Shown piece after piece: positions 1 through 64,000 of a DNA stretch of 64,000 nucleotides (within the stretch, counting starts at the first letter, position 1; the number at the start of each line of letters is the position of its first letter). Source of the stretch: Bacteroidales bacterium (GTDB lineage Bacteria; Bacteroidota; Bacteroidia; Bacteroidales; WCHB1-69); assembly GCA_016288655.1 (NCBI GenBank), contig JAEEKX010000003.1, forward strand, positions 6,037 to 70,036, written 5' to 3'. The notes under the pieces are model-generated. The model saw only the letters and a list, made by a program, of their open reading frames with translations. It had not been told where the DNA came from and did no database searches. The position numbers and the translations under genes were made by a program.

Positions 1-996
1 AAGCGTCAAAAACCCGAGGATGATGATCAGCGAGGCGATGGCGGAAATTTCCCTGTGGAAAAATTCATGTCCGATCATTTTCACACCAATGAAGCACAAC
101 AGCAGCCCGATGCCATATTTGAGCAGCCAGAACGAATCGGCCATGTTGCTGAACAGGAAGAACATCGATCGTAATCCCATGATGGCGAAGATGTTGGAGA
201 AGAAAACGATGAAGGCGTCGGTGGTGACGGAGAAGACAGCCGGGATGGAATCGACGGCGAAGATGACATCGGAGAACTCGATGACCAGCAGCACTAAGAA
301 AAGGGGCGTCATGAAATGCTTTCCGTCGATTTTGGTGAAGAAATCGTGGCCGTTGACATTCGGCGTGGTGCGGAAGTGCTTGGAGGCGAACCGCACGATG
401 GGGTGGTTCGCCGTGTCCACATTTTGGTTCCCCTTGTCGAGGAACATCTTGATGCCGCTGTAGATCAGGATGCCGCCGAAGATGGCTAAGATCCAGGAGA
501 AGCGGGAGACCATCGCACCGAGGGCGAAGATGAAGGCGAAACGCATCAAGATGGCGGCGAGGATGCCCCAGAACAATACGCGGTGGTAATACTGCCGGTC
601 GATGCCGAAACTCGTGAATATCATGATCATCACGAAGATATTGTCAATGGAGAGCGTCTTCTCTAAGAAGTAACCCGCCAGGTACTGCATCGTGATCTCC
701 TTGCGGTAGATGCTCAGACTGGCCGAGTAATCCATCCCCTCCTTGATTTTCCCTGCTAAATCGGTGCCTTTGACGTACGCCAGCAGATCGTCCATGTTGG
801 AGATGCCATGTACCCACTCCGCGTGGAAAAGCAGCAGCAGCGAGAAAAGGAGCGACATGCCGATCCAGATGCCCGTCCACAAACCGGCCTCCTTGTTGCC
901 GATGACGTGGTCCTTCTTGTGGAAAACACCTAGGTCCAACGCCAGCATGACGATGATGAAGACCATGAAAACAGCAAAGAATAGGAATCTTGACAT
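1..996 (-). CDS. TerC/Alx-family membrane protein (putative Mn2+ homeostasis/export); 3' end runs off the window
   Basis: Not in the ORF track because it has no stop in the window. My translation from the ATG at 996 gives MSRFLFFAVFMVFIIVMLALDLGVFHKKDH...YFLEKTLSIDNIFV...VIEFSDVIFAVDSIPAVF, containing both TerC signature motifs (LSxDN and FAxDS). Confidence 0.93.
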   Translation of the reverse strand, partial: MSRFLFFAVFMVFIIVMLALDLGVFHKKDHVIGNKEAGLWTGIWIGMSLLFSLLLLFHAEWVHGISNMDDLLAYVKGTDLAGKIKEGMDYSASLSIYRKEITMQYLAGYFLEKTLSIDNIFVMIMIFTSFGIDRQYYHRVLFWGILAAILMRFAFIFALGAMVSRFSWILAIFGGILIYSGIKMFLDKGNQNVDTANHPIVRFASKHFRTTPNVNGHDFFTKIDGKHFMTPLFLVLLVIEFSDVIFAVDSIPAVFSVTTDAFIVFFSNIFAIMGLRSMFFLFSNMADSFWLLKYGIGLLLCFIGVKMIGHEFFHREISAIASLIIILGFLTL

Positions 997-1034
997 TGCG
1001 TTTCTGTTTTAGTTTTGGTTGTTCGTTCGTTCAT

Positions 1035-1163
1035 AAAAAAAACGACCCATAGACAGCATTGGTTGTCTATGAGTCTTATTGCTTAGGAGCGGCACCAAGT
1101 TTTGCAACTGGGTTTGTTGATGCCGTTCACGACTTTCTTTCTGTCGCCAATTACTCCCTCATA
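1035..1163 (-). ncRNA. yybP-ykoY manganese riboswitch with overlapping intrinsic terminator
   Basis: The minus strand reads TATGAG-GGAGTAA-TTG...CGGCATCAACAAA...TGCCG...GCAAT-AAGA-CTCATA, i.e. P1 TATGAG/CTCATA with GGGAGUA and AAGAC-like joining motifs. The 3' strand of P1 is shared with the terminator GACTCATAGACA/TGTCTATGGGTC plus a T-tract. It lies upstream of TerC, the classic target. Confidence 0.88.
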
Positions 1164-1172
1164 ATTGCGCTG

Positions 1173-1180
1173 CAAAAGTA
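1173..1180 (-). promoter_or_regulatory. Bacteroidetes sigma70 -7 element for the riboswitch-terC unit
   Basis: TACTTTTG on the minus strand (consensus TAnnTTTG), about 10 nt upstream of the riboswitch. Confidence 0.75.
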
Positions 1181-1212
1181 CGATTTTTTTTGGAAATGAC
1201 GGGGAATGCCAT

Positions 1213-1246
1213 AAAAAAAGGGTGAACATCAGCTCACCCTCTTTTT
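1213..1246. terminator. Intrinsic terminator after the small lipoprotein gene
   Basis: AAAAAAAGGGTGA-acatcagc-TCACCCTCTTTTT hairpin with A/T tails. Confidence 0.7.
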
Positions 1247-1263
1247 CGGATTGTCGTTGCAAA

Positions 1264-1485
1264 TTATTTGCACTCCATACCGGTCTTGCCATTGCCGAGA
1301 TCAACAACTGCGGTGGTGGCATAGTCGGAGCACTTTTTGTCAGAGTCCTTGTCGATGGTGTACTCGTTGGTGGCGGTGACGTCACCGTTGACATAGGTCT
1401 TGCAGACGCATTTTTTGTCACAGGAAGTGATGCCGAAAACGAAAGCGGCAGCAGCGACAACTAAAAATAATTTCTTCATAACCAT
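1264..1485 (-). CDS. Small Cys-rich lipoprotein of unknown function
   Basis: Signal peptide II MKKLFLVVAAAAFVFGITSC, followed by CxC...C...C. It has its own -7 box at 1524-1531 and a terminator. Confidence 0.8.
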   Translation of the reverse strand: MVMKKLFLVVAAAAFVFGITSCDKKCVCKTYVNGDVTATNEYTIDKDSDKKCSDYATTAVVDLGNGKTGMECK

Positions 1486-1584
1486 TTGATTTTTAGAGGT
1501 TAATATTGATGTGATTTTGGCTGCAAAAATACAATTTTTTAATATACTTTCTTGTTAATAAACGTTAAAACTCAAAGGGAGATG

Positions 1585-3102
1585 TTATGACGATCGTTTC
1601 ATCTTGGCTATGACCTTCTGAATCATTAGGTTGACTTCAGGGGAGATATTCCATCGGTATAGAATGTAAACTCCTATTGCACAGATGAATCCTGTTCTGA
1701 TAACGGCTTCCGCCAACCAAGGAACGATGCTGGTGGAGGTGATGAGGTGGGAAGAGACAAAGTGACAGCCCACATTCAGAAGATACAACAGGCCGATCAA
1801 GCCGACCACTTTGAGCAGATTCCATGAGAACGGGGTCGTTCCCACTTTTTTCTGTACAAACCATAGAAGAAATACATAAAAGATGAGATAGGATAGAAGG
1901 GTAGCCATCGCACCGCCGTTTATGCCAAATTTTGGCACAAGTACAATGTTGAGTGTGATGGAGGCGACCATCAGTAATAATGTGAAAATCAGGGAGAAAT
2001 AGTAAAATTTGGTATATCCCAAAGCGGAGCCGCCAATGCCAAAAGATGAGTTGAGCAGTTTGGAAAGGGAGAGGATGAAAACCGCCCATTTGCCCGCGAC
2101 ATATTGATCGCCGTTGGGTAGGATATGGAAGAAGAGGTCGATGTTGATCCAAATGATGAGGAATATCACACTGCCGGCCAGGAATTGATGCAGTGCAACT
2201 TTCTGACACAATCTGGTGGCTTGGGGAATGTCGTTCTCCTTGATAGCCACAGAGATATGCGGTTGCGTGATTGCTCCGAGAGAGCGGTAGGGCACCTCTA
2301 TGACGGCCGCGATGTAGTTGGCGATGGCGTAGATGCCGGCAAAGGCAAGCCCCTGTTGCGCACTGATAAAGAAACTGCTAAGCGTTGGCATCGCGCTGTT
2401 GACCAACGCAGAAACCACCATGAAAAGCGTGTACCAGAGAAAGTTGGTGACCAGCGATTTCGTAATGTGTTTGAAATCGGGCTTGAACGACACTTTGCCG
2501 CTGGAAAGAAGATAGACGAGATTGAGCAGTGCTGCAAGTCCGTATGTAGCGCATAATACGATGACCAACCCATCCAACGAAATAACCCCCATTCCAAATA
2601 GGATGTATCCAATTAATAAACAGCATCTTATGACAACCTCGCGAATAAATTTGGGAATGGCCACACGATTCAGTATAGTGGCGTTTACCTCGAAAACCGC
2701 CATGTATAGCATGAAAAATGCTATGGGGATGACGAAGTAGAAATAGTTGACAAATAGAGCGGAATTATCTTGAAAAGTATTGATTATTAGTTCTTTACAT
2801 AAGAAAAAAACTACAAGGAAAACCAAGAAGCCGATGAAGGGGATGATCAATGTCCAGAAAAAAATCCCATGATTCTTGTCGTCGTCTTTAAAATAGGGAA
2901 AGTAACGTAGTATGGATGAGCCAGTTCCAAGTTGCGCCAAAGTGGAGAAAAGTATGGCTGCATCCACCAATACGCGCGTCAAGCCGACCTCTTCTGTCGT
3001 CAGGTACTTTGTCAGGATGAAGAAGGTGGTGACAAAACCGACGGCAATGCCAATGTAGTTGGCAATGGTCCCTTTGATGCTCTGTCGGATGATGACGCCC
3101 AT
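1585..3102 (-). CDS. Polysaccharide flippase (Wzx/RfbX, MOP superfamily)
   Basis: 505 aa with many TM helices. The N-terminus MGVIIRQSIKGTIANYIGIAVG and the motif LNIVLVPKFGINGGAMAT are typical of Bacteroidetes Wzx-like proteins. Confidence 0.85.
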   Translation of the reverse strand: MGVIIRQSIKGTIANYIGIAVGFVTTFFILTKYLTTEEVGLTRVLVDAAILFSTLAQLGTGSSILRYFPYFKDDDKNHGIFFWTLIIPFIGFLVFLVVFFLCKELIINTFQDNSALFVNYFYFVIPIAFFMLYMAVFEVNATILNRVAIPKFIREVVIRCCLLIGYILFGMGVISLDGLVIVLCATYGLAALLNLVYLLSSGKVSFKPDFKHITKSLVTNFLWYTLFMVVSALVNSAMPTLSSFFISAQQGLAFAGIYAIANYIAAVIEVPYRSLGAITQPHISVAIKENDIPQATRLCQKVALHQFLAGSVIFLIIWINIDLFFHILPNGDQYVAGKWAVFILSLSKLLNSSFGIGGSALGYTKFYYFSLIFTLLLMVASITLNIVLVPKFGINGGAMATLLSYLIFYVFLLWFVQKKVGTTPFSWNLLKVVGLIGLLYLLNVGCHFVSSHLITSTSIVPWLAEAVIRTGFICAIGVYILYRWNISPEVNLMIQKVIAKMKRSS

Positions 3103-3146
3103 GGTAATTGATTATATGATGTTGATTTCTTGTTCGTTACAATATT

Positions 3147-3827
3147 TTACCAGCATCCGCTCTCCACCACTTGGTTGATGAAATCGTTGCAGGGTTTGGC
3201 CTCGCGGAAGATCTCTGTGACGTAGTGCAGGAGTTGGGTTTCATCGCCCAAAACGACCTTGTCCGGAAGTTCTGCGGCGATGGTGAAAGTCTTGAGTTTC
3301 AGATATTCCGCGTGCCTTGCGTCTTGCGGATAGCCGTTGGGAACACGCCGGAGTCTGGCATTGTCGTCCCAATGGTAGTGTTTAGCCGCCTGAATGGCCT
3401 GTTCAAAGTTGTCGGGTTCGTTGTGGATTTTGTCGCGGATGGCGATCGCCAGCGACGGCGTCGGGTTGTAAAGCCCTGCCGCCAAGAGGTTTCCGAAAGA
3501 GTAATCCTCTGATTCAGAGGGTTCTAAATGAAAGTAGTAGCCGGCATATCCCGATTTCTTCCCATGCGGACAAAGGTAAGCCCCCATGTGCGTTTTGTAG
3601 GGAATCTTCTCCTTGGAAAAACGCATGTCCTTGTAGATGCGGTAGGTGCAGTCTTTCACGGTCAGGTCGCGGATGGAGGGGTCGAATTTCCCGACCTCCG
3701 CAATCAGCTGTTCGGTAAACTGGTTGAAATGGGTCTGTGCGGCCACATACTCCTGTTTGTGTTCCATGAACCATTCACGGTAGTTGTGGCGCATCAGCTG
3801 GTCCAAAAATCTCAAAATTTCCTGCAT
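3147..3827 (-). CDS. DUF2461 (TIGR02453) family protein
   Basis: FLxxLxxHNxREWF, YRIYKDMRFSKEKIPYK, GYYFHLEP, LRRVPxGY motifs. Confidence 0.9.
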   Translation of the reverse strand: MQEILRFLDQLMRHNYREWFMEHKQEYVAAQTHFNQFTEQLIAEVGKFDPSIRDLTVKDCTYRIYKDMRFSKEKIPYKTHMGAYLCPHGKKSGYAGYYFHLEPSESEDYSFGNLLAAGLYNPTPSLAIAIRDKIHNEPDNFEQAIQAAKHYHWDDNARLRRVPNGYPQDARHAEYLKLKTFTIAAELPDKVVLGDETQLLHYVTEIFREAKPCNDFINQVVESGCW

Positions 3828-3868
3828 GGGGGAGTTTATAGTTAAAGATTAAATCCTTTGTTTACAGC

Positions 3869-4060
3869 ATCTTCAAATCTTTCAAATCTTTCAATTATTT
3901 GATACTCACTTCGTTCGCATTTGAGCTCGCTGCGCGAGCATTTGCAGATTTGTTGCTCACTTCGTTCGCATTAATAATCTTTCAAATCTTTCAAATCTTT
4001 CAAATCTTTCAAATCTTCAATCTCTCAAATCTTTCAAATCTTCAATCTCTCAAATCCCTC
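3869..4060 (-). repeat. Single copy of the composite repeat: one 86-bp triple-hairpin module (3893-3978) flanked by 8/9-nt TTTCAAATC/TCTCAAATC tandem units
   Basis: Near-identical reverse complement of the modules at 21491-22034. Confidence 0.95.
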
Positions 4061-4742
4061 CATTTCCTGTCATCTCCCAATGTATCGGTTCTATGCCATT
4101 TTTTAGCAGAATCTCGTTGGTTTTGGAGAAGTGTTTGCAGCCGAAGAAACCGCGGTAGGCCGACAAGGGTGAGGGGTGGGGCGCCATCAGCACGTAGTGG
4201 CGGGAGGTGTCGATAAGTTGCACTTTGGCTTGGGCGTAGGAGCCCCACAGCAGGAATACCAAACCGTTGCGTTTTTCCGACAGCCGTTGGATGGCGGCAT
4301 CGGTGAACAGTTCCCAGCCGTGGCGTTGGTGGGAACCGGCGAGGTGTGCGCGCACCGTGAGCGTGGCATTCAGCAGCAGCACGCCCTGCCGTGCCCAACC
4401 CTCCAAGTTGCCGGTTTGCGGTATGGGCATCCCGAGGTCGGTGTGCAGTTCCTGGAAAATGTTGACCAGCGAGGGCGGGAACTTCGTGCCGGGCTGCACC
4501 GAAAAGCACAGTCCGTGCGCCTGACCCGGCTCATGATAGGGATCCTGCCCGATAATCACCACCTTCACTTTATCGAACGGCGTGAGGTTGAAAGCGTTGA
4601 AGATCAGCGGGCCGGGCGGATAGACCGCATACTGCTGCTTTTCGGCCACCAAAAAACTCTTCAGTTCCGCAAAGTAGGGTGCGGCGAACTGGTCGGCCAA
4701 CTCGCGCTTCCAAGATTCTTCGATGACGGGGTTGATGGTCAT
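4050..4742 (-). CDS. ung: Uracil-DNA glycosylase (family 1)
   Basis: GQDPYH, GLCFSV, LLLN and HPSPLS motifs. Confidence 0.97.
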
Positions 4743-4765
4743 CTATCTTACAGATTTATAAGTGT

Positions 4766-6040
4766 TTAGTTTGTTTTGATTTTGTTGGGATCGTGCTTGT
4801 ACTGGAAGAGGATGGCAAACAAAACGGCGACGACCAATGCGTAGGCGGCGAAAATGTACCAAGTGCTTGACCAGGCCGAAATTTGTGCCGTGACATCGGA
4901 ATTGCTGTAAACCAGTTTGTTGACAACGCCCTGTGCAGCCAAAGTCCCGATGGTGGCGCCGAAGCCGTTGGTCATCATCATGAAAACGCCTTGCGCACTG
5001 GAACGGATCTCCGGGCTGGTCTCCTGATCGACAAACAGCGAGCCGCTGATGTTGAAGAAGTCGAAAGCCACGCCATAGACGATCATCGACAGGATGAAGA
5101 GCCAGACGCCCGAGCCGGGGTTCCCGACTCCGAAGAAGCCGAATCGCAGCACCCAGGCGAACATCGCGATCAACATCACTTTTTTAATTCCAAATTTACG
5201 TAAACAGAAGGGAATCAGTAGAATACAGAGCGTTTCGGAAATCTGGGAGAGGGAAATCAAGATGTTGGCATGCTGCACGGCGAACGTATCGGCATACTCT
5301 TTCACATCTTTGAAGGCGGAAATGAAGGTGTTGGCGTAGCCGTTGGTGATTTGAAGCGAAACGCCCAGCAGCATGGAAAAGATGAAGAAAAGGCACATCC
5401 GCTTTTCCTTGAAAAGGGTGAAGGCACGCAGTCCGAACGTATCGACGAACGACTGTGAGGGCTTGCCCTTGTTGACGGGGCAGTTGGGAAGTGTCAACGC
5501 ATAGATTCCTAAGATGACGCCCCAAATAGCACAGACGAAGAACTGGCGGTAGTCGTGTTGGAAGCCCAGCAAATCGACGATCCACATGGAGCAGATGAAG
5601 CCGATGGTGCCGAAGACGCGGATGGGTGGGAAGGCCTTGACGGTGTCGTAGCCGCCCGCGGTGAGTGCGGTGTATGACACGGAGTTGTCGAGTGCGATGG
5701 TGGGCATGAAGAAGGCCACGCTGAGCGTATAGAGGGGAAATAGTTGTGCAAATGTCACGTTTTCACCGTATTTCATTCCCATATAACCCGCTCCGGCCAT
5801 GAAGATTGCTGCCAGAAAATGGCAGATGCTAAGCATTTTTTGTGCCGGAATCCACCGGTCGGCGATGATGCCGATGATGGCGGGCATGAAGAGCGAAACG
5901 ATGCCCTGCACAGAGTAGAACCAACCGATGTTGGTGCCCATGCCGACACTGGCTAAGTAGGATCCCATGCTCGTCAGGTACGAACCCCATACCGCGAACA
6001 CGAGGAAGTTCATGATGATCAATCTGATTTTCAGTCCCAT
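4766..6040 (-). CDS. nupG: Nucleoside:H+ symporter (NHS/MFS, NupG-like)
   Basis: FMPTIAL, FPPIRVFGTIGF, SQISE, YGVAFDFF and MMTNG motifs; about 12 TM helices. Confidence 0.88.
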   Translation of the reverse strand: MGLKIRLIIMNFLVFAVWGSYLTSMGSYLASVGMGTNIGWFYSVQGIVSLFMPAIIGIIADRWIPAQKMLSICHFLAAIFMAGAGYMGMKYGENVTFAQLFPLYTLSVAFFMPTIALDNSVSYTALTAGGYDTVKAFPPIRVFGTIGFICSMWIVDLLGFQHDYRQFFVCAIWGVILGIYALTLPNCPVNKGKPSQSFVDTFGLRAFTLFKEKRMCLFFIFSMLLGVSLQITNGYANTFISAFKDVKEYADTFAVQHANILISLSQISETLCILLIPFCLRKFGIKKVMLIAMFAWVLRFGFFGVGNPGSGVWLFILSMIVYGVAFDFFNISGSLFVDQETSPEIRSSAQGVFMMMTNGFGATIGTLAAQGVVNKLVYSNSDVTAQISAWSSTWYIFAAYALVVAVLFAILFQYKHDPNKIKTN

Positions 6041-6061
6041 GGTAAAACGTTTAGTAAGTGA

Positions 6062-6673
6062 TTATTTTATATTGAAATTCAGTAATTTACGACCTTCAAT
6101 CCAACCTTCGAGCCGGTCGCTGACAGCCACCTTCCCGACTCCTTTCGGCGTGCCCGTGAAGATGACGTCCCCGACTTGCAGCGTCAGGAACCGCGATACG
6201 TGCGAGATGATTTTATCGAAAGAAAAGATCATCTCGTTGATGTTGCCCGATTGCACCGTCCGACCATTGAGGTCCAGGTGGAAATGCAGGTTGTCGATGG
6301 ATTCAAACTCTTTTATATCAATAAATTGGCTAATGACAGCCGAGCCGTCGAAGGCCTTGGCGATCTCCCACGGATTGCCCTTCTCTATGCATTTTTTTTG
6401 CAAATCGCGGGCGGTGAAGTCGATTCCCAAACCGATTTCATGGTAGTGGTTTCGCGCATCGCTCTCGGTAATGCACTTCCCCGTGCGGTCGATGCGCACC
6501 AGCAGTTCCACTTCGTGTTCAATTTGTTGGGAGAAATCAGGCAGGAAAAACGGCTGGTTGTCAACCAATACCGAGGATTCCGGCTTCAAAAAGAACGTGG
6601 GCTCCGTGGGGACTTCATGTCCAAGTTCTTGTATATGTGGTAGATAGTTTCTCCCGATGCAAATGACTTTCAT
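6062..6673 (-). CDS. Fumarylacetoacetate hydrolase family protein
   Basis: CIGRNY, FFLKP, HEVEL, DFTARDLQ, KAFDGS and GDVIFTGTP motifs. Confidence 0.95.
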   Translation of the reverse strand: MKVICIGRNYLPHIQELGHEVPTEPTFFLKPESSVLVDNQPFFLPDFSQQIEHEVELLVRIDRTGKCITESDARNHYHEIGLGIDFTARDLQKKCIEKGNPWEIAKAFDGSAVISQFIDIKEFESIDNLHFHLDLNGRTVQSGNINEMIFSFDKIISHVSRFLTLQVGDVIFTGTPKGVGKVAVSDRLEGWIEGRKLLNFNIK

Positions 6674-6745
6674 CTCTTCCCTTTTTTCTGTTGGATTTTA
6701 AAACAATCAGCAAACATACGCAAAAATCCCGAATTATCGCGCTTC

Positions 6746-8137
6746 TTACTTCACCGTTTTATCCAACCAATTCAAAATCAGTTGAATGGCCTTCGGAGAT
6801 AGGGTTTGCTCGATCTTGCCGTACTCGTCCCACAACCCCGTATCGCACTCTTGGAGAAGATGATTCATTCCTTTCAACTCAATACATTCAGATACAGGAT
6901 TTTGCGTGAGGTTGTCCTGAATGCCGGCGAGGTTGGCGTTGGACTCCACTTGCGCATCTTGGCTGCCGTTGAGTGCCAAAACAGGACATTTCACCTTCTT
7001 GATGTACACGGTGGGGTTAATGTGCATGAGCGTGAAGAACCAGGGCTGTAACAGTTGCTCCTTTTCCGCACTGACCATCTCTTTCACGGTGCTGTCAGTC
7101 TGCCCATTGCCCGCTCGGAGGAGTTTTTCGTAATATTGATCCACTTTCTTGCGCGCACGCTCAATGGTTTTGGACTTTTTTATGATATTGTATAAGTCGT
7201 TGCTGACCTGTAAAATACGATCTGTTTTCCCATGATTGGATTCCGCTGACTGGTATGTCTTTTTCACTTGGTACAAGAGGATTTTATCCAATTGTTGGGA
7301 TGGACCGGCTAAGGAGACGACGAAGGCGATGCCGGGATTTTCTGCCGCCGCAATCCAGGAAACCAATCCTCCCTCGCTGTGACCGAGCAGTCCGACAGGT
7401 GCGCTGTGTAGGTTCTTTCTTGTTGATAATGAGTCAAATATGGCTTGTACAATCTGGACGAAGTCGAAGGTGGTCTGCTTGACGAAGGTGGCGCGGGGTG
7501 GGTCATCATACCGAAAAGTGGCATAGCCCGCGCGGGTCAGTTGGTCGGCCAAGAGTTTGAAGGGCTTGTGTCCGAATATGCTTTCGTCGCGGTCTTGCCA
7601 TCCTGAACCGGAAATGAAGATCACTGCTGCCTTAGGCTTGCCCTCGCGGGGAAGCGTCAGCGTTCCGTTAACTTTCTGTCCATTAGTAGTATAAGGGATG
7701 GACAACTTGATTTCATCGTAAGGGTAGGGGGTCATCGGCTCCTGCGGACGCGGGAAGAGTTGACGCACTTCGGTCTTCTTCAAGGTCAGTTTGAAGGATG
7801 CTCCGCGCTGGGTGAATTTCCCGACAATTTTTTCGCCATCGTATCGCCCGACATACTTGCACTCCAGGGCCTTGACCGTAAAGCGCACCGTATCATTCCT
7901 AAAACTATAACTATCTGTCTTTATGTCTGTTACATATTGATCAGGACTGTCCAATACTACGTACAACGAATCCCCACGGTCCTCTATGAAAAGCACGAGT
8001 TTGAGTCGTTCTTCGCCGATGGAAAGGTCACCTTCCCAAATTCCAGACAAAGCCGTCATTTGCCCTTTAATAGTCGTGCAAAATACTAACAATAAAGGAA
8101 TTAGTATGAATAGACGAAGATAGATGAATTTTTTCAT
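6746..8137 (-). CDS. Secreted alpha/beta hydrolase (S9/esterase-like)
   Basis: Signal peptide; SGSGxQDRDE; nucleophile motif GHSEGG; G..D.QV (Asp) and NHLLQ (His). Confidence 0.88.
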   Translation of the reverse strand: MKKFIYLRLFILIPLLLVFCTTIKGQMTALSGIWEGDLSIGEERLKLVLFIEDRGDSLYVVLDSPDQYVTDIKTDSYSFRNDTVRFTVKALECKYVGRYDGEKIVGKFTQRGASFKLTLKKTEVRQLFPRPQEPMTPYPYDEIKLSIPYTTNGQKVNGTLTLPREGKPKAAVIFISGSGWQDRDESIFGHKPFKLLADQLTRAGYATFRYDDPPRATFVKQTTFDFVQIVQAIFDSLSTRKNLHSAPVGLLGHSEGGLVSWIAAAENPGIAFVVSLAGPSQQLDKILLYQVKKTYQSAESNHGKTDRILQVSNDLYNIIKKSKTIERARKKVDQYYEKLLRAGNGQTDSTVKEMVSAEKEQLLQPWFFTLMHINPTVYIKKVKCPVLALNGSQDAQVESNANLAGIQDNLTQNPVSECIELKGMNHLLQECDTGLWDEYGKIEQTLSPKAIQLILNWLDKTVK

Positions 8138-8182
8138 GCTTTCGAAAAAGGGTTATATCGTGCCAAATCTTGGCATAGTGAA

Positions 8183-9439
8183 TTACTCTCCGTAAATGAG
8201 TTCGACGAGGTTGTAAAGCAGCAGGAAGTCAATCATGTTGGCATCGCCGATGTCTTTGTTGTGCCAAGGGCAGAACAGCGAGCCGGAGTTCCACGGGGCA
8301 GGTGTTCTAACGCTCTTTCCATCAATGATTTTCGTAATGGCACCATCAGCGGGGGCACTATCGAGGTAGGCGTCGTACAACGTGCGAGGCACCAAGTCCT
8401 TGCCCTCTTTCCCGTACAGCACCAAGTTGATGAGCGGCAGGTGGGGAAAGATGAGTGTTTGCTGCAGGTCCGGGCGTTTTTTGACGATTTTGTCGCAGGT
8501 CTTCACGAGCCAGGCGTAGCAGTCGCCGTTGCCGCCGTCGTTCAGTATGGCGGTCATGGCTAAGATGCCGTACCAGCGGAAGTTGCCGTCCTTGGCCATC
8601 AGCATGTTGTTCTGCACAAAGTGCCACATGCTGCGCCATCTTCCGCGGTCGCTTTTGCCAAAGTGGAGGTTCTGCGCGCTCAGTAGAGTGCCGATTTCGG
8701 CGTGCGCGTACTGTAGCCATTGGATGTCGCTCTCTCTCTGTAACATCATGCCATTCACGGGGTTGACGATCTCCCAATGGGTCCTGCCGGCGCTATCCAC
8801 GTGTTGCATTCCCTTCACCATGCGGCAACTGATCTCTGCTATTTCTTGGTGCAGTTTGGGGTCGTCCACTAATTTCTGGGCCAAGGCGAAACCGATGTAA
8901 CTGCCCCAGGCCTGATCTTGGGAAGGCGTGTTCCCCGTTGCATTCGGACGATTGTAGTTGGAGGCGTAGTCGCTGGAGATGGCGTCGAGGTGCATGCGGG
9001 TGGTGTCGCTGCGTTGGATGTCGTCGCGAAGGTAGAAGCCGTTGAGTTGCGGGATGCTGTCGCTTTTCCAAAATTTTTCCGCATTGAGATCCAAGCGGTT
9101 ATAGACTTCGATGGCGCAGCGCAACTCTTTCAGCGTCGCCTCGGTCGGCTTGCCCTCGCGTTTCAGTCGCGCATACTCGGTAGCCAAAAGCGCTACGTAA
9201 TGGCCTTGCCACCAGGTTCCGTCGGCCCAATATCCTGTCAGTCCGTACTTTCCGACATAGCGCCGTTCCATCGGCAGGGAGGTCCCCCGTTCGCTGCCGT
9301 CGCCGGTATAGTACATGAACTCTTCCCGCAACCGCTGGCGTAACTGCTCGTATTTGATGGCATTTTTATCCATAGACTGTGCCGAAATTTGGCACACTAT
9401 AAGCGGCAATAAAAGGAGCAGTAGTGTGCGTTTCTTCAT
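8183..9439 (-). CDS. Secreted hypothetical protein (aromatic-rich, probably all-alpha)
   Basis: 418-aa ORF with a Sec signal peptide, in a co-directional gene string; no family recognised. Confidence 0.75.
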   Translation of the reverse strand: MKKRTLLLLLLPLIVCQISAQSMDKNAIKYEQLRQRLREEFMYYTGDGSERGTSLPMERRYVGKYGLTGYWADGTWWQGHYVALLATEYARLKREGKPTEATLKELRCAIEVYNRLDLNAEKFWKSDSIPQLNGFYLRDDIQRSDTTRMHLDAISSDYASNYNRPNATGNTPSQDQAWGSYIGFALAQKLVDDPKLHQEIAEISCRMVKGMQHVDSAGRTHWEIVNPVNGMMLQRESDIQWLQYAHAEIGTLLSAQNLHFGKSDRGRWRSMWHFVQNNMLMAKDGNFRWYGILAMTAILNDGGNGDCYAWLVKTCDKIVKKRPDLQQTLIFPHLPLINLVLYGKEGKDLVPRTLYDAYLDSAPADGAITKIIDGKSVRTPAPWNSGSLFCPWHNKDIGDANMIDFLLLYNLVELIYGE

Positions 9440-9463
9440 GATTATGATGTTGTTACAAAAAAT

Positions 9464-9955
9464 CTACTTCTCTTCGTCGTAGATTTCAAGGTTGCTGAGT
9501 TGGGTTCCGTTGATGTCGAGGCGGAGGAAGGTGAGGCGGGTGTGGTGGCCGAAGCGCGCGGCGGATCCCGGGTTGATGAACATGAGGTGGTGTTTCTGGT
9601 CGTTCATCACCTTCAGGATGTGTGAATGCCCGCCGATGAAAATGGTCGGCTTTTCCGTCTGGATCAGTTTCAACGCGTTGTCGGTATAGTAGTTGCCGTT
9701 GCCGGCGATATGGGTCATGGCGACGCGAAACCCTTCGCAGTTAAACACCTGATTCTCTTGGGTATAGTCGCGGATGTCCCAGTCGTCGCAGTTGCCATAG
9801 ACGGCGCGGACGACGGGCGCGATGTACTGCAGTTCTTCCAGTACCTCAATCCGTCCGATATCGCCGGCATGCCAGATTTCATCACAGTTCTGAAAGAAGT
9901 TGCAGAGTTCTGGATGAATGTAACCGTGTGTATCAGAGATGATTCCGACTTTCAT
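9464..9955 (-). CDS. YfcE-family metallophosphoesterase
   Basis: SDTHG, HAGD, GNCD, GHSH and NPGS motifs. Confidence 0.93.
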   Translation of the reverse strand: MKVGIISDTHGYIHPELCNFFQNCDEIWHAGDIGRIEVLEELQYIAPVVRAVYGNCDDWDIRDYTQENQVFNCEGFRVAMTHIAGNGNYYTDNALKLIQTEKPTIFIGGHSHILKVMNDQKHHLMFINPGSAARFGHHTRLTFLRLDINGTQLSNLEIYDEEK

Positions 9956-9970
9956 GAAGGTGGAGTGCGG

Positions 9971-10345
9971 CTATTTTACGGCCACGGTCTCGATTTCCAC
10001 CATCACGCCCATGGGCAGTGCTTTCACGGCGAAGGCAGCGCGGGCGGGCGGGTTGGTGCTGTAATATTTGGCATAGACCTTGTTCATGGGCTTGAAGTTG
10101 GCCATGTCGCTCAGCAGGCAGGTGGATTTGACGACGTCGGCGAAGGTGTAACCGGCCTCCTCAAGGATGGCGCCGATGTTCTTCATCACCTGTTCGGTCT
10201 GTTCCTCAATGGTTTCTGCGACCTTGCCGGTGGCGGGATCTACCGGAATCTGACCGGAGATGTAGAGGGTGCCGTTGATTTCAATCGCTTGGCTGTAAGG
10301 TCCGATGGCCTTGGGTGCTTTGTCGGTGTGGATGACTTTCTTCAT
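9971..10345 (-). CDS. ridA: RidA reactive-intermediate deaminase
   Basis: APKAIGPYSQA, SGQIP, PAR and LP...VEIE motifs. Confidence 0.95.
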   Translation of the reverse strand: MKKVIHTDKAPKAIGPYSQAIEINGTLYISGQIPVDPATGKVAETIEEQTEQVMKNIGAILEEAGYTFADVVKSTCLLSDMANFKPMNKVYAKYYSTNPPARAAFAVKALPMGVMVEIETVAVK

Positions 10346-10347
10346 GA

Positions 10348-11673
10348 TTATTTGTTTTTAAGTTGTTTGTTTTTTCCGTCGAATTTGTAACCGAGGGTGG
10401 CAAAGAAGAGGATGTAGAGGTAACTGACGAAGAGCAGGAGGTAGCCCTGTTGGTTACCGATGGATGGAATGTCGATCAACTTGCCGTATATCAGCGACAT
10501 GACACCGCCGCCGGCGCAGGCCATGACCAGCAGTCCGCCGGCGATTTCGGTATGGCGGCCGAGGTCGTGGATGGAGAGTGGCCAGATGGCGGGCCACATG
10601 ATGGCGTGGGCGAAACTGAGCATGATGACGCAGGCGATGGAGAGCCGCGCGGAGGTGGCGTAGAGTTCGTCGGGGGCGAGATTGGGCTGGAACATGTGTA
10701 CCACCGACTTGGAGTAGATGGCGACCGCCGCGAGGATCATGGCGATGAAGAGGTGCGCGATCAGCGCTTGCCGCTGCGAGATCATCTTCGGGATGGTGAC
10801 CAACCCTAAGAAGTAGCCGGCAATCAGGGCGAAGAGGGCGTACATCGGGAAGTTCTTGCATGCCTCGGTGGGGAAGCCCAAGTAGTCGCCGTAAGGGATG
10901 AGGTAGTCGATGGCGATGACCTCGGCACCGACGTAGAAAAAGATGGCGAAGACGCCGAGCCACAGGTACGGATAGGAAAAGATGGAGCGGTGGGCGTTGT
11001 CGCCGGCTTCGGTGCTCTGTTCGATGTGCGGCAGTTTGGCTAATTTGATGAAGATGACTAAAAGAATGAATACCGCGGTGATGATGATGTACGGAAGTAT
11101 CACTTGATTAGAGAGATGCTGCAAGGTGGCCTCGCGCATGTGGTCGGGAATCAGGCCATTTTTTAGCATATCCAACTCATCTTGCATGCCAGAGAAAAGG
11201 GCCTTATAGAGGGTGTAAAACCCGATCACTCCTGCAAATTTGTTGCATACTCCCATGATGCTGATGCGGCGGGCAGCCGTCTCAATCGGTCCCAAGATGG
11301 TGGCGTAGGGGTTGGAAGCCGCCTGCAGAATGGTCAAACCGGCACCCTGGACGAACAGCCCCGTGAGGAAAAGCCCGAACTGCCGTGTGATTGCGGCGGG
11401 TACGAAGGTGATTGCGCCGATGGCCATGATCAGCAGGCCAATCATCATGCCACCGCTATACCCGACCTTCTTGATCAGAAAAGAGGATGGAATCGACATG
11501 AAAAAGTAGGAGATGTAGAAGGCAAAGGGGACGAAGGAGGCCTGGAATTTGGTCAACTCGCACGCCTCTTTGAGAAAAGGCATCAGAATACCATTGATCC
11601 AAGTGATATAGCCGAACACGAAAAACAACGTGCCGATGACGAACAAGCTGAATGCGTATCTGTTTTTCTGCAT
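10348..11673 (-). CDS. Glucose/galactose (FucP/GluP-family) MFS transporter
   Basis: LQAASNPY and FFYVGAEV motifs; about 12 TM helices; -7 box at 11693-11700. Confidence 0.88.
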   Translation of the reverse strand: MQKNRYAFSLFVIGTLFFVFGYITWINGILMPFLKEACELTKFQASFVPFAFYISYFFMSIPSSFLIKKVGYSGGMMIGLLIMAIGAITFVPAAITRQFGLFLTGLFVQGAGLTILQAASNPYATILGPIETAARRISIMGVCNKFAGVIGFYTLYKALFSGMQDELDMLKNGLIPDHMREATLQHLSNQVILPYIIITAVFILLVIFIKLAKLPHIEQSTEAGDNAHRSIFSYPYLWLGVFAIFFYVGAEVIAIDYLIPYGDYLGFPTEACKNFPMYALFALIAGYFLGLVTIPKMISQRQALIAHLFIAMILAAVAIYSKSVVHMFQPNLAPDELYATSARLSIACVIMLSFAHAIMWPAIWPLSIHDLGRHTEIAGGLLVMACAGGGVMSLIYGKLIDIPSIGNQQGYLLLFVSYLYILFFATLGYKFDGKNKQLKNK

Positions 11674-11799
11674 GTGATGGATATTTAGGCCGCAAAAATA
11701 CGAAATTCTTGCCGCAAATTAAACCTCTATTCTCCTTTTTTGTCAAAACCACATTCTTTTTCGGAAAAATAATTAATCAATAAAGTAAATATTAGAATT

Positions 11800-12396
11800 A
11801 TGAAAAAGTTTTTGGCATTTGGGATGATGTTCTCATTCTTGTTTTATGTTCAGGCACAGGTGGTTACGCAGCCGGCACAGAAGTCTGACAATATGAAGGC
11901 AGCACAGGCCGCCCCCTCTCCATCTAAATGCGAGACCAAGGATTGCCAGACCATGATGAAGTTGAAAAAAGAGTATTTCCAAAAGAATTTCACTCTGCAA
12001 CCCGAACAAGAAAAAGATTTTTGGAATGCATTTGATGCTTACGCCAATACTGAATTTGACGCTTTTAAATCCCACCGCGAAGCTTTGGCCAAGGTCGGTA
12101 TAGACCATCGCGTTCCCGCCGACAGCGTCCAGTACCTTTCCGACGATCAGATTCGCGCCCTCTATTCCTCCCGTCTGGAACTCCGGAGCAAGTTGTTGAA
12201 AGCCGAAAACGAATTTTTCAAATCCATTAGTAAATGCTTGTCTGCAAAGCAGTTGAATGAATATTACCAATTAGAGCAGAAGTTCAAACGTTCCGCGGCC
12301 AAACATCAGCACAAGCCCGGGTGTTGCGAAAAGGAAAAACCGATGCTCCCCAAAGAACCGCAAACTAAGACGAAGGCCACTCCGGCCAATCGCTAG
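11800..12396 (+). CDS. Exported helical protein (Spy/CpxP-like, hypothetical)
   Basis: Signal peptide; L.PEQEKDFW..F..Y and LS.KQ...YYQLEQKF patterns seen in Bacteroidetes Spy-like proteins. Confidence 0.6.
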   Translation: MKKFLAFGMMFSFLFYVQAQVVTQPAQKSDNMKAAQAAPSPSKCETKDCQTMMKLKKEYFQKNFTLQPEQEKDFWNAFDAYANTEFDAFKSHREALAKVGIDHRVPADSVQYLSDDQIRALYSSRLELRSKLLKAENEFFKSISKCLSAKQLNEYYQLEQKFKRSAAKHQHKPGCCEKEKPMLPKEPQTKTKATPANR

Positions 12397-13373
12397 CAGA
12401 GGATTGCTCCTGGAGCCGTAGGAATGATCCTCACATCGCCGATCGCGTGGATGACGATTAAGTTACACCGCCCTTCGGCGATTTTTTTGTCTTGGGAAAT
12501 GGCTTCCAAGAGCATTTTTTTGTCGATGTCGGCCGGAATCTCCGTGGGGAGATTGCACTGCTTTAATGTATTGACAATAAGATCAATGTCTTTGCAATGC
12601 CCATTTTTTGCAGCGCAGACGATCCCGATGGAAACGGCTTCTCCATGCGAAATTTTGGCACAGTGCTCCAGGGCGTGCGCAAAGGTGTGACCGAGGTTCA
12701 ACAGCCGCCGAAGCCCCTGTTCCTGTTCATCTTCCTTCACAATCCGCTCTTTCACGGCTCTTGACTCTGTAATAAAATGGCATAGTTGAGCCATTTTTGC
12801 TTCTGTACAGAAAATAGTATCCAATTCATTCTCAGCGAAAAAAGATCCGCTTTCCCCAAAATTCTGGCCACTGATAATGAAGGTCTTGAGCATTTCGGCA
12901 ACTCCATTTCTGAACTCTTTCGGGGGTAGGGTACGGAGCAAATTCGGACAGGTGAGCACAAATTCTGGCTGGCGGATAGTGCCAATCATATTCTTGAAAT
13001 TCAGCACGTTGACACCGTTTTTTCCACCGATGGCAGCATCCACCATAGCCAACAGCGTTGTCGGGATGAAGCCAAATGGCACGCCGCGCTTGTAGATGGC
13101 AGCGACGAAGCCGCAGAGGTCGGTGGTGATACCGCCGCCGATGCCGAGCAGGAGGGTGTCTCGGTCGGCATGGAGGTGCAGCAGTTGATGGACGATCTCT
13201 TCGGCAGTGGCCAGTGTCTTCCGCTCTTCGGTCGCCTCGATGACGATTTTCTCAAAGGGAAACAGCGTACCGTGAAGCCGATCGACCTTTTCGTCGATGA
13301 TGGCGACAACGCGGCGTGTTCCGATGAGCCGACGAAGTTCGTGGGTGATCTCTGATGGGGTAAACGTCTTCAT
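12393..13373 (-). CDS. aroB: 3-dehydroquinate synthase
   Basis: GGGITTD, PTTLLAMVDAAIGGKNGVN, LNLGHTFAHALE, HGEAV and DKK motifs. Confidence 0.95.
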   Translation of the reverse strand: MKTFTPSEITHELRRLIGTRRVVAIIDEKVDRLHGTLFPFEKIVIEATEERKTLATAEEIVHQLLHLHADRDTLLLGIGGGITTDLCGFVAAIYKRGVPFGFIPTTLLAMVDAAIGGKNGVNVLNFKNMIGTIRQPEFVLTCPNLLRTLPPKEFRNGVAEMLKTFIISGQNFGESGSFFAENELDTIFCTEAKMAQLCHFITESRAVKERIVKEDEQEQGLRRLLNLGHTFAHALEHCAKISHGEAVSIGIVCAAKNGHCKDIDLIVNTLKQCNLPTEIPADIDKKMLLEAISQDKKIAEGRCNLIVIHAIGDVRIIPTAPGAILC

Positions 13374-13375
13374 AA

Positions 13376-15181
13376 TCAACGGTTTTCGTCGAGTTGGGGC
13401 TGTGGGGCAAGGGCCTCCTTGACAGCTTTGGCCTTGGCGGGTCCGATCACGGCGGCGATTTCGGCTTCCGAGGCCTCTCCGATGCGCTTGACGCTTTTGA
13501 ACTTTTGCAACAACTTTGTCTTCAATACCTTGCCAATTCCAGGGATGTGGTCAAGTTGCGATTCAATGCTCTTCTTGGCGCGGCGTTTGCGGTGGTGCGC
13601 GATGCCGAAGTCGTGGACGGCGTCGCGGATGCGCTGGAGCAGTTTCTGCGCTTCCGACTTCTTGTCGATATATAACGGCAGACTGTCGCCGATGCGGTAG
13701 ATGTCTTCCAACCGCTCGGCGATGCCGATGAGGTAGATTTTATCGACAAGGTCCAGTTTCTGCAGACTGCGGTAGGCGGCGTTGAGTTGTCCTTTGCCGC
13801 CATCGACGACGATGAGGTCGGGGAGGGGTTTCTCCTCGGCGAGCAGTCGGGAGTAGCGGCGGGTGATGACCTCTTCCATGGTGGCGAAGTCGTCGGCGCC
13901 GACGACGGTCTTGACCAAGTAGTGGCGGTACTCCTTCTTGGCGGGCTTGCCGTTGATGAAGCAGACCATCGCCGAGACGGGTTCGCAGCCCTGTGTGTTG
14001 GAGTTGTCGAAGCATTCGATGTGGTTGGGCAGGCGGTCCATGCCCAGGTCTTTTTGAAGTTGGGCGAGCACGCGGCTGCTGCGGCGGTTGGGGTCGATGA
14101 GGTCGCGGCGTTTGTTCTTTTCTGCCATGAAGGTGAGCGCGTTGCGGAGCGACAAGTCGAGCAGTTTCTTCTTGTCACCGCGTTGCGGAACGATGACGTT
14201 CACGCCTTCGATATCGGTCTCCGGAGTGAACGGGAGCAGGATGGTGGGGCAGAAGTCGCCGAAGCGTTCTCTGATTTCCACCATACCCAAGAGAAGAAGG
14301 TCCTCTTGGGTTTTGTCGAGTTTGTGGGCGATTTCGAGTGTATAGGATTGAACGACAGCACCTTCCATCACGCGCATGAAGTTGACGTAGGCGCTCTGTT
14401 CGTCCTCCACGATGGAGAAGACGTCGAGTTGGGTGATTTCGGGGTTGACGACGACGGACTTGCCGTGGAATTGGGTGAGGATGTCGAGTTTGAGTTTGAT
14501 CTGGTGGGCTTTCTCAAACTCCCAGCGTTCGGCGCAGGCGTTCATCTCGTCGCGCATCTGTCGGATAATCGTGTTGCTGTTTCCTTTGAAAATTTCTATA
14601 ATCTTGTGGATATCAGATAGATATTCTTCTTTGGAGATTAATCCGCTGCACGGTCCGGGGCATTTTCCGAGTTGGTATTGAAGGCAGGGGCGGCTGTTTT
14701 TGTGAAGGATTTTGCAGGTGCGTACGGGGAAGATCTCGCGGACGGTCTGGAGCAAAGTGTTCATGTACTTGACCGAGGCGTAGGGGCCGAAGACCTCCTG
14801 ACGTTTGCGGTCGGGGGTGCGGGTGGCAAAGACACGGGGAAAATCCTCCTTGGTGACGGCAATCCAGGGGTAGGTTTTGTCGTCTTTTAATAATATATTG
14901 TATTTGGGTTTGTACTCCTTGATGAGCGTATTCTCAAGCAGGAGGGCTTCCCACTCGGTATCGACGATGGTGGTCTGGATGTCGCGAATTTTGGTGACGA
15001 GCATCCGGACTTTGGGGGAATCATGTTTTTTGTTGAAGTAGGAGGAGACGCGGCGTTTGAGGTTCTTGGCCTTGCCGACGTAGATGACCTTCCCGTTTTC
15101 GTCGAGGTATCGATAGACTCCGGGTTTGGTGGAAAGGGCGGAGAGGATGAGTTTGATCTTACGCTGTAGTTCCGCTTCCAT
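13376..15181 (-). CDS. uvrC: Excinuclease ABC subunit C
   Basis: GIY-YIG (PGVY...YVGKAKNL), ECFDNS, DGGKGQL and C-terminal HhH motifs. Start placed at MEAELQ. Confidence 0.97.
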   Translation of the reverse strand: MEAELQRKIKLILSALSTKPGVYRYLDENGKVIYVGKAKNLKRRVSSYFNKKHDSPKVRMLVTKIRDIQTTIVDTEWEALLLENTLIKEYKPKYNILLKDDKTYPWIAVTKEDFPRVFATRTPDRKRQEVFGPYASVKYMNTLLQTVREIFPVRTCKILHKNSRPCLQYQLGKCPGPCSGLISKEEYLSDIHKIIEIFKGNSNTIIRQMRDEMNACAERWEFEKAHQIKLKLDILTQFHGKSVVVNPEITQLDVFSIVEDEQSAYVNFMRVMEGAVVQSYTLEIAHKLDKTQEDLLLLGMVEIRERFGDFCPTILLPFTPETDIEGVNVIVPQRGDKKKLLDLSLRNALTFMAEKNKRRDLIDPNRRSSRVLAQLQKDLGMDRLPNHIECFDNSNTQGCEPVSAMVCFINGKPAKKEYRHYLVKTVVGADDFATMEEVITRRYSRLLAEEKPLPDLIVVDGGKGQLNAAYRSLQKLDLVDKIYLIGIAERLEDIYRIGDSLPLYIDKKSEAQKLLQRIRDAVHDFGIAHHRKRRAKKSIESQLDHIPGIGKVLKTKLLQKFKSVKRIGEASEAEIAAVIGPAKAKAVKEALAPQPQLDENR

Positions 15182-15611
15182 TGTCGGTGTTTTGCTTTTC
15201 GGCGGCATCCTTGGCGGCCTGCACGCGGGCGTTCTCCCGCTTCATAATGAACACTTCGCAGACAGCGAATAGGAAGTAAATGACGATGAAGGCGATGGCG
15301 AAGCGCCAGCGGTCGGGTTTGTTGACGAAGAAGTATATGAGCAGAAAGAGCAGGCATGACATGAACTTGATGCCGCGGGAGAGCATGTAGCCGGAGACGA
15401 ACTTGCGGGAGTCGCGTTGGGCTTGGTCGCGGAGGACGATGTAGAGGGTGAAAAGGGTAATGAAGAAGAAAAAGAGGATGATGAAGGGCATGGCCGGGGT
15501 GGTGTAGGCGGGCCATACGGCCTGGAGCACCACCGACAGGATGGCGACGATGATGGAAAACGCCAGAAGTTGGATGACGTACTTGGGGACTTTGTAGTTG
15601 ACTCTTTTCAT
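15159..15611 (-). CDS. Four-TM membrane protein (AtpI-like position)
   Basis: Four hydrophobic helices; directly follows the AtpZ/AtpI-family gene. Confidence 0.65.
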   Translation of the reverse strand: MKRVNYKVPKYVIQLLAFSIIVAILSVVLQAVWPAYTTPAMPFIILFFFFITLFTLYIVLRDQAQRDSRKFVSGYMLSRGIKFMSCLLFLLIYFFVNKPDRWRFAIAFIVIYFLFAVCEVFIMKRENARVQAAKDAAEKQNTDNGSGTTA

Positions 15612-15613
15612 CG

Positions 15614-15829
15614 TTATTCGTCCTTTTTTTTCTGTGAAAGCTTATGCACCATGACGTACATGGCGAGGGCGATGGAAAGCAGGGCGCACACAATGGTAAA
15701 AAGGGGCGAGAGGTTGAGCCATTGGTCCAACTTCACGCCGCCGTATGTACCTAATGCGATGATGGCTCCCATTTGGAAGGCCATGCCGGAATAGGCGGCT
15801 CCGGCGTCCCATCGTTTGCGGTTGCGCAT
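15614..15829 (-). CDS. AtpZ/AtpI (ATPase_gene1) family protein
   Basis: YSGMAFQM...G...G..LD.WL...P.F pattern with two TM helices. Confidence 0.82.
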   Translation of the reverse strand: MRNRKRWDAGAAYSGMAFQMGAIIALGTYGGVKLDQWLNLSPLFTIVCALLSIALAMYVMVHKLSQKKKDE

Positions 15830-16242
15830 TAGTTGTTCTTCGCGGGCTGCTGCTGGGGAGCGGGGCTGGGCTGGGGCATGCCGCCGCGGTTGTTCTGGAT
15901 CTTGCAGTTGCCGACGAAGGTGGCGCCGGGCTCGATGGCCAGTTTGCAGGAGGCGATGTCGCCGGCGAGGACGGCGGTGGAACGCAGCGAGATGATGTCG
16001 GCAGCGTTGATGTTGGCCTTCACCTGACCTTCGATGTCGATGCTGTTGCAGTTGATGTCACCTTCGACGACGCCGGTCTTGCCGATGATGATTTTGGACT
16101 TGCAGTTGATGTTGCCTTTGATTCTACCGTCGATGCGGCAGTCGGTGGTGGCATCGATGTTGCCCACGAGGTTGGTCCCATTGGCGATGGTGTTCACGCT
16201 TGCGCCGGAGATGGCACCTGTCATTTCTTCAGGTCTATTCAT
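15829..16242 (-). CDS. Bactofilin (polymer-forming cytoskeletal protein)
   Basis: Beta-helix repeats NTIANGT..GNI...RIDG.I.GNI...IIG..G.VEGDI...IEGQV...LAIEPGA.F.G. Confidence 0.92.
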   Translation of the reverse strand: MNRPEEMTGAISGASVNTIANGTNLVGNIDATTDCRIDGRIKGNINCKSKIIIGKTGVVEGDINCNSIDIEGQVKANINAADIISLRSTAVLAGDIASCKLAIEPGATFVGNCKIQNNRGGMPQPSPAPQQQPAKNN

Positions 16243-16253
16243 GTTGGTTGGTT

Positions 16254-18932
16254 TTATTGATTGAAATAATTCTTTTTGAAAAAGTTGTCGTATAAAGGTC
16301 TGTCATCCTTCTGTTTGTAGAAGGTGCTGTAGTTGGATGCCCCCATGGCGTAGGGGGTGATGTTCTTGGCCAGGATGTCGGCGCGGAACTTGTCGTTCTG
16401 GCAGATGGCGTTGTAGTAGTCGATGGCGGCCTCGGCATTGCGGAAACGGGCGATGGTGACCATCTGTTCGTCCTGGTTGATATAGAAACTGTTGATGCTG
16501 AGTTTTTGCAGACTGTAAAATTCGCGGTTGAAGTCGGAGACGGTGACTTTGAAGTCCATCACCTTGATTTTGTGTACGTTGACAATCAAGGTGACGTAGT
16601 GCCACTCGTTGGGGTCGAAGGTGAAGGGGCCGTCTGCCTCGTTGGTGGGGGCGGGTGTTTCGCTGGCCGTGGGGGTGGTGACGGCGACGGGAGCGGGACT
16701 GAGCCCTTCGAGGAGGATGCGGGCGAGCTCGGCCACGGGTAGGTCGCCGTAGTCGGCGAGGACACCTTCGAGGGCGGTACGGTAGTTGGCTTCGCTCTGC
16801 GTCTGCCCCACGGCGACGGCACGCAGATAGGCGAACTGGCTGCGGAGGGTCCTGTCGGAGCAGTTGGGGATGGAGGCGTCAGCCGAGGCGATGACCTTCT
16901 GCCACTGCTTGGCATTGTAATCCTGGTAGGTGGTCTCGTAGGTGGCTTCTATCTCTTTCAGTTTGGCGGCCACCTGCTTGTAATAGTCGGGCTCGCGGAT
17001 GAGGCGGGCGATGTCGGTGTCGGCGTATTTGGTGAGTATGATCTCTTTCGGTCGGTTGGCGCGGGCGTCGTTCATCTTGGTGTAGTTGAGGTAGAGGAGG
17101 TAGAGCACGCCGGGAGCGAGGGTGTGGTCCGGGAATCTGGAATAGAGTTTCTCAAGGGTTTCGCAACCGCGTTTCTGATCGTTCAACAGGTCAAGGTAGA
17201 TGATGGATGCTTGGTACAACGCATTGGCTATCATCGCATTGGATGTGTCGATGGCACCTGGGGTGAGCGGAAGGTCCTGGGTGTAGTAGCGCTCCTTTTC
17301 GGGGTCGGTCTCGCGTTTGATAATGGGGTTGCCGTCTTCGTCGTACTCGGTGGTGTCGGATTGGGCGTTGGGGTTGTTCATGTTGGCGAGGTCATCGAAC
17401 GAGAGCTGCTGCTTGTTGCTGATGCGCCAGTTGTCCTCCAGTTTGCGGTTGCCCCATTTGCGCAGGAATTCGGTCTTGCCGGCGGCCATCAAGGTGGAGT
17501 TGTAGAAGTACCACTTGCCGGAACTTCCGCTGTTGTTGAGTTGGTTGTTGTAGTTGGCGTAGCCGAGGGCGCTCTGCAAGGCGAGTTCCTTGTCGCGTTC
17601 CTCCTTCTCTTTGCGGGCCTTCTCCTGCTTGTAGGCAGCGATCTTGCCCTTCACCCAGCGGTCGCGTTCGCTCTCGCTCATCTTGGCGATGCGTTGCAGA
17701 CTATCCTGTACTACAACGAGTTGCAGATTATCTACCAGTTCGGTGAGCACCTGTGACTTGCGCTGGATTTCGGCGTAATTGGGGTAATTCTTCGGCATGG
17801 AGACGGTGGCGGTGTCGTAGTAGGCCTTGGCCTGCGGGTACTGTTCGGCGTCGAAGTAGAGGTCGGCGAGACGCAGGGAGGAGTGGGTGCGTTGGAAGTC
17901 GTTGTTTTCGTAAGAGGCGACGGAGAGCGCGAGGTTCTTCATCCAGCCGGTGGTGTCCTCGTCGATGCGGTCGATTTCCGACAGCGCATAATAGATCTGG
18001 TCGCGGTAGTCGTGGTTCTTCTCCTCCTCAAGCATCTTGTTGAGTTCCTTGATGATCTGTCCGCGCTTGGCGGGACTGCCGTCGTAGTTGGAGGCCAAGT
18101 GCATGCGCGCGTTGAACTCCATGTTGTAGTCGGGACTGTGCTGGGCGACCCAGAGGAAGTAGTCGTGGGCGGCGGCGGGTTGCTCGAGTTTCTCGTACAA
18201 CTGTCCGAGGATGAAGTACATGCGGGTTTTGAAAGTCTTGGATGGCTTGTTCTTGAGGGCGTCGGTGATGTAGTCGATGGCCACTTCAGGATCGCCGGTG
18301 GGGGAGGTGAGTTCCAATTCGGCGCCGGCGGCGGCATACTGCAGGTTGAGTTTCTTCGACTTCTTCGGCTGGACGTAGTATTTGGTTTCGTTGATGAGGT
18401 CTTCCGCCTGCCCGTAGTATCCTTGGCGGATGGCGCAACGCACGTTCCAAATCATGGCCTCCTCCACGCTGTTGCTGTTCTTGTGGGTGGTCATGATGTA
18501 GTTGAAGATGCGCTTCGCCTGGTTGTAATCCTGTTTGTAAAAATAGGCCTTGCCCATCATCAGGTAGGCCTCGTCGATGTTCTTCACATACTCTTTTCCT
18601 TTAAAGAACATGGAGTGCTTGTAGATGCACTTCGAGGACTTCTCAATGACGCGGTCCATGGAGGGATAGATGCTGGAAAGATTCTCTTTCGGAGGATAGC
18701 AGTAGATTGGCAGGGTGGTGATGTAGTTGTCCTGGCAGATCTTGGCATGTTCTTCTTCTCCGGTTTTCAGGGCTTCCTTGCCATTGAAGTTCACGTTGAA
18801 GCGCGAGGTCATGTTGTGATAGCCCCGGTTGATCGGCGTGTTTTTCCGCGTGGAGCAGGATACACAGATAAAAGCAAGCAGTGCGAGCACCACGAGGCGG
18901 GGGAGAATATGATGTAAGTTCCTAATTTTCAA
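16254..18932 (-). CDS. sprE: T9SS/gliding TPR lipoprotein SprE (PorW)
   Basis: Lipobox SCSTRKN, YHNMTSRFNVNFNG and WYFYN...G...F...WG.R.LEDNWR signature; TPR repeats; TTG start with -7 box at 18962-18969. Confidence 0.9.
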   Translation of the reverse strand: MKIRNLHHILPRLVVLALLAFICVSCSTRKNTPINRGYHNMTSRFNVNFNGKEALKTGEEEHAKICQDNYITTLPIYCYPPKENLSSIYPSMDRVIEKSSKCIYKHSMFFKGKEYVKNIDEAYLMMGKAYFYKQDYNQAKRIFNYIMTTHKNSNSVEEAMIWNVRCAIRQGYYGQAEDLINETKYYVQPKKSKKLNLQYAAAGAELELTSPTGDPEVAIDYITDALKNKPSKTFKTRMYFILGQLYEKLEQPAAAHDYFLWVAQHSPDYNMEFNARMHLASNYDGSPAKRGQIIKELNKMLEEEKNHDYRDQIYYALSEIDRIDEDTTGWMKNLALSVASYENNDFQRTHSSLRLADLYFDAEQYPQAKAYYDTATVSMPKNYPNYAEIQRKSQVLTELVDNLQLVVVQDSLQRIAKMSESERDRWVKGKIAAYKQEKARKEKEERDKELALQSALGYANYNNQLNNSGSSGKWYFYNSTLMAAGKTEFLRKWGNRKLEDNWRISNKQQLSFDDLANMNNPNAQSDTTEYDEDGNPIIKRETDPEKERYYTQDLPLTPGAIDTSNAMIANALYQASIIYLDLLNDQKRGCETLEKLYSRFPDHTLAPGVLYLLYLNYTKMNDARANRPKEIILTKYADTDIARLIREPDYYKQVAAKLKEIEATYETTYQDYNAKQWQKVIASADASIPNCSDRTLRSQFAYLRAVAVGQTQSEANYRTALEGVLADYGDLPVAELARILLEGLSPAPVAVTTPTASETPAPTNEADGPFTFDPNEWHYVTLIVNVHKIKVMDFKVTVSDFNREFYSLQKLSINSFYINQDEQMVTIARFRNAEAAIDYYNAICQNDKFRADILAKNITPYAMGASNYSTFYKQKDDRPLYDNFFKKNYFNQ

Positions 18933-19008
18933 TGTATAATTACTTTTATCTTATAAAGGCGCAAAAATAACGTTTTTTATTTAATAATATTTTATTGTTG
19001 ATAACTTT

Positions 19009-20004
19009 TTATGGGGTTGTGGTGGACGGGGTGGCGGGTGGCGTCTGGCGTTCCTTGTCCCAGTTCTCGTAGCGTTGGATGATTTTGGTGACGAGGTGGT
19101 GTCGGACGACGTCGGAGTTGTCGAGGTAGATGAATTCTATTCCTTTGATTCCCTGTAAGATGCGACCGGCTTGAAGCAGTCCGGAGTGTTGGTTTCTAGG
19201 CAGATCGACTTGGGTGATGTCGCCGGTGATGAAGAACTTGGCGTTCTTGCCCATGCGGGTGAGGAACATCTTGAGTTGGCTTTCGGTGGCGTTCTGGGCT
19301 TCGTCGAGGATGACGTAGGCGTTGTCGAGGGTACGGCCGCGCATGAAGGCGAGGGGGGCGATCTCGATGGTCTTGTCTTCGAGGTAGGCGAGGAGTTTCG
19401 ACATGGGCATCATGTCGCGGAGGGCGTCGTAGAGGGGTTGGAGGTAGGGATCGAGTTTGTCGCGCAGGTCTCCGGGGAGGAAGCCGAGGTTCTCGCCGGC
19501 TTCGACGGCGGGGCGGGTGAGGATGATGCGTTTGATCTGCTTGTTCTTGAGGGCGCGGACGGCGAGGGCGACGGAGGTGTAGGTCTTGCCGGTGCCGGCG
19601 GGTCCGATGGCGAAGACCATGTCGTTGTGCTCGAGACTTTCGACGAGCCGTTTCTGGTTGGGGGTGAGGGCTTTGATGACCTTGCCCTCGCGGCCGTGGA
19701 GGATGACGTCGCTGCCGCCCATGCGCTCCTTGTCGAGGAGGAAGAAGTGCTCGTCTTCGTTGGCGGTGATGTTGAGAATGTCGGTTTCGGTGAGTTTCTC
19801 GAAGTGTTCGTAGTAGGCGACGAGGAGTTCAAAGCGGCTCTCGAATGTGGCGACCTCCTCGTCGGTGCCGGCGACCTTGAGCTCGTTGCCGCGGGCGGTG
19901 AGCTTGAGGGTGGGGAAGAGATTGCGCAGCAGGTCGATGTTGCGGTTGTTTTTGCCGTAGAGGCCGACGGCTGCGTGCGGGTCGATTTCGATGATTTTTT
20001 CCAT
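19009..20004 (-). CDS. phoH: PhoH-family ATPase
   Basis: GPAGTGKT, LTRPAVEAGE.LGFLPG, FMRGRTL and DEAQN motifs. Confidence 0.96.
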   Translation of the reverse strand: MEKIIEIDPHAAVGLYGKNNRNIDLLRNLFPTLKLTARGNELKVAGTDEEVATFESRFELLVAYYEHFEKLTETDILNITANEDEHFFLLDKERMGGSDVILHGREGKVIKALTPNQKRLVESLEHNDMVFAIGPAGTGKTYTSVALAVRALKNKQIKRIILTRPAVEAGENLGFLPGDLRDKLDPYLQPLYDALRDMMPMSKLLAYLEDKTIEIAPLAFMRGRTLDNAYVILDEAQNATESQLKMFLTRMGKNAKFFITGDITQVDLPRNQHSGLLQAGRILQGIKGIEFIYLDNSDVVRHHLVTKIIQRYENWDKERQTPPATPSTTTP

Positions 20005-20007
20005 GGG

Positions 20008-21042
20008 CTATTTCTCTTGTTCAATGAATCCTTGCGCCTTCAGTTCGATCTGCTTGTTGTCGTTGGAGATGAGGTTGCGGCCGCCGTTCTTCTCTCCGAT
20101 GTAGCCGATGACGGCGATCTCGTGCTCTGTCTTCACCTTTTCGTAGTCGTCTTGGCGGATGGTGAAGAGTAGTTCGTAGTCTTCGCCGCCGTTGAGGGCG
20201 ACGGTGGTGGCGACGATCTTGAGTTGGCGGAGGGTGTCGAAGGTGAGTTGCGCGAGCGGGATCTTGCCTTCATAGATGGTGCAGCCGAGGGTGTCGGGTT
20301 CGCAGAGGTGGAATAGGGAGGTGGCGAGGCCTTCGGAGACGGCGGTCATGGCGGTGGGCACGACGTCGAGTTCGCGCAGTTTGCGGATGATGTCGAGGCG
20401 GGGTTCGGGTTTGAGTTGCCGTTCGAGGAGGTACTCGTAGCCGTCGAAGTCGGGATGGCTGTTGTGGGTGGCCTCGAAGATCTGTTTCTCGCGTTGCAGG
20501 AGAAGCAGGCCGGCGTAGGCGGCGCCGAAGTCGCCGGTGGCGCAGATGAGTTCGTTCTCGCGGGCGCCGTTGCGGCGGACGAGGCGGTCGGGTTCGACGG
20601 CGCCGGTGGCGGTCATGCCGACGGTGAGCCCGGCGACGGAACTGGTGACGTCCAGCCCGGTGAGTTCCACTTCGTTGTAGTGGCAGCAGGCGCGCACGCC
20701 CGCCATGAACTCGTCGAGCGCTTCGATGGAGAAGCGGTTGGAGACGGCCAAACAGAGCGAGAGCTCCCGCGGCAGGGCGTTCATCGCCAGCACGTCGGTG
20801 AAGACGATGGTGGCGCACTTGAAGCCCAGGTGCTTCAACGGGAAATAGGTGAGGTCGAAGTGGACGTTTTCGACGAACAACTTCTGGGCGGTCACCGTCA
20901 GTTGGCCGCCGGTGTCGGTCACCATGGCGTCGTCGATGACGTGCGCGGGTGGGTTGTTTTTCTCATCATGGCCCATCAAGTGGCTGATGAGCCGATATTT
21001 ACCGAGTTGCGAGATCTCGCTTCGGATGTCTTCTTCTGCCAT
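20008..21042 (-). CDS. thiL: Thiamine-monophosphate kinase family protein (divergent active site)
   Basis: VHFDLTYFPLKHLG.K and ALNGGEDYELLFT motifs; several metal-binding Asp positions are substituted (see findings). Confidence 0.8.
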   Translation of the reverse strand: MAEEDIRSEISQLGKYRLISHLMGHDEKNNPPAHVIDDAMVTDTGGQLTVTAQKLFVENVHFDLTYFPLKHLGFKCATIVFTDVLAMNALPRELSLCLAVSNRFSIEALDEFMAGVRACCHYNEVELTGLDVTSSVAGLTVGMTATGAVEPDRLVRRNGARENELICATGDFGAAYAGLLLLQREKQIFEATHNSHPDFDGYEYLLERQLKPEPRLDIIRKLRELDVVPTAMTAVSEGLATSLFHLCEPDTLGCTIYEGKIPLAQLTFDTLRQLKIVATTVALNGGEDYELLFTIRQDDYEKVKTEHEIAVIGYIGEKNGGRNLISNDNKQIELKAQGFIEQEK

Positions 21043-21076
21043 TTTTCTATTGATTTTTTATGCCTGCAAAAATACA

Positions 21077-21110
21077 TAAAAAAACAACGGCGATTCACAT
21101 CGCCGTTGAT
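21077..21110 (-). terminator. Intrinsic terminator just upstream of the thiL promoter
   Basis: Minus strand TCAACGGCGATGTGAATCGCCGTTG followed by a T-tract. Confidence 0.7.
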
Positions 21111-21115
21111 AACCA

Positions 21116-21175
21116 TTAACCTTTAATGATACGTAAAGGATCTCTCCTTTTGTTGTTCACTTGTCTCTTACGCAT
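21116..21175 (-). CDS. Putative 19-aa basic small peptide MRKRQVNNKRRDPLRIIKG
   Basis: Read by eye: ATG at 21175 to TAA at 21116, immediately followed by the terminator. Below the ORF-track cutoff. Confidence 0.35.
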   Translation of the reverse strand: MRKRQVNNKRRDPLRIIKG

Positions 21176-21296
21176 GTTATAGACCAATGTTACAAAATTT
21201 TGAAAATTTTTTACGCATCACTATATTATACAACTGAAAAACCACAAAAATGTTGCCTGAGAGGGAAAAAAGAGAAGATATTGACATTTGCTGGGG

Positions 21297-22061
21297 GCTC
21301 GCTGCGCGAGAATTTGGGTACACGATAGAGGACGGTTGGAGATTGGGGAGATTGGGAAGATTTGAGAGATTTGAAGATTTGAAAGATTTGAGAGGTTTGA
21401 GAGATTTGAAGATTTGAGAGATTTGAGAGATTTGAAAGATTTGAGAGATTTGAGAGATTTGAGAGATTTGAAAGATTGAAGATTTGAAAGATTATTAATG
21501 CGAACGAAGTGAGTATCAAATCTGCAAATGCGAGCGCAGCGAGCTCGAATGCGAACGAAGAGAGTATCAAATAATTGAGGGATTTGAGAGATTTGAAAGA
21601 TTTGAAGATTTGAAAGATTATTAATGCGAACGAAGTGAGTATCAAATCTGCAAATGCGAACGCAGCGAGCTCGAATACGAACGAAGTGAGTATCAAATAA
21701 TTGAAAGATTTGAAGATTTGAGAGATTATTAATGCGAACGAAGAGAGAATCAAATCTGCAAATGCGAGCGTAGCGAGCTCAAATGCGAACGAAGTGAGTA
21801 TCAAATAATTGAGAGATTTGAAAGATTTGAGAGATTTGAGAGATTATTAATGCGAACGAAGAGAGTATCAAATCTGCAAATGCGAGTGCAGCGAGCTCAA
21901 ATACGAACGAAGTGAGTATCAAATAATTGAGAGATTTGAGAGATTTGAAGATTTGAAAGATTATTAATGCGAACGAAGAGAGAATCAAATCTGCAAATGC
22001 ACGCGCAGCGAGCTCGAATACGAACGAAGTGAGCAGAATCCCAAATCCGAGCGCAGCGAGC
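21297..22061 (+). repeat. Composite repeat array: five 86-bp modules (last truncated) separated and preceded by GATTTGAGA/GATTTGAAA/GATTTGAA runs, with imperfect terminal inverted repeats
   Basis: Modules ATTATTAATGCGAACGAAGWGAG...AAATAATT start at 21491, 21617, 21725, 21843 and 21960. Inverted repeats at 21297-21318 and 22040-22061. Confidence 0.95.
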
Positions 22062-22187
22062 AGAATCCCAAAATCTTTGCGAATTCGTGATATTATTCCA
22101 AAAAAAATTCGTACTTTAGCGGCCGTGATATGTAAAAAATCAAAATATTGATAATCAACCTATTAAAAAACTTAAATTCTAAACATT

Positions 22188-22409
22188 ATGGCATTTAAAG
22201 GAGCTTTAGTCATTGACACGGAAAAGTGCAAGGGTTGTGGCGTCTGCATCACCGGGTGCCCGAACCAGTGCATCGCGCTTTCCAAACATGTAAATGCGAA
22301 GGGTTACAACTACCTTGAGATGGTCCAGGAGGACAAGTGCATTGGCTGTGCCAGTTGCGCGGTGATCTGTCCCGACGGCGTGATTGAGGTCTATCGTGCG
22401 AAGGAGTAA
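22188..22409 (+). CDS. 2x[4Fe-4S] ferredoxin, delta subunit of 2-oxoacid:ferredoxin oxidoreductase
   Basis: CKGCGVC...CP and CIGCASC...CP motifs; first gene of the operon. Confidence 0.93.
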   Translation: MAFKGALVIDTEKCKGCGVCITGCPNQCIALSKHVNAKGYNYLEMVQEDKCIGCASCAVICPDGVIEVYRAKE

Positions 22410-22461
22410 TCCTATTCCCGTGAGAAACAAAAACAACAATTAACAACTAAACAATTTAGAA

Positions 22462-23541
22462 ATGGCAAAAGAATTAAAATTAATGAAGGGTAATCAGGCC
22501 ATCGCGGAGGCGGCGATTCGCTGCGGCTGCGACGGATACTTCGGATATCCGATCACTCCTCAGAGTGAGGTTCTCGAGCACCTGATGGCCGAGCGGCCGT
22601 ATCTGACCACCGGCATGGTCGTTCTTCAGGCCGAGAGTGAGCTGGCTTCCATCAACATGGTGTATGCCGGTGCTTCTTGCGGCAAGCGCGTCATGACGTC
22701 TTCGTCTTCCCCTGGCTTTTCTTTGATGCAGGAAGGTCTTTCCTATATCGCCGGCGCTGAACTGCCCGCATTGTGTGTCAACGTCGTCCGCGGCGGCCCA
22801 GGCCTCGGCACCATCCAGCCCTCCCAGTCCGACTATTTCCAGACCACCAAGGGCGGCGGTCACGGCGACTATCGTCTGATCACCCTCGCCCCTGCGTCCG
22901 TGCAGGAGATGTACGACTTCGTGGAACTCGGCTTCGACCTCGCCTTCAAGTATCGCAACCCGGTCGCCATCCTCTCCGACGGTGTCATCGGCCAGGTGAT
23001 GGAGAAGGTGATGGTGGACGACTACAAGCCGCGTTGGACCAACGAGTACATTGAGAAGAACTGCCCGTGGGCGGCCACCGGCCATCGTTCCACCGGCAAG
23101 CACAGAATTGTCACTTCCCTCGAACTCGAAGCCCTCAAGCAGGAAGCCATCAACGAGCGCATCCAGGCCAAGTACCGCAAGTGCGAGGAGGAGGATGCCC
23201 GCTATGAGGCCATCCAGTGTGACGACGCCGAATACCTGTTCGTGGCTTACGGCTCCGCTGCCCGTATCTGTATGAAATCCATTGAGTTGGCTCGCGCAGA
23301 AGGCATCAAGGTCGGCCTGGTCCGCCCGATTACCCTGTGGCCCTTCCCGACGAAAGCCGTGGCAGAAATCGGCGGCCGCGTGAAGAAGATCCTGAGCGTG
23401 GAGATGAACGCCGGCCAGATGATGGAGGACGTCAAACTCGCCGTCAACTGCAAGGTGCCCGTCGAGCATTACGGCCGTTACGGCGGCGTCATCCCGACCC
23501 CGATCGAGATTCTGGATGCTTTGAAAAAAATGGTTAAATAA
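22462..23541 (+). CDS. vorB: 2-oxoacid:ferredoxin oxidoreductase alpha subunit (3-methyl-2-oxobutanoate dehydrogenase VorB-type)
   Basis: GYPITPQSE, QAESE, TSSSSPG.SL..E, RGGPGLG and EMNAGQM motifs. Confidence 0.9.
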   Translation: MAKELKLMKGNQAIAEAAIRCGCDGYFGYPITPQSEVLEHLMAERPYLTTGMVVLQAESELASINMVYAGASCGKRVMTSSSSPGFSLMQEGLSYIAGAELPALCVNVVRGGPGLGTIQPSQSDYFQTTKGGGHGDYRLITLAPASVQEMYDFVELGFDLAFKYRNPVAILSDGVIGQVMEKVMVDDYKPRWTNEYIEKNCPWAATGHRSTGKHRIVTSLELEALKQEAINERIQAKYRKCEEEDARYEAIQCDDAEYLFVAYGSAARICMKSIELARAEGIKVGLVRPITLWPFPTKAVAEIGGRVKKILSVEMNAGQMMEDVKLAVNCKVPVEHYGRYGGVIPTPIEILDALKKMVK

Positions 23542-23558
23542 TTTAATGCTTTGAAATT

Positions 23559-24401
23559 ATGACAAGAGAAGAGATAATCAAACCTGAAAACTTAGTGTAC
23601 AGACGCACGCCGGTCCTCACCGACAACGTCATGCACTACTGCCCTGGCTGCGGCCATGGTGTGGTTCACAGAATCATCGCCGAGGTCATTGAAGAGATGG
23701 GCATCCAAGACAACGTGGTGGGCATCTCCCCGGTAGGTTGCTCCGTGTTGGCGTACAACTACTTCGACGTTGACTTTGTGGAGGCGGCCCACGGTCGTGC
23801 TCCGGCGTGCGCCAGCGCCATCAAGCGCCTGCGCCCCGAGACCTTCGTGTTCTCGTACCAGGGCGACGGCGACCTGGCCTCCATCGGCTGCGCCGAGGTG
23901 ATGCACGCTTGCAACCGCGGCGAGAACATCACGATGATCTTCATCAACAACGGCATCTACGGCATGACCGGCGGTCAGATGGCTCCCACCACCCTTGAGG
24001 GTATGGAGACCGTGACCAGTCCCTACGGCCGTGATCCCGAGATCATGGGTCATACGATGCGTCTCACCGAGGTCCTGGCTCAACTGCCCGGCACTTACTA
24101 CGTGACCCGTCAGGCGGTCTATACCCCGGCTTTGGCCCGCAAGTGCAAACGCGCCATCCGCCAGGCCTTCGAAAACCAGAAGCTCAACAAGGGCGTCTCC
24201 TTCGTGGAAGTCACCTCCAACTGCAACTCCGGCTGGAAGATGACCCCCGTGCAGGCCAACAAGTGGATGGAAGAGAACACGCTCAAGTACTTCCCGCTCG
24301 GCGACATGAAAGTTGACGGCAAGTTCGATCCCAAGTTCATCGAGCGCGTTGCCACGTTCGACCAGCCCAACGAAACCCGTTTCTCCTTGAGAAGCAAGTA
24401 A
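23559..24401 (+). CDS. 2-oxoacid:ferredoxin oxidoreductase beta (TPP-binding) subunit
   Basis: YCPGCGHG, VGC, HGRA and GDGD...NNGIYGMTGGQ motifs. Confidence 0.93.
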   Translation: MTREEIIKPENLVYRRTPVLTDNVMHYCPGCGHGVVHRIIAEVIEEMGIQDNVVGISPVGCSVLAYNYFDVDFVEAAHGRAPACASAIKRLRPETFVFSYQGDGDLASIGCAEVMHACNRGENITMIFINNGIYGMTGGQMAPTTLEGMETVTSPYGRDPEIMGHTMRLTEVLAQLPGTYYVTRQAVYTPALARKCKRAIRQAFENQKLNKGVSFVEVTSNCNSGWKMTPVQANKWMEENTLKYFPLGDMKVDGKFDPKFIERVATFDQPNETRFSLRSK

Positions 24402-24422
24402 TTAATTAAAAAATCAAGAACA

Positions 24423-24974
24423 ATGACAGAAGAAATAATTATCGCAGGCTTCGGCGGGCAAGGCGTCCTCTCCATGGCTACGATCTTGGCCTACGCCGGC
24501 ATCATGCAAGACAAAGAGGTGAGCTGGCTCCCCTCGTACGGTCCGGAAATGCGTGGTGGCACCTCCAATGTCACGGTCATCCTCAGCGATGAGCGCATCT
24601 GCTCCCCCTACCTGAACCAGTTCGACACCGCCATCATCCTCAACCAGCAGTCCATGGACAAGTTCGAATCGTCGGTGAAACCTGGCGGTTTGCTGATCTA
24701 TGACCCCAACGGCATCACCAACCACCCAACCCGCAAGGACATCAACATCTACCAGGTGGCTGCCGCCGACAAGGCCAACGAACTCGGCATCTCCAAACTG
24801 TTCAACATGATCGTTCTCGGTGGATTTTTGGCAGTGAAACCGCTCGTCACCCCCGAAATGTTGCACAAGGGACTGGAGAAGTCGCTTCCCGAACGTCACC
24901 ACCACCTCATTCCCAAGAACGAGGAGGCCGTGGAGATCGGCAAGGGCTTGCTGAAACCCTATCACACCTTGTAA
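24423..24974 (+). CDS. 2-oxoacid:ferredoxin oxidoreductase gamma subunit
   Basis: AGFGGQG, PSYGPEMRGG and NMIVLG motifs. Confidence 0.93.
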   Translation: MTEEIIIAGFGGQGVLSMATILAYAGIMQDKEVSWLPSYGPEMRGGTSNVTVILSDERICSPYLNQFDTAIILNQQSMDKFESSVKPGGLLIYDPNGITNHPTRKDINIYQVAAADKANELGISKLFNMIVLGGFLAVKPLVTPEMLHKGLEKSLPERHHHLIPKNEEAVEIGKGLLKPYHTL

Positions 24975-24990
24975 CCCATTGGGTGATAAT

Positions 24991-25022
24991 AAAAAAGGCG
25001 ACCGAAAGGTCGCCTTTTTTTT
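24991..25022. terminator. Bidirectional intrinsic terminator between the oxidoreductase operon and tRNA-Pro
   Basis: AAAAAAGGCGACC-GAAA-GGTCGCCTTTTTTTT. Confidence 0.9.
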
Positions 25023-25027
25023 GAACG

Positions 25028-25101
25028 TCGGGGTGAGAAGACTCGAACTTCCGACCCCTTGCACCCCATGCAAGTACGCTAGCCAACTGCGCCACACCCC
25101 G
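25028..25101 (-). tRNA. tRNA-Pro(GGG)
   Basis: CGGGGTG acceptor stem, anticodon arm CTTGC-AT GGG GT-GCAAG, GTTCGAGTC T-loop; CCA not encoded; -7 box at 25118-25125. Confidence 0.95.
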
Positions 25102-25357
25102 TTCAAATTTGCGAGTGCAAAAGTAGGAAAATTTTCAATACGCGCAACCCTTTTCTAAAAAATTTTTTTCAAGTAGAAAAAATGAGGTCGGAGAATGGAA
25201 AAAAACAATAAAAGTCCGCGATTTTAATACCCAAAATGACTAATTCCATTTTTTCAAGCATAAAAATGATCACTTAATTCCATAAAAGCCAGCTGTTTTG
25301 ATGAAAGAAAAAAATACGTATTTTTGCAGTCGTAAGATTGAAAATTGCAACCGCCTT

Positions 25358-25927
25358 ATGCAGACCAAGTTAATCGTTGTATCCGCCCCGTCGGGCGCCG
25401 GCAAGACGTCCATTGTCCGCCACTTGCTTGAGAAGTTTCCGGAACTCTCTTTCTCCGTTTCCGCCACCACCCGTGCCAAACGCGGCATGGAGGTTGATGG
25501 CCACGACTACTATTTCATCAGCGTGCCGGAGTTTCAGAGCCGCATTGAGAACGGCGCTTTCTTAGAGTGGCAGGAGGTGTATGCAGGCCAGTACTATGGC
25601 TCGTTGAAGTCGGAGGTGGACCGCTTGGGCGCCGAGGGCAAGGTGGTGATCTTTGATGTGGACGTGCTGGGCGGGCTCAACATCAAGAAGTACTACGGCG
25701 ACCGCGCTCTGTCGGTCTTCATCCAGCCGCCGACGCTGGAGAGTCTGGGAGAGCGGCTGAGGGGCCGCGGCACCGAGACGCCCGAGTCGCTCAAGAAGCG
25801 CCTCGACAAGGCGGCCTACGAACTCTCCTTCGCACCGCAGTTCGACGTGGTGGTGGTGAACGACGACCTGCCGACCGCGCAGCGTGAGGCCGAGAACCAT
25901 ATCCATCAGTTCCTATGCCAAAAGTAG
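25358..25927 (+). CDS. gmk: Guanylate kinase
   Basis: SAPSGAGKT, SATTR..R..E.DG.DYYF and YYG motifs. Start set downstream of the -7 box at 25319-25326. Confidence 0.96.
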   Translation: MQTKLIVVSAPSGAGKTSIVRHLLEKFPELSFSVSATTRAKRGMEVDGHDYYFISVPEFQSRIENGAFLEWQEVYAGQYYGSLKSEVDRLGAEGKVVIFDVDVLGGLNIKKYYGDRALSVFIQPPTLESLGERLRGRGTETPESLKKRLDKAAYELSFAPQFDVVVVNDDLPTAQREAENHIHQFLCQK

Positions 25928-26496
25928 GCCTTTTCTTCGGATCTTTCAACCCCATCCATATCGGGCATCTCATCATGGCCGAATATTTCGTGGAGAACAC
26001 CGACCTGGCGGAGGTGTGGTTCGTGGTTTCCCCCAACAACCCGCTGAAGCAGAAGAGTTCGCTGTTGAGTGCGGCGCAGCGGCTCTACATGGTGAACTTA
26101 GCTGTGGAGGACGACGCCCGTTTCCGCTCTTCCGACATCGAGTTCCACTTGCCGCTGCCCTCCTACACCTGCCACACGCTGGTGCACTTGCAGGAGAAGT
26201 ACCCGCAGAAGGAGTTCGTGCTGATCATGGGGGAGGACAACCTGGAGAGTATCGAGAAGTGGAAGAACTACCAGTATATCCTAGACAATTACAATATATA
26301 TGTCTATCCGCGTCCGGGCAGTGACGGCGGGAAGTGGAAGGATGCACCGAAGGTGAGGATGGTGCCGGCGCCGCAGATCGGCATCTCGGCCACGATGATC
26401 CGCGAGGCGATTGCCGCGGGGCGGTCGGTGCGGTACTTCCTGCATCCGAAGGTGGCGGAGTGCATCGACGAGATGGGATTTTACAAGAAGTTATAG
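25915..26496 (+). CDS. nadD: Nicotinate-nucleotide adenylyltransferase
   Basis: GSFNPIHIGH, SYT, MGEDN and ISAT.IR motifs. Confidence 0.96.
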   Translation: MPKVGLFFGSFNPIHIGHLIMAEYFVENTDLAEVWFVVSPNNPLKQKSSLLSAAQRLYMVNLAVEDDARFRSSDIEFHLPLPSYTCHTLVHLQEKYPQKEFVLIMGEDNLESIEKWKNYQYILDNYNIYVYPRPGSDGGKWKDAPKVRMVPAPQIGISATMIREAIAAGRSVRYFLHPKVAECIDEMGFYKKL

Positions 26497-26523
26497 GTTG
26501 GCGCTGAGAACGCACGCCTTTTG

Positions 26524-27618
26524 TCATTTTCGTGCCACTTTGTTCCGAAGCAGCATGAACCATCGTTCTACGGCAAGGTACAGGACCAAGGTGAGAAGAA
26601 TCGTGGCGAGCCAGAAACAGAGGTAAGTCGTGACTCCGTGGGCATGGGAGAAGTCGGCGAAGTGGGTGTCGATGATCTGGCAGGCCAGCAGGTTGGTGAG
26701 AAACATGGCGTAGGAGAGCAGACTCAAGGCGGTGATGGGGCGACTGATGGCGGTCGGTGCACTCTCCCACGAGGTGAGTGCGGGCAGCATCAGTCCGATG
26801 GCGATCGCGGTGAGGATGGGGTATATGATGTTGATGTAGGTGGCGCTCACCTCGTGGGGGATGAAGAGCACGGCGGCCATCACCGCGGCTCCGGCCGCGA
26901 GGGACACCCACCGGTGTCGCTTCCAGCCGTCGGAATGGTAACGGGCGAACCAGGCGGCCAGTACTCCGACGTAGATCGTGTCCGTGCGGCTGAACACCGT
27001 CTTGCGGATCCAGATGTCCCAGTCGAATGTGCTGTTCACGTGTTCGGACACCGAGATGCGGAATAGTGTAGAGCCGATGATGACGGCGGCGACCAGTCCG
27101 GGGACGGCTTTGGGACCGAATGTGCGATGCAGGAGGAGCATCAGCAGGGGAAAGCAGAGGTAGAACCACCATTGCACCGGAGTGGACCACGACTCCCAGT
27201 AAAAGCCCATGAAGGGGGTGGAGATGTTTTGCGTAAGGGTGGCGAAACGCCATAGCGGTGTTGATTCCATATTGCCGGGGATGACGCCCGTGCTGACCAC
27301 CAGGATATAGACGGCCAGCATGAGGAGGTAGTCGGGAAGGATGCGCAGGGCTGTCCGGAGATAGAAGCGGGGTGTGGCTTTGAGCAGCGTGTCTGTGCCT
27401 TGGTCCGCGTATTTCATGATGGAGCGTCCGATAAGGTAGCCGCTGAGTACGAAAAAAAGGTCCACGCCGTGAGGCAGGTGGAGGTTGCCCAGCCAGTCGA
27501 GCGACGTGCCGTAAATGAAGTGCTTGCCATGTCCGTGCACCACGCAGATGATGGCGAATGCCCGGAGCAGGTCTAATCCGAAGATGCGGTTATTAGTGCC
27601 AGAGACAAAGAGGTTCAT
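26524..27618 (-). CDS. Acyltransferase-3 family membrane O-acyltransferase (OafA-like)
   Basis: GLDLLRAFA, GVDLFFVLSGYLI, R..RI.P.Y and SYAMFL motifs. Confidence 0.9.
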   Translation of the reverse strand: MNLFVSGTNNRIFGLDLLRAFAIICVVHGHGKHFIYGTSLDWLGNLHLPHGVDLFFVLSGYLIGRSIMKYADQGTDTLLKATPRFYLRTALRILPDYLLMLAVYILVVSTGVIPGNMESTPLWRFATLTQNISTPFMGFYWESWSTPVQWWFYLCFPLLMLLLHRTFGPKAVPGLVAAVIIGSTLFRISVSEHVNSTFDWDIWIRKTVFSRTDTIYVGVLAAWFARYHSDGWKRHRWVSLAAGAAVMAAVLFIPHEVSATYINIIYPILTAIAIGLMLPALTSWESAPTAISRPITALSLLSYAMFLTNLLACQIIDTHFADFSHAHGVTTYLCFWLATILLTLVLYLAVERWFMLLRNKVARK

Positions 27619-28000
27619 ATTGGGAGGGTTCGCAGGATGTGCAAGGGTGCTTGTGGATGGATTTCAGTTTTCCGATGCTCGAATCGTAATGGTATCAAGG
27701 CGATGCCGTTCGCGTCGGTCCCCATGGGAGGGTTGTCCCATTACCGCTTTGTTCGCTCCCTTGACTTTTATGATTTTGAGCGTGCAAAGATACGATTATT
27801 TTGAAATACGGGGAGTGGTGGGAGACCTTGTTGCGCACTCCTACAAACCGTCATCGTGGCGCTTTCAGCGAGGATGTCGTTGATGAGTATTTACGATGAT
27901 GTTGGAAAGTTGCGTAAAATTTGAAAAAGGACTTTATTTTGGGGATAAGCATTTTTTTTGTAATTTTGTCGCGCTTTTTGCATGCACAAGTGGTTAAAAA

Positions 28001-31000
28001 ATGGAACAATACGGTCCAAAAATCATTTTTTTTGACACGGAAGTGACGCTAAAGGACAAAAAAGTCAAGGATATTGGGGCAGTCAGTTCCGAAAATGTTG
28101 CTTTCCACTCGTCATCCAAGATCGCATTTATATCATACATTGCAAATGCCCAATATTTATGTGGACATAATGTCGTACACCATGACCTGAGGTTCCTCCA
28201 TTTGGACAATCTTCCTCAGGTGATTGATACACTTTATCTTTCTCCGCTACTGTTTCCGAAAAGGCCCTATCACTCCTTGTTAAAGGAGGATAAGTTGCAA
28301 GTGGATGAACTGAACAATCCAGTAAACGACAGCGAGAAGGCACGCAACCTTTTCTACGATGAAGTCAATGCATTTTTGTCTCTTCCGGCTGAATTGCAGT
28401 CCATTTTTTATGGTCTTTTGAATAAAGAAGCAGAGTTTTCGGGCTTCTTTCATTATATGAAGAATGCCCACAACTGGATGCCTGTCATCAGGGGAGAGAG
28501 TCAGTTGACGGGTTTCATCGGTTCTTTTTTTACGGGGAAAATATGCGCACATGCTGATTTGTCGTTGTTGATTAGAAACGCGGCGGTTGAGTTGGCATAT
28601 ACTTTGGCTCTTGTTTTTGCTGATGACACACACTCAATCACACCCTATTGGTTGGTAAGAAATTATCCTCAAATCGAGTATGTGATGAAAGTGCTGGTGG
28701 GAACTCCTTGTGTTGACGGGTGTGACTACTGTTCAAGGCATTTCAACATCCATGCTGGATTGAAGCGGTTTTTTGGGTATGATGGATTCCGTCTTTTTGA
28801 TGGAGAGAATTTACAGGAACGTGCGGTTCAGGCGGCGGTGGATGGACAGTCGTTGTTGACGGTTTTTCCCACGGGCGGGGGCAAGTCGCTTACATTTCAG
28901 TTGCCGGCGCTGATGGCCGGAGAGAGCGAGCACGGACTGACGGTGGTGATCTCTCCATTGCAGTCGTTGATGAAGGATCAGGTGGATGGCCTTTATCAGC
29001 GGGGCATTTTGGATGTTGTCACGATCAATGGAATGTTGGATCCTGTGACTCGAGCCGATGGATTCAACCGGGTCCGCGACGGCTCGGCGTCGTTGCTTTA
29101 TATCGCGCCCGAGATGTTGCGCTCGAAGACGCTGGAACGGCTTTTGCTCTCGCGTCACATCACCCGTTTCGTCATTGACGAGGCGCACTGTTTCTCTGCT
29201 TGGGGACAGGATTTCCGTGTCGATTATCTATACATTGCTGATTTTATCCGCAAATTGCAGGAACAGAAACAGTTGAAGACACCCATTCCCGTCTCTTGTT
29301 TCACGGCCACAGCCAAGCCCAAGGTGATCGCAGACATTTGCGACTATTTTAAGTCAAAACTCAATCTTGAGCTGCAATTATACGCCACCACATCCACCCG
29401 CAAGAACTTGCGTTATGTGGTACAATATGTTGAGACAGAAGAGGAAAAGTACAATGTGCTGCGCAATCTCATCTCTGGCCGTGATTGTCCGATCATCGTA
29501 TATGTGTCTCGTACTCGCAAGGCGGTGGAAATAGCCGAACATTTGCAAAGAGACGGCATTTCGGCACTGCCGTTCCATGGCAAGATGGACACAAAAGAGA
29601 AGGTTGACAACCAAAACCGTTTCATCCAAGATGAGATTCAGGTCATCGTGGCCACGAATGCCTTCGGAATGGGAGTTGACAAGTCTAATGTGGGATTGGT
29701 GATTCACTACGACATTTCGGATTCGTTGGAGAATTACGTGCAGGAGGCGGGACGTGCTGGCCGCGATCCCAATACGAGTGCGCAATGTTATATTCTCTAT
29801 AATGAAAGCGATCTGGACAAGCATTTCATCTTGCTTAACCAGACCAAGTTGAGCATGGCGGAGATACAGCAGGTGTGGAAGGCGGTCAAAAGTCTTACTC
29901 GTCGCCGTCCTGAAGTCACCTGCTCCGCATTGGAGATCGCGCGACAGGCAGGCTGGGACAGCAATGTCGGCGATGTTGAGACGCGAGTCAAAACGGCCAT
30001 CTCCGCTTTGGAGACAGCCGGCTATCTGAAACGCGGCACCAATGTGCCTCATGTGTATGCCACCAGCATCCAAGTGAAAAATATGGACGAGGCCCACAAG
30101 AGACTGATGAACTCGCATCTGCTTGATGAACGTGGGCGACAGAATGCGGTCCGCATCATCAAATCGCTCATCTCGTCGCGGAGTGTCGCCCAGGCTCAAG
30201 GTGAAGATGCGGAATCGCGCGTGGATTATCTGGCTGACATGCTGGGTTTGGAAAAGGAGGATGTGATTCGTGCCGTCAACACCATGCGACTGGAGGGAAT
30301 CCTTAGCGATGAGCAGGATATCTCAGCTTACATTATGCCGAAAGACACCCGCGAAAAATTACGGTCATCACTGGATACATTCTCTCGTCTTGAACGCTTT
30401 TTGCTGTCGCAAATACCGGAGAGTGGCGCTGAGGTCCAATTGAAGGAGTTGAATGAAAAAGCTCAAACCGCCGAACTTCGCAATTCTTCTGTCAAAAATT
30501 TCAGAACGATCATCTATTTTCTCAAACTCAAGGGCTATTTTCGCAAAGAGGGTGGAATTGCGTCGGATACCATGCGACTCTCGCCCTGTTATGAGATGTC
30601 CAAGCTCCGCGATAGATCTGTCAAAAGGATAGAACTCTGCCGTTTTATTATAGATCAACTATACCAAACCTACTTGGAACATTTTTCGACAGAAAAAGAC
30701 AGGCCGATTACGTTTTCTCTGTTGGGATTGATGCAGGCATACCAAAAACACATTCAAACACAACTATATACGGATCAAGTCACCCAACAAGTTACCCAAC
30801 AAGATGTTGAGGAGGCCCTGCTGTATTTATCCAAAATCGGTACTTTGAATTTGGAGGGAGGTTTCATGGTGTTGTATAATGCCATGCAGATCAAACGGAT
30901 CTCAGACAGCAGGCAATACAAGGTTGATGACTACCGGTTGTTGAATGAGTTCTATAAACAGAAGATGCAGCAGATTCATATCGTTGGAGAGTATGCCAAA

Positions 31001-32818
31001 CTGATGGTAAGCGACTATTCTGCCGCACTGCAGTTCGTTCATGACTATTTCTCTATTGACTTCAAGAAGTTTATTTCCAAGTATTTCAAAGGGGAAAGAC
31101 GCAATGAGATAGAACATAACATCTCGCCAACGAAATATCAGCAGGTTTTTGGAGCGTTGTCGCAGGTGCAACTTCAAGTAATCAACGACAAGACGTCAAA
31201 ATACATTGTGGTGGCGGCTGGTCCCGGGAGCGGAAAGACGAGACTGTTGGTGCACAAGTTGGCTTCTTTGCTGCTGATGGAGGATGTGAAGCATGAACAG
31301 TTGCTCATGTTGACTTTTTCGCGCGCTGCGGCAACGGAGTTTAAGAAACGTTTGGTGGATCTCGTTGGAGGTGCGGCGTACTTTGTGGAAATCAAGACAT
31401 TCCACTCTTTCAGTTTCGACCTGATGGGTAAAATCGGGAATCTGGATGATTCCAAGGATGTGGTGAAACATGCCACTGATATGATCCGTTCGGGTGCGGT
31501 GGAACCCGAAAAAATAGCCAAGACGGTTTTGGTGATTGACGAGGCCCAGGATATGAGCGGCGACGAGTTCGAGTTGGTGAAATCGCTAATGGAGCAGAAT
31601 GAGGAGATGCGCCTCATCGCCGTGGGCGACGACGACCAGAACATCTACGAATGGCGCGGCTCCAACTCATCCTATTTTCACTCATTGGTCACACAGTATC
31701 AAGCCACATTATATGAAATGGTCGATAACTACCGCAGTGAACGACGGATTGTGGATTTTGCGAATACTTTTGTTCGCAAAATAAAAAATAGGATGAAAAC
31801 CAATGAGATACATGCAATCCAAGAGGGTGGGGAAGTGTTGTGGATGGATTGTGACAGTCCCAATCTGGAAACTCCGGTGGCGGACCATTTGAAAGCCAAT
31901 CGACAAAGAGGCAAATGCTGTGTCTTGACGCTCAAGAATGAAGAGGCCTTCAGAATGCATGGCTTGCTGCTGAAGATGGGTATCCGTTCCAAACTCATTC
32001 AGTCAGTTGAGGGTTTTGCCTTCCATAATCTGGTTGAACTCCGCTATTTCGTGAAACAAATTGTGGATAGGGTCACTTCGCCTGTTATCAGCGATGAACT
32101 ATGGCAACAGGCAAAAGAAAAAACCGAGCGCAAATACAAAGACAGTTTGTGTTTGGATAATATTTTGAATTTTATTGCTGATTTTGAAGGAGTTAACAAG
32201 AAAAAGTACGTATCAGACCTATTTGAGTTCATTAAGGAGTCCAACTATGAGGATTTTTATGACGATGAGGATGACATGGTCTATATCTCAACCATCCATA
32301 AGGCAAAGGGACGGGAGTTTGATACGGTGTATATGATGATCAATCAGGCAAATACGATGACGGACGAGGAATGCCGTAAACTTTATGTCGGTATGACACG
32401 TGCCAAACGTGCCTTGTTTATTTATACAGATAACCATTTGTTTTCAGATATGCGGTTGTCGGCAGCCCTTCATTTCCATGATACGAGAGTTTATCCGGAG
32501 TTGGAGGAGATTGCGGTGCAGTTAACCCACAAGGATGTCTATTTGGATTTTTTCAAAGGAAAAAAGAGTGACATTTTGAAACTGCATAGCGGCAGTCCGT
32601 TGTATGTGGTTGATGGCGGTTTGAACGCGAAAGTGGAAGGCAGGGTGCTTCCGATGGTGCGTTTTTCTTCAAGATGCAGACAGAAATTGGAAGAGTTGAA
32701 GGAAAAAAGGTATGAGTTGGAGCGTGCGGAGGTGGCGTTTGTTGTGGCATGGAAAGGCGAGAACGACGCGGGTGAGTCGGCGGTGATACTGCCCCATCTT
32801 CACCTGCGCTTGCGATAG
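28001..32818 (+). CDS. Multidomain helicase: DEDD 3'-5' exonuclease-like + RecQ (SF2) + UvrD/Rep (SF1)
   Basis: N-terminal FFDTE...GHN...D...DTL. RecQ motifs PTGGGKS, VISPL.SLM.DQV, DEAHC.S.WG.DFR and QEAGRAGRD. UvrD motifs AGPGSGKT, DEAQD, GDDDQNIY.WRG, NYRS, TIHKAKGREF and YVGMTRAK. -7 box at 27961-27968. Confidence 0.9.
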   Translation: MEQYGPKIIFFDTEVTLKDKKVKDIGAVSSENVAFHSSSKIAFISYIANAQYLCGHNVVHHDLRFLHLDNLPQVIDTLYLSPLLFPKRPYHSLLKEDKLQVDELNNPVNDSEKARNLFYDEVNAFLSLPAELQSIFYGLLNKEAEFSGFFHYMKNAHNWMPVIRGESQLTGFIGSFFTGKICAHADLSLLIRNAAVELAYTLALVFADDTHSITPYWLVRNYPQIEYVMKVLVGTPCVDGCDYCSRHFNIHAGLKRFFGYDGFRLFDGENLQERAVQAAVDGQSLLTVFPTGGGKSLTFQLPALMAGESEHGLTVVISPLQSLMKDQVDGLYQRGILDVVTINGMLDPVTRADGFNRVRDGSASLLYIAPEMLRSKTLERLLLSRHITRFVIDEAHCFSAWGQDFRVDYLYIADFIRKLQEQKQLKTPIPVSCFTATAKPKVIADICDYFKSKLNLELQLYATTSTRKNLRYVVQYVETEEEKYNVLRNLISGRDCPIIVYVSRTRKAVEIAEHLQRDGISALPFHGKMDTKEKVDNQNRFIQDEIQVIVATNAFGMGVDKSNVGLVIHYDISDSLENYVQEAGRAGRDPNTSAQCYILYNESDLDKHFILLNQTKLSMAEIQQVWKAVKSLTRRRPEVTCSALEIARQAGWDSNVGDVETRVKTAISALETAGYLKRGTNVPHVYATSIQVKNMDEAHKRLMNSHLLDERGRQNAVRIIKSLISSRSVAQAQGEDAESRVDYLADMLGLEKEDVIRAVNTMRLEGILSDEQDISAYIMPKDTREKLRSSLDTFSRLERFLLSQIPESGAEVQLKELNEKAQTAELRNSSVKNFRTIIYFLKLKGYFRKEGGIASDTMRLSPCYEMSKLRDRSVKRIELCRFIIDQLYQTYLEHFSTEKDRPITFSLLGLMQAYQKHIQTQLYTDQVTQQVTQQDVEEALLYLSKIGTLNLEGGFMVLYNAMQIKRISDSRQYKVDDYRLLNEFYKQKMQQIHIVGEYAKLMVSDYSAALQFVHDYFSIDFKKFISKYFKGERRNEIEHNISPTKYQQVFGALSQVQLQVINDKTSKYIVVAAGPGSGKTRLLVHKLASLLLMEDVKHEQLLMLTFSRAAATEFKKRLVDLVGGAAYFVEIKTFHSFSFDLMGKIGNLDDSKDVVKHATDMIRSGAVEPEKIAKTVLVIDEAQDMSGDEFELVKSLMEQNEEMRLIAVGDDDQNIYEWRGSNSSYFHSLVTQYQATLYEMVDNYRSERRIVDFANTFVRKIKNRMKTNEIHAIQEGGEVLWMDCDSPNLETPVADHLKANRQRGKCCVLTLKNEEAFRMHGLLLKMGIRSKLIQSVEGFAFHNLVELRYFVKQIVDRVTSPVISDELWQQAKEKTERKYKDSLCLDNILNFIADFEGVNKKKYVSDLFEFIKESNYEDFYDDEDDMVYISTIHKAKGREFDTVYMMINQANTMTDEECRKLYVGMTRAKRALFIYTDNHLFSDMRLSAALHFHDTRVYPELEEIAVQLTHKDVYLDFFKGKKSDILKLHSGSPLYVVDGGLNAKVEGRVLPMVRFSSRCRQKLEELKEKRYELERAEVAFVVAWKGENDAGESAVILPHLHLRLR

Positions 32819-32846
32819 CTATTTCGCAATCTTGTTGAGCCGTCGG

Positions 32847-33923
32847 TTACAGTTTCACGATTTCTCCGATCTTGGCGACGATGAGCGGGATGCCGCTCTC
32901 TTGGGCGGCCTGCTGCTCGTTGCGGCGCGGCTCGTCCCAGGCGTGGCGTGCGAGGGCGTACTTCGAGTGGTGTACCGTGACGAATCGCTTGGGGTTCAGC
33001 GCGCGCACCTCTTCGCCCAACTGGTACGGCATGGTGTGGATCTGGTTCCACTGCTCGTTGTACTGGCCGTTCTCCATGATAGCGAGGTCGATGTCGGGAT
33101 ATTGCTTGCCGAAGCGGTAGAAGCGGTCGCTGTAGCCGCCGTCTCCGCTGTAGAAGACGGTGCGGGTGGGCGCCTCCACCAGCCATGAAGCACGCTGTGT
33201 GCGCATGGAACGCAGTCCGCGGCCGGAGAAGTGACGCGTGGGCAGACAACGGAAGACCATGTCTCCGTCGTTGGCCGACTCGTTGCAGTCCAACTCGATG
33301 AGTTTGTCTTCCGAAAAGCCCCAGCACTCGAAGTCCTCGCCCACACCTAACGGACAGACCACCTTGCCGATGCGGTCGCGGAGTTCGGTAACCGTTTGGT
33401 AATCGAGGTGGTCCCAATGGTCGTGGGAGATGACCAGATAGTCGATGCTGTCGGGCATCATGGAGGGCTTGTAGATGTCGGTGCCCGGGAAGGGCTTGTT
33501 GACGAAGGAGACGGGCGAGGCGTCGTAAAAGACGGGATCGACGAGGATGACCTTCCCGTCAAGTTGCAGCAGGAAGGAACTGTGTCCGAACCAGACGTAG
33601 CAGTCCTGGTTTTCGGGCAGTTTCTTGAGGTTGGAGATGACGAGTTCAATCTCGTTCTCCTGCGGCTTGAGGCGGTCGGATTTCTCCGCGGTGAGGAACT
33701 TCCACATCAGGGAGAATTTGCTCTCGTCGCCGCCGATTTTCGTGGGCGTCTCATTCTCGAGGATGCCCTCCTTGAAAAACACGGACTTCTCAATCCGTTG
33801 CTGACGTTCACCTTCGGGCAGTCGGCCGAATTTGGTCTGGCTGGTGAAGATGACGACGACGGCGGCGATGACGACCGCGATGATCAGCAGGGTGAGGAGC
33901 GTTTTCATGAGGAAGCGCGACAT
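32847..33923 (-). CDS. MBL-fold metallo-hydrolase (RomA/NAPE-PLD-like), membrane anchored
   Basis: W.GHSS, ISHDHWDHLD, RHFSGR, SGDGGY and H motifs; N-terminal TM helix. Confidence 0.9.
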   Translation of the reverse strand: MSRFLMKTLLTLLIIAVVIAAVVVIFTSQTKFGRLPEGERQQRIEKSVFFKEGILENETPTKIGGDESKFSLMWKFLTAEKSDRLKPQENEIELVISNLKKLPENQDCYVWFGHSSFLLQLDGKVILVDPVFYDASPVSFVNKPFPGTDIYKPSMMPDSIDYLVISHDHWDHLDYQTVTELRDRIGKVVCPLGVGEDFECWGFSEDKLIELDCNESANDGDMVFRCLPTRHFSGRGLRSMRTQRASWLVEAPTRTVFYSGDGGYSDRFYRFGKQYPDIDLAIMENGQYNEQWNQIHTMPYQLGEEVRALNPKRFVTVHHSKYALARHAWDEPRRNEQQAAQESGIPLIVAKIGEIVKL

Positions 33924-33985
33924 GGTGGAATTTTATTAAAAAGGCCTCAAATCGTGATGATTCAAGGCCAATTTGTTGTTGGGTG

Positions 33986-34066
33986 TGCCCGGGACAAGAG
34001 TCGAACTTGCACGTCTCTCGACACTCGCACCTGAAACGAGCGCGTCTACCATTCCGCCACCCGGGC
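33986..34066 (-). tRNA. tRNA-Leu(CAG)
   Basis: GCCCGGG acceptor stem, anticodon arm CTCGT-TT CAG GT-GCGAG, long variable arm, GTTCGACTC T-loop. Confidence 0.95.
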
Positions 34067-34072
34067 AAAGTG

Positions 34073-34387
34073 CTATTTGAGCGAGTCGATCAGTTTCACC
34101 AGGTCGTTCTTGCGCTGCAGGCCGACCAAGGTCTCAACGACTTCACCGTTTTTCAAGAAAACCAGCATCGGGATGTTGCGGACGCCGAACTGCATAGCGA
34201 TTTCGTTATTCTCGTCGGTGTCGCATTTGCCGATGACCACCTGGTCTTTGTACTCCTCGGAGAGCTCTTCCATGATCGGAGCGAGGGCGCGGCAGGGGCC
34301 ACACCACGTTGCCCAGAAGTCAATGATGACGAGTTTGTCACTCTTGATGACCTCTTCGAAGTTGCTGCTGTTGATTTCCAATGCCAT
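34073..34387 (-). CDS. trxA: Thioredoxin
   Basis: DFWATWCGPC active site. Confidence 0.97.
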   Translation of the reverse strand: MALEINSSNFEEVIKSDKLVIIDFWATWCGPCRALAPIMEELSEEYKDQVVIGKCDTDENNEIAMQFGVRNIPMLVFLKNGEVVETLVGLQRKNDLVKLIDSLK

Positions 34388-34572
34388 AACGGTGTTTTTT
34401 TATCGTTCAAAAAAGCGTGCAAAAATACAATTTTTTTCAATACGAAAATCGTCCTTTCTGAAATTTTTCATTTATGCTAAATATCAGCAGATTAAAAAAA
34501 CATTGTAATTTTGCAGTTTGAAACACACGGCGGCGGAAATGCTTTCAGAACCGTGGAAAATCATTTTTTGAG

Positions 34573-36168
34573 ATGAGAAAAAAAGTAGATTTCTTGGTCA
34601 TCGGCTCCGGCATCGCGGGGCTTTGTTTCGCCCTTAAGGCCGCCAACTACGGCAAGGTCTGCATGGTTACGAAGGCGAAAATCGACGATACTTCCACCAA
34701 ATATGCGCAGGGCGGCATCGCCGCGGTGATGTACAGTCCCGACACTTACGAGAAGCACATCCAGGATACCATGGTTGCGGGCGATGAACTGTCGGACCGC
34801 CACATCGTGGAGATCACAATCCGCGAATCGACCGAGCGCGTGATGGAGTTGGTGGAGTGGGGCGTCGATTTCGACAAGACGCAGTCGGGCAAGTTCGCCC
34901 TCGCCAAGGAGGGCGGTCACTCGGAGTTCCGAGTGCTGCACCACAAGGACATCACCGGCTACGAGATCGAGGAGAAGTTGATCATGGCTGCCCACAAGAA
35001 CCCCGACATCGAGATCCTTGACAACCACCTTGCCGTGGAGATCATCACCCAGCACCATCTCGGTATCGAGGTGAACCGCCACACCGACGGCATCACCTGT
35101 TACGGTGCCTATGTCTATAATCCCAAGACCAAGGAGGTTGACACCATCCTGTCGAAGGTGACGATGATGGCTACGGGCGGTATCGGCACGGTATATGGCA
35201 ACACCACCAACCCGACGGTGGCCACCGGCGACGGCGTGGCGATGGTCTATCGAGCCAAGGGTGCGGTGCGCGGCATGGAGTTCGTGCAGTTTCACCCCAC
35301 TTCGCTCTACAACCCCAGCGAGCGTCCGTCGTTTCTGATCACCGAGGCGATGCGCGGCGCCGGCGCCGTACTCAAGACTAAGGACGGCGAGGAGTTCATG
35401 CGCAAGTACGACAGCCGCGGCTCGCTGGCGCCGCGCGACATCGTGGCCCGTGCCATCGACACCGAGATGAAACTCGCCGGCGTCGATCATGTCTATCTCG
35501 ACACCACCCTCATCAAGCGCGAGGAGATGTTCGAGCACTTCCCCAACATCTACGCCAAGTGCCTCAGCATCGGTATTGACCCCACGAAGGAGATGATTCC
35601 CGTGGTGCCCGCCGCCCACTACTCCTGCGGCGGCATCCAGGTGGACGAGTGGGGCCGTTCCACCATCGACCATCTGTATGCCTCTGGCGAATGCGCATCC
35701 ACCGGGCTGCACGGCGCCAACCGTTTGGCATCCAACTCGTTGCTTGAAGCCCTCGTCTTTTCCCACCGTGCCTGTCTGAATGCCGTGCAGGCCATCGACA
35801 GCATCGGCTTCTGCGACGCCGTGCCCGACTGGAACATCGAGGGTACGGTCCCCAACGAGGAGATGGTGCTCATCACGCAGTCGATGAAGGAGGTGCAGAC
35901 GATCATGGCGAGCTACGTCGGCATTGTGCGGTCGAACCTGCGGTTGCAGCGTGCCTTCGACCGTTTGGAGATCCTTTATCGGGAGACGGAGGAGTTGTAC
36001 AAACGGTCGATTCTGATCCCGGAGATCTGCGAACTTCGTAATGTCATCAATGTCGGCTACCTTATCATCCGCAACGCAATGGCGCGGAAGGAGAGCCGCG
36101 GGCTGCACTATTCGCTCGACTACCCCGAGCACCGCGACGTGAGCCAGGTGACGGAGGACAAGTTGTAG
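34573..36168 (+). CDS. nadB: L-aspartate oxidase
   Basis: GSGIAGL, AQGGIA, EGGHS..R, QFHPT, LITEAMRG and GLHGANRLASNSLLE motifs. Confidence 0.96.
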   Translation: MRKKVDFLVIGSGIAGLCFALKAANYGKVCMVTKAKIDDTSTKYAQGGIAAVMYSPDTYEKHIQDTMVAGDELSDRHIVEITIRESTERVMELVEWGVDFDKTQSGKFALAKEGGHSEFRVLHHKDITGYEIEEKLIMAAHKNPDIEILDNHLAVEIITQHHLGIEVNRHTDGITCYGAYVYNPKTKEVDTILSKVTMMATGGIGTVYGNTTNPTVATGDGVAMVYRAKGAVRGMEFVQFHPTSLYNPSERPSFLITEAMRGAGAVLKTKDGEEFMRKYDSRGSLAPRDIVARAIDTEMKLAGVDHVYLDTTLIKREEMFEHFPNIYAKCLSIGIDPTKEMIPVVPAAHYSCGGIQVDEWGRSTIDHLYASGECASTGLHGANRLASNSLLEALVFSHRACLNAVQAIDSIGFCDAVPDWNIEGTVPNEEMVLITQSMKEVQTIMASYVGIVRSNLRLQRAFDRLEILYRETEELYKRSILIPEICELRNVINVGYLIIRNAMARKESRGLHYSLDYPEHRDVSQVTEDKL

Positions 36169-36185
36169 GAGGCAGCGCGTTGAAC

Positions 36186-36220
36186 AAAAAAAACGCCACC
36201 TTTTCGGGTGGCGTTTTTTT
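36186..36220. terminator. Bidirectional terminator between nadB and tsf
   Basis: AAAAAAAACGCCACC-TTTTCG-GGTGGCGTTTTTTT. Confidence 0.9.
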
Positions 36221-36238
36221 GTGTGACAGTTGGAAGGA

Positions 36239-37234
36239 TTATCCCAACTGGAAGCGGAAGAAGCCGGTGCAGGTGAGGTCCTTGTTGGTCTTCTTCATGA
36301 ATTCTTCGACGGACATCTTGCCTTCGCCGTAGTAATCCTGGGCGAGGAGGGTGTTCTCTTTGAAGAACTTGTTGAGACGGCCTTGGGAGATCATCTCGAT
36401 CTTCTTGGCTTGTTTCTCGAGGTTGGTCGTGGCTTCAGCCGTGGCGGCCGCCTTGATCTCGCGGGCTTGTTGTGCCTGCTCGGGGGTGATCCAACCCTTG
36501 GCGGTGTTGCTCTCGATATGGTCTTCGGAATCGACGTGTGCGGGGTTGATGCCGGCCTTGCGGATGGCGTTTTCCACGTACTTCTCGATCTCTTCGGCCT
36601 TGGTCTTCTCGATATAGACGGCGAGTTCGCGGGCCTTGACTTCATCGGAGATGCTGTCGGCGCTGAGGGCCATCGGGTTCATCGAGGCGATCTGGAGGGC
36701 CACTTCGTGGGCGGTCTCATCGACGCCGGTCATGTTGAAGCCGGCGATGGTGGCGAGGCGGTTGCCCATGTGGTTGTAAGCGGTGACGTAGGGGGCTTCG
36801 ATGACGTTGTAGGCGGGAAGTTCGATCTTCTCACCGGTCTTGCCCATGAGGTCCTGGATATGGTCGGCGATGGTGCGGCCGTCCACGTCGAGGGCGAGGA
36901 CTTCGTCGCGGGTCTTGGCATCGGCCTTGACGGCGAGGTTGATGAACTGCTCGCTGGCGGCGACGAACTCGGCGTTCTTGCCCACAAAGTCGGTTTCGCA
37001 ACTGAGCACAAGGATGTAACCCTTGGTGTTGTTGGCGTTGACTTTGGCGATGACGCGGCCCTGGTCGGCGGTGCGGTCGGCGCGTTTGGCGGCGACTTTC
37101 TGGCCTTTCTTGCGGAGAATATCGACGGCTTTGTCGAAGTCGCCTTCGGCTTCCACGAGGGCATTCTTGCAATCCATCATGCCGACGCCGGTCATTTTTC
37201 TCAGCTCGTTAACTTGTGCTGCTTTGATTTCCAT
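36239..37234 (-). CDS. tsf: Elongation factor Ts
   Basis: LRKMTGVGMMDCK.AL and CETDFV motifs; follows rpsB. Confidence 0.97.
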   Translation of the reverse strand: MEIKAAQVNELRKMTGVGMMDCKNALVEAEGDFDKAVDILRKKGQKVAAKRADRTADQGRVIAKVNANNTKGYILVLSCETDFVGKNAEFVAASEQFINLAVKADAKTRDEVLALDVDGRTIADHIQDLMGKTGEKIELPAYNVIEAPYVTAYNHMGNRLATIAGFNMTGVDETAHEVALQIASMNPMALSADSISDEVKARELAVYIEKTKAEEIEKYVENAIRKAGINPAHVDSEDHIESNTAKGWITPEQAQQAREIKAAATAEATTNLEKQAKKIEMISQGRLNKFFKENTLLAQDYYGEGKMSVEEFMKKTNKDLTCTGFFRFQLG

Positions 37235-37264
37235 GTGTTTATGAAATTAAAGGGTGATACGAAA

Positions 37265-38164
37265 TTATTTCTTGGTGGAGGTGACTCTGGTGGGGCCTCT
37301 CTTGATGGTGGGGCGTTTCTTGCGCTGGCCATCTTCGCCCTCTTCGGCGACGTCCTTCACTTTGCGTACGCCTTCGCGGGTTCTGCTCTCGCGGGTCTCC
37401 TCTTCGTCGATCTGGGTGTCCTCGTATTCGGCACCCTCTTCGTTCATCTCTTCGTCAACGTTGTTGTCCTTGTCGAGTTTGCGCTCGGCGAGGCCTTCGT
37501 TGATGGCGTCGCAGACGGCCTTGACGATGAGGGCGATGGACTTGGAGGCGTCGTCGTTGGCGGGGATGGGGAAGTCGACGAGGTTGGGGTTGGAGTTGGT
37601 GTCGACGATGGCGAGAGTGGGGATGTTGAGGCGGTGGGCCTCAGCCACGGCGATGTGTTCCTTCAGGATATCGACGATGAACACGGCGGCGGGCAGTCTC
37701 GAAAGGTCGGCGATGGAGCCGAGGTTCTTGTCGAGTTTCGCTCTTTCGCGCTGGATCTGCAATTTCTCTCTCTTGGAGATCTTGTCGAACAGGGGGCCGG
37801 ACATGAGGCGGTCGATGTCGCTCATTTTCTTGATGGCCTTACGGATGGTGAAGAAGTTGGTGAGCATGCCGCCAGGCCAACGTTCGGTGACGTAGGGCAT
37901 GCCGGTCTCCTTGACCAGTTCGGCGACGGTGTCTTTCGCCTGCTTCTTGGTGGCGACGAAAAGGATCTTGCGGCCGGACTTCGCGATCTGCTTGGCGGCG
38001 GCGCAGGCCTCTTCCAACTTGTCGGCGGTCTTGTGGAGGTCGATGATGTGGATACCGTTCTTCTCCATGAAGATGTACGGTGCCATCTGGGGGTTCCATT
38101 TTCTTCTCAGGTGCCCGAAGTGACAACCGGCATCCAATAATTGTTCAAAGGTAACTTGTGCCAT
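37265..38164 (-). CDS. rpsB: 30S ribosomal protein S2
   Basis: AGCHFGH...WNP.M, RWPGG.LTN, DTN and PANDD motifs. Confidence 0.98.
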   Translation of the reverse strand: MAQVTFEQLLDAGCHFGHLRRKWNPQMAPYIFMEKNGIHIIDLHKTADKLEEACAAAKQIAKSGRKILFVATKKQAKDTVAELVKETGMPYVTERWPGGMLTNFFTIRKAIKKMSDIDRLMSGPLFDKISKREKLQIQRERAKLDKNLGSIADLSRLPAAVFIVDILKEHIAVAEAHRLNIPTLAIVDTNSNPNLVDFPIPANDDASKSIALIVKAVCDAINEGLAERKLDKDNNVDEEMNEEGAEYEDTQIDEEETRESRTREGVRKVKDVAEEGEDGQRKKRPTIKRGPTRVTSTKK

Positions 38165-38275
38165 TTTTTTGATTTGTTTACGTTCTTTAAGTCAACAGAT
38201 GGGTAGTTCCAGCGGGAAGTCCCAACTGTTTCGATACTAAACTGGTTATAAATTGAATAAATTGTGTGCCAACGA

Positions 38276-38662
38276 TTAACGCTTGCTGAACTGGAATCTC
38301 TTACGGGCTTTCGGCTGGCCGGGTTTCTTACGCTCCACCATACGGGGGTCGCGCTTGAGAAGACCTTTGGACTTGAGGGCCGGGCGAAGGTCGGGATAGA
38401 GTTCCACGAGGGCGCGGGAGATGGCCAGACGCAGGGCTTCCGCCTGTCCGGACATGCCGCCGCCGTCGAGGTTGGCCTTGATGTCGAATTGGTCTTGCAT
38501 CTCGGCGATCTGAAGGGGCTGGGTGACGACATACTGAAGGGTGCCCAGCGAGAAATACTCTTTATAATCACGCTTGTTGATGGTGATCTGGCCGCTGCCT
38601 TTCTTCATATAGATTCTGGCCACAGCGGTTTTTCTTCTGCCAATGGTATTTGTGACTTCCAT
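38276..38662 (-). CDS. rpsI: 30S ribosomal protein S9
   Basis: GRRKTAVAR, GGG.SGQA.A and RKRFQFSKR motifs. Confidence 0.98.
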   Translation of the reverse strand: MEVTNTIGRRKTAVARIYMKKGSGQITINKRDYKEYFSLGTLQYVVTQPLQIAEMQDQFDIKANLDGGGMSGQAEALRLAISRALVELYPDLRPALKSKGLLKRDPRMVERKKPGQPKARKRFQFSKR

Positions 38663-38667
38663 TTTAA

Positions 38668-39123
38668 TTATCTGATTTCGTTAATGTTGATCGTTTTGGG
38701 TTGCTGGCCTTCGTGCGGGTGGTTGGGGCCTTCATACACATAAAGGTGACGGTAGATCTGGTCACCCAGTCTGTTCTTCGGCAGCATGCCGCGCACAGCG
38801 TGCTCGACCACGCCAATGGGGTTCTTCTTCAAGACCTCACGGGGAGTCTGGAAGCGCTGGCCGCCCGGATATCCGGTGTGGTGCGTGTAAACCTTGTCGG
38901 TCATCTTCTTGCCGGTGAAGCGGATCTTTTCGGCGTTGATCACGATGACATTGTCCCCACAATCGAAATGAGGGCTGTAATAGGTCTTCGTTTTGCCGCG
39001 CAAAATGCGTGCGACGATGGCCGCCAAGCGTCCGACGACTGCGTTTTCAGCATCGATGACCACCCATTCCTTCTTGACGATCTTCTCGCTCGCAGGAATT
39101 GTTCTGTAACTTAATGTGTTCAT
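38668..39123 (-). CDS. rplM: 50S ribosomal protein L13
   Basis: W.VIDA...GRLA, D.GD.V.VINA, HTGYPGG and GMLPKN motifs; start at MNTLSY. Confidence 0.98.
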   Translation of the reverse strand: MNTLSYRTIPASEKIVKKEWVVIDAENAVVGRLAAIVARILRGKTKTYYSPHFDCGDNVIVINAEKIRFTGKKMTDKVYTHHTGYPGGQRFQTPREVLKKNPIGVVEHAVRGMLPKNRLGDQIYRHLYVYEGPNHPHEGQQPKTININEIR

Positions 39124-39314
39124 TCTCAGTGTTTTGTTTTTGGGGCTTATCTTCACCCATAAGTCCCTGTTCGTAATTTCTTTGACTAGTTGATAATAAC
39201 CGGATTTTCGGGCGGCAAAAATACAAAAATTTTCTTTACGCTAACACATTGGGAAATAATATTTTTTCACACGAAAAAAAACATAAATCCACGGGGGAGT
39301 GTTCGTGATTTTTT

Positions 39315-40259
39315 TTACGGCTGAACAATCCCCAGCGAGTCGAGGTCGTGCGCCAACTGCGTGCTGAACAGCGTCGCCCCCTTCCGGTTCAAATGGATGG
39401 CGTTGTAAAAATAGCAGGTGTCGTTGCAGACGGGATGATGCGTATAGTCCAACGTCTTGCAGTTGTGCTTTTCCGCAATCCCGTCGAACATGCGGTGCAT
39501 CCCCTCCACGTCTTTCACCTTCGCGGTCGCCCCGATGTAGTACGGCGCATAGACCATCACCACCTGGATGCCCTCCCGCTGGCAGCTGTTCAAGAAATCC
39601 TCGAACGCGCGAATCGCCTTGGGACTTTTGTCGTAGTTGATCTCCTTGACCTGCTCATACCTCGATCCGTCCCATTTCTTGTCGTGGTCGATGAAGCCCT
39701 TATACAATATATTATCATGGTTGGTGTAGTAGGATTTGTTGACCATGATATCCCGATAAATCTTCATGTTCTTGATGTAGCGCCAGCAGGGGACGAAGCG
39801 GTCGGCCCAGGAGAGATTCCGGCGTTTCCGCACCTGCTCCCACAGGTATTTGTCGTAAACGTAAGGATCGTATTGGAACTCTTCGTACCTGCCGCCACAG
39901 TACATCGTCCCGGGGGACACTTCATACAGGATGTACTTGGGCTTGGCGGTGGCGTGGCGTCGGTATAGGTCGTACTTCAGCAATTCGCTGTCCATCCCTT
40001 GTCCATTGCAGCCCAGGTTGTAACTGTCAACCTGCAGGATGCTGTCCAGAATCTTGGGATTGAACTGCACGAACGCCCGTGAAGAGCCCATGATGAGCAT
40101 GTCATGTTGCAAGTTGTCAGAGCAATAGATGTCGTTCCAGTTGGCGTAGGGTGCGGTCTCTAAATGCTGTATTTTGTACGTCATGGCCATATCCACCCCC
40201 AAGGCCAGCAGGTAGAGGATGCCCGAAAACAGCAGCAGTTTCTGGAGGAATTTTTTCAT
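39315..40259 (-). CDS. SGNH/DltD-AlgJ-like membrane-anchored protein, partner of the MBOAT
   Basis: C-terminal part of the 39315..41555 ORF, starting at MKKFLQKLLL; GSSR block and FYNAIHLN (DxxH-equivalent) motif. Confidence 0.75.
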   Translation of the reverse strand: MKKFLQKLLLFSGILYLLALGVDMAMTYKIQHLETAPYANWNDIYCSDNLQHDMLIMGSSRAFVQFNPKILDSILQVDSYNLGCNGQGMDSELLKYDLYRRHATAKPKYILYEVSPGTMYCGGRYEEFQYDPYVYDKYLWEQVRKRRNLSWADRFVPCWRYIKNMKIYRDIMVNKSYYTNHDNILYKGFIDHDKKWDGSRYEQVKEINYDKSPKAIRAFEDFLNSCQREGIQVVMVYAPYYIGATAKVKDVEGMHRMFDGIAEKHNCKTLDYTHHPVCNDTCYFYNAIHLNRKGATLFSTQLAHDLDSLGIVQP

Positions 40260-40261
40260 GG

Positions 40262-41686
40262 CTAAAATTGGAAATAGATGAAGGTTTCGGCTCCTTGGTA
40301 GGAGATGAACATGAGGAAAATCAGGGCGTAATAGATGGAGAACTTCAGGGCATGTGAGTGGATGCCGCAGAGGTCGAGGGCGTGCGGTTGGGCGCGTTGC
40401 ACCCACTCTACCGCGGTCATCAGCAGGATGCAGAGGAGGGTGATGCCGATGCCGCTGGCCCTGAGCGATCCGCCGCTGGTGAACATCTGTACGAAGTAGT
40501 CGCCGGCGACGGCGATGCTCTCGGCACGGAAGAGGATCCAGCCGATGACGGCCAAGGCGAACGTCAGCAGCATCTGTCCCAGCTCCTTCAGCGTGGGCAG
40601 GCGACGGCCTTCCGCCACGCCGTTGGTGTATTTGCGGTTCTTGCCCAGCAGAATTAGCGGCAGGAAGAGCAGTGCATGGAAGGCGCCCCATGCCAGGAAG
40701 GTCCAGTTGGCGCCGTGCCAGAAGCCGCTGAGCAGGAAGATGACGAAGGTGTTGCGCACGATCTTGGCCTTCGACACGCGGCTGCCGCCGAGCGGGATAT
40801 AGACGTAGTCGCGGAACCAGGTGGTGAGCGAGATGTGCCACCGCCGCCAGAACTCGGCGATGTCGCGACTGAAGTATGGGTTGTTGAAGTTGCGCATCAG
40901 CCGGATGCCGAAGAGTTTGGCGGTGCCGATGGCGATGTCGGAGTAGCCGGAGAAGTCGCCGTAGATCTGGATGGCGAAGAAGACAGCCGCCAGTGCCAGG
41001 TTCCAACTGCTCGCCCCTTGGTAGTGGCCGAACACTTCGTTGACGAAGACGGCGCAACCGTCGGCGACGGCGATCTTCTTGAAAAGCCCCCACAGGATCT
41101 GGCGCATTCCGTCGATGGCCTGGTCGTGGTCGAAGGTGCGCGGCTGGGCGAACTGCGGCAGCAGGTTCGTCGCCCGCTCGATGGGACCGGCCACCAGTTG
41201 CGGGAAGAAACTCACGAAGGCGAAGAACTGGATAATGTCGCGCGTCGGCTCCAGCTTTCCGCGATATACGTCGATGCTGTAACTGAGCGCCTGGAAGGTG
41301 TAGAAACTGATGCCCACGGGCAGCACGATCTTCAACAGCAGTCCGTCGGTGTGGCCGCCTAAGAAGAGGTTGGCGAATGAGGTGGCGAAGAAGTCGTAGT
41401 ATTTGAAGACGCCGAGGATGGCAAGGTTGAGCACGATGTTGCCGATATGTACGGCCTTGGCCGCTGTCCCCCCGCGGTACCGTTCTATGAGCAGGCCGCT
41501 TCCCCAACTGCACAGCGATGTGAAGGCGATCAGGAAGAGGAAACGCCAGTCCCACCAGCCGTAAAAAAGGTAGGACACCGCGACGATGAAGAGGTTCTGC
41601 AGCCGCAGGTTGCGGTTGACTACGAACCAGTAGGTGAAAAACACCAGCGGTAGGAAAATCGCAAATTCAAGGGAGTTGAAAAACAT
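40262..41686 (-). CDS. MBOAT O-acyltransferase (AlgI/DltB family)
   Basis: LPVGISFYTFQ, FFPQLVAGPIER, DFSGYSDIA, FWRRWHISL and GFWHGANW motifs. Confidence 0.95.
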   Translation of the reverse strand: MFFNSLEFAIFLPLVFFTYWFVVNRNLRLQNLFIVAVSYLFYGWWDWRFLFLIAFTSLCSWGSGLLIERYRGGTAAKAVHIGNIVLNLAILGVFKYYDFFATSFANLFLGGHTDGLLLKIVLPVGISFYTFQALSYSIDVYRGKLEPTRDIIQFFAFVSFFPQLVAGPIERATNLLPQFAQPRTFDHDQAIDGMRQILWGLFKKIAVADGCAVFVNEVFGHYQGASSWNLALAAVFFAIQIYGDFSGYSDIAIGTAKLFGIRLMRNFNNPYFSRDIAEFWRRWHISLTTWFRDYVYIPLGGSRVSKAKIVRNTFVIFLLSGFWHGANWTFLAWGAFHALLFLPLILLGKNRKYTNGVAEGRRLPTLKELGQMLLTFALAVIGWILFRAESIAVAGDYFVQMFTSGGSLRASGIGITLLCILLMTAVEWVQRAQPHALDLCGIHSHALKFSIYYALIFLMFISYQGAETFIYFQF

Positions 41687-41695
41687 GGCGCGGCT

Positions 41696-43060
41696 CTATT
41701 CTTCTTTGGCTAACGCCAGAAATTCGTCATCAACATGGAAGATGCGGGCGATGGTGAGTGCCTCGGCAGGCACCTCGTCGGAGGTGGTCTCGGTGAGACG
41801 GTAGTCCATGTAACGGTTGAGACTGTGCGGCGTCACCTCGCCGGAGATCTTGTCGGTGGTCAGCCCCTTCACGCGCAGACGGCGGCATGGGGCGGGGATC
41901 CCGCTGTAGTGGGTGGTCACTATCGACATGACATGGTACTTCTGCATCATCCGCACGAAGGCGTTCACTATGCGGCGGCCTTCGTCGGGGTTGGTGGTGC
42001 GTGCCAACTCATCGACCAACGCCAGCAGTTTCACCCCGCGTTTCGCCTGCAACAGGATCTCATTGACCGACAGCATCTCGGCGGCGAACGACGAGAGTCC
42101 GTGCTGTTCGGTCTGCTGGTCGTCGATGAGGCAGATGACCTCTTCCACGGGTACGATCTCGGCGCGCTCCGCAGGCACGTAGAAACCGAACTGGAACATG
42201 TGCTGCGCCAACGCCAACGACTTGAGCAGCACGGTCTTGCCCGACATGTTGGCGCCGGTGATGAGGCACGGTCCCTGCTCGAGCGCGATGTCAACGGCCT
42301 GGAAGTGGCCGCCGCGTTCGGCGAGTGTTGCTGCGATCTGCGGGTGGAAGATGGCGGTGTAGGTGGTGCGTTCTGTGGCGGTGGCGGGGCGGGTGAGGTG
42401 CCATTCCGCGGCCATCTGCGCCTTGGCGTTCAGCACGTCGAGGTCGCCGAGGCGGTGCAGGTTGCGCAGCAGCGCCTCGCGATAGGGCTGCAACATCTCG
42501 GTGAGTTTCTGGCGCACGGAATCCTCCATCTGCGACACTTCCCACGTCAGTTTCTCACGCTCGCTCTCCTCCTCCGATTGCAGTATCTTCTTCCGCGCCT
42601 CCTCCAGCTCCGGGTGGTAGCAGGAATATACGTAGAAGTGGGCGATGCGGCTGCCTTCGGGGTCGAGTAGTTCGACCACTTTCGACAGGTCGTCGAGTTC
42701 CATGCACTCGTATTGCGTCTCGCGCAGCAACTCCGCAATCTTCTGCGAGGCGAGCGAGAACTTCTTGATCTCGAAGAGCTCGATGTCGTCCAGCACCTGC
42801 AACTGCTTGAGATTCTGCAAGGTCTTGGTGATGTCGTTGATTTCATGCAGCAGCACGACCAGTTGGTGCGCGGGTTGCGGGTGCCGTTCGAGGAAGGCGA
42901 TGTGGCGTTGCAGGTCGTCAAGGTTCCGCTCGATGGCGGCGGCGTCGGTCATGAAGGGCTGGTTGAGCAGCAGCGACTTGCCCCACGAGGAACAAACCTG
43001 CACGTGCTCAAATACATACGGAAGACCGTTGACCTTCTTGATGGCGTCCTTGACGAGCAT
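41696..43060 (-). CDS. Short MutS-domain ATPase, probably KamC-like (lysine 5,6-aminomutase reactivase ATPase)
   Basis: ITGANMSGKT, GLSSFAAEM, DELARTTNPDEG and TTH motifs; only 454 aa, with no mismatch-binding or Smr domain. The KamC label is from recall. Confidence 0.65.
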   Translation of the reverse strand: MLVKDAIKKVNGLPYVFEHVQVCSSWGKSLLLNQPFMTDAAAIERNLDDLQRHIAFLERHPQPAHQLVVLLHEINDITKTLQNLKQLQVLDDIELFEIKKFSLASQKIAELLRETQYECMELDDLSKVVELLDPEGSRIAHFYVYSCYHPELEEARKKILQSEEESEREKLTWEVSQMEDSVRQKLTEMLQPYREALLRNLHRLGDLDVLNAKAQMAAEWHLTRPATATERTTYTAIFHPQIAATLAERGGHFQAVDIALEQGPCLITGANMSGKTVLLKSLALAQHMFQFGFYVPAERAEIVPVEEVICLIDDQQTEQHGLSSFAAEMLSVNEILLQAKRGVKLLALVDELARTTNPDEGRRIVNAFVRMMQKYHVMSIVTTHYSGIPAPCRRLRVKGLTTDKISGEVTPHSLNRYMDYRLTETTSDEVPAEALTIARIFHVDDEFLALAKEE

Positions 43061-43063
43061 TGT

Positions 43064-45025
43064 CTATCTCTTTTTCTGTTGTTGAAGTTGCTGTTGTTGT
43101 TTCAGCATCTCCTCCATGCGGGCCTGCCAACGGCTCTTCTTGACGGGCTTCACCATGTTGGTCTCCATCTTTTTCAGAAGTTTCTCTTCGTTGATGGCCA
43201 TGCGGAAAATCCACATCTGCAGGAAGGTGATGAGGTTGATGAGCAGATAGTAGTAGGTGAGGGCGGAGGAGAAACTGTTGAACATGCCGAGGAAGAGGAT
43301 GGGCATGAGGTACATCATCCATTTCATCACCTTCATCTGGTCGTTGTTGCCGGCCGACATCAGCTTGTTGTTCAGCCAGGTATAGACGAGGGTGGCGATG
43401 GTCATCAGCAGGGTGAACAAACTGACGTGGTCGCCGTAGAAGGGAATGTTGAAACTGAGGTCGAGGATGGAGTCATAAGAGGAGAGGTCTTCAGCCCAGA
43501 GGAAACTCTGCTGACGGAGTTCGTAGGAGGCAGGGAAAAAGCGGTACATGGCGATGAGGATCGGCATCTGGATGAGCATCGGCACGCAGCCGCCCATCGG
43601 ACTGATGCCCGCCTTCTTGTACAGGGTCATGGTCGCCTGCTGCTTCTTCATGGCATCTTCCTGTTTCGGGTACTTGGCGTTCAGTTCTTCGATCTGCGGT
43701 TTCAGCACACGCATCTTGGCCGAGGAGAGGTAGGTTTTGTAGGCGAGCGGCAGAATGAGAACTTTGATGAAGATACTGAGTATCAGGATGATGATACCGT
43801 AGCTGATGCCGTATGCCTCCAACCAGTTGAAGATCGGGATGACGATGAAGCGGTTGATCCAGTGCAGCAGGAAGAATCCCCAGCCCAGCGGGACCAACTT
43901 CTCAAGGTTCAAGTCGTACTCTTTCAGCACCTTGTATTGGTTGGGGCCGAAGTACATCTGCATGTTGAACTTGCCGTTGTCGTAGTCGGCAATGTCGAAG
44001 TCGGTGCGGGCGCGCATATTTTTCAGCAGCGGGTCGTTGTCCTTGACTTCCGGCACCTTGACCTCCATCTTGCCCTTCTTGAACTCCTTGTCCTTGGCGA
44101 TGAGAATGGAGGTGAAGAACTGTTGTTTGAAGGAGACCCACTTCATTTCGGTGGGCATCTCTTTCTCCTCGGAGCCGCGCTCGTTGAGGTTCTCCACTTC
44201 GTCGCGGTTGTCCATATAATATAGTGTGGAGAGGTCTCGTTCGGCCTTCACGTTCTTTTCGACAGAATAGAGGGACGCCTGCCATTCCATGTCGAAACTC
44301 TTCCGGTGGAGGTATTTCGACATGTTCTTGAGTTGCACGCTGTAGTCGAGCATGTATTCGTCGGCGTTGAAGGTGTAGTCGAACATGAGGTAGGCGTTGG
44401 AGTCGAGTTGGCTGCGGGCTTCAATGGTGCTGTCGGCGAGTTTGTAGGGGTGGAGGTAGAGGCGGAGGTGCCCGGTACCGGAGGTGATGTCAACGGTGTC
44501 CTTGTCGGCTGTGAAGTAGCAGTCGGCGGTGGAGACGAGCGACTGCTGGTCATCGCGAACGCGCAGCGGGATGGACATGGAGGTGGTGTTGTCGTTGTAA
44601 AGCACCAGTTCGTCCTTCTTCTCGCCCTTGGGGGCGTATTTGTAAATGTCCTTGAGCCGGATGTACTTGATGTATCCGCCGTAGCGGGCGAAGTGGTATT
44701 CCGCCTTGTTGGTGCGCACCACGAAGTCGTTGGTGCGGGCGTCGTCGGCATAGCCGAGGATGGCGTTGCTGGCTTGGACGGCCGGTTCGGCGGTGGCAGT
44801 GGGCTCGCCCTCTGCGGGAGACTCTGCGGCGGCGACGTTTTCTGCGGAGTCGGCGGCTAATTGCACGTATTTGGTGGTGTCGCTCTTGGCTTTCTGCTGG
44901 GCTTGGGCCTCCTGTTCTTTCATCTGCTGTTCGCGGGCCTCCTTCGCTTTGTGGGAGGAGTAGAAACTGAAGCCCATGAACATGGCGAAGATGATCAGCA
45001 GGCCGATGATGGTGTGTTTGTCCAT
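43064..45025 (-). CDS. yidC: Membrane protein insertase YidC
   Basis: N-terminal TM helix, large periplasmic domain, YFGPN, GGC.P.LIQMP, FLWA.DLS..D and LTYYY motifs. Confidence 0.96.
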   Translation of the reverse strand: MDKHTIIGLLIIFAMFMGFSFYSSHKAKEAREQQMKEQEAQAQQKAKSDTTKYVQLAADSAENVAAAESPAEGEPTATAEPAVQASNAILGYADDARTNDFVVRTNKAEYHFARYGGYIKYIRLKDIYKYAPKGEKKDELVLYNDNTTSMSIPLRVRDDQQSLVSTADCYFTADKDTVDITSGTGHLRLYLHPYKLADSTIEARSQLDSNAYLMFDYTFNADEYMLDYSVQLKNMSKYLHRKSFDMEWQASLYSVEKNVKAERDLSTLYYMDNRDEVENLNERGSEEKEMPTEMKWVSFKQQFFTSILIAKDKEFKKGKMEVKVPEVKDNDPLLKNMRARTDFDIADYDNGKFNMQMYFGPNQYKVLKEYDLNLEKLVPLGWGFFLLHWINRFIVIPIFNWLEAYGISYGIIILILSIFIKVLILPLAYKTYLSSAKMRVLKPQIEELNAKYPKQEDAMKKQQATMTLYKKAGISPMGGCVPMLIQMPILIAMYRFFPASYELRQQSFLWAEDLSSYDSILDLSFNIPFYGDHVSLFTLLMTIATLVYTWLNNKLMSAGNNDQMKVMKWMMYLMPILFLGMFNSFSSALTYYYLLINLITFLQMWIFRMAINEEKLLKKMETNMVKPVKKSRWQARMEEMLKQQQQLQQQKKR

Positions 45026-45051
45026 GTAATGATGATGTTATGTAAAAGGAA

Positions 45052-46056
45052 TTATTTTTTGAGGATGGCGAATGCGGCGGCGGTGGCATCGGTGAGGGTG
45101 TCGCGGATGCTGAGCGGCTGTTTGGCGGTGCCGGCGACGAACAGACCATCGACGGCAGTGAGGTTGTCGCCCAAGTGCGGGCCCTGCGTGGCGATGAAGT
45201 GGTAGTCGCCCTCGATGCCGCAGGCCGCGCCGAGGTTGCGGGTGCCCGCCGACGGCTCCATGCCGCACATCAGCACCAGCAGGTCGGTGGTCATCTTCAA
45301 CGGCTGCCCGATGAGCGTGTCCTCCGACTTGATCTGCACCTTGTTGTCGAAAGTGGCTGAGGCTTCCGAAATGCGCCCGCGGATGAAACGGATGTCGTAC
45401 TTCTCCTGCGCCTCGCGGTACATCTCCTCGAAGCCCTTGCCCCACATGCGCAAATCCATGTAATACAGGTAGATTTCGGCTTCAGGGAGCAACTTGCGCA
45501 CCTCGATGGCCTGCTTCACCGCCGTCACGCAACACACTTTCGAACAGTAGTTGTTGCCCGACTTCTCGTCGCGGGAGCCAACGCACTGCAGGAACACGAT
45601 CTTGCCCGGCTCTTCGCCCATCGAGTTGGTGATCTGTTTGTGGTGGATCATCCGCTCCAAATCCAGCGAGGTGATGACGCCTTTGTAGATGCCGTAGCCC
45701 AACTCCTCCTTGCGGTGCGCGTCGAAGAGCGTGTATCCCGTTGTAATCAACACTTTCTCAGCAAAATATGCCTTTCCTTCCTTGTCGGTCAACTTGAACT
45801 CGCCTTCGTTTTTCACGATATTCACGATCTCCTTCTCACAAAGCACCTTGATGTTGTCGTTCAGCAACTTGGCACTCAGTTTGTCGGCTAATTCCTGCGA
45901 CGACGAGAAGTCGGGAAACAGGAATGCCTTGTCGAGGATGTTGGGCAGGGGAGCGGTCGATTTCTCGAACAACACGACCTCGCAGTCGTTGGCGGCGAGC
46001 ACGGATGCGGCTTCAATGCCTGCGGGACCGGCTCCGATGATGGCTACCTTCTTCAT
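45052..46056 (-). CDS. Heterodisulfide reductase subunit A-like flavo-iron-sulfur protein (short form)
   Basis: IIGAGPAG FAD motif, QCVGSRD...YCSKVCC, YYMDLR and FIRGR motifs. Confidence 0.88.
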   Translation of the reverse strand: MKKVAIIGAGPAGIEAASVLAANDCEVVLFEKSTAPLPNILDKAFLFPDFSSSQELADKLSAKLLNDNIKVLCEKEIVNIVKNEGEFKLTDKEGKAYFAEKVLITTGYTLFDAHRKEELGYGIYKGVITSLDLERMIHHKQITNSMGEEPGKIVFLQCVGSRDEKSGNNYCSKVCCVTAVKQAIEVRKLLPEAEIYLYYMDLRMWGKGFEEMYREAQEKYDIRFIRGRISEASATFDNKVQIKSEDTLIGQPLKMTTDLLVLMCGMEPSAGTRNLGAACGIEGDYHFIATQGPHLGDNLTAVDGLFVAGTAKQPLSIRDTLTDATAAAFAILKK

Positions 46057-46237
46057 GTTTCAGCGGGTTAATTAGCAATCTTGCTTCTTTATAATCATTT
46101 GATTTATAAATAGTTATAAAGAAACAAGAACATTTTTATTCAAAATGCAAATTTACATTAAATTCTTGAATGGAGAACCATAAAAAGTGAGCGAAAAAAA
46201 TCGTAACTTTGCCGCTCCAAATTATATTGGGAATATT

Positions 46238-47692
<1,455 letters not shown>

Positions 47693-47738
47693 TCCCTGTT
47701 TTTCTAGACTCAGCATGACATTAGAAATTTGCTATTTT

Positions 47739-47763
47739 GAGACGCGGCATGCCACGTCTCTAC
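47739..47763 (-). repeat. GTAG-type REP-like palindrome
   Basis: Minus strand GTAG-AGACGTGGCATGCCGCGTCTC: a GTAG tetramer followed by an imperfect palindrome. Confidence 0.7.
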
Positions 47764-47769
47764 AATAAA

Positions 47770-47830
47770 AACTTTTAACTTTCAACTTTCAACTTTTAAC
47801 TTTTAACTTTTAACTTTTAACTTTCAACTC
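47770..47830 (+). repeat. Heptamer tandem repeat (AACTTTY) x8 plus a partial unit
   Basis: Seen directly; ends 4 nt before the ATG at 47835. Confidence 0.95.
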
Positions 47831-47834
47831 CCCC

Positions 47835-48878
47835 ATGCACCTTGCAGATACCACCATCCAACACATCGCCGTACACGCTGTCGGCAACAAACAGTTAGAC
47901 GAGCCGCTCACCCTGTCGCACGAACTGCTCAATGTGAGCGACGAGGTGAAGAATCTGCTCAAGACGTACTTTCTCTTCCCCTTCAAGTCGGAGGAGTATT
48001 TCCAGCTGTTCCATGAGGACGGGGTGGAGATGAACGACATTTACAAGGCGGCCACGGCCATTTTCGAGGACCCCGACAGCTTGCTTGAGCAGTCGCTCTA
48101 CATGGCCCAGCACCTCTACAACCAGTGCAACCACCCGAAAATCAAGGACGGCGAGTTCTATGTGGTCTATTTCAAGGACTGCGTTTTGGATGATGAGCAG
48201 GTGGATGCCGTCGGACTTTTCAAAGCCGAGACCAAAGACTCGTTCCTGAAGATTCATCAGGAGGACGATAAGTTTGTGGTAGAGAGCGACTTCGGCTTCG
48301 GTCTCAATAAGCTCGACAAGGGCTGTCTGATTCTCAACACCGAGAAGGAGCGCGGCTACGTGCTGTCGGTGGTCGATAACACCAACCGCGGGGGCGAGGC
48401 GCAGTACTGGATGGACGACTTCCTGCACTGCCGCCAGCGCAAGGATGAATACTACAACACCCAGAGCATGCTTACCCTCTGCAAGGAGTTCGTAACTGAT
48501 TATATGCCAGAACAATTCGAGGAGGTTTCCAAAGCCGACCAAGCCGAAATCCTCAACCGTTCGGTCAACTTTTTCAAGGAGAACAAGACCTTCGAGATGG
48601 AGGATTTCAAACAGGAGGTTATCGGCAACGAGGAGCTCATCGAAAGTTTCGACACCTACAAGGAGGAGTTCCAGCAGGCCAACGACATGGTGGTGCCCGA
48701 CAGCTTCGGCATTTCCGACAGCGCCATCAAGAAGCAGTCGCGCAACTTCAAGAGTGTCATTAAGTTAGATAAAAACTTTCACGTTTACGTGCATGGCGAC
48801 ACCAAGCGCATCAAGAAGGGTGTGGACCCCGAGACGGGCCTGAACTATTACCAGCTTTTCTTCGAAGAGGAGTACTAA
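47835..48878 (+). CDS. Nucleoid-associated protein (YejK/NdpA-like)
   Basis: I.VH.VGNK, HPKIK.GE.YV, G.FK.E.K, KLDKGCLI, YW..DFL and KSVIKLDKNF motifs. Confidence 0.85.
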   Translation: MHLADTTIQHIAVHAVGNKQLDEPLTLSHELLNVSDEVKNLLKTYFLFPFKSEEYFQLFHEDGVEMNDIYKAATAIFEDPDSLLEQSLYMAQHLYNQCNHPKIKDGEFYVVYFKDCVLDDEQVDAVGLFKAETKDSFLKIHQEDDKFVVESDFGFGLNKLDKGCLILNTEKERGYVLSVVDNTNRGGEAQYWMDDFLHCRQRKDEYYNTQSMLTLCKEFVTDYMPEQFEEVSKADQAEILNRSVNFFKENKTFEMEDFKQEVIGNEELIESFDTYKEEFQQANDMVVPDSFGISDSAIKKQSRNFKSVIKLDKNFHVYVHGDTKRIKKGVDPETGLNYYQLFFEEEY

Positions 48879-48914
48879 GCGGTACTATATTATTAATGTA
48901 GCTTTTTTTTATTT

Positions 48915-48995
48915 GGGCGGCCCGGCTCCCTGCGGTCGCCGTCGGGCTATACGCTTTACTTCGCTTCGCTCGTGCTCGCTTCTATCCCTGCCGCG
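48915..48995 (+). ncRNA. Flavo-1-like RNA motif / repeat
   Basis: GGGCGG...GTCGGGCTATACGCT...CGCTTCTATCCCTGCCGC matches my recollection of the Flavo-1 consensus (GUCGGGCUAUxCGCU ... CUAUCCCU..CGC). Confidence 0.7.
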
Positions 48996-49053
48996 ACGGG
49001 ACCTCGGGGCGGTGTCGGCATAATCCATTCTGCCATGGGGAGGGCATCCGTTC

Positions 49054-49406
49054 CCGCAGGCGGCGGCCTTACGGCCTTGCCTGCGGCTGTGTTCTGGTGC
49101 CCTTTCAGGGCGCGATGGTGGATTCCGCCAGCCTGCGGCCGGCGGAATGGTGACGGACCCAAGGTAAAAGTTTGGGGTGAGGGGCGGCTTTGCCGTCCCT
49201 CACCCCCTTGTTAATGACTAGGTTGTCCGCCATTCCGTTGCCGACGATAGGAGGCAACGGAACCTCCACCGCCCCACCAGCAAGTATCATCATCCATCCC
49301 GCCCGCGTCCTGAAAGGACGCACTCCCAGTAACCTCAGACAAGGCCTCTTGAGGCCGCAGTCTGGGGTGGGGAACCGCACGGGAGACCAGCGTGCTGAAA
49401 GCACGC
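49054..49406. repeat. Cluster of REP-like hairpins (TGAAA-loop stems and GGCC cruciform units)
   Basis: About 8 stem-loops, including GTGCCC-TTTCA-GGGCGC, GCGTCC-TGAAA-GGACGC and GCGTGC-TGAAA-GCACGC. Confidence 0.75.
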
Positions 49407-49709
49407 TACTCATCATTTTCGCGTAATTCGCGTCCATTCGCAGTGAAAAAACTTATCAACAACTTACTAACAGGTTTTCAACAGAGGGAAAATCTCGTTT
49501 CTTGCCCTCTTTCCATCAAAAAATGCAAATTTTGAGAATGAAATTTCCAAGATAATAACTCTCTCTATGCCAAAAAGTTGCAGAGCGATTTGCATCGGAT
49601 TTTATAGTAACTTTGTGGAGTATTATTAACCTAAAAAACTTCCAGAACTATTGAATGTTATCAGGTCATACGCCTGGGTAGATCAAAAAATCGCATTTTA
49701 ACGGACAAA

Positions 49710-50087
49710 GTGGCGATATTTTACATTAATTTGCGTAATTTTGCGGCGCAACAGACGGAGATGACGGAAGAGATGCGGACATGGCTCAAGTTGCTGAAGG
49801 AGATGCCGTATATGGATGAAAGCGACTATGCCGGGCAGCCGGAGTTCTTCCAAGAGCTGATGGACGAATGCAGAATATCAAAATTGGATACCATGGAAAA
49901 AGCAAATTACGAAAAGAGCGTATTGGAGTACGAGGACGTGCAGGATGCCATGTCGTGTGCCCGTGCTGAGGGCAGGGAAGAAGCACTGCTCAGTACCGCT
50001 CGCAAGTTATTAGAATTGGGAGTTTCATTTTCTGACATCGTCAAAGCTACCGGTTTGAGCGAAGAGCAGGTAAGAGAACTGAAATAA
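49710..50087 (+). pseudogene. C-terminal remnant of an Rpn/PD-(D/E)XK 'transposase'-family protein
   Basis: TDKVAIFYINLRNF (equivalent to DKL.F.YIEL.KF), W..LLK and the EGREE...AR.L..G....I..ATGLS.E.V tail. An in-frame stop at 49632 leaves no N-terminal nuclease domain. Confidence 0.75.
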
Positions 50088-50285
50088 TACCTTAAAGACT
50101 TGGGTAAGAAGCTGCATCTTGCTCGCGCACCATTTATTTTCCCCTTTTGGTCGGCAACGGAACATCCACTGCCGCCTTGCAAATTCTGGCGTGAAGCACC
50201 TTTTAAACGCTTTTTTGTGAAAAAAAATAAAAGGGTGTGAAGCGACTGAAAAAAAGCTGTATATTTGCAGCCCAATTTTGAGAAG

Positions 50286-50840
50286 GTGAAAAGTGATCCG
50301 AAAAAAGAGGAATTTAAGCTCCGAATCTCCGGAGTTGAACTTGGAAATCATTCATTTTCAATAGATTGCGACAAACGGTTCTTTGAGCTTGCAGAGATTC
50401 CCGATGTGCAGGAGGGAAATGTGGCTTTGCGGATTGACATGGAAGTTTTGGAGAAAATCATCAACTTGGACTTCCATTTCAAGGGTTTCGTGACGATTCC
50501 CTGCGACCGCTGCCTCGACCCCGTGCGCGTGCCCCTCGACTTTGAGGAGCATCTGGTGGTGAAGTTGATGCCTTGGCAAGAGGGCATCCAAGAGGAGGAC
50601 GGCATTTGGATCGTGAACGAGAACGAGTACGAACTTGACGTGTTCCACTTCGTCTATGAGGCCATCACCCTGGCACTGCCCACCCGCGTGGTCCATCCCG
50701 ACGACGAGAACGGAAATCCTACCTGCAATCCCGATATTCTGAAAAAGTTGGAAGAGTTGTCCCAACCCGCCAAGAACGACGATGATGTTGATCCGCGTTG
50801 GGAGGCCCTGAAACATATAAAAGAAAGTAAAAAACATTAA
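50286..50840 (+). CDS. yceD: YceD/DUF177 family protein
   Basis: CDRCL, LALP and DPRW..L motifs; directly upstream of rpmF. GTG start chosen because the TTG at 50265 lies within the -7 box. Confidence 0.9.
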   Translation: MKSDPKKEEFKLRISGVELGNHSFSIDCDKRFFELAEIPDVQEGNVALRIDMEVLEKIINLDFHFKGFVTIPCDRCLDPVRVPLDFEEHLVVKLMPWQEGIQEEDGIWIVNENEYELDVFHFVYEAITLALPTRVVHPDDENGNPTCNPDILKKLEELSQPAKNDDDVDPRWEALKHIKESKKH

Positions 50841-50851
50841 ATCAACAAATT

Positions 50852-51040
50852 ATGCCACATCCGAAAAGAAGACACTCAGCAATGAGAAGAGACAAGAGAA
50901 GAGCGCACGATTTCATCACCGCTCCCCAGTTGACGACTTGCAGCCACTGCGGTGCCGTCATCCTGACCCACAGAGTTTGCCCTGAGTGCGGTTATTACAG
51001 AGACAAGCAGGCTATCGAAATCAAAGGTGCCGAGGCGTAA
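50852..51040 (+). CDS. rpmF: 50S ribosomal protein L32
   Basis: HPKRRHS..RRDKRR and CxxC...HRVCxxCGYY motifs. Confidence 0.97.
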   Translation: MPHPKRRHSAMRRDKRRAHDFITAPQLTTCSHCGAVILTHRVCPECGYYRDKQAIEIKGAEA

Positions 51041-51062
51041 TCCCCTCCGGCTCCATTGAGCG

Positions 51063-51638
51063 ATGGAACTGATATTCGCCACGCACAACAGGCACAAGTT
51101 ACAAGAGGCAGCCGCCATTGCGGGTGCTTCTTGCGTTGTATTCGGCCTTGACCACGTCGGCTGCTCCGAAGAGATTGAGGAGACGGGGGAAACCCTCCAA
51201 GCCAACGCCCGTATCAAGGCCGAATACGTTTTCCAAAAATACCAGGTCAACTGTTTTGCCGACGACACCGGTCTTGAGGTGGAAGCCCTCGGCGGCCGAC
51301 CGGGAGTCTATTCCGCCCGCTATGCCGGCGAGCACTGCAGTTTCCAGGACAACATCCGCAAACTGCTCGTCGAACTCGATGGCGCCACCAACCGCAAGGC
51401 CTGTTTCAAAACCGTCATCCATCTGATTCTCAACGGACAACACTACGAGTTCGAGGGGCGTGTGGATGGCATCATCCTTCCCGAGCAACATGGGACGGAG
51501 GGATTCGGCTACGACCCCGTCTTCATGCCCGACGGCTTCAACGTCACCTTCGCCGAGATGAGCGAATACGACAAGAATGCCATCAGCCACCGTGGCCGTG
51601 CCATGCGCAAGATGATCAATTTCTTGCAAACCCTGTAG
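51063..51638 (+). CDS. rdgB: dITP/XTP pyrophosphatase (RdgB/HAM1)
   Basis: ATHN.HK, ADDTGL, PGVYSARYAG, GFGYDPVF and SHRG motifs. Confidence 0.96.
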   Translation: MELIFATHNRHKLQEAAAIAGASCVVFGLDHVGCSEEIEETGETLQANARIKAEYVFQKYQVNCFADDTGLEVEALGGRPGVYSARYAGEHCSFQDNIRKLLVELDGATNRKACFKTVIHLILNGQHYEFEGRVDGIILPEQHGTEGFGYDPVFMPDGFNVTFAEMSEYDKNAISHRGRAMRKMINFLQTL

Positions 51639-51664
51639 TTTTCTTTCCGCTTTTTCCGCCCGCG

Positions 51665-52417
51665 CTAACTGAGGTCGCGGATGCGCTGCGTCAGCGGCTG
51701 CGCGAAGATGAAGTCGTTGAGCGTTTCGCAGTCGCTCGTGAGCACGTGGTCTTTGTCGCCGCGCCACGCCAGCGTGCCCTGATAGACGAAGGAGATCGTC
51801 TCCCCGATGGTGATCACCGAGTTGATGTCGTGGGTGTTGACGACCGTGGTGATGCCGAATTCGTGCGTGATCTCGAAGATCAGTTCGTCGATGAGCAGGG
51901 ATGTCTTCGGGTCGAGGCCGGAGTTGGGCTCGTCGCAGAAGAGGTACTTCGGATTGCATGCGATGGCCCGTGCGATGGCGGCACGCTTCTTCATGCCGCC
52001 GCTCAGCTCATCGGGAAAGAGACTGTTGGTGCCTTCCAGATCGACGCGCTTCAGGCAGAAGTTCACCCGCTCCAGTTTCTCATCGTACTTCTGGTCGGTG
52101 AGCATGGTGAGCGGGAACATTACGTTCTCTTGGATAGTCATCGAGTCGAACAGGGCGGAACCCTGATAGACCATGCCCATCTCGGTGCGTAGGTCCTGTT
52201 TCTCCTTGGCGGTGAATTGGTTGAAGTTGCGCCCGCTGTAAAGGATTTCGCCCTCTTCTGGCACCAACAGGCCGATGAGACTCTTCATCATCACAGTCTT
52301 CCCGGAGCCGGAACGCCCGATGATCAAGTTGACCTTGCCCTCTTCGAACTGCGTGTTGATGCTCTTCAGCACCTGTCGTTCGCCAAAATACTTCGATACG
52401 TTGTGGAGCTCTATCAT
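51665..52417 (-). CDS. mlaF: MlaF-type ABC ATPase
   Basis: GRSGSGKT, LSGGMKKR and DEPNSGLDP motifs; adjacent to MlaE. Confidence 0.88.
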   Translation of the reverse strand: MIELHNVSKYFGERQVLKSINTQFEEGKVNLIIGRSGSGKTVMMKSLIGLLVPEEGEILYSGRNFNQFTAKEKQDLRTEMGMVYQGSALFDSMTIQENVMFPLTMLTDQKYDEKLERVNFCLKRVDLEGTNSLFPDELSGGMKKRAAIARAIACNPKYLFCDEPNSGLDPKTSLLIDELIFEITHEFGITTVVNTHDINSVITIGETISFVYQGTLAWRGDKDHVLTSDCETLNDFIFAQPLTQRIRDLS

Positions 52418-52423
52418 ATTCTG

Positions 52424-53167
52424 TTACAGCATTATGGATGTGATGACAAGGTTGAGCACGAGGATGATGAAGGAGGAGACCACGATGCCGTTGACGTTGG
52501 CTTTACCGAGTTCGAGTGCGCCGCCTTTGATGCGGTAGCCGTAGAACGACGACACCGACGACAGTACGAAGGCGAAGATGGTGGTCTTGGTGAGCACATA
52601 CACCAAGTCGTACATGCGGAAGAAGGAGGTGAGCCCGTCGTAAAATTCGTACGGCGATGACACGTGGGTGACGATGACCGTGATGTAACCGCCGACGAGG
52701 GCAAAGAAGATGGCGATGATGATGAGGATGGGGATGGTGATGAGGGCGGCCACGATCTTCGGCAGCACCAAGAACGACGCGGGGTTGATGCCCATGACTT
52801 CCAAGGCATCGATCTGTTCGGTGACCCGCATACTACCGATTTCGGAGGTGATGCGCGAGCCGAGGTTGCCCACCAGCAGCAGTGTGATGATGGTGGGGCA
52901 CAACTCCATCACCACGGAGGTGCGCACGGTGAAGCCGAGGGTCCACTTCGGTATCCACGGACTCTCGATCTGCAGGGCGGTCTGGGTGGTGATGACGCTG
53001 CCCATGCAGATCGCCACGATGCAGACAATCAAGAGGGAACCCACACCCATCGAGTTCATCTCGTCGATGAGACGCCTAAAGAATTCCGATCTTTTGGCCG
53101 GCTTCGAGAACACCTTCCCGAGGAAGATGAAGTATTCGCCGACGGTTTCCAAGAAGCGTTTGATCAT
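52424..53167 (-). CDS. mlaE: MlaE-type ABC permease
   Basis: EIGSMRVTEQIDALEVMG motif. Confidence 0.92.
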   Translation of the reverse strand: MIKRFLETVGEYFIFLGKVFSKPAKRSEFFRRLIDEMNSMGVGSLLIVCIVAICMGSVITTQTALQIESPWIPKWTLGFTVRTSVVMELCPTIITLLLVGNLGSRITSEIGSMRVTEQIDALEVMGINPASFLVLPKIVAALITIPILIIIAIFFALVGGYITVIVTHVSSPYEFYDGLTSFFRMYDLVYVLTKTTIFAFVLSSVSSFYGYRIKGGALELGKANVNGIVVSSFIILVLNLVITSIML

Positions 53168-53215
53168 GCGTTCAGGTGTTGGTGGGTTGATGGGTGTGGG
53201 TGGATAATGATTTGT

Positions 53216-54415
53216 TTAGCAGGTCTTTCCGGGATAGACCTTGAGGGCGGCGGCGAGGCAGGCCATGGCCTTCTGCAGGTCGGCGACTTTGAGACAGTAG
53301 CTGATGCGCACCTCGTTGGTGCCTTTGCCCTGCGTGGAATAGAACCCGGTGGCGGGGGCCAGCATCACGGTCTCGCCATTGAGGTTGAACTCCTCGAGCA
53401 GCCAGCGGCAGAACTTGTCGGAGTTGTCGATGGGCAGTTTGGCCACGGCGTAGAAGGCGCCCTTCGGCTTGGGACAGAAGCAGCCCGGCATGGCGTTGAT
53501 GGCATCGACGACGGTGTTGCGGCGTGCCACATAGTCGTTGATGACGGCGTCGAAGTACTCCTGCGGGGTATCAACGGCGGCTTCGGTGAGCACCTGGCCG
53601 TAGGTCGGCGGGCTGAGACGGGCCTGGGCGAACTTCATGGCGGTGGCATACACCTCCTTGTTGTGGGTGATGAAGGCACCGATACGGACACCACATGCGC
53701 TGTAACGTTTTGAAACAGAGTCGAGCAGTACTACGTTCTGAGCGATCTCCGGAACTTCCATCACGGAGAAGTGCTTCACGCCGTCGTAGCAGAACTCTCT
53801 GTAAACCTCGTCTGCGAACAGGAACAGGTCATATTTCTTCACGATTTCGGCCAGTTTCAGGATCTCCTCTTTCGAGTAGAGGTAGCCGGTCGGGTTGTTG
53901 GGGTTGCAGATCATGATGGCCTTCGTCTTCGGGGTGATGATCTTCTCGAACTCCTCGATGGAGGGGAGGGCGAAGCCGTTGTCGATGGTGGACATGATGG
54001 GTTTCACGGTCACGCCGCAGGTGATGGCGAAACCATTGTAGTTGGCGTAGAACGGCTCGGGGATGATGACCTCGTCGCCCGGGTCGAGGCAGCTGTTGAA
54101 AGCGAACAGGATGGCCTCGGAGCCGCCGGTGGTCATGATGATCTCATCGGGGGTGAGGTCGATGTTGACGGTCTTGTAGTACTCCACCAGCTTCTCGCGG
54201 CAGGAAAGGATACCTGCGGAGTGGCTGTAGGCGATCACCTTCTGGTCGAACTCCTTGACGGCCTTGCGGGCGCACTCGGGGGTCTCGATGTCGGGCTGAC
54301 CGATGTTGAGGTGATAGACGTGGACGCCCCGTTTCTTCGCTTCATCAGAGAAGGGGACGAGTTTCCGGATGGGGGAGGAGGGCATGTTCTGCCCTTTAGT
54401 TGAAATTCTTGGCAT
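53216..54415 (-). CDS. PLP-dependent aminotransferase class I/II (aspartate aminotransferase-like)
   Basis: LNIGQPD, NPNNPTG, DEVY and S.SKRYS..G.RIG motifs. Confidence 0.93.
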   Translation of the reverse strand: MPRISTKGQNMPSSPIRKLVPFSDEAKKRGVHVYHLNIGQPDIETPECARKAVKEFDQKVIAYSHSAGILSCREKLVEYYKTVNIDLTPDEIIMTTGGSEAILFAFNSCLDPGDEVIIPEPFYANYNGFAITCGVTVKPIMSTIDNGFALPSIEEFEKIITPKTKAIMICNPNNPTGYLYSKEEILKLAEIVKKYDLFLFADEVYREFCYDGVKHFSVMEVPEIAQNVVLLDSVSKRYSACGVRIGAFITHNKEVYATAMKFAQARLSPPTYGQVLTEAAVDTPQEYFDAVINDYVARRNTVVDAINAMPGCFCPKPKGAFYAVAKLPIDNSDKFCRWLLEEFNLNGETVMLAPATGFYSTQGKGTNEVRISYCLKVADLQKAMACLAAALKVYPGKTC

Positions 54416-54822
54416 TTTTATTTGTTTTTTAATTAATTGATTTTCAATTTATTATAGTAAAAACCAGAAATTTAATTCAGCAAGCAAAGGTACACATTTT
54501 TTTTACAAAAACGAAATGAACCGTATTACAAATTTGGTCATAACTTTTTTCTTTATTCTTGTATTTGTATATTTGGGGCTTAATAGTCATTTCGCAAGCT
54601 GGAAAGTGACGGAAAGCCAGATACAGCTTTTTTGCAAAAATTAAAAAGTTCGACACGTACAGAAAAAGGTGCCACACTTAACGGCATGGCATTGTTGCGC
54701 GGTCGCAAATTGCTAACGAGCTTGAATCCCTATCGGGAATCGGACGCATGTGGCAACCTCGTAACGTAAAACGTTGTATTCCGTCCCGTATTTCCGTTTT
54801 TCGGCACATCATGGAAATGGGC

Positions 54823-54857
54823 AAAAACACACCCCCCGACAAATCTTGCCGGGGGGT
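54823..54857 (-). terminator. Probable terminator after pnp
   Basis: ACCCCCCG...CGGGGGGT hairpin followed by a T-rich tract on the minus strand. Confidence 0.6.
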
Positions 54858-54885
54858 ACATACGAAATCTCGATTTCAATCTCGG

Positions 54886-57147
54886 TTAGCGGCGCGGGCC
54901 GTGGCCACCTTCCCTGCGGGGGCCGCCATCCTTACGGGGACCGCCGTCTCTGCGGGGACCGCCATCTCTACGCGGGCCGCGCGGACGCTGCTCGGGCTCC
55001 TTGTATCCTTCCGGCTTCGGCTCCAGTACGCGCATCGAGAGGCGCAACTTGCCGCCGTTCTCGAACTCAATGAGTTTCACGCGCACGTGGTCGCCCACGT
55101 TGATGCCGGATTCCTCCATCGTCTCCAATCGTTTCCAGGAGATCTCGGAGATGTGGAGCAGTCCGTCTTGACCGGGCAGGATCTCCACGAAGGCGCCGAA
55201 GGGCTGGATGGTCTTGACCACGCCGTCGTAGATCTCGCCGACCTCGGGCACGCGGGTGATCGCCTTGATGCGCTCCATGGCGGCGTTGATGTCATCCACG
55301 TTGGCGGCGGCGATGTCGATGATGCCGAACTCGCCCACCTCTTCGATGTTGATGGTGGTGTTGGTCTCGCGCTGCATCTCTTGGATGACCTTGCCGCCAG
55401 GGCCGATGACCGCGCCGATGAACTCGCGCGGAATCTGCATCTGGACGATGCGCGGGACGAAGGGACGGTACTCGGCGCGCGGCTCCGGAATGGCCTCGTG
55501 CATCTTCTCCAAGATGAACATGCGTCCCTTGCGGGCTTGCTCCAAGGCCTCAGCCATCGTCTCGGACGACAGACCGTTGACCTTGATATCCATTTGGCAG
55601 GCGGTGATGCCGTCGGCGGTGCCGCAGACCTTGAAGTCCATGTCGCCGAGGTGGTCTTCGTCGCCGAGGATGTCGGAGAGGATGGCGTAGTTGCCGCTCT
55701 TCTCATCGGTGATGAGTCCCATGGCGATGCCGGAGACGGGCTTGCGCATCTTCACGCCGCAGTCGAACAGGGCGAGGGTGCCGGCGCAGACGGTGGCCAT
55801 GGAGGAACTGCCGTTGGACTCGAGGATGTCGGAGACCAGACGGACGGTGTAGGGGAACTCGGGATCGTCGAAAGGAATCATCGGCTTGAGGGCGCGGTGC
55901 GCCAGGTTGCCGTGACCGATCTCGCGACGGCCGGTGCTGCGGATGGGCTTCACTTCGCCCACGGAGAAGGGCGGGAAGTTGTAGTGCAGGATGAATCTGG
56001 AACTGCCTTCGATGATGGCGCCGTCGATGGTCTGCTCGTCAAGTTTGGTGCCGAGGGTGCAGGACATCAGCGACTGGGTCTCGCCGCGGGTGAAGATGGC
56101 GGAACCATGGGCGGAGGGCAGGTAGCCGGTTTCAATCCAAATGGGACGGATCTCGTCGAGTTTGCGGCCGTCGAGGCGGACGCGCTCGTTGAGAATCATG
56201 TTGCGCATGGCGTGGTACTGCACGTCGTGGTAGTAGCGGGCCACCATGTATTTCTTCTCTTCGCGCTCCTCTTCGGGAATGGTCTCCATGAACTCCTCGA
56301 GGATCTGGTCGAAGGCGTCGTTGCGCTCGTGCTTGCCCATGAACGACTTGGCGATGGCATAGACCTTGTCGTAGGTCTCCTTGTTGACGCGCTCGCGCAA
56401 CTCCTCGTCGTTGGTCTCGTGGCAGTATTCGCGTTTGGGGTTGGCCTTCTCCACTTGGGCGGCGAGGTCGAGTTGGGCTTGGCACTGCACCTTGATGGCG
56501 GCATGGGCGGCGTTGAGGGCCTCTACCATGTCGGCTTCGGAGATCTCCTTCATCTCGCCTTCCACCATCATGATGTTGTCGATGGTGGCGGCGACGATCA
56601 TGTCGATGTCGGAGTTCTCCATCTGTTCGACGGTGGGGTTGATGACCATTTGGCCATCAACGCGGCCGACGCGGACTTCGGAGATGGGGCCTTCCCACGG
56701 GATGTTGGAGACGGAGAGGGCGGTGGAGGCGGCGAGGCCGGCCAAGGCGTCGGGCAGGTTGTTGCGGTCGCCCGAGATGAGGGTGACGAGCACCTGCGTC
56801 TCGGCGTGGAAGTTGTCGGGGAAGAGCGGGCGGAGGGCGCGGTCAACTAGACGGGCGATGAGGATCTCGTACTCGCTGGGACGGCCTTCACGTTTGAAGA
56901 AACCGCCAGGGAAGCGTCCCACGGCGCCGTATTTCTCCTGATATTCCACCTGCAAGGGCATGAAGTCGGTGTTCTCCACCGCGTCTTTCTTGCAGCAGAC
57001 GGTGGCGAGCAACATGGTGTCGCCCATTCTCACCACGGCGGAACCGTCGGCCTGCTTGGCCAGGATTCCGGTTTCGATGGTCACTTCACGGCCATCGGGA
57101 AGAGCAAAGGTCTGTCTTGCTCCAATAGGTTTATTAGATTCACTCAT
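54886..57147 (-). CDS. pnp: Polyribonucleotide nucleotidyltransferase
   Basis: Two RNase PH domains ([23 protein letters not shown]), a KH domain (IGPGGK) and an S1 domain. Confidence 0.98.
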
Positions 57148-57249
57148 GAATTTTCTTTTTTAGGGATGGATTAAATAAATTGAACCAAAGGCACCGCACG
57201 TCCCGTGCCGGTGGATTGGTGTGGATAAAGGATGGATGGGGCAATATTC

Positions 57250-57280
57250 AAAAAAAGGCAATTTCGTGAATTGCCTTTTT
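57250..57280. terminator. Terminator/attenuator between rpsO and pnp
   Basis: AAAAAAAGGCAATT-tcgtg-AATTGCCTTTTT. Confidence 0.8.
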
Positions 57281-57292
57281 CTGAAGCCGTGA

Positions 57293-57562
57293 TTATTTTC
57301 TCAAACCAAGTTTCTTGACGATGGCTCTGTAGCGCTCGATGTCCTGTTCTTTCAGGTAGGACAGCATTTTCTTTCTCTTGCCGACGAGCTGCATCAGTGC
57401 GCGCTTGGTACCGAGGTCTTTGTGGTTTTCCTTCATGTGTTCGGTCAGATGTTTGATCCTGTACGTGAACAGGGCCACCTGGCTCTCCGGGGAACCGGAG
57501 TCGAACTCGTTCTTTCCGTTTTCTTTGAAGATGTCTTTCTTTACTTCAGGTGTCAGATACAT
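57293..57562 (-). CDS. rpsO: 30S ribosomal protein S15
   Basis: DSGSPE.QVA..T.RI..LT.H and LGLRK motifs. Confidence 0.98.
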   Translation of the reverse strand: MYLTPEVKKDIFKENGKNEFDSGSPESQVALFTYRIKHLTEHMKENHKDLGTKRALMQLVGKRKKMLSYLKEQDIERYRAIVKKLGLRK

Positions 57563-57931
57563 AACTTTTTACTCTCTTTTGGTTAATTTCTTATCGTCTT
57601 ATTTTTCAGCCGGCAAAAGTACAACATTTTTTCGGATTGACGTGGCGGGATTTTCATTTTTTGAAAATTTTATGGGAACGATGTAATTGTCCGCGCCATC
57701 AAGGCGACGCGGAGAGGACGGTGGCACGGTTTTGTTGCTGAGTTCAAGATAGAAATGCGTCGGATGGCGGTGGGGCTTTAAGGGAAATGGGAAAAGTTGT
57801 CGCCTTTTCTTGATTGGTGTAGAATGCTTGGAGTTGCTTTTCTCATGGTCTTGTTGGAAAACGGATATTTTTCCTGTTTTTGACGCCGTCAATTCGGCAG
57901 AATCGTGTATTTTTGCAAAAAATTTCGTCCT

Positions 57932-58957
57932 ATGGAATTCAAAGTTGCACAAATCGCCGGAATCCTTCAGGCAGAGGTTGTTGGAGACCCCAACGGCGTC
58001 ATCACTACCGTCTGCAAAATCGAAGAGGGCGTGCCCGGCGGCCTCACTTTCTTGGCCAATCCCAAATACACGCATTACATCTACGAGACCCGCGCCACCG
58101 CGGCCATCGTCAACAAGACCTTCCAGCCCGAGCGGCCCGTGCCCTGCACGCTCATCAAGGTTGATGACTCCTACGTGGCCTTCGCGCGCCTGCTCGACGT
58201 CTATAACCAGTCGAAGCGCAAGCGCCCCGGCGTGTCGCCCCACGCCTGCGTCGCCGAAAGCGCCAAGATTGGCGAGAACGTCTATATCGGCGAGTTCGCC
58301 AGCATCGGCGAGAACGTCGTCATCGGCGACAATTGCCAGATCTTCCCGCACGTCTGCCTCGGCGACGATGTGAAGGTTGGCAGCGACACCGTGCTCAACG
58401 CCGGCGTCAAGGTCTATGCCGAGTGCGTCATCGGCAACCACTGCATCATCCACGCCGGCGCGGTCATCGGCGCCGACGGCTTTGGCTTCGCCCCCCAGAA
58501 CGGCGACTTCATCAAGGTGCCCCAGATCGGCAACGTCCGCATCGAGGACAACGTCGAGATCGGCGCCAACACCTGCATCGACCGTTCCACCATGGGTTCC
58601 ACCCTCATCCACAAGAACGTGAAACTCGACAACCTGATCCAGATCGCACACAATGTGGAGATCGGCGAGGGCTCGGCTTTCGCCGCCCAAGTCGGCGTCG
58701 CCGGTTCCGCCAAGATCGGTGCCCACTGCATCATCGCGGGACAGGGTGCGGTGGCCGGTCACATCACTGTCGGCGACGGCGTGTTGGTCGGCGGACAGTC
58801 CGCTGTCACCCACTCCATCCCCGGCGGAAAGACCGTCCTCGGCTCCCCCGCCATCTCCGTCGGCGAGGAGAAACGTCTCATCATTTACCGCAAGAAATTA
58901 CCCGAGCTCTACGCCCGCGTTGATGCTATTGAGAAAAAACTATCCGAAAATGAGTAA
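57932..58957 (+). CDS. lpxD: UDP-3-O-acylglucosamine N-acyltransferase
   Basis: FLANPKY, hexapeptide repeats, GADGFGF and [12 protein letters not shown] motifs. Start at MEFKVAQ, downstream of the -7 box at 57908-57915. Confidence 0.96.
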
Positions 58958-59855
58958 ACAGACTACCATCACCCAGCCCGTCTCCCTGTCGGGCAAGGGC
59001 CTGCACACCGGTAAGCAGGTCGCCGTTACCTTCCGTCCCGCTCCCGCCGACCATGGCGTCGTCTTCCGCCGCATCGACCTGCCCGAACAGACGCTCGTAC
59101 ACGCCCTCGGGCAGCACGTCTTCGACACCTCCCGCGGCACCTCCATCCAGGAGAACGGCGCCGAGGTGCGCACCATCGAGCACCTTATGGCCGCCCTCGC
59201 CGGCATGCAGGTCGATAACGTGCTCATCGACATCGACGGCCCTGAAACGCCCATCCTCGACGGCAGTTCCCGACTCTACGTGGAGGCCCTGCAAAAGACC
59301 GACATCGTCGAACTGCCCGCCGAACGCAAATACTTCACCGTGAAGGAGAAGACCACTTTTTCCATCCCCGAAAAGCAGATCGAGATCACCGTGGAGCCTG
59401 CCGACGACTTTCGCATTGAAGTCGATGTCGATTACGGCACACAGGTGCTCGCCGCCCAACACGCCGTTCTCAACGACCTGCGCGAGTTCGTGCCCGAGTT
59501 TTACGACTGCCGCACCTTCGTCTTCCTGCACGAGCTGCTCTTCTTGGTGCAGCACAACTTGGCCCACGGCGGCGATGTCGATAACGCCATTGTCTTCGTG
59601 TCGCAGGTGCCGCCGCCGGAAGTGCTGCAGCAACTGGCGGAGTTCTTCCACAAGTCCGACCTGCGCGTCACCGAGAACGGCATCCTCAACAATGTGGAAC
59701 TGCGGCACGACAACGAGCCGGCACGCCACAAACTGCTCGATGTCGTCGGCGACCTCTACCTGCTTGGGCATCCGATGAAGGGTCATGTCCGTGCCTCCCG
59801 CCCGGGACATTTCCCCAACACCGAACTCGTGAAACTGCTGCTCAAACAGCAATAA
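58950..59855 (+). CDS. lpxC: UDP-3-O-acyl-N-acetylglucosamine deacetylase (stand-alone, no FabZ domain)
   Basis: [32 protein letters not shown] and GH motifs; true start MSKQTT at 58950. Confidence 0.95.
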
Positions 59856-59873
59856 CCCCCAAATACCACTGTC

Positions 59874-60392
59874 ATGTCCTACTTCTACCTCGGCCTCATC
59901 ACCAAGCCCTTTGGTTTCAAGGGTGAACTGTACGCTTATCTTGACACTGACGAACCGGAGAAGTATGCCGGGCTGCGCGCTGTCTTCCTCAAGGAGGGCG
60001 ACGAGTACATGCCCTACATGATCGAGAAGTTGGAACTGCGTGGCGGCAACACCGCGGTCATCAAGTTCGAGGATGTGGAGGGTGACGACGCCAAGTCGCT
60101 AGTGAAGATGGAGATGTACCTCCCGCTCAGCGAACTGCCGCCGCTCACCGGCAACAAGTTTTACTTCCACGAGGTCGTCGGCTTCCGCGTGGTCGATCGG
60201 GAGAAGGGTGACATCGGCACCTGCCGCGAGTTCCTCGACGCTGGCGGCCAGAGCATCATGGCGGTCGATCATCCTAGCGGGCGGGAAATCCTGCTGCCCG
60301 CCGTTGATGACGTCTTCGAGGAGGTGGATCGCGATAGCCGCATTTTGCATGTTAATGCTCCTAATGGATTGATTGATATATATTTAGAGTAG
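59874..60392 (+). CDS. rimM: Ribosome maturation factor RimM
   Basis: G.I.K.FG.KGE, FY.HEV.G and P.GLID.YL motifs. Confidence 0.93.
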   Translation: MSYFYLGLITKPFGFKGELYAYLDTDEPEKYAGLRAVFLKEGDEYMPYMIEKLELRGGNTAVIKFEDVEGDDAKSLVKMEMYLPLSELPPLTGNKFYFHEVVGFRVVDREKGDIGTCREFLDAGGQSIMAVDHPSGREILLPAVDDVFEEVDRDSRILHVNAPNGLIDIYLE

Positions 60393-60442
60393 TATTCGCT
60401 AATCTGATTATTTTTTCTATACATATATAATATATTGTAATC

Positions 60443-62308
60443 ATGAAAAGATTGATTTTTGCCCTCTTCATCGTGTTAATAGCCGTGTCTGTTTCGGCGC
60501 AGGACTTGTATCGTGCCCGTGCCGACGGCCACGTCGATAGCGTATATATGGGCATTGACCTGCCGGAGGCATACACCGGAGAGGGCGTCATCATCGGCGT
60601 CACCGACTGGGGTTTCGACTTCACGCATCCGGTCTTTTACGACAGCACGATGACCCGTTACCGCATTCTGCGGGCGTGGGACCAGTTCCGCACGGGCGGT
60701 CCGGCGCCGGCGGGCTTCGACTACGGCACCGAGTTGGTGGGGCAGGAGCAGTTGCTGGCGGCGGCCTGTGATACCTCCAACATCTACGGCCACCACTATC
60801 ACGGCACGCACGTTGCCTCCATCGCGGGCGGTAGCGGCGCAGGCACCGCCTACCGCGGGGTCGCCCCCGACGCCGAATTCATCTTCGTCGCCTTCCGCGC
60901 TGAGGAACAGGCCGTCGTCGACGCCTTCCAGTGGATGTACGAAGTGGCCCAGCAGGAACAGAAACGTTTGGTCGTCAACATGAGTTGGGGCATCTATTGG
61001 ATGGACAATTTCGAAGGCACTGGTGTCATCGGTCAGAAAATGAGAGAGTTGAGTGACCTCGGCGTTGTCTTTGTCACCAGTGGCGGCAACAACGGCGATG
61101 CGAAGTTCCACCTCGGTCATACTTTCAACAATGATACCCTGCGCAGTCGGTTCATGTTTCCAGTGGATAACGGCAGTGCCGACTACTGGGGTACTTCGAT
61201 CTCGATGACCAACTCGCCTGGGCAGCCCTTCTCGGTCTGTTTCAACTGGTGCGACAACCATTACGAGACCATCCAGGCCACGCCGTTTTTCAACACGGCC
61301 GACGGCGACCACTACGAGGAGGGTTTCCTCGTCAGCGGCACCGATACTATATTTTATAATATACAGTTGGTACAGAGCGATGCGAGCGGTCGCCCCGACG
61401 CACGCCTGCGGGTTAAACGCAACATCACCAACAACAACTGGCGTATGGGCATCGCGGTGGCTGCCGAGGGTGGTGACTTCCATGCCTGGAATGTCGCCGA
61501 ACTTACTACCGGAGTGGGTAACTGGGGTGGCAACTGGATGGGAGTGAACGTGTTGGGTTGGAAGTACGGCGACACGCAGTACGGCACTGGCACGCCCGCC
61601 AACGTCGATTGCGCCATCACCGTGGCCGCCCACCAGTCCGGCAACTGGGTCGATAGCGTGTGGCAGCCCGGCGACATCTGCGCCTTCTCCAGTTTAGGCC
61701 CCACCATCGACGGACGCGACAAACCCGACATTTCCGCCCCCGGCTACCAGGTCTGCTCCGCCGTCTCCAGTTATGCCGACGAACATCTGACTTACGTGCA
61801 GACCATCAACTACAATGACCGCGACTATGGCTTCGCCCGTCTGTCGGGCACTTCCATGTCGTCGCCGTTCACTACGGGCGTGGTGGCGTTATTGTTGCAG
61901 GCCAACCCGACGCTGACACCGCAGCAGGTGAAGGAGTCATTGATCTTTTCGGCTACGCACGACGAGTTCACGGAGGCCGGCGGCATGGTGCGCTTCGGCC
62001 ATGGCAAGGTGAACGCATACCAGGCCGTGTTGCGCGCCCTCTACCATGTGGGGACGCAGTCGTTCCAAAGCGACGCCGACATCTACACGATCTTTCCGAA
62101 TCCCACCTCCGAGTGCATCTACATCTCCACCCCCAATAGTCAGGGTGCGAAGGCGCGGTTGTATGATCTGAACGGCCGGCTGGTGCGCACGGCGGCGGTG
62201 AGTCAGGGGGTGACGAAAATCGATGTGAACACGTTGCCGGCGGGCGTTTATGTTTTGAACATCGAGGGTGTGAAAACTTCCCGAAGCGAGAAGGTTATCA
62301 TTCAGTAA
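60443..62308 (+). CDS. Subtilisin-like S8 serine peptidase with T9SS C-terminal sorting domain
   Basis: Signal peptide; catalytic triad motifs IGVTDWG, HGTHVA and SGTSMS; CTD IFPNP...YDLNG..V...L.AGVY.L....K. Confidence 0.93.
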   Translation: MKRLIFALFIVLIAVSVSAQDLYRARADGHVDSVYMGIDLPEAYTGEGVIIGVTDWGFDFTHPVFYDSTMTRYRILRAWDQFRTGGPAPAGFDYGTELVGQEQLLAAACDTSNIYGHHYHGTHVASIAGGSGAGTAYRGVAPDAEFIFVAFRAEEQAVVDAFQWMYEVAQQEQKRLVVNMSWGIYWMDNFEGTGVIGQKMRELSDLGVVFVTSGGNNGDAKFHLGHTFNNDTLRSRFMFPVDNGSADYWGTSISMTNSPGQPFSVCFNWCDNHYETIQATPFFNTADGDHYEEGFLVSGTDTIFYNIQLVQSDASGRPDARLRVKRNITNNNWRMGIAVAAEGGDFHAWNVAELTTGVGNWGGNWMGVNVLGWKYGDTQYGTGTPANVDCAITVAAHQSGNWVDSVWQPGDICAFSSLGPTIDGRDKPDISAPGYQVCSAVSSYADEHLTYVQTINYNDRDYGFARLSGTSMSSPFTTGVVALLLQANPTLTPQQVKESLIFSATHDEFTEAGGMVRFGHGKVNAYQAVLRALYHVGTQSFQSDADIYTIFPNPTSECIYISTPNSQGAKARLYDLNGRLVRTAAVSQGVTKIDVNTLPAGVYVLNIEGVKTSRSEKVIIQ

Positions 62309-62362
62309 CAGAGGAAATAAAAAAAATTTTTCATACATCTATTTTTTATCAAAAAAAAGATG

Positions 62363-62370
62363 TATTTTTG
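62363..62370 (+). promoter_or_regulatory. Bacteroidetes -7 promoter element upstream of rplV
   Basis: TATTTTTG(CGCCC) in an AT-rich intergenic region about 100 nt before rplV. Confidence 0.7.
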
Positions 62371-62465
62371 CGCCCAATTTCAGTAATAAATCAGGGTGAA
62401 GTGCTTTGATGGATATATTATGTTGAATATCAAGCAATTAACCCACAAAAGAAACGTAAAAAACA

Positions 62466-62897
62466 ATGGGTAAGAGAAAAAGATTAGCAGCAGAAGCGCG
62501 CAAGGAAGCGAACAAAAACTTATATGTTGCCCGATTGCAGGACAATCCGACTTCTCCGCGTAAAATGAGAATCATGGCTGACGTCATCAGAGGCAAGGAC
62601 GTTGATTATGCGCTGGCCGTGTTGAAATACAGCAAGAGAGAAGCCGCAGGAAAGCTTCTGAAGCTGTTAAAGTCCGCCGTTGCCAACTGGCAGGTGAAGA
62701 ACGAAGGTGTTCGTTTGGAAGACAGTCAGTTATACGTTAAATCGGTGGTGGTTGACGGTGGTCGCATGTTGAAGAGAATCCGCACAGCCCCCCGTGGTAT
62801 GGCTCACCGTGTGCGCAAGCGTTCCAACCATGTCACCATCATCATCGATGACAAGAATTTAGTTAACAATAATACAGAAACACAAAACGCAGAGTAA
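62466..62897 (+). CDS. rplV: 50S ribosomal protein L22
   Basis: SPRKMR..AD.IRG, SAVAN and R.RKRS.H motifs. Confidence 0.98.
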
Positions 62898-62899
62898 GT

Positions 62900-63643
62900 A
62901 TGGGTCAAAAAGTTAGTCCGGTAGGTCTTAGATTAGGTATAATCAGAGGATGGGATTCTAATTGGTATGGCGGCAAGCAATTCGCCAGTAAGATAGTCGA
63001 AGACGACAAAATTAGAAAGTACTTGAACGCCCGTTTGTTCAAGGCCGGCATTGCGAAAATTTACATTGAGAGAACTTTGAAGTTGGTCACGGTCACGTTG
63101 TTCACCGCCCGTCCGGGACTGATCATTGGCAAAGGCGGTACTGAAGTTGAGAAACTGAAGGAAGAGCTGAAGAAGATCACCAGCAAGGACATCCAGATCA
63201 ACATCGCCGAGGTGAAGCGCCCCGACTTGAATGCGGAACTGGTGGCCCAGAACATCGCCCGTCAGATCGAGGGACGTGTTTCATACAGAAAAGCTGTGAA
63301 GACTGCCATCGGCAACACGATGCGTTCCAACGCGGAAGGCATCAAGGTTTCCGTCTCCGGTCGTCTCGGCGGTGCTGAAATCGCCCGTACCGAGCACTTC
63401 AAGGAGGGCAGAACCCCGCTGCACACCCTGCGTGCCGACATCGACTATGCCCTGGCGGAGGCCCATACGACCTACGGCGGCATCGGCGTGAAGGTTTGGA
63501 TCTGCAACGGCGTCGTCTATGGCAAGAAGGACCTGTTCCAGATGCCCGTCGAAGGCAAGGATTCCAAAGGCCCGAGACGCAGCGAGCGTGGCGAGCGCGG
63601 CGACAGACCCGCCCGTCCGAGAAGAGCCGAGAGAAGAAATTAG
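62900..63643 (+). CDS. rpsC: 30S ribosomal protein S3
   Basis: [31 protein letters not shown] and [11 protein letters not shown] motifs. Confidence 0.98.
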
Positions 63644-63667
63644 TAACCATATATAATACTTTGAGTC

Positions 63668-64000
<333 letters not shown>

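Follow-up and report, generated by a model that had tools for sequence, protein, structure and literature searches.

The repeat array between thiL and the vor operon of genome G000 is probably, though far from certainly, the gene-less and secondarily amplified remnant of a hairpin-bounded cassette for a four-helix-bundle gene, and it is non-coding DNA. G000 is the genome under study (2.26 Mb, 50 contigs, 93% complete) and holds the window, which is the whole stretch of 64,000 nucleotides that was analysed; G001 to G018 are comparison genomes of the genus. Both arms of the array are homologous between G000 and G001, and the gene is absent in G000. Filled, degenerate and empty versions of the vor slot exist within the genus, and the 86-nt module has spread into unit runs at other loci. 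The cassette arms are made of two bricks: 8/9-nt units without C on one strand (GATTTGARA), and REP-like hairpins of ~25 nt, here called S. The features of this repeat family in the window are the following.

21292..21318, no strand assigned: left terminal arm, palindrome GCTCGC TGC GCGAG plus ATTTGGG, which is a reverse-oriented S; pairs with 22040-22070
21339..21490 (152 nt), plus strand: leading unit run, ~17 units of 8/9 nt without C (Tandem Repeats Finder and tokenising); homologous to a shorter run in G001
21491..21576, plus strand: module 1 (86 nt; S1, S2, S1'); homologous to the single module of G001
21577..21616, plus strand: linker 1, four units (tokenising)
21617..21702, plus strand: module 2, 83/86 identical to module 1
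21703..21724, plus strand: linker 2, two units (tokenising)
21725..21810, plus strand: module 3 (repeat finder, tokenising, alignment)
21811..21842, plus strand: linker 3, three units (tokenising)
21843..21928, plus strand: module 4 (repeat finder, tokenising, alignment)
21929..21959, plus strand: linker 4, three units (tokenising)
21960..22033, plus strand: module 5, "truncated"; the final S is aligned to the first S of the right arm in G001
22034..22075, plus strand: right arm, reverse-type units AATCCCAAATCC and AATCCCAAAATC around one S; pairs with the left arm
3871..4057, minus strand: second copy in the window, a unit run, one module (3891-3978) and a short unit run, between a uracil-DNA glycosylase gene and a DUF2461 gene

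The repeat finder placed five copies of the 86-nt module in the assembly (family D2), in register, starting at 21491, 21617, 21725, 21843 and 21960 and spaced by 126, 108, 118 and 117 nt, which are the same starts and periods that had been read from the sequence alone. Tandem Repeats Finder reported, with score 212, a 9-nt unit repeated 17.7 times at 21339-21493, besides longer periods of 108, 126 and 234 (scores 620, 500 and 866); the last corresponds to two modules and fits duplication of module pairs. Modules 1-4 were identical to each other at 80-83 of 86 positions, and module 5 diverges past ~74 nt. Tokenising resolved the linkers into the 8/9-nt units GATTTGAGA, GATTTGAAA and GATTTGAA, with 4, 2, 3 and 3 units in linkers 1-4. 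Their order was GAGA-type, GAAA, GAA, GAAA in linker 1; GAA, GAGA in linker 2; GAAA, GAGA, GAGA in linker 3; and GAGA, GAA, GAAA in linker 4. The sequence-only reading had described the linkers as short units whose order and number differ every time, preceded by about 150 bp of such units; both statements agree with our tokenising and with the 152-nt run, and the additional variants in the leading run (GATTGGGGA, GATTGGGAA, GGTTTGAGA and GATTGAA) were not listed there. The units are head to tail and orthologous spacers differ in unit number (G001, G018, G014), as in a micro- or minisatellite (VNTR).

Each module consists of three S submodules of ~25 nt, with AATGCGAGCGCAGCGAGCTCG in the centre and a copy of AATGCGAACGAAGTGAGTATCAAAT on each side. 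The 15 S of the modules all point the same way, and a reversed S is found only in the left-edge hairpin, which has a counterpart at the matching position in G001 and G018. The ends of the array (21297-21318 and 22040-22061) form a 22-nt inverted repeat, I1, with 86% complementarity (repeat finder), which was absent from the sequence-only reading. Folding of 21290-22080 paired these ends as the closing stem on either strand, in the MFE structure as well as the centroid, with z = -2.7 on the plus and -5.4 on the minus strand (20 shuffles per strand); this terminal stem, of 22-27 bp, still closes the element. The module itself has short inverted ends, ATTATT/AATAAT, of 6 nt only. Clear target-site duplication was not seen at the module ends or the array ends.

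The left neighbour is thiL on the minus strand (TIGR01379, 207 bits, cut-off 184), and the right neighbour is a four-subunit 2-oxoacid:ferredoxin oxidoreductase operon with the ferredoxin subunit first and a VorB-type alpha subunit (NF005507, 528 bits). It had been stated that the array fills this intergenic region. The flanking genes were confirmed. The array takes ~780 of the 1145 nt between thiL and vorD, and the rest is a conserved terminator-bearing element by thiL and a conserved vorD-proximal region. No open reading frame with PF05635 or TIGR02436 is present in 21043-22187. The only long frame, of 192 aa (21226-21804, minus strand), passes through the repeats without a Pfam match, and a coding reading was rejected.

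The earlier statement was that the window has no cas, transposase or RAYT gene. A Pfam scan of the 56 window ORFs found no cas gene or RAYT, and neither these nor a transposase gene lie beside the array. At 49710-50084 (plus strand) there is a 125-aa C-terminal fragment of an Rpn/PDDEXK_2 "putative transposase" (Pfam 28.0 bits against a cut-off of 27.4), which stays below the NCBIfam cut-off (35.6 against 52.1). Rfam gave 16 weak matches, none in reach of its gathering score; the best, Esr41 (27.5 against 102), lay on the thiL-side terminator. A known RNA family was rejected on this result.

On the minus strand at 21073-21180, between the thiL start (21042) and the array, we observed an element of ~95-110 nt, on the strand of thiL, which ends with a strong terminator-like hairpin and a T run ~35 nt upstream of the thiL start. 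G001 and G018 have it in near-identical form; in G003 and G009 it is conserved too, and one change in the stem is made on both sides. Possible readings are a small RNA or a leader of thiL. Its Rfam matches (Esr41, FopS and Bacteroides-1) are all sub-threshold, and the TPP riboswitch is not among them.

For comparison of the slot, 18 matched genomes including G000 were used, and the vorD start was recognisable in 13 of them. G001, G014, G005 and G013 have a four-helix-bundle gene of 130-153 aa in the vor slot, which lies just upstream of the promoter region of vorD, between arms of S, unit runs or both. The slot protein of G001 belongs to the "23S rRNA intervening-sequence protein" family (PF05635 and TIGR02436, 106.8 bits, cut-off 24). 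This cassette in the slot of sister species does not figure in the sequence-only reading, which had suggested a search of orthologous thiL-vor loci for empty sites. Such sites exist: in G003 and G009, thiL and the conserved leader-like element lie directly beside the vorD-proximal region, and the slot of G007 is empty in an alternative left-neighbour context. Between these states, G018 carries a degenerate, internally deleted copy, G000 the arms only, and G012 two S submodules and nothing more. In G006, G016 and G004 the neighbours are different ones and S is absent. The slot of G005, G013 and G014 has S arrays with periods of 38-49 nt instead.

When G000 and G001 are aligned pairwise, homology is seen on the left in the hairpin, the unit run and module 1 with its trailing units, and on the right in the last two S and the vorD-proximal region; between the aligned arms there is the gene in G001 and modules 2-5 in G000. 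Module 5 is the likely recombination joint, because the S at its end aligns to the first S in the right arm of G001. It stops exactly at this point, as would be expected after recombination between same-orientation S flanking the gene. A vor tree was built from 2.4 kb of DNA with 15 rows (G015 was dropped as it had no sequence, and G005 and G004, with ~130 nt on the contig, were left out), and filled and empty sites were scattered over it. As the slot proteins are orthologous, ancestral presence with repeated loss is the simpler reading, but the direction comes from the tree of one locus, and repeated insertion into the slot may have occurred instead. The only PF05635 gene of G000 lies elsewhere, without such flanks. 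A cassette-type four-helix-bundle gene was not found in this 93% complete genome, where unassembled copies could be missed.

Including the vor-side array, the family has four loci in G000. The module at the ung locus in the window (3891-3978) is identical to the vor-slot module of G001 at 86 of 86 positions. The third locus, on another contig, is a run, three S and a run, between genes which from reading of their translations we take to be sufE-like and an ABC-F ATPase, and the fourth, on the same contig as this sufE-side locus, is five tandem 38-nt S units. At the three loci outside the vor slot, neither a gene nor an inverted arm has left a trace; therefore the family can exist without a cassette. 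Within the genus, the module is present in 7 of 18 other species, and it is present in none of 42 genomes of other genera (0/18 of the same family, 0/24 of other families of the order). This bears out the earlier view of a non-autonomous family, which is dispersed and non-coding.

The 25-nt three-unit pattern, searched with up to 2 mismatches, gave 31+4 overlapping matches in G000 and the control pattern, the same letters in reversed reading, 0+0, so that the pattern is not due to chance. Within the genus, 6 of 18 species had it; among 102 genomes from the family's other genera there was one, with a single 2-mismatch match. The control had no match within the genus. In G142, from another genus of the family, the control pattern gave 32+21 matches, so a mirror-image unit family exists there; elsewhere only one match was seen, in G025. 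The exact S1 submodule pattern retrieved one record from the genome contig collection (L125, a Bacteroidales MAG), and the plasmid and phage collections had no match to the array, and a plasmid or phage origin was rejected. A 16-nt stretch of the unit run found no match in a full-text literature search.

Of 110 arrays with a period of 6-20 in G000, 41 are A/T-rich and without C or without G, with periods mostly of 7-9 and 14. The GATTTGARA run is one of these 41, a context absent from the sequence-only reading. Other examples are AGTTAAA, AAGTTGA, AAATTGA and GAGTTGAAAGTTGA, up to 220 nt long; in the window, AACTTTT is repeated 8.6 times at 47770-47829, just upstream of an NA37-family gene. 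These arrays resemble cassette arms, although G000 has no cassette-type four-helix-bundle gene. By reading of frames, unit runs fill the operon junctions completely at the sufE-side locus (L007 1395-1700, contig C42) and at 4050-4075 of the window. Upstream genes end in or at the first units of the run, and at the sufE-side locus the TGA of GATTTGA is the stop codon. The downstream gene starts ~10 nt or less from the last unit (L007; window 4050-4075).

Orthologous spacers differ in runs and modules. One spacer has unit runs of 68 nt in G001 against 50 nt in G018; at another, the run of G018 comes with a three-S module and that of G001 without one. The sufE to ABC-F spacer contains 2-4 units in G001 and G018, whereas that of G000 has 282 nt including S submodules. 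At the ung-side spacer, G000 has a run and the module, and G018 just a run; G001, G012 and G006 have palindromes of the GTAG type there, and the short units of G016 and G008 are different ones. The genes flanking the ung locus are 80-88% identical between G000 and G001, while the ung-locus module equals the vor-slot module of G001. An identical module at non-orthologous loci of two species means that modules move or are copied between unit runs, perhaps between species as well as within them. Two module types exist. Every module is flanked by runs homologous to runs elsewhere, and for this reason gene conversion is sufficient; a dedicated enzyme for module spread was not found. The proposal that the family has its "own expansion mechanism" is not supported; slippage and unequal exchange between unit runs suffice for the pattern.

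The layout of an upstream arm, a four-helix-bundle gene and a complementary downstream arm is general beyond the vor slot. Most of 13 displayed cassette-type genes of the genus have a C-less unit run upstream and, by eye, a reverse-complement run downstream, each with its own unit. In 7 of 16 cases no downstream arm made a better duplex with the upstream arm than the cognate one, which ranked 15 of 16 for the vor cassette of G014 and for one further cassette. An order-wide sample comprised 30 loci from 28 genomes of different families (two genomes with two loci), of which 3 were set aside because the start codon was missing or the flanks were short. There, a 6-mer repeated upstream had its reverse complement repeated downstream in 20 of 27 loci against 52 of 702 non-cognate pairs. 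The inverted 6-mer test failed at 7 of the 27, direct rather than inverted sharing was seen at four loci, and the cognate arm was the best duplex partner in 9 of 27.

A general tie of four-helix-bundle genes to the S/GATTTGARA repeats was rejected, for in a scan of 30 loci for these arms only 3 have them, all in the vor slot. A single S-motif match at one fourth four-helix-bundle locus was taken for chance; other cassettes carry their own units. One spacer, flanked by genes which by reading look like serC and serA, has a four-helix-bundle gene in G001, G018, G005 and G014 (L041, L038, L049, L058), with four different arm units, GTTAAGAA, GTTGATTT, GAGTTAAGA and GTGAAGTT. Four units in one spacer mean that the arms turn over fast yet stay mutually complementary. 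In the literature searched, the cassette design was found for rRNA intervening sequences only, and repeat-armed cassettes outside rRNA were not found. Genes of this family are known wedged between cas genes (PMC3936711), and the part of that paper available to us does not mention flanking repeats.

Several known classes were tried for the array. It is not a CRISPR: the linkers are unit runs and not unique spacers, the 56 window ORFs include no cas gene, and CRISPR-DR27 reached 19-20 bits against a threshold of 35. Of MITE features, there is the terminal inverted repeat of the vor-side array (22 nt, 86%), and no inverted repeat at the other three loci; an IS with array-type ends was not found in the window.

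G000 has two RAYT genes of the Y1_Tnp type (PF01797, 153-159 aa, at C22:4330-4671 and C1:521-862), both flanked by GTAG-tagged REPs of the type GTAGCGTGCC...GGCACGC, whose sequence is unrelated to S or the units. At C22:3700-5330 and C1:340-1060, the RAYT genes lie inside arrays of these REPs and of a second GC-rich hairpin type; the tagged REPs and RAYT are a separate REP system in G000. S has a layout of 6+3/4+6. In sister species many S are perfect hairpins, for example GCTCAC GCA GTGAGC, with 12 instances of 6/6 pairs and the stems GCTCAC/GTGAGC, GCTCGC/GCGAGC, GTTCGC/GCGAAC, GCGGGC/GCCCGC and GTCCGC/GCGGAC. In the G000 array, S are mostly imperfect palindromes with 4 Watson-Crick pairs (outer GC kept) and a central GA/AG. 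The GTAG or CGTC tag is absent from the S submodules, which are preceded by AAATG/TAATG and followed by A.CAAAT.

With no tag, with S head to tail instead of alternating or in inverted doublets, and with other REPs at the RAYT genes, the S submodules fail the tests for RAYT-associated REP/BIME/REPIN and are REP-like in form. From the BIME/REPIN-like label given earlier, the mosaic of GC-rich hairpin-like submodules and short linkers stands, and the link to REPIN and RAYT falls, as the REPs differ and S are few.

Since the window comes from a 50-contig MAG, short-read metagenome assembly might have inflated the array or put its parts in a wrong order, and one or two modules might be the true state, which we consider improbable. 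Contigs of four other runs, RNA-library contigs included, were aligned to the locus; the runs holding the flanks are labelled goat, sheep and bovine gut metagenomes. Contigs of run X3 reproduced internal junctions without differences at 21177-21387, 21484-21627, 21836-21930 and 21971-22190, among which 21484-21627 joins module 1 to module 2 and 21971-22190 joins module 5 to the unique flank. No contig among the four runs spans the array, so five is the assembled copy number and not a verified one. Two weak, low-depth joints with short sides in one run, a skip of 310 nt and a step back of 316 nt, hint at other copy numbers. The modules differ at 3-6 positions each, their variants and the distinct linkers recur exactly in contigs of other runs, and the unit composition is unique to each linker, all of which argues against an artefact; the family and the slot comparison are moreover independent of copy number. 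The RNA-library contigs were short pieces only, of depth 3-10, and gave no usable evidence for transcription; one of them (21489-21578, 7 differences) fits the module variant of the other locus.

The main rival sees in the 86-nt module, either alone or together with its runs, a non-autonomous element of MITE/REPIN-like kind that is mobile independently of the cassette and is mobilised in trans by, for example, the cassette's four-helix-bundle protein, a RAYT or a host recombinase; the vor slot would be one amplified insertion. We regard it as unlikely. In its favour, the identical module sits at non-orthologous loci in species whose genes differ by 12-20%, modules occur within unit runs where sister species have the run alone, and there are the two module types and the short ATTATT/AATAAT inverted ends. 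Among the places listed, species with a GATTTGARA-armed slot gene have more unit-run loci (at least ~12 in G001, 8-9 in G014, ~15 in G018) than those without one (at least 3 each in G000, G016 and G012), but these counts come from few related, non-independent genomes. An inverted end of just 6 nt and no clear target-site duplication do not speak for transposition, and direct repeats flank the modules, so that presence and absence are possible by deletion or gene conversion alone. The copy number is also very low (four G000 loci), the REPs at the G000 RAYT genes differ from S and are GTAG-tagged, and plasmid and phage collections are without a match.

The array could also be kept for its neighbours, as a structured spacer or insulator between the divergent promoters of the thiL side and vor, or as a contingency-type repeat that processes or stabilises RNA and tunes vor expression by its length, which seems hardly likely to us. 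In every repeat-bearing species the repeats lie directly upstream of the conserved vorD-proximal region, the 38-49-nt S arrays of G005, G013 and G014 are in the same place, and the loop of ~720 nt is near that of G001 with its gene; moreover, BrickBuilt of Porphyromonas gingivalis has promoter activity, according to the part of the source available (PMC4596501). Yet the same vor genes do with a clean empty site in three species or without S in three more, the remnant in G018 is much shorter, the numbers of units and modules are unconserved, and there is no family-level RNA match. We prefer the reading as a cassette remnant amplified after gene loss. A further conjecture, doubtful in our view and less likely than an independent module, is that the unit runs and S modules are the cis ends of a selfish cassette system and the four-helix-bundle protein its trans-acting factor.

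Comparisons with known systems follow those parts of the cited papers that were available. Among the closest are the ORF-bearing 23S rRNA intervening sequences (IVS) of Coxiella burnetii and Leptospira, in which complementary termini form a stem that is cut by RNase III around an S23p ORF (PMC4990558). Like these, the array is a small and presumably selfish element whose complementary termini form a stem, found here by folding; the loop in sister species carries a PF05635/TIGR02436 gene, of the same family; and filled and empty sites are sporadic among relatives, ORF-less forms of IVS being known too. Unlike them, it lies between thiL and vorD and not in a helix of 23S rRNA, and its arms are 8/9-nt tandem units and REP-like hairpins instead of a plain 28-bp stem. 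In G000 the loop has amplified repeats in place of the ORF. Excision by RNase III has been shown for the rRNA elements.

REP, BIME and REPIN sequences (PMC2817692, PMC3116915, PMC3733652) are also intergenic mosaics of short GC-rich (quasi-)palindromes with short linkers, dispersed, clustered and restricted to a lineage. They are however tagged and alternating, whereas our array lacks GTAG/CGTC and has S head to tail; they number hundreds against four loci here, where the linkers are microsatellites; and the RAYT genes of G000 are flanked by other, GTAG-tagged REPs. BrickBuilt, the minisatellite-containing MITE of P. gingivalis (PMC4596501), was compared by its description only. It shares with the array a Bacteroidales host, an always intergenic position, a limited host range, a tandem array inside parts with small inverted-repeat ends, and copies of tens or fewer. 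Its single unit, of 23 nt, is repeated without spacers, and it has leader and tail subunits besides; the array has two nested periods (8/9 nt and 108-126 nt) without leader or tail. The array is tied to the slot of a four-helix-bundle gene, and the abstract on BrickBuilt reports no such tie.

If the array is such a remnant, the gene would have been lost by recombination between same-orientation S submodules on either side of it, and unequal exchange between the flanking unit runs would have amplified "module + linker" to about five copies. Replication slippage may alter the number of 8/9-nt units in each linker. Modules may be brought to new unit runs by homology-driven copying, with the runs as homology arms. 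The element is presumably selfish or neutral today, and if transcribed, it would fold as a long stem-loop similar to an rRNA intervening sequence.

Were the four-helix-bundle protein indeed the trans-acting factor, the gene-less runs and modules found across operon junctions would relate to the cassette as MITEs do to IS elements: non-autonomous copies that depend for spread or maintenance on the cognate protein, encoded in the vor slot of sister species. The array would then be an orphaned copy that has run away, all cassette-type genes having been lost from G000, and the very large "23S rRNA intervening-sequence protein" family would gain a concrete role in propagating repeat-armed hairpin elements.

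With the cassette-remnant reading, an unexplained array becomes a datable state of a small element, whose slot is filled, degenerate, gene-less and amplified, or empty within one genus. This view may also help to explain the many A/T-rich arrays of 7-9-nt units, without C or G on one strand, in the intergenic spacers of these genomes. It means that, once the gene is gone, the arms of a cassette can still persist and amplify and can seed further intergenic spacers, which bears on the question of which part of the cassette is the unit of selection.
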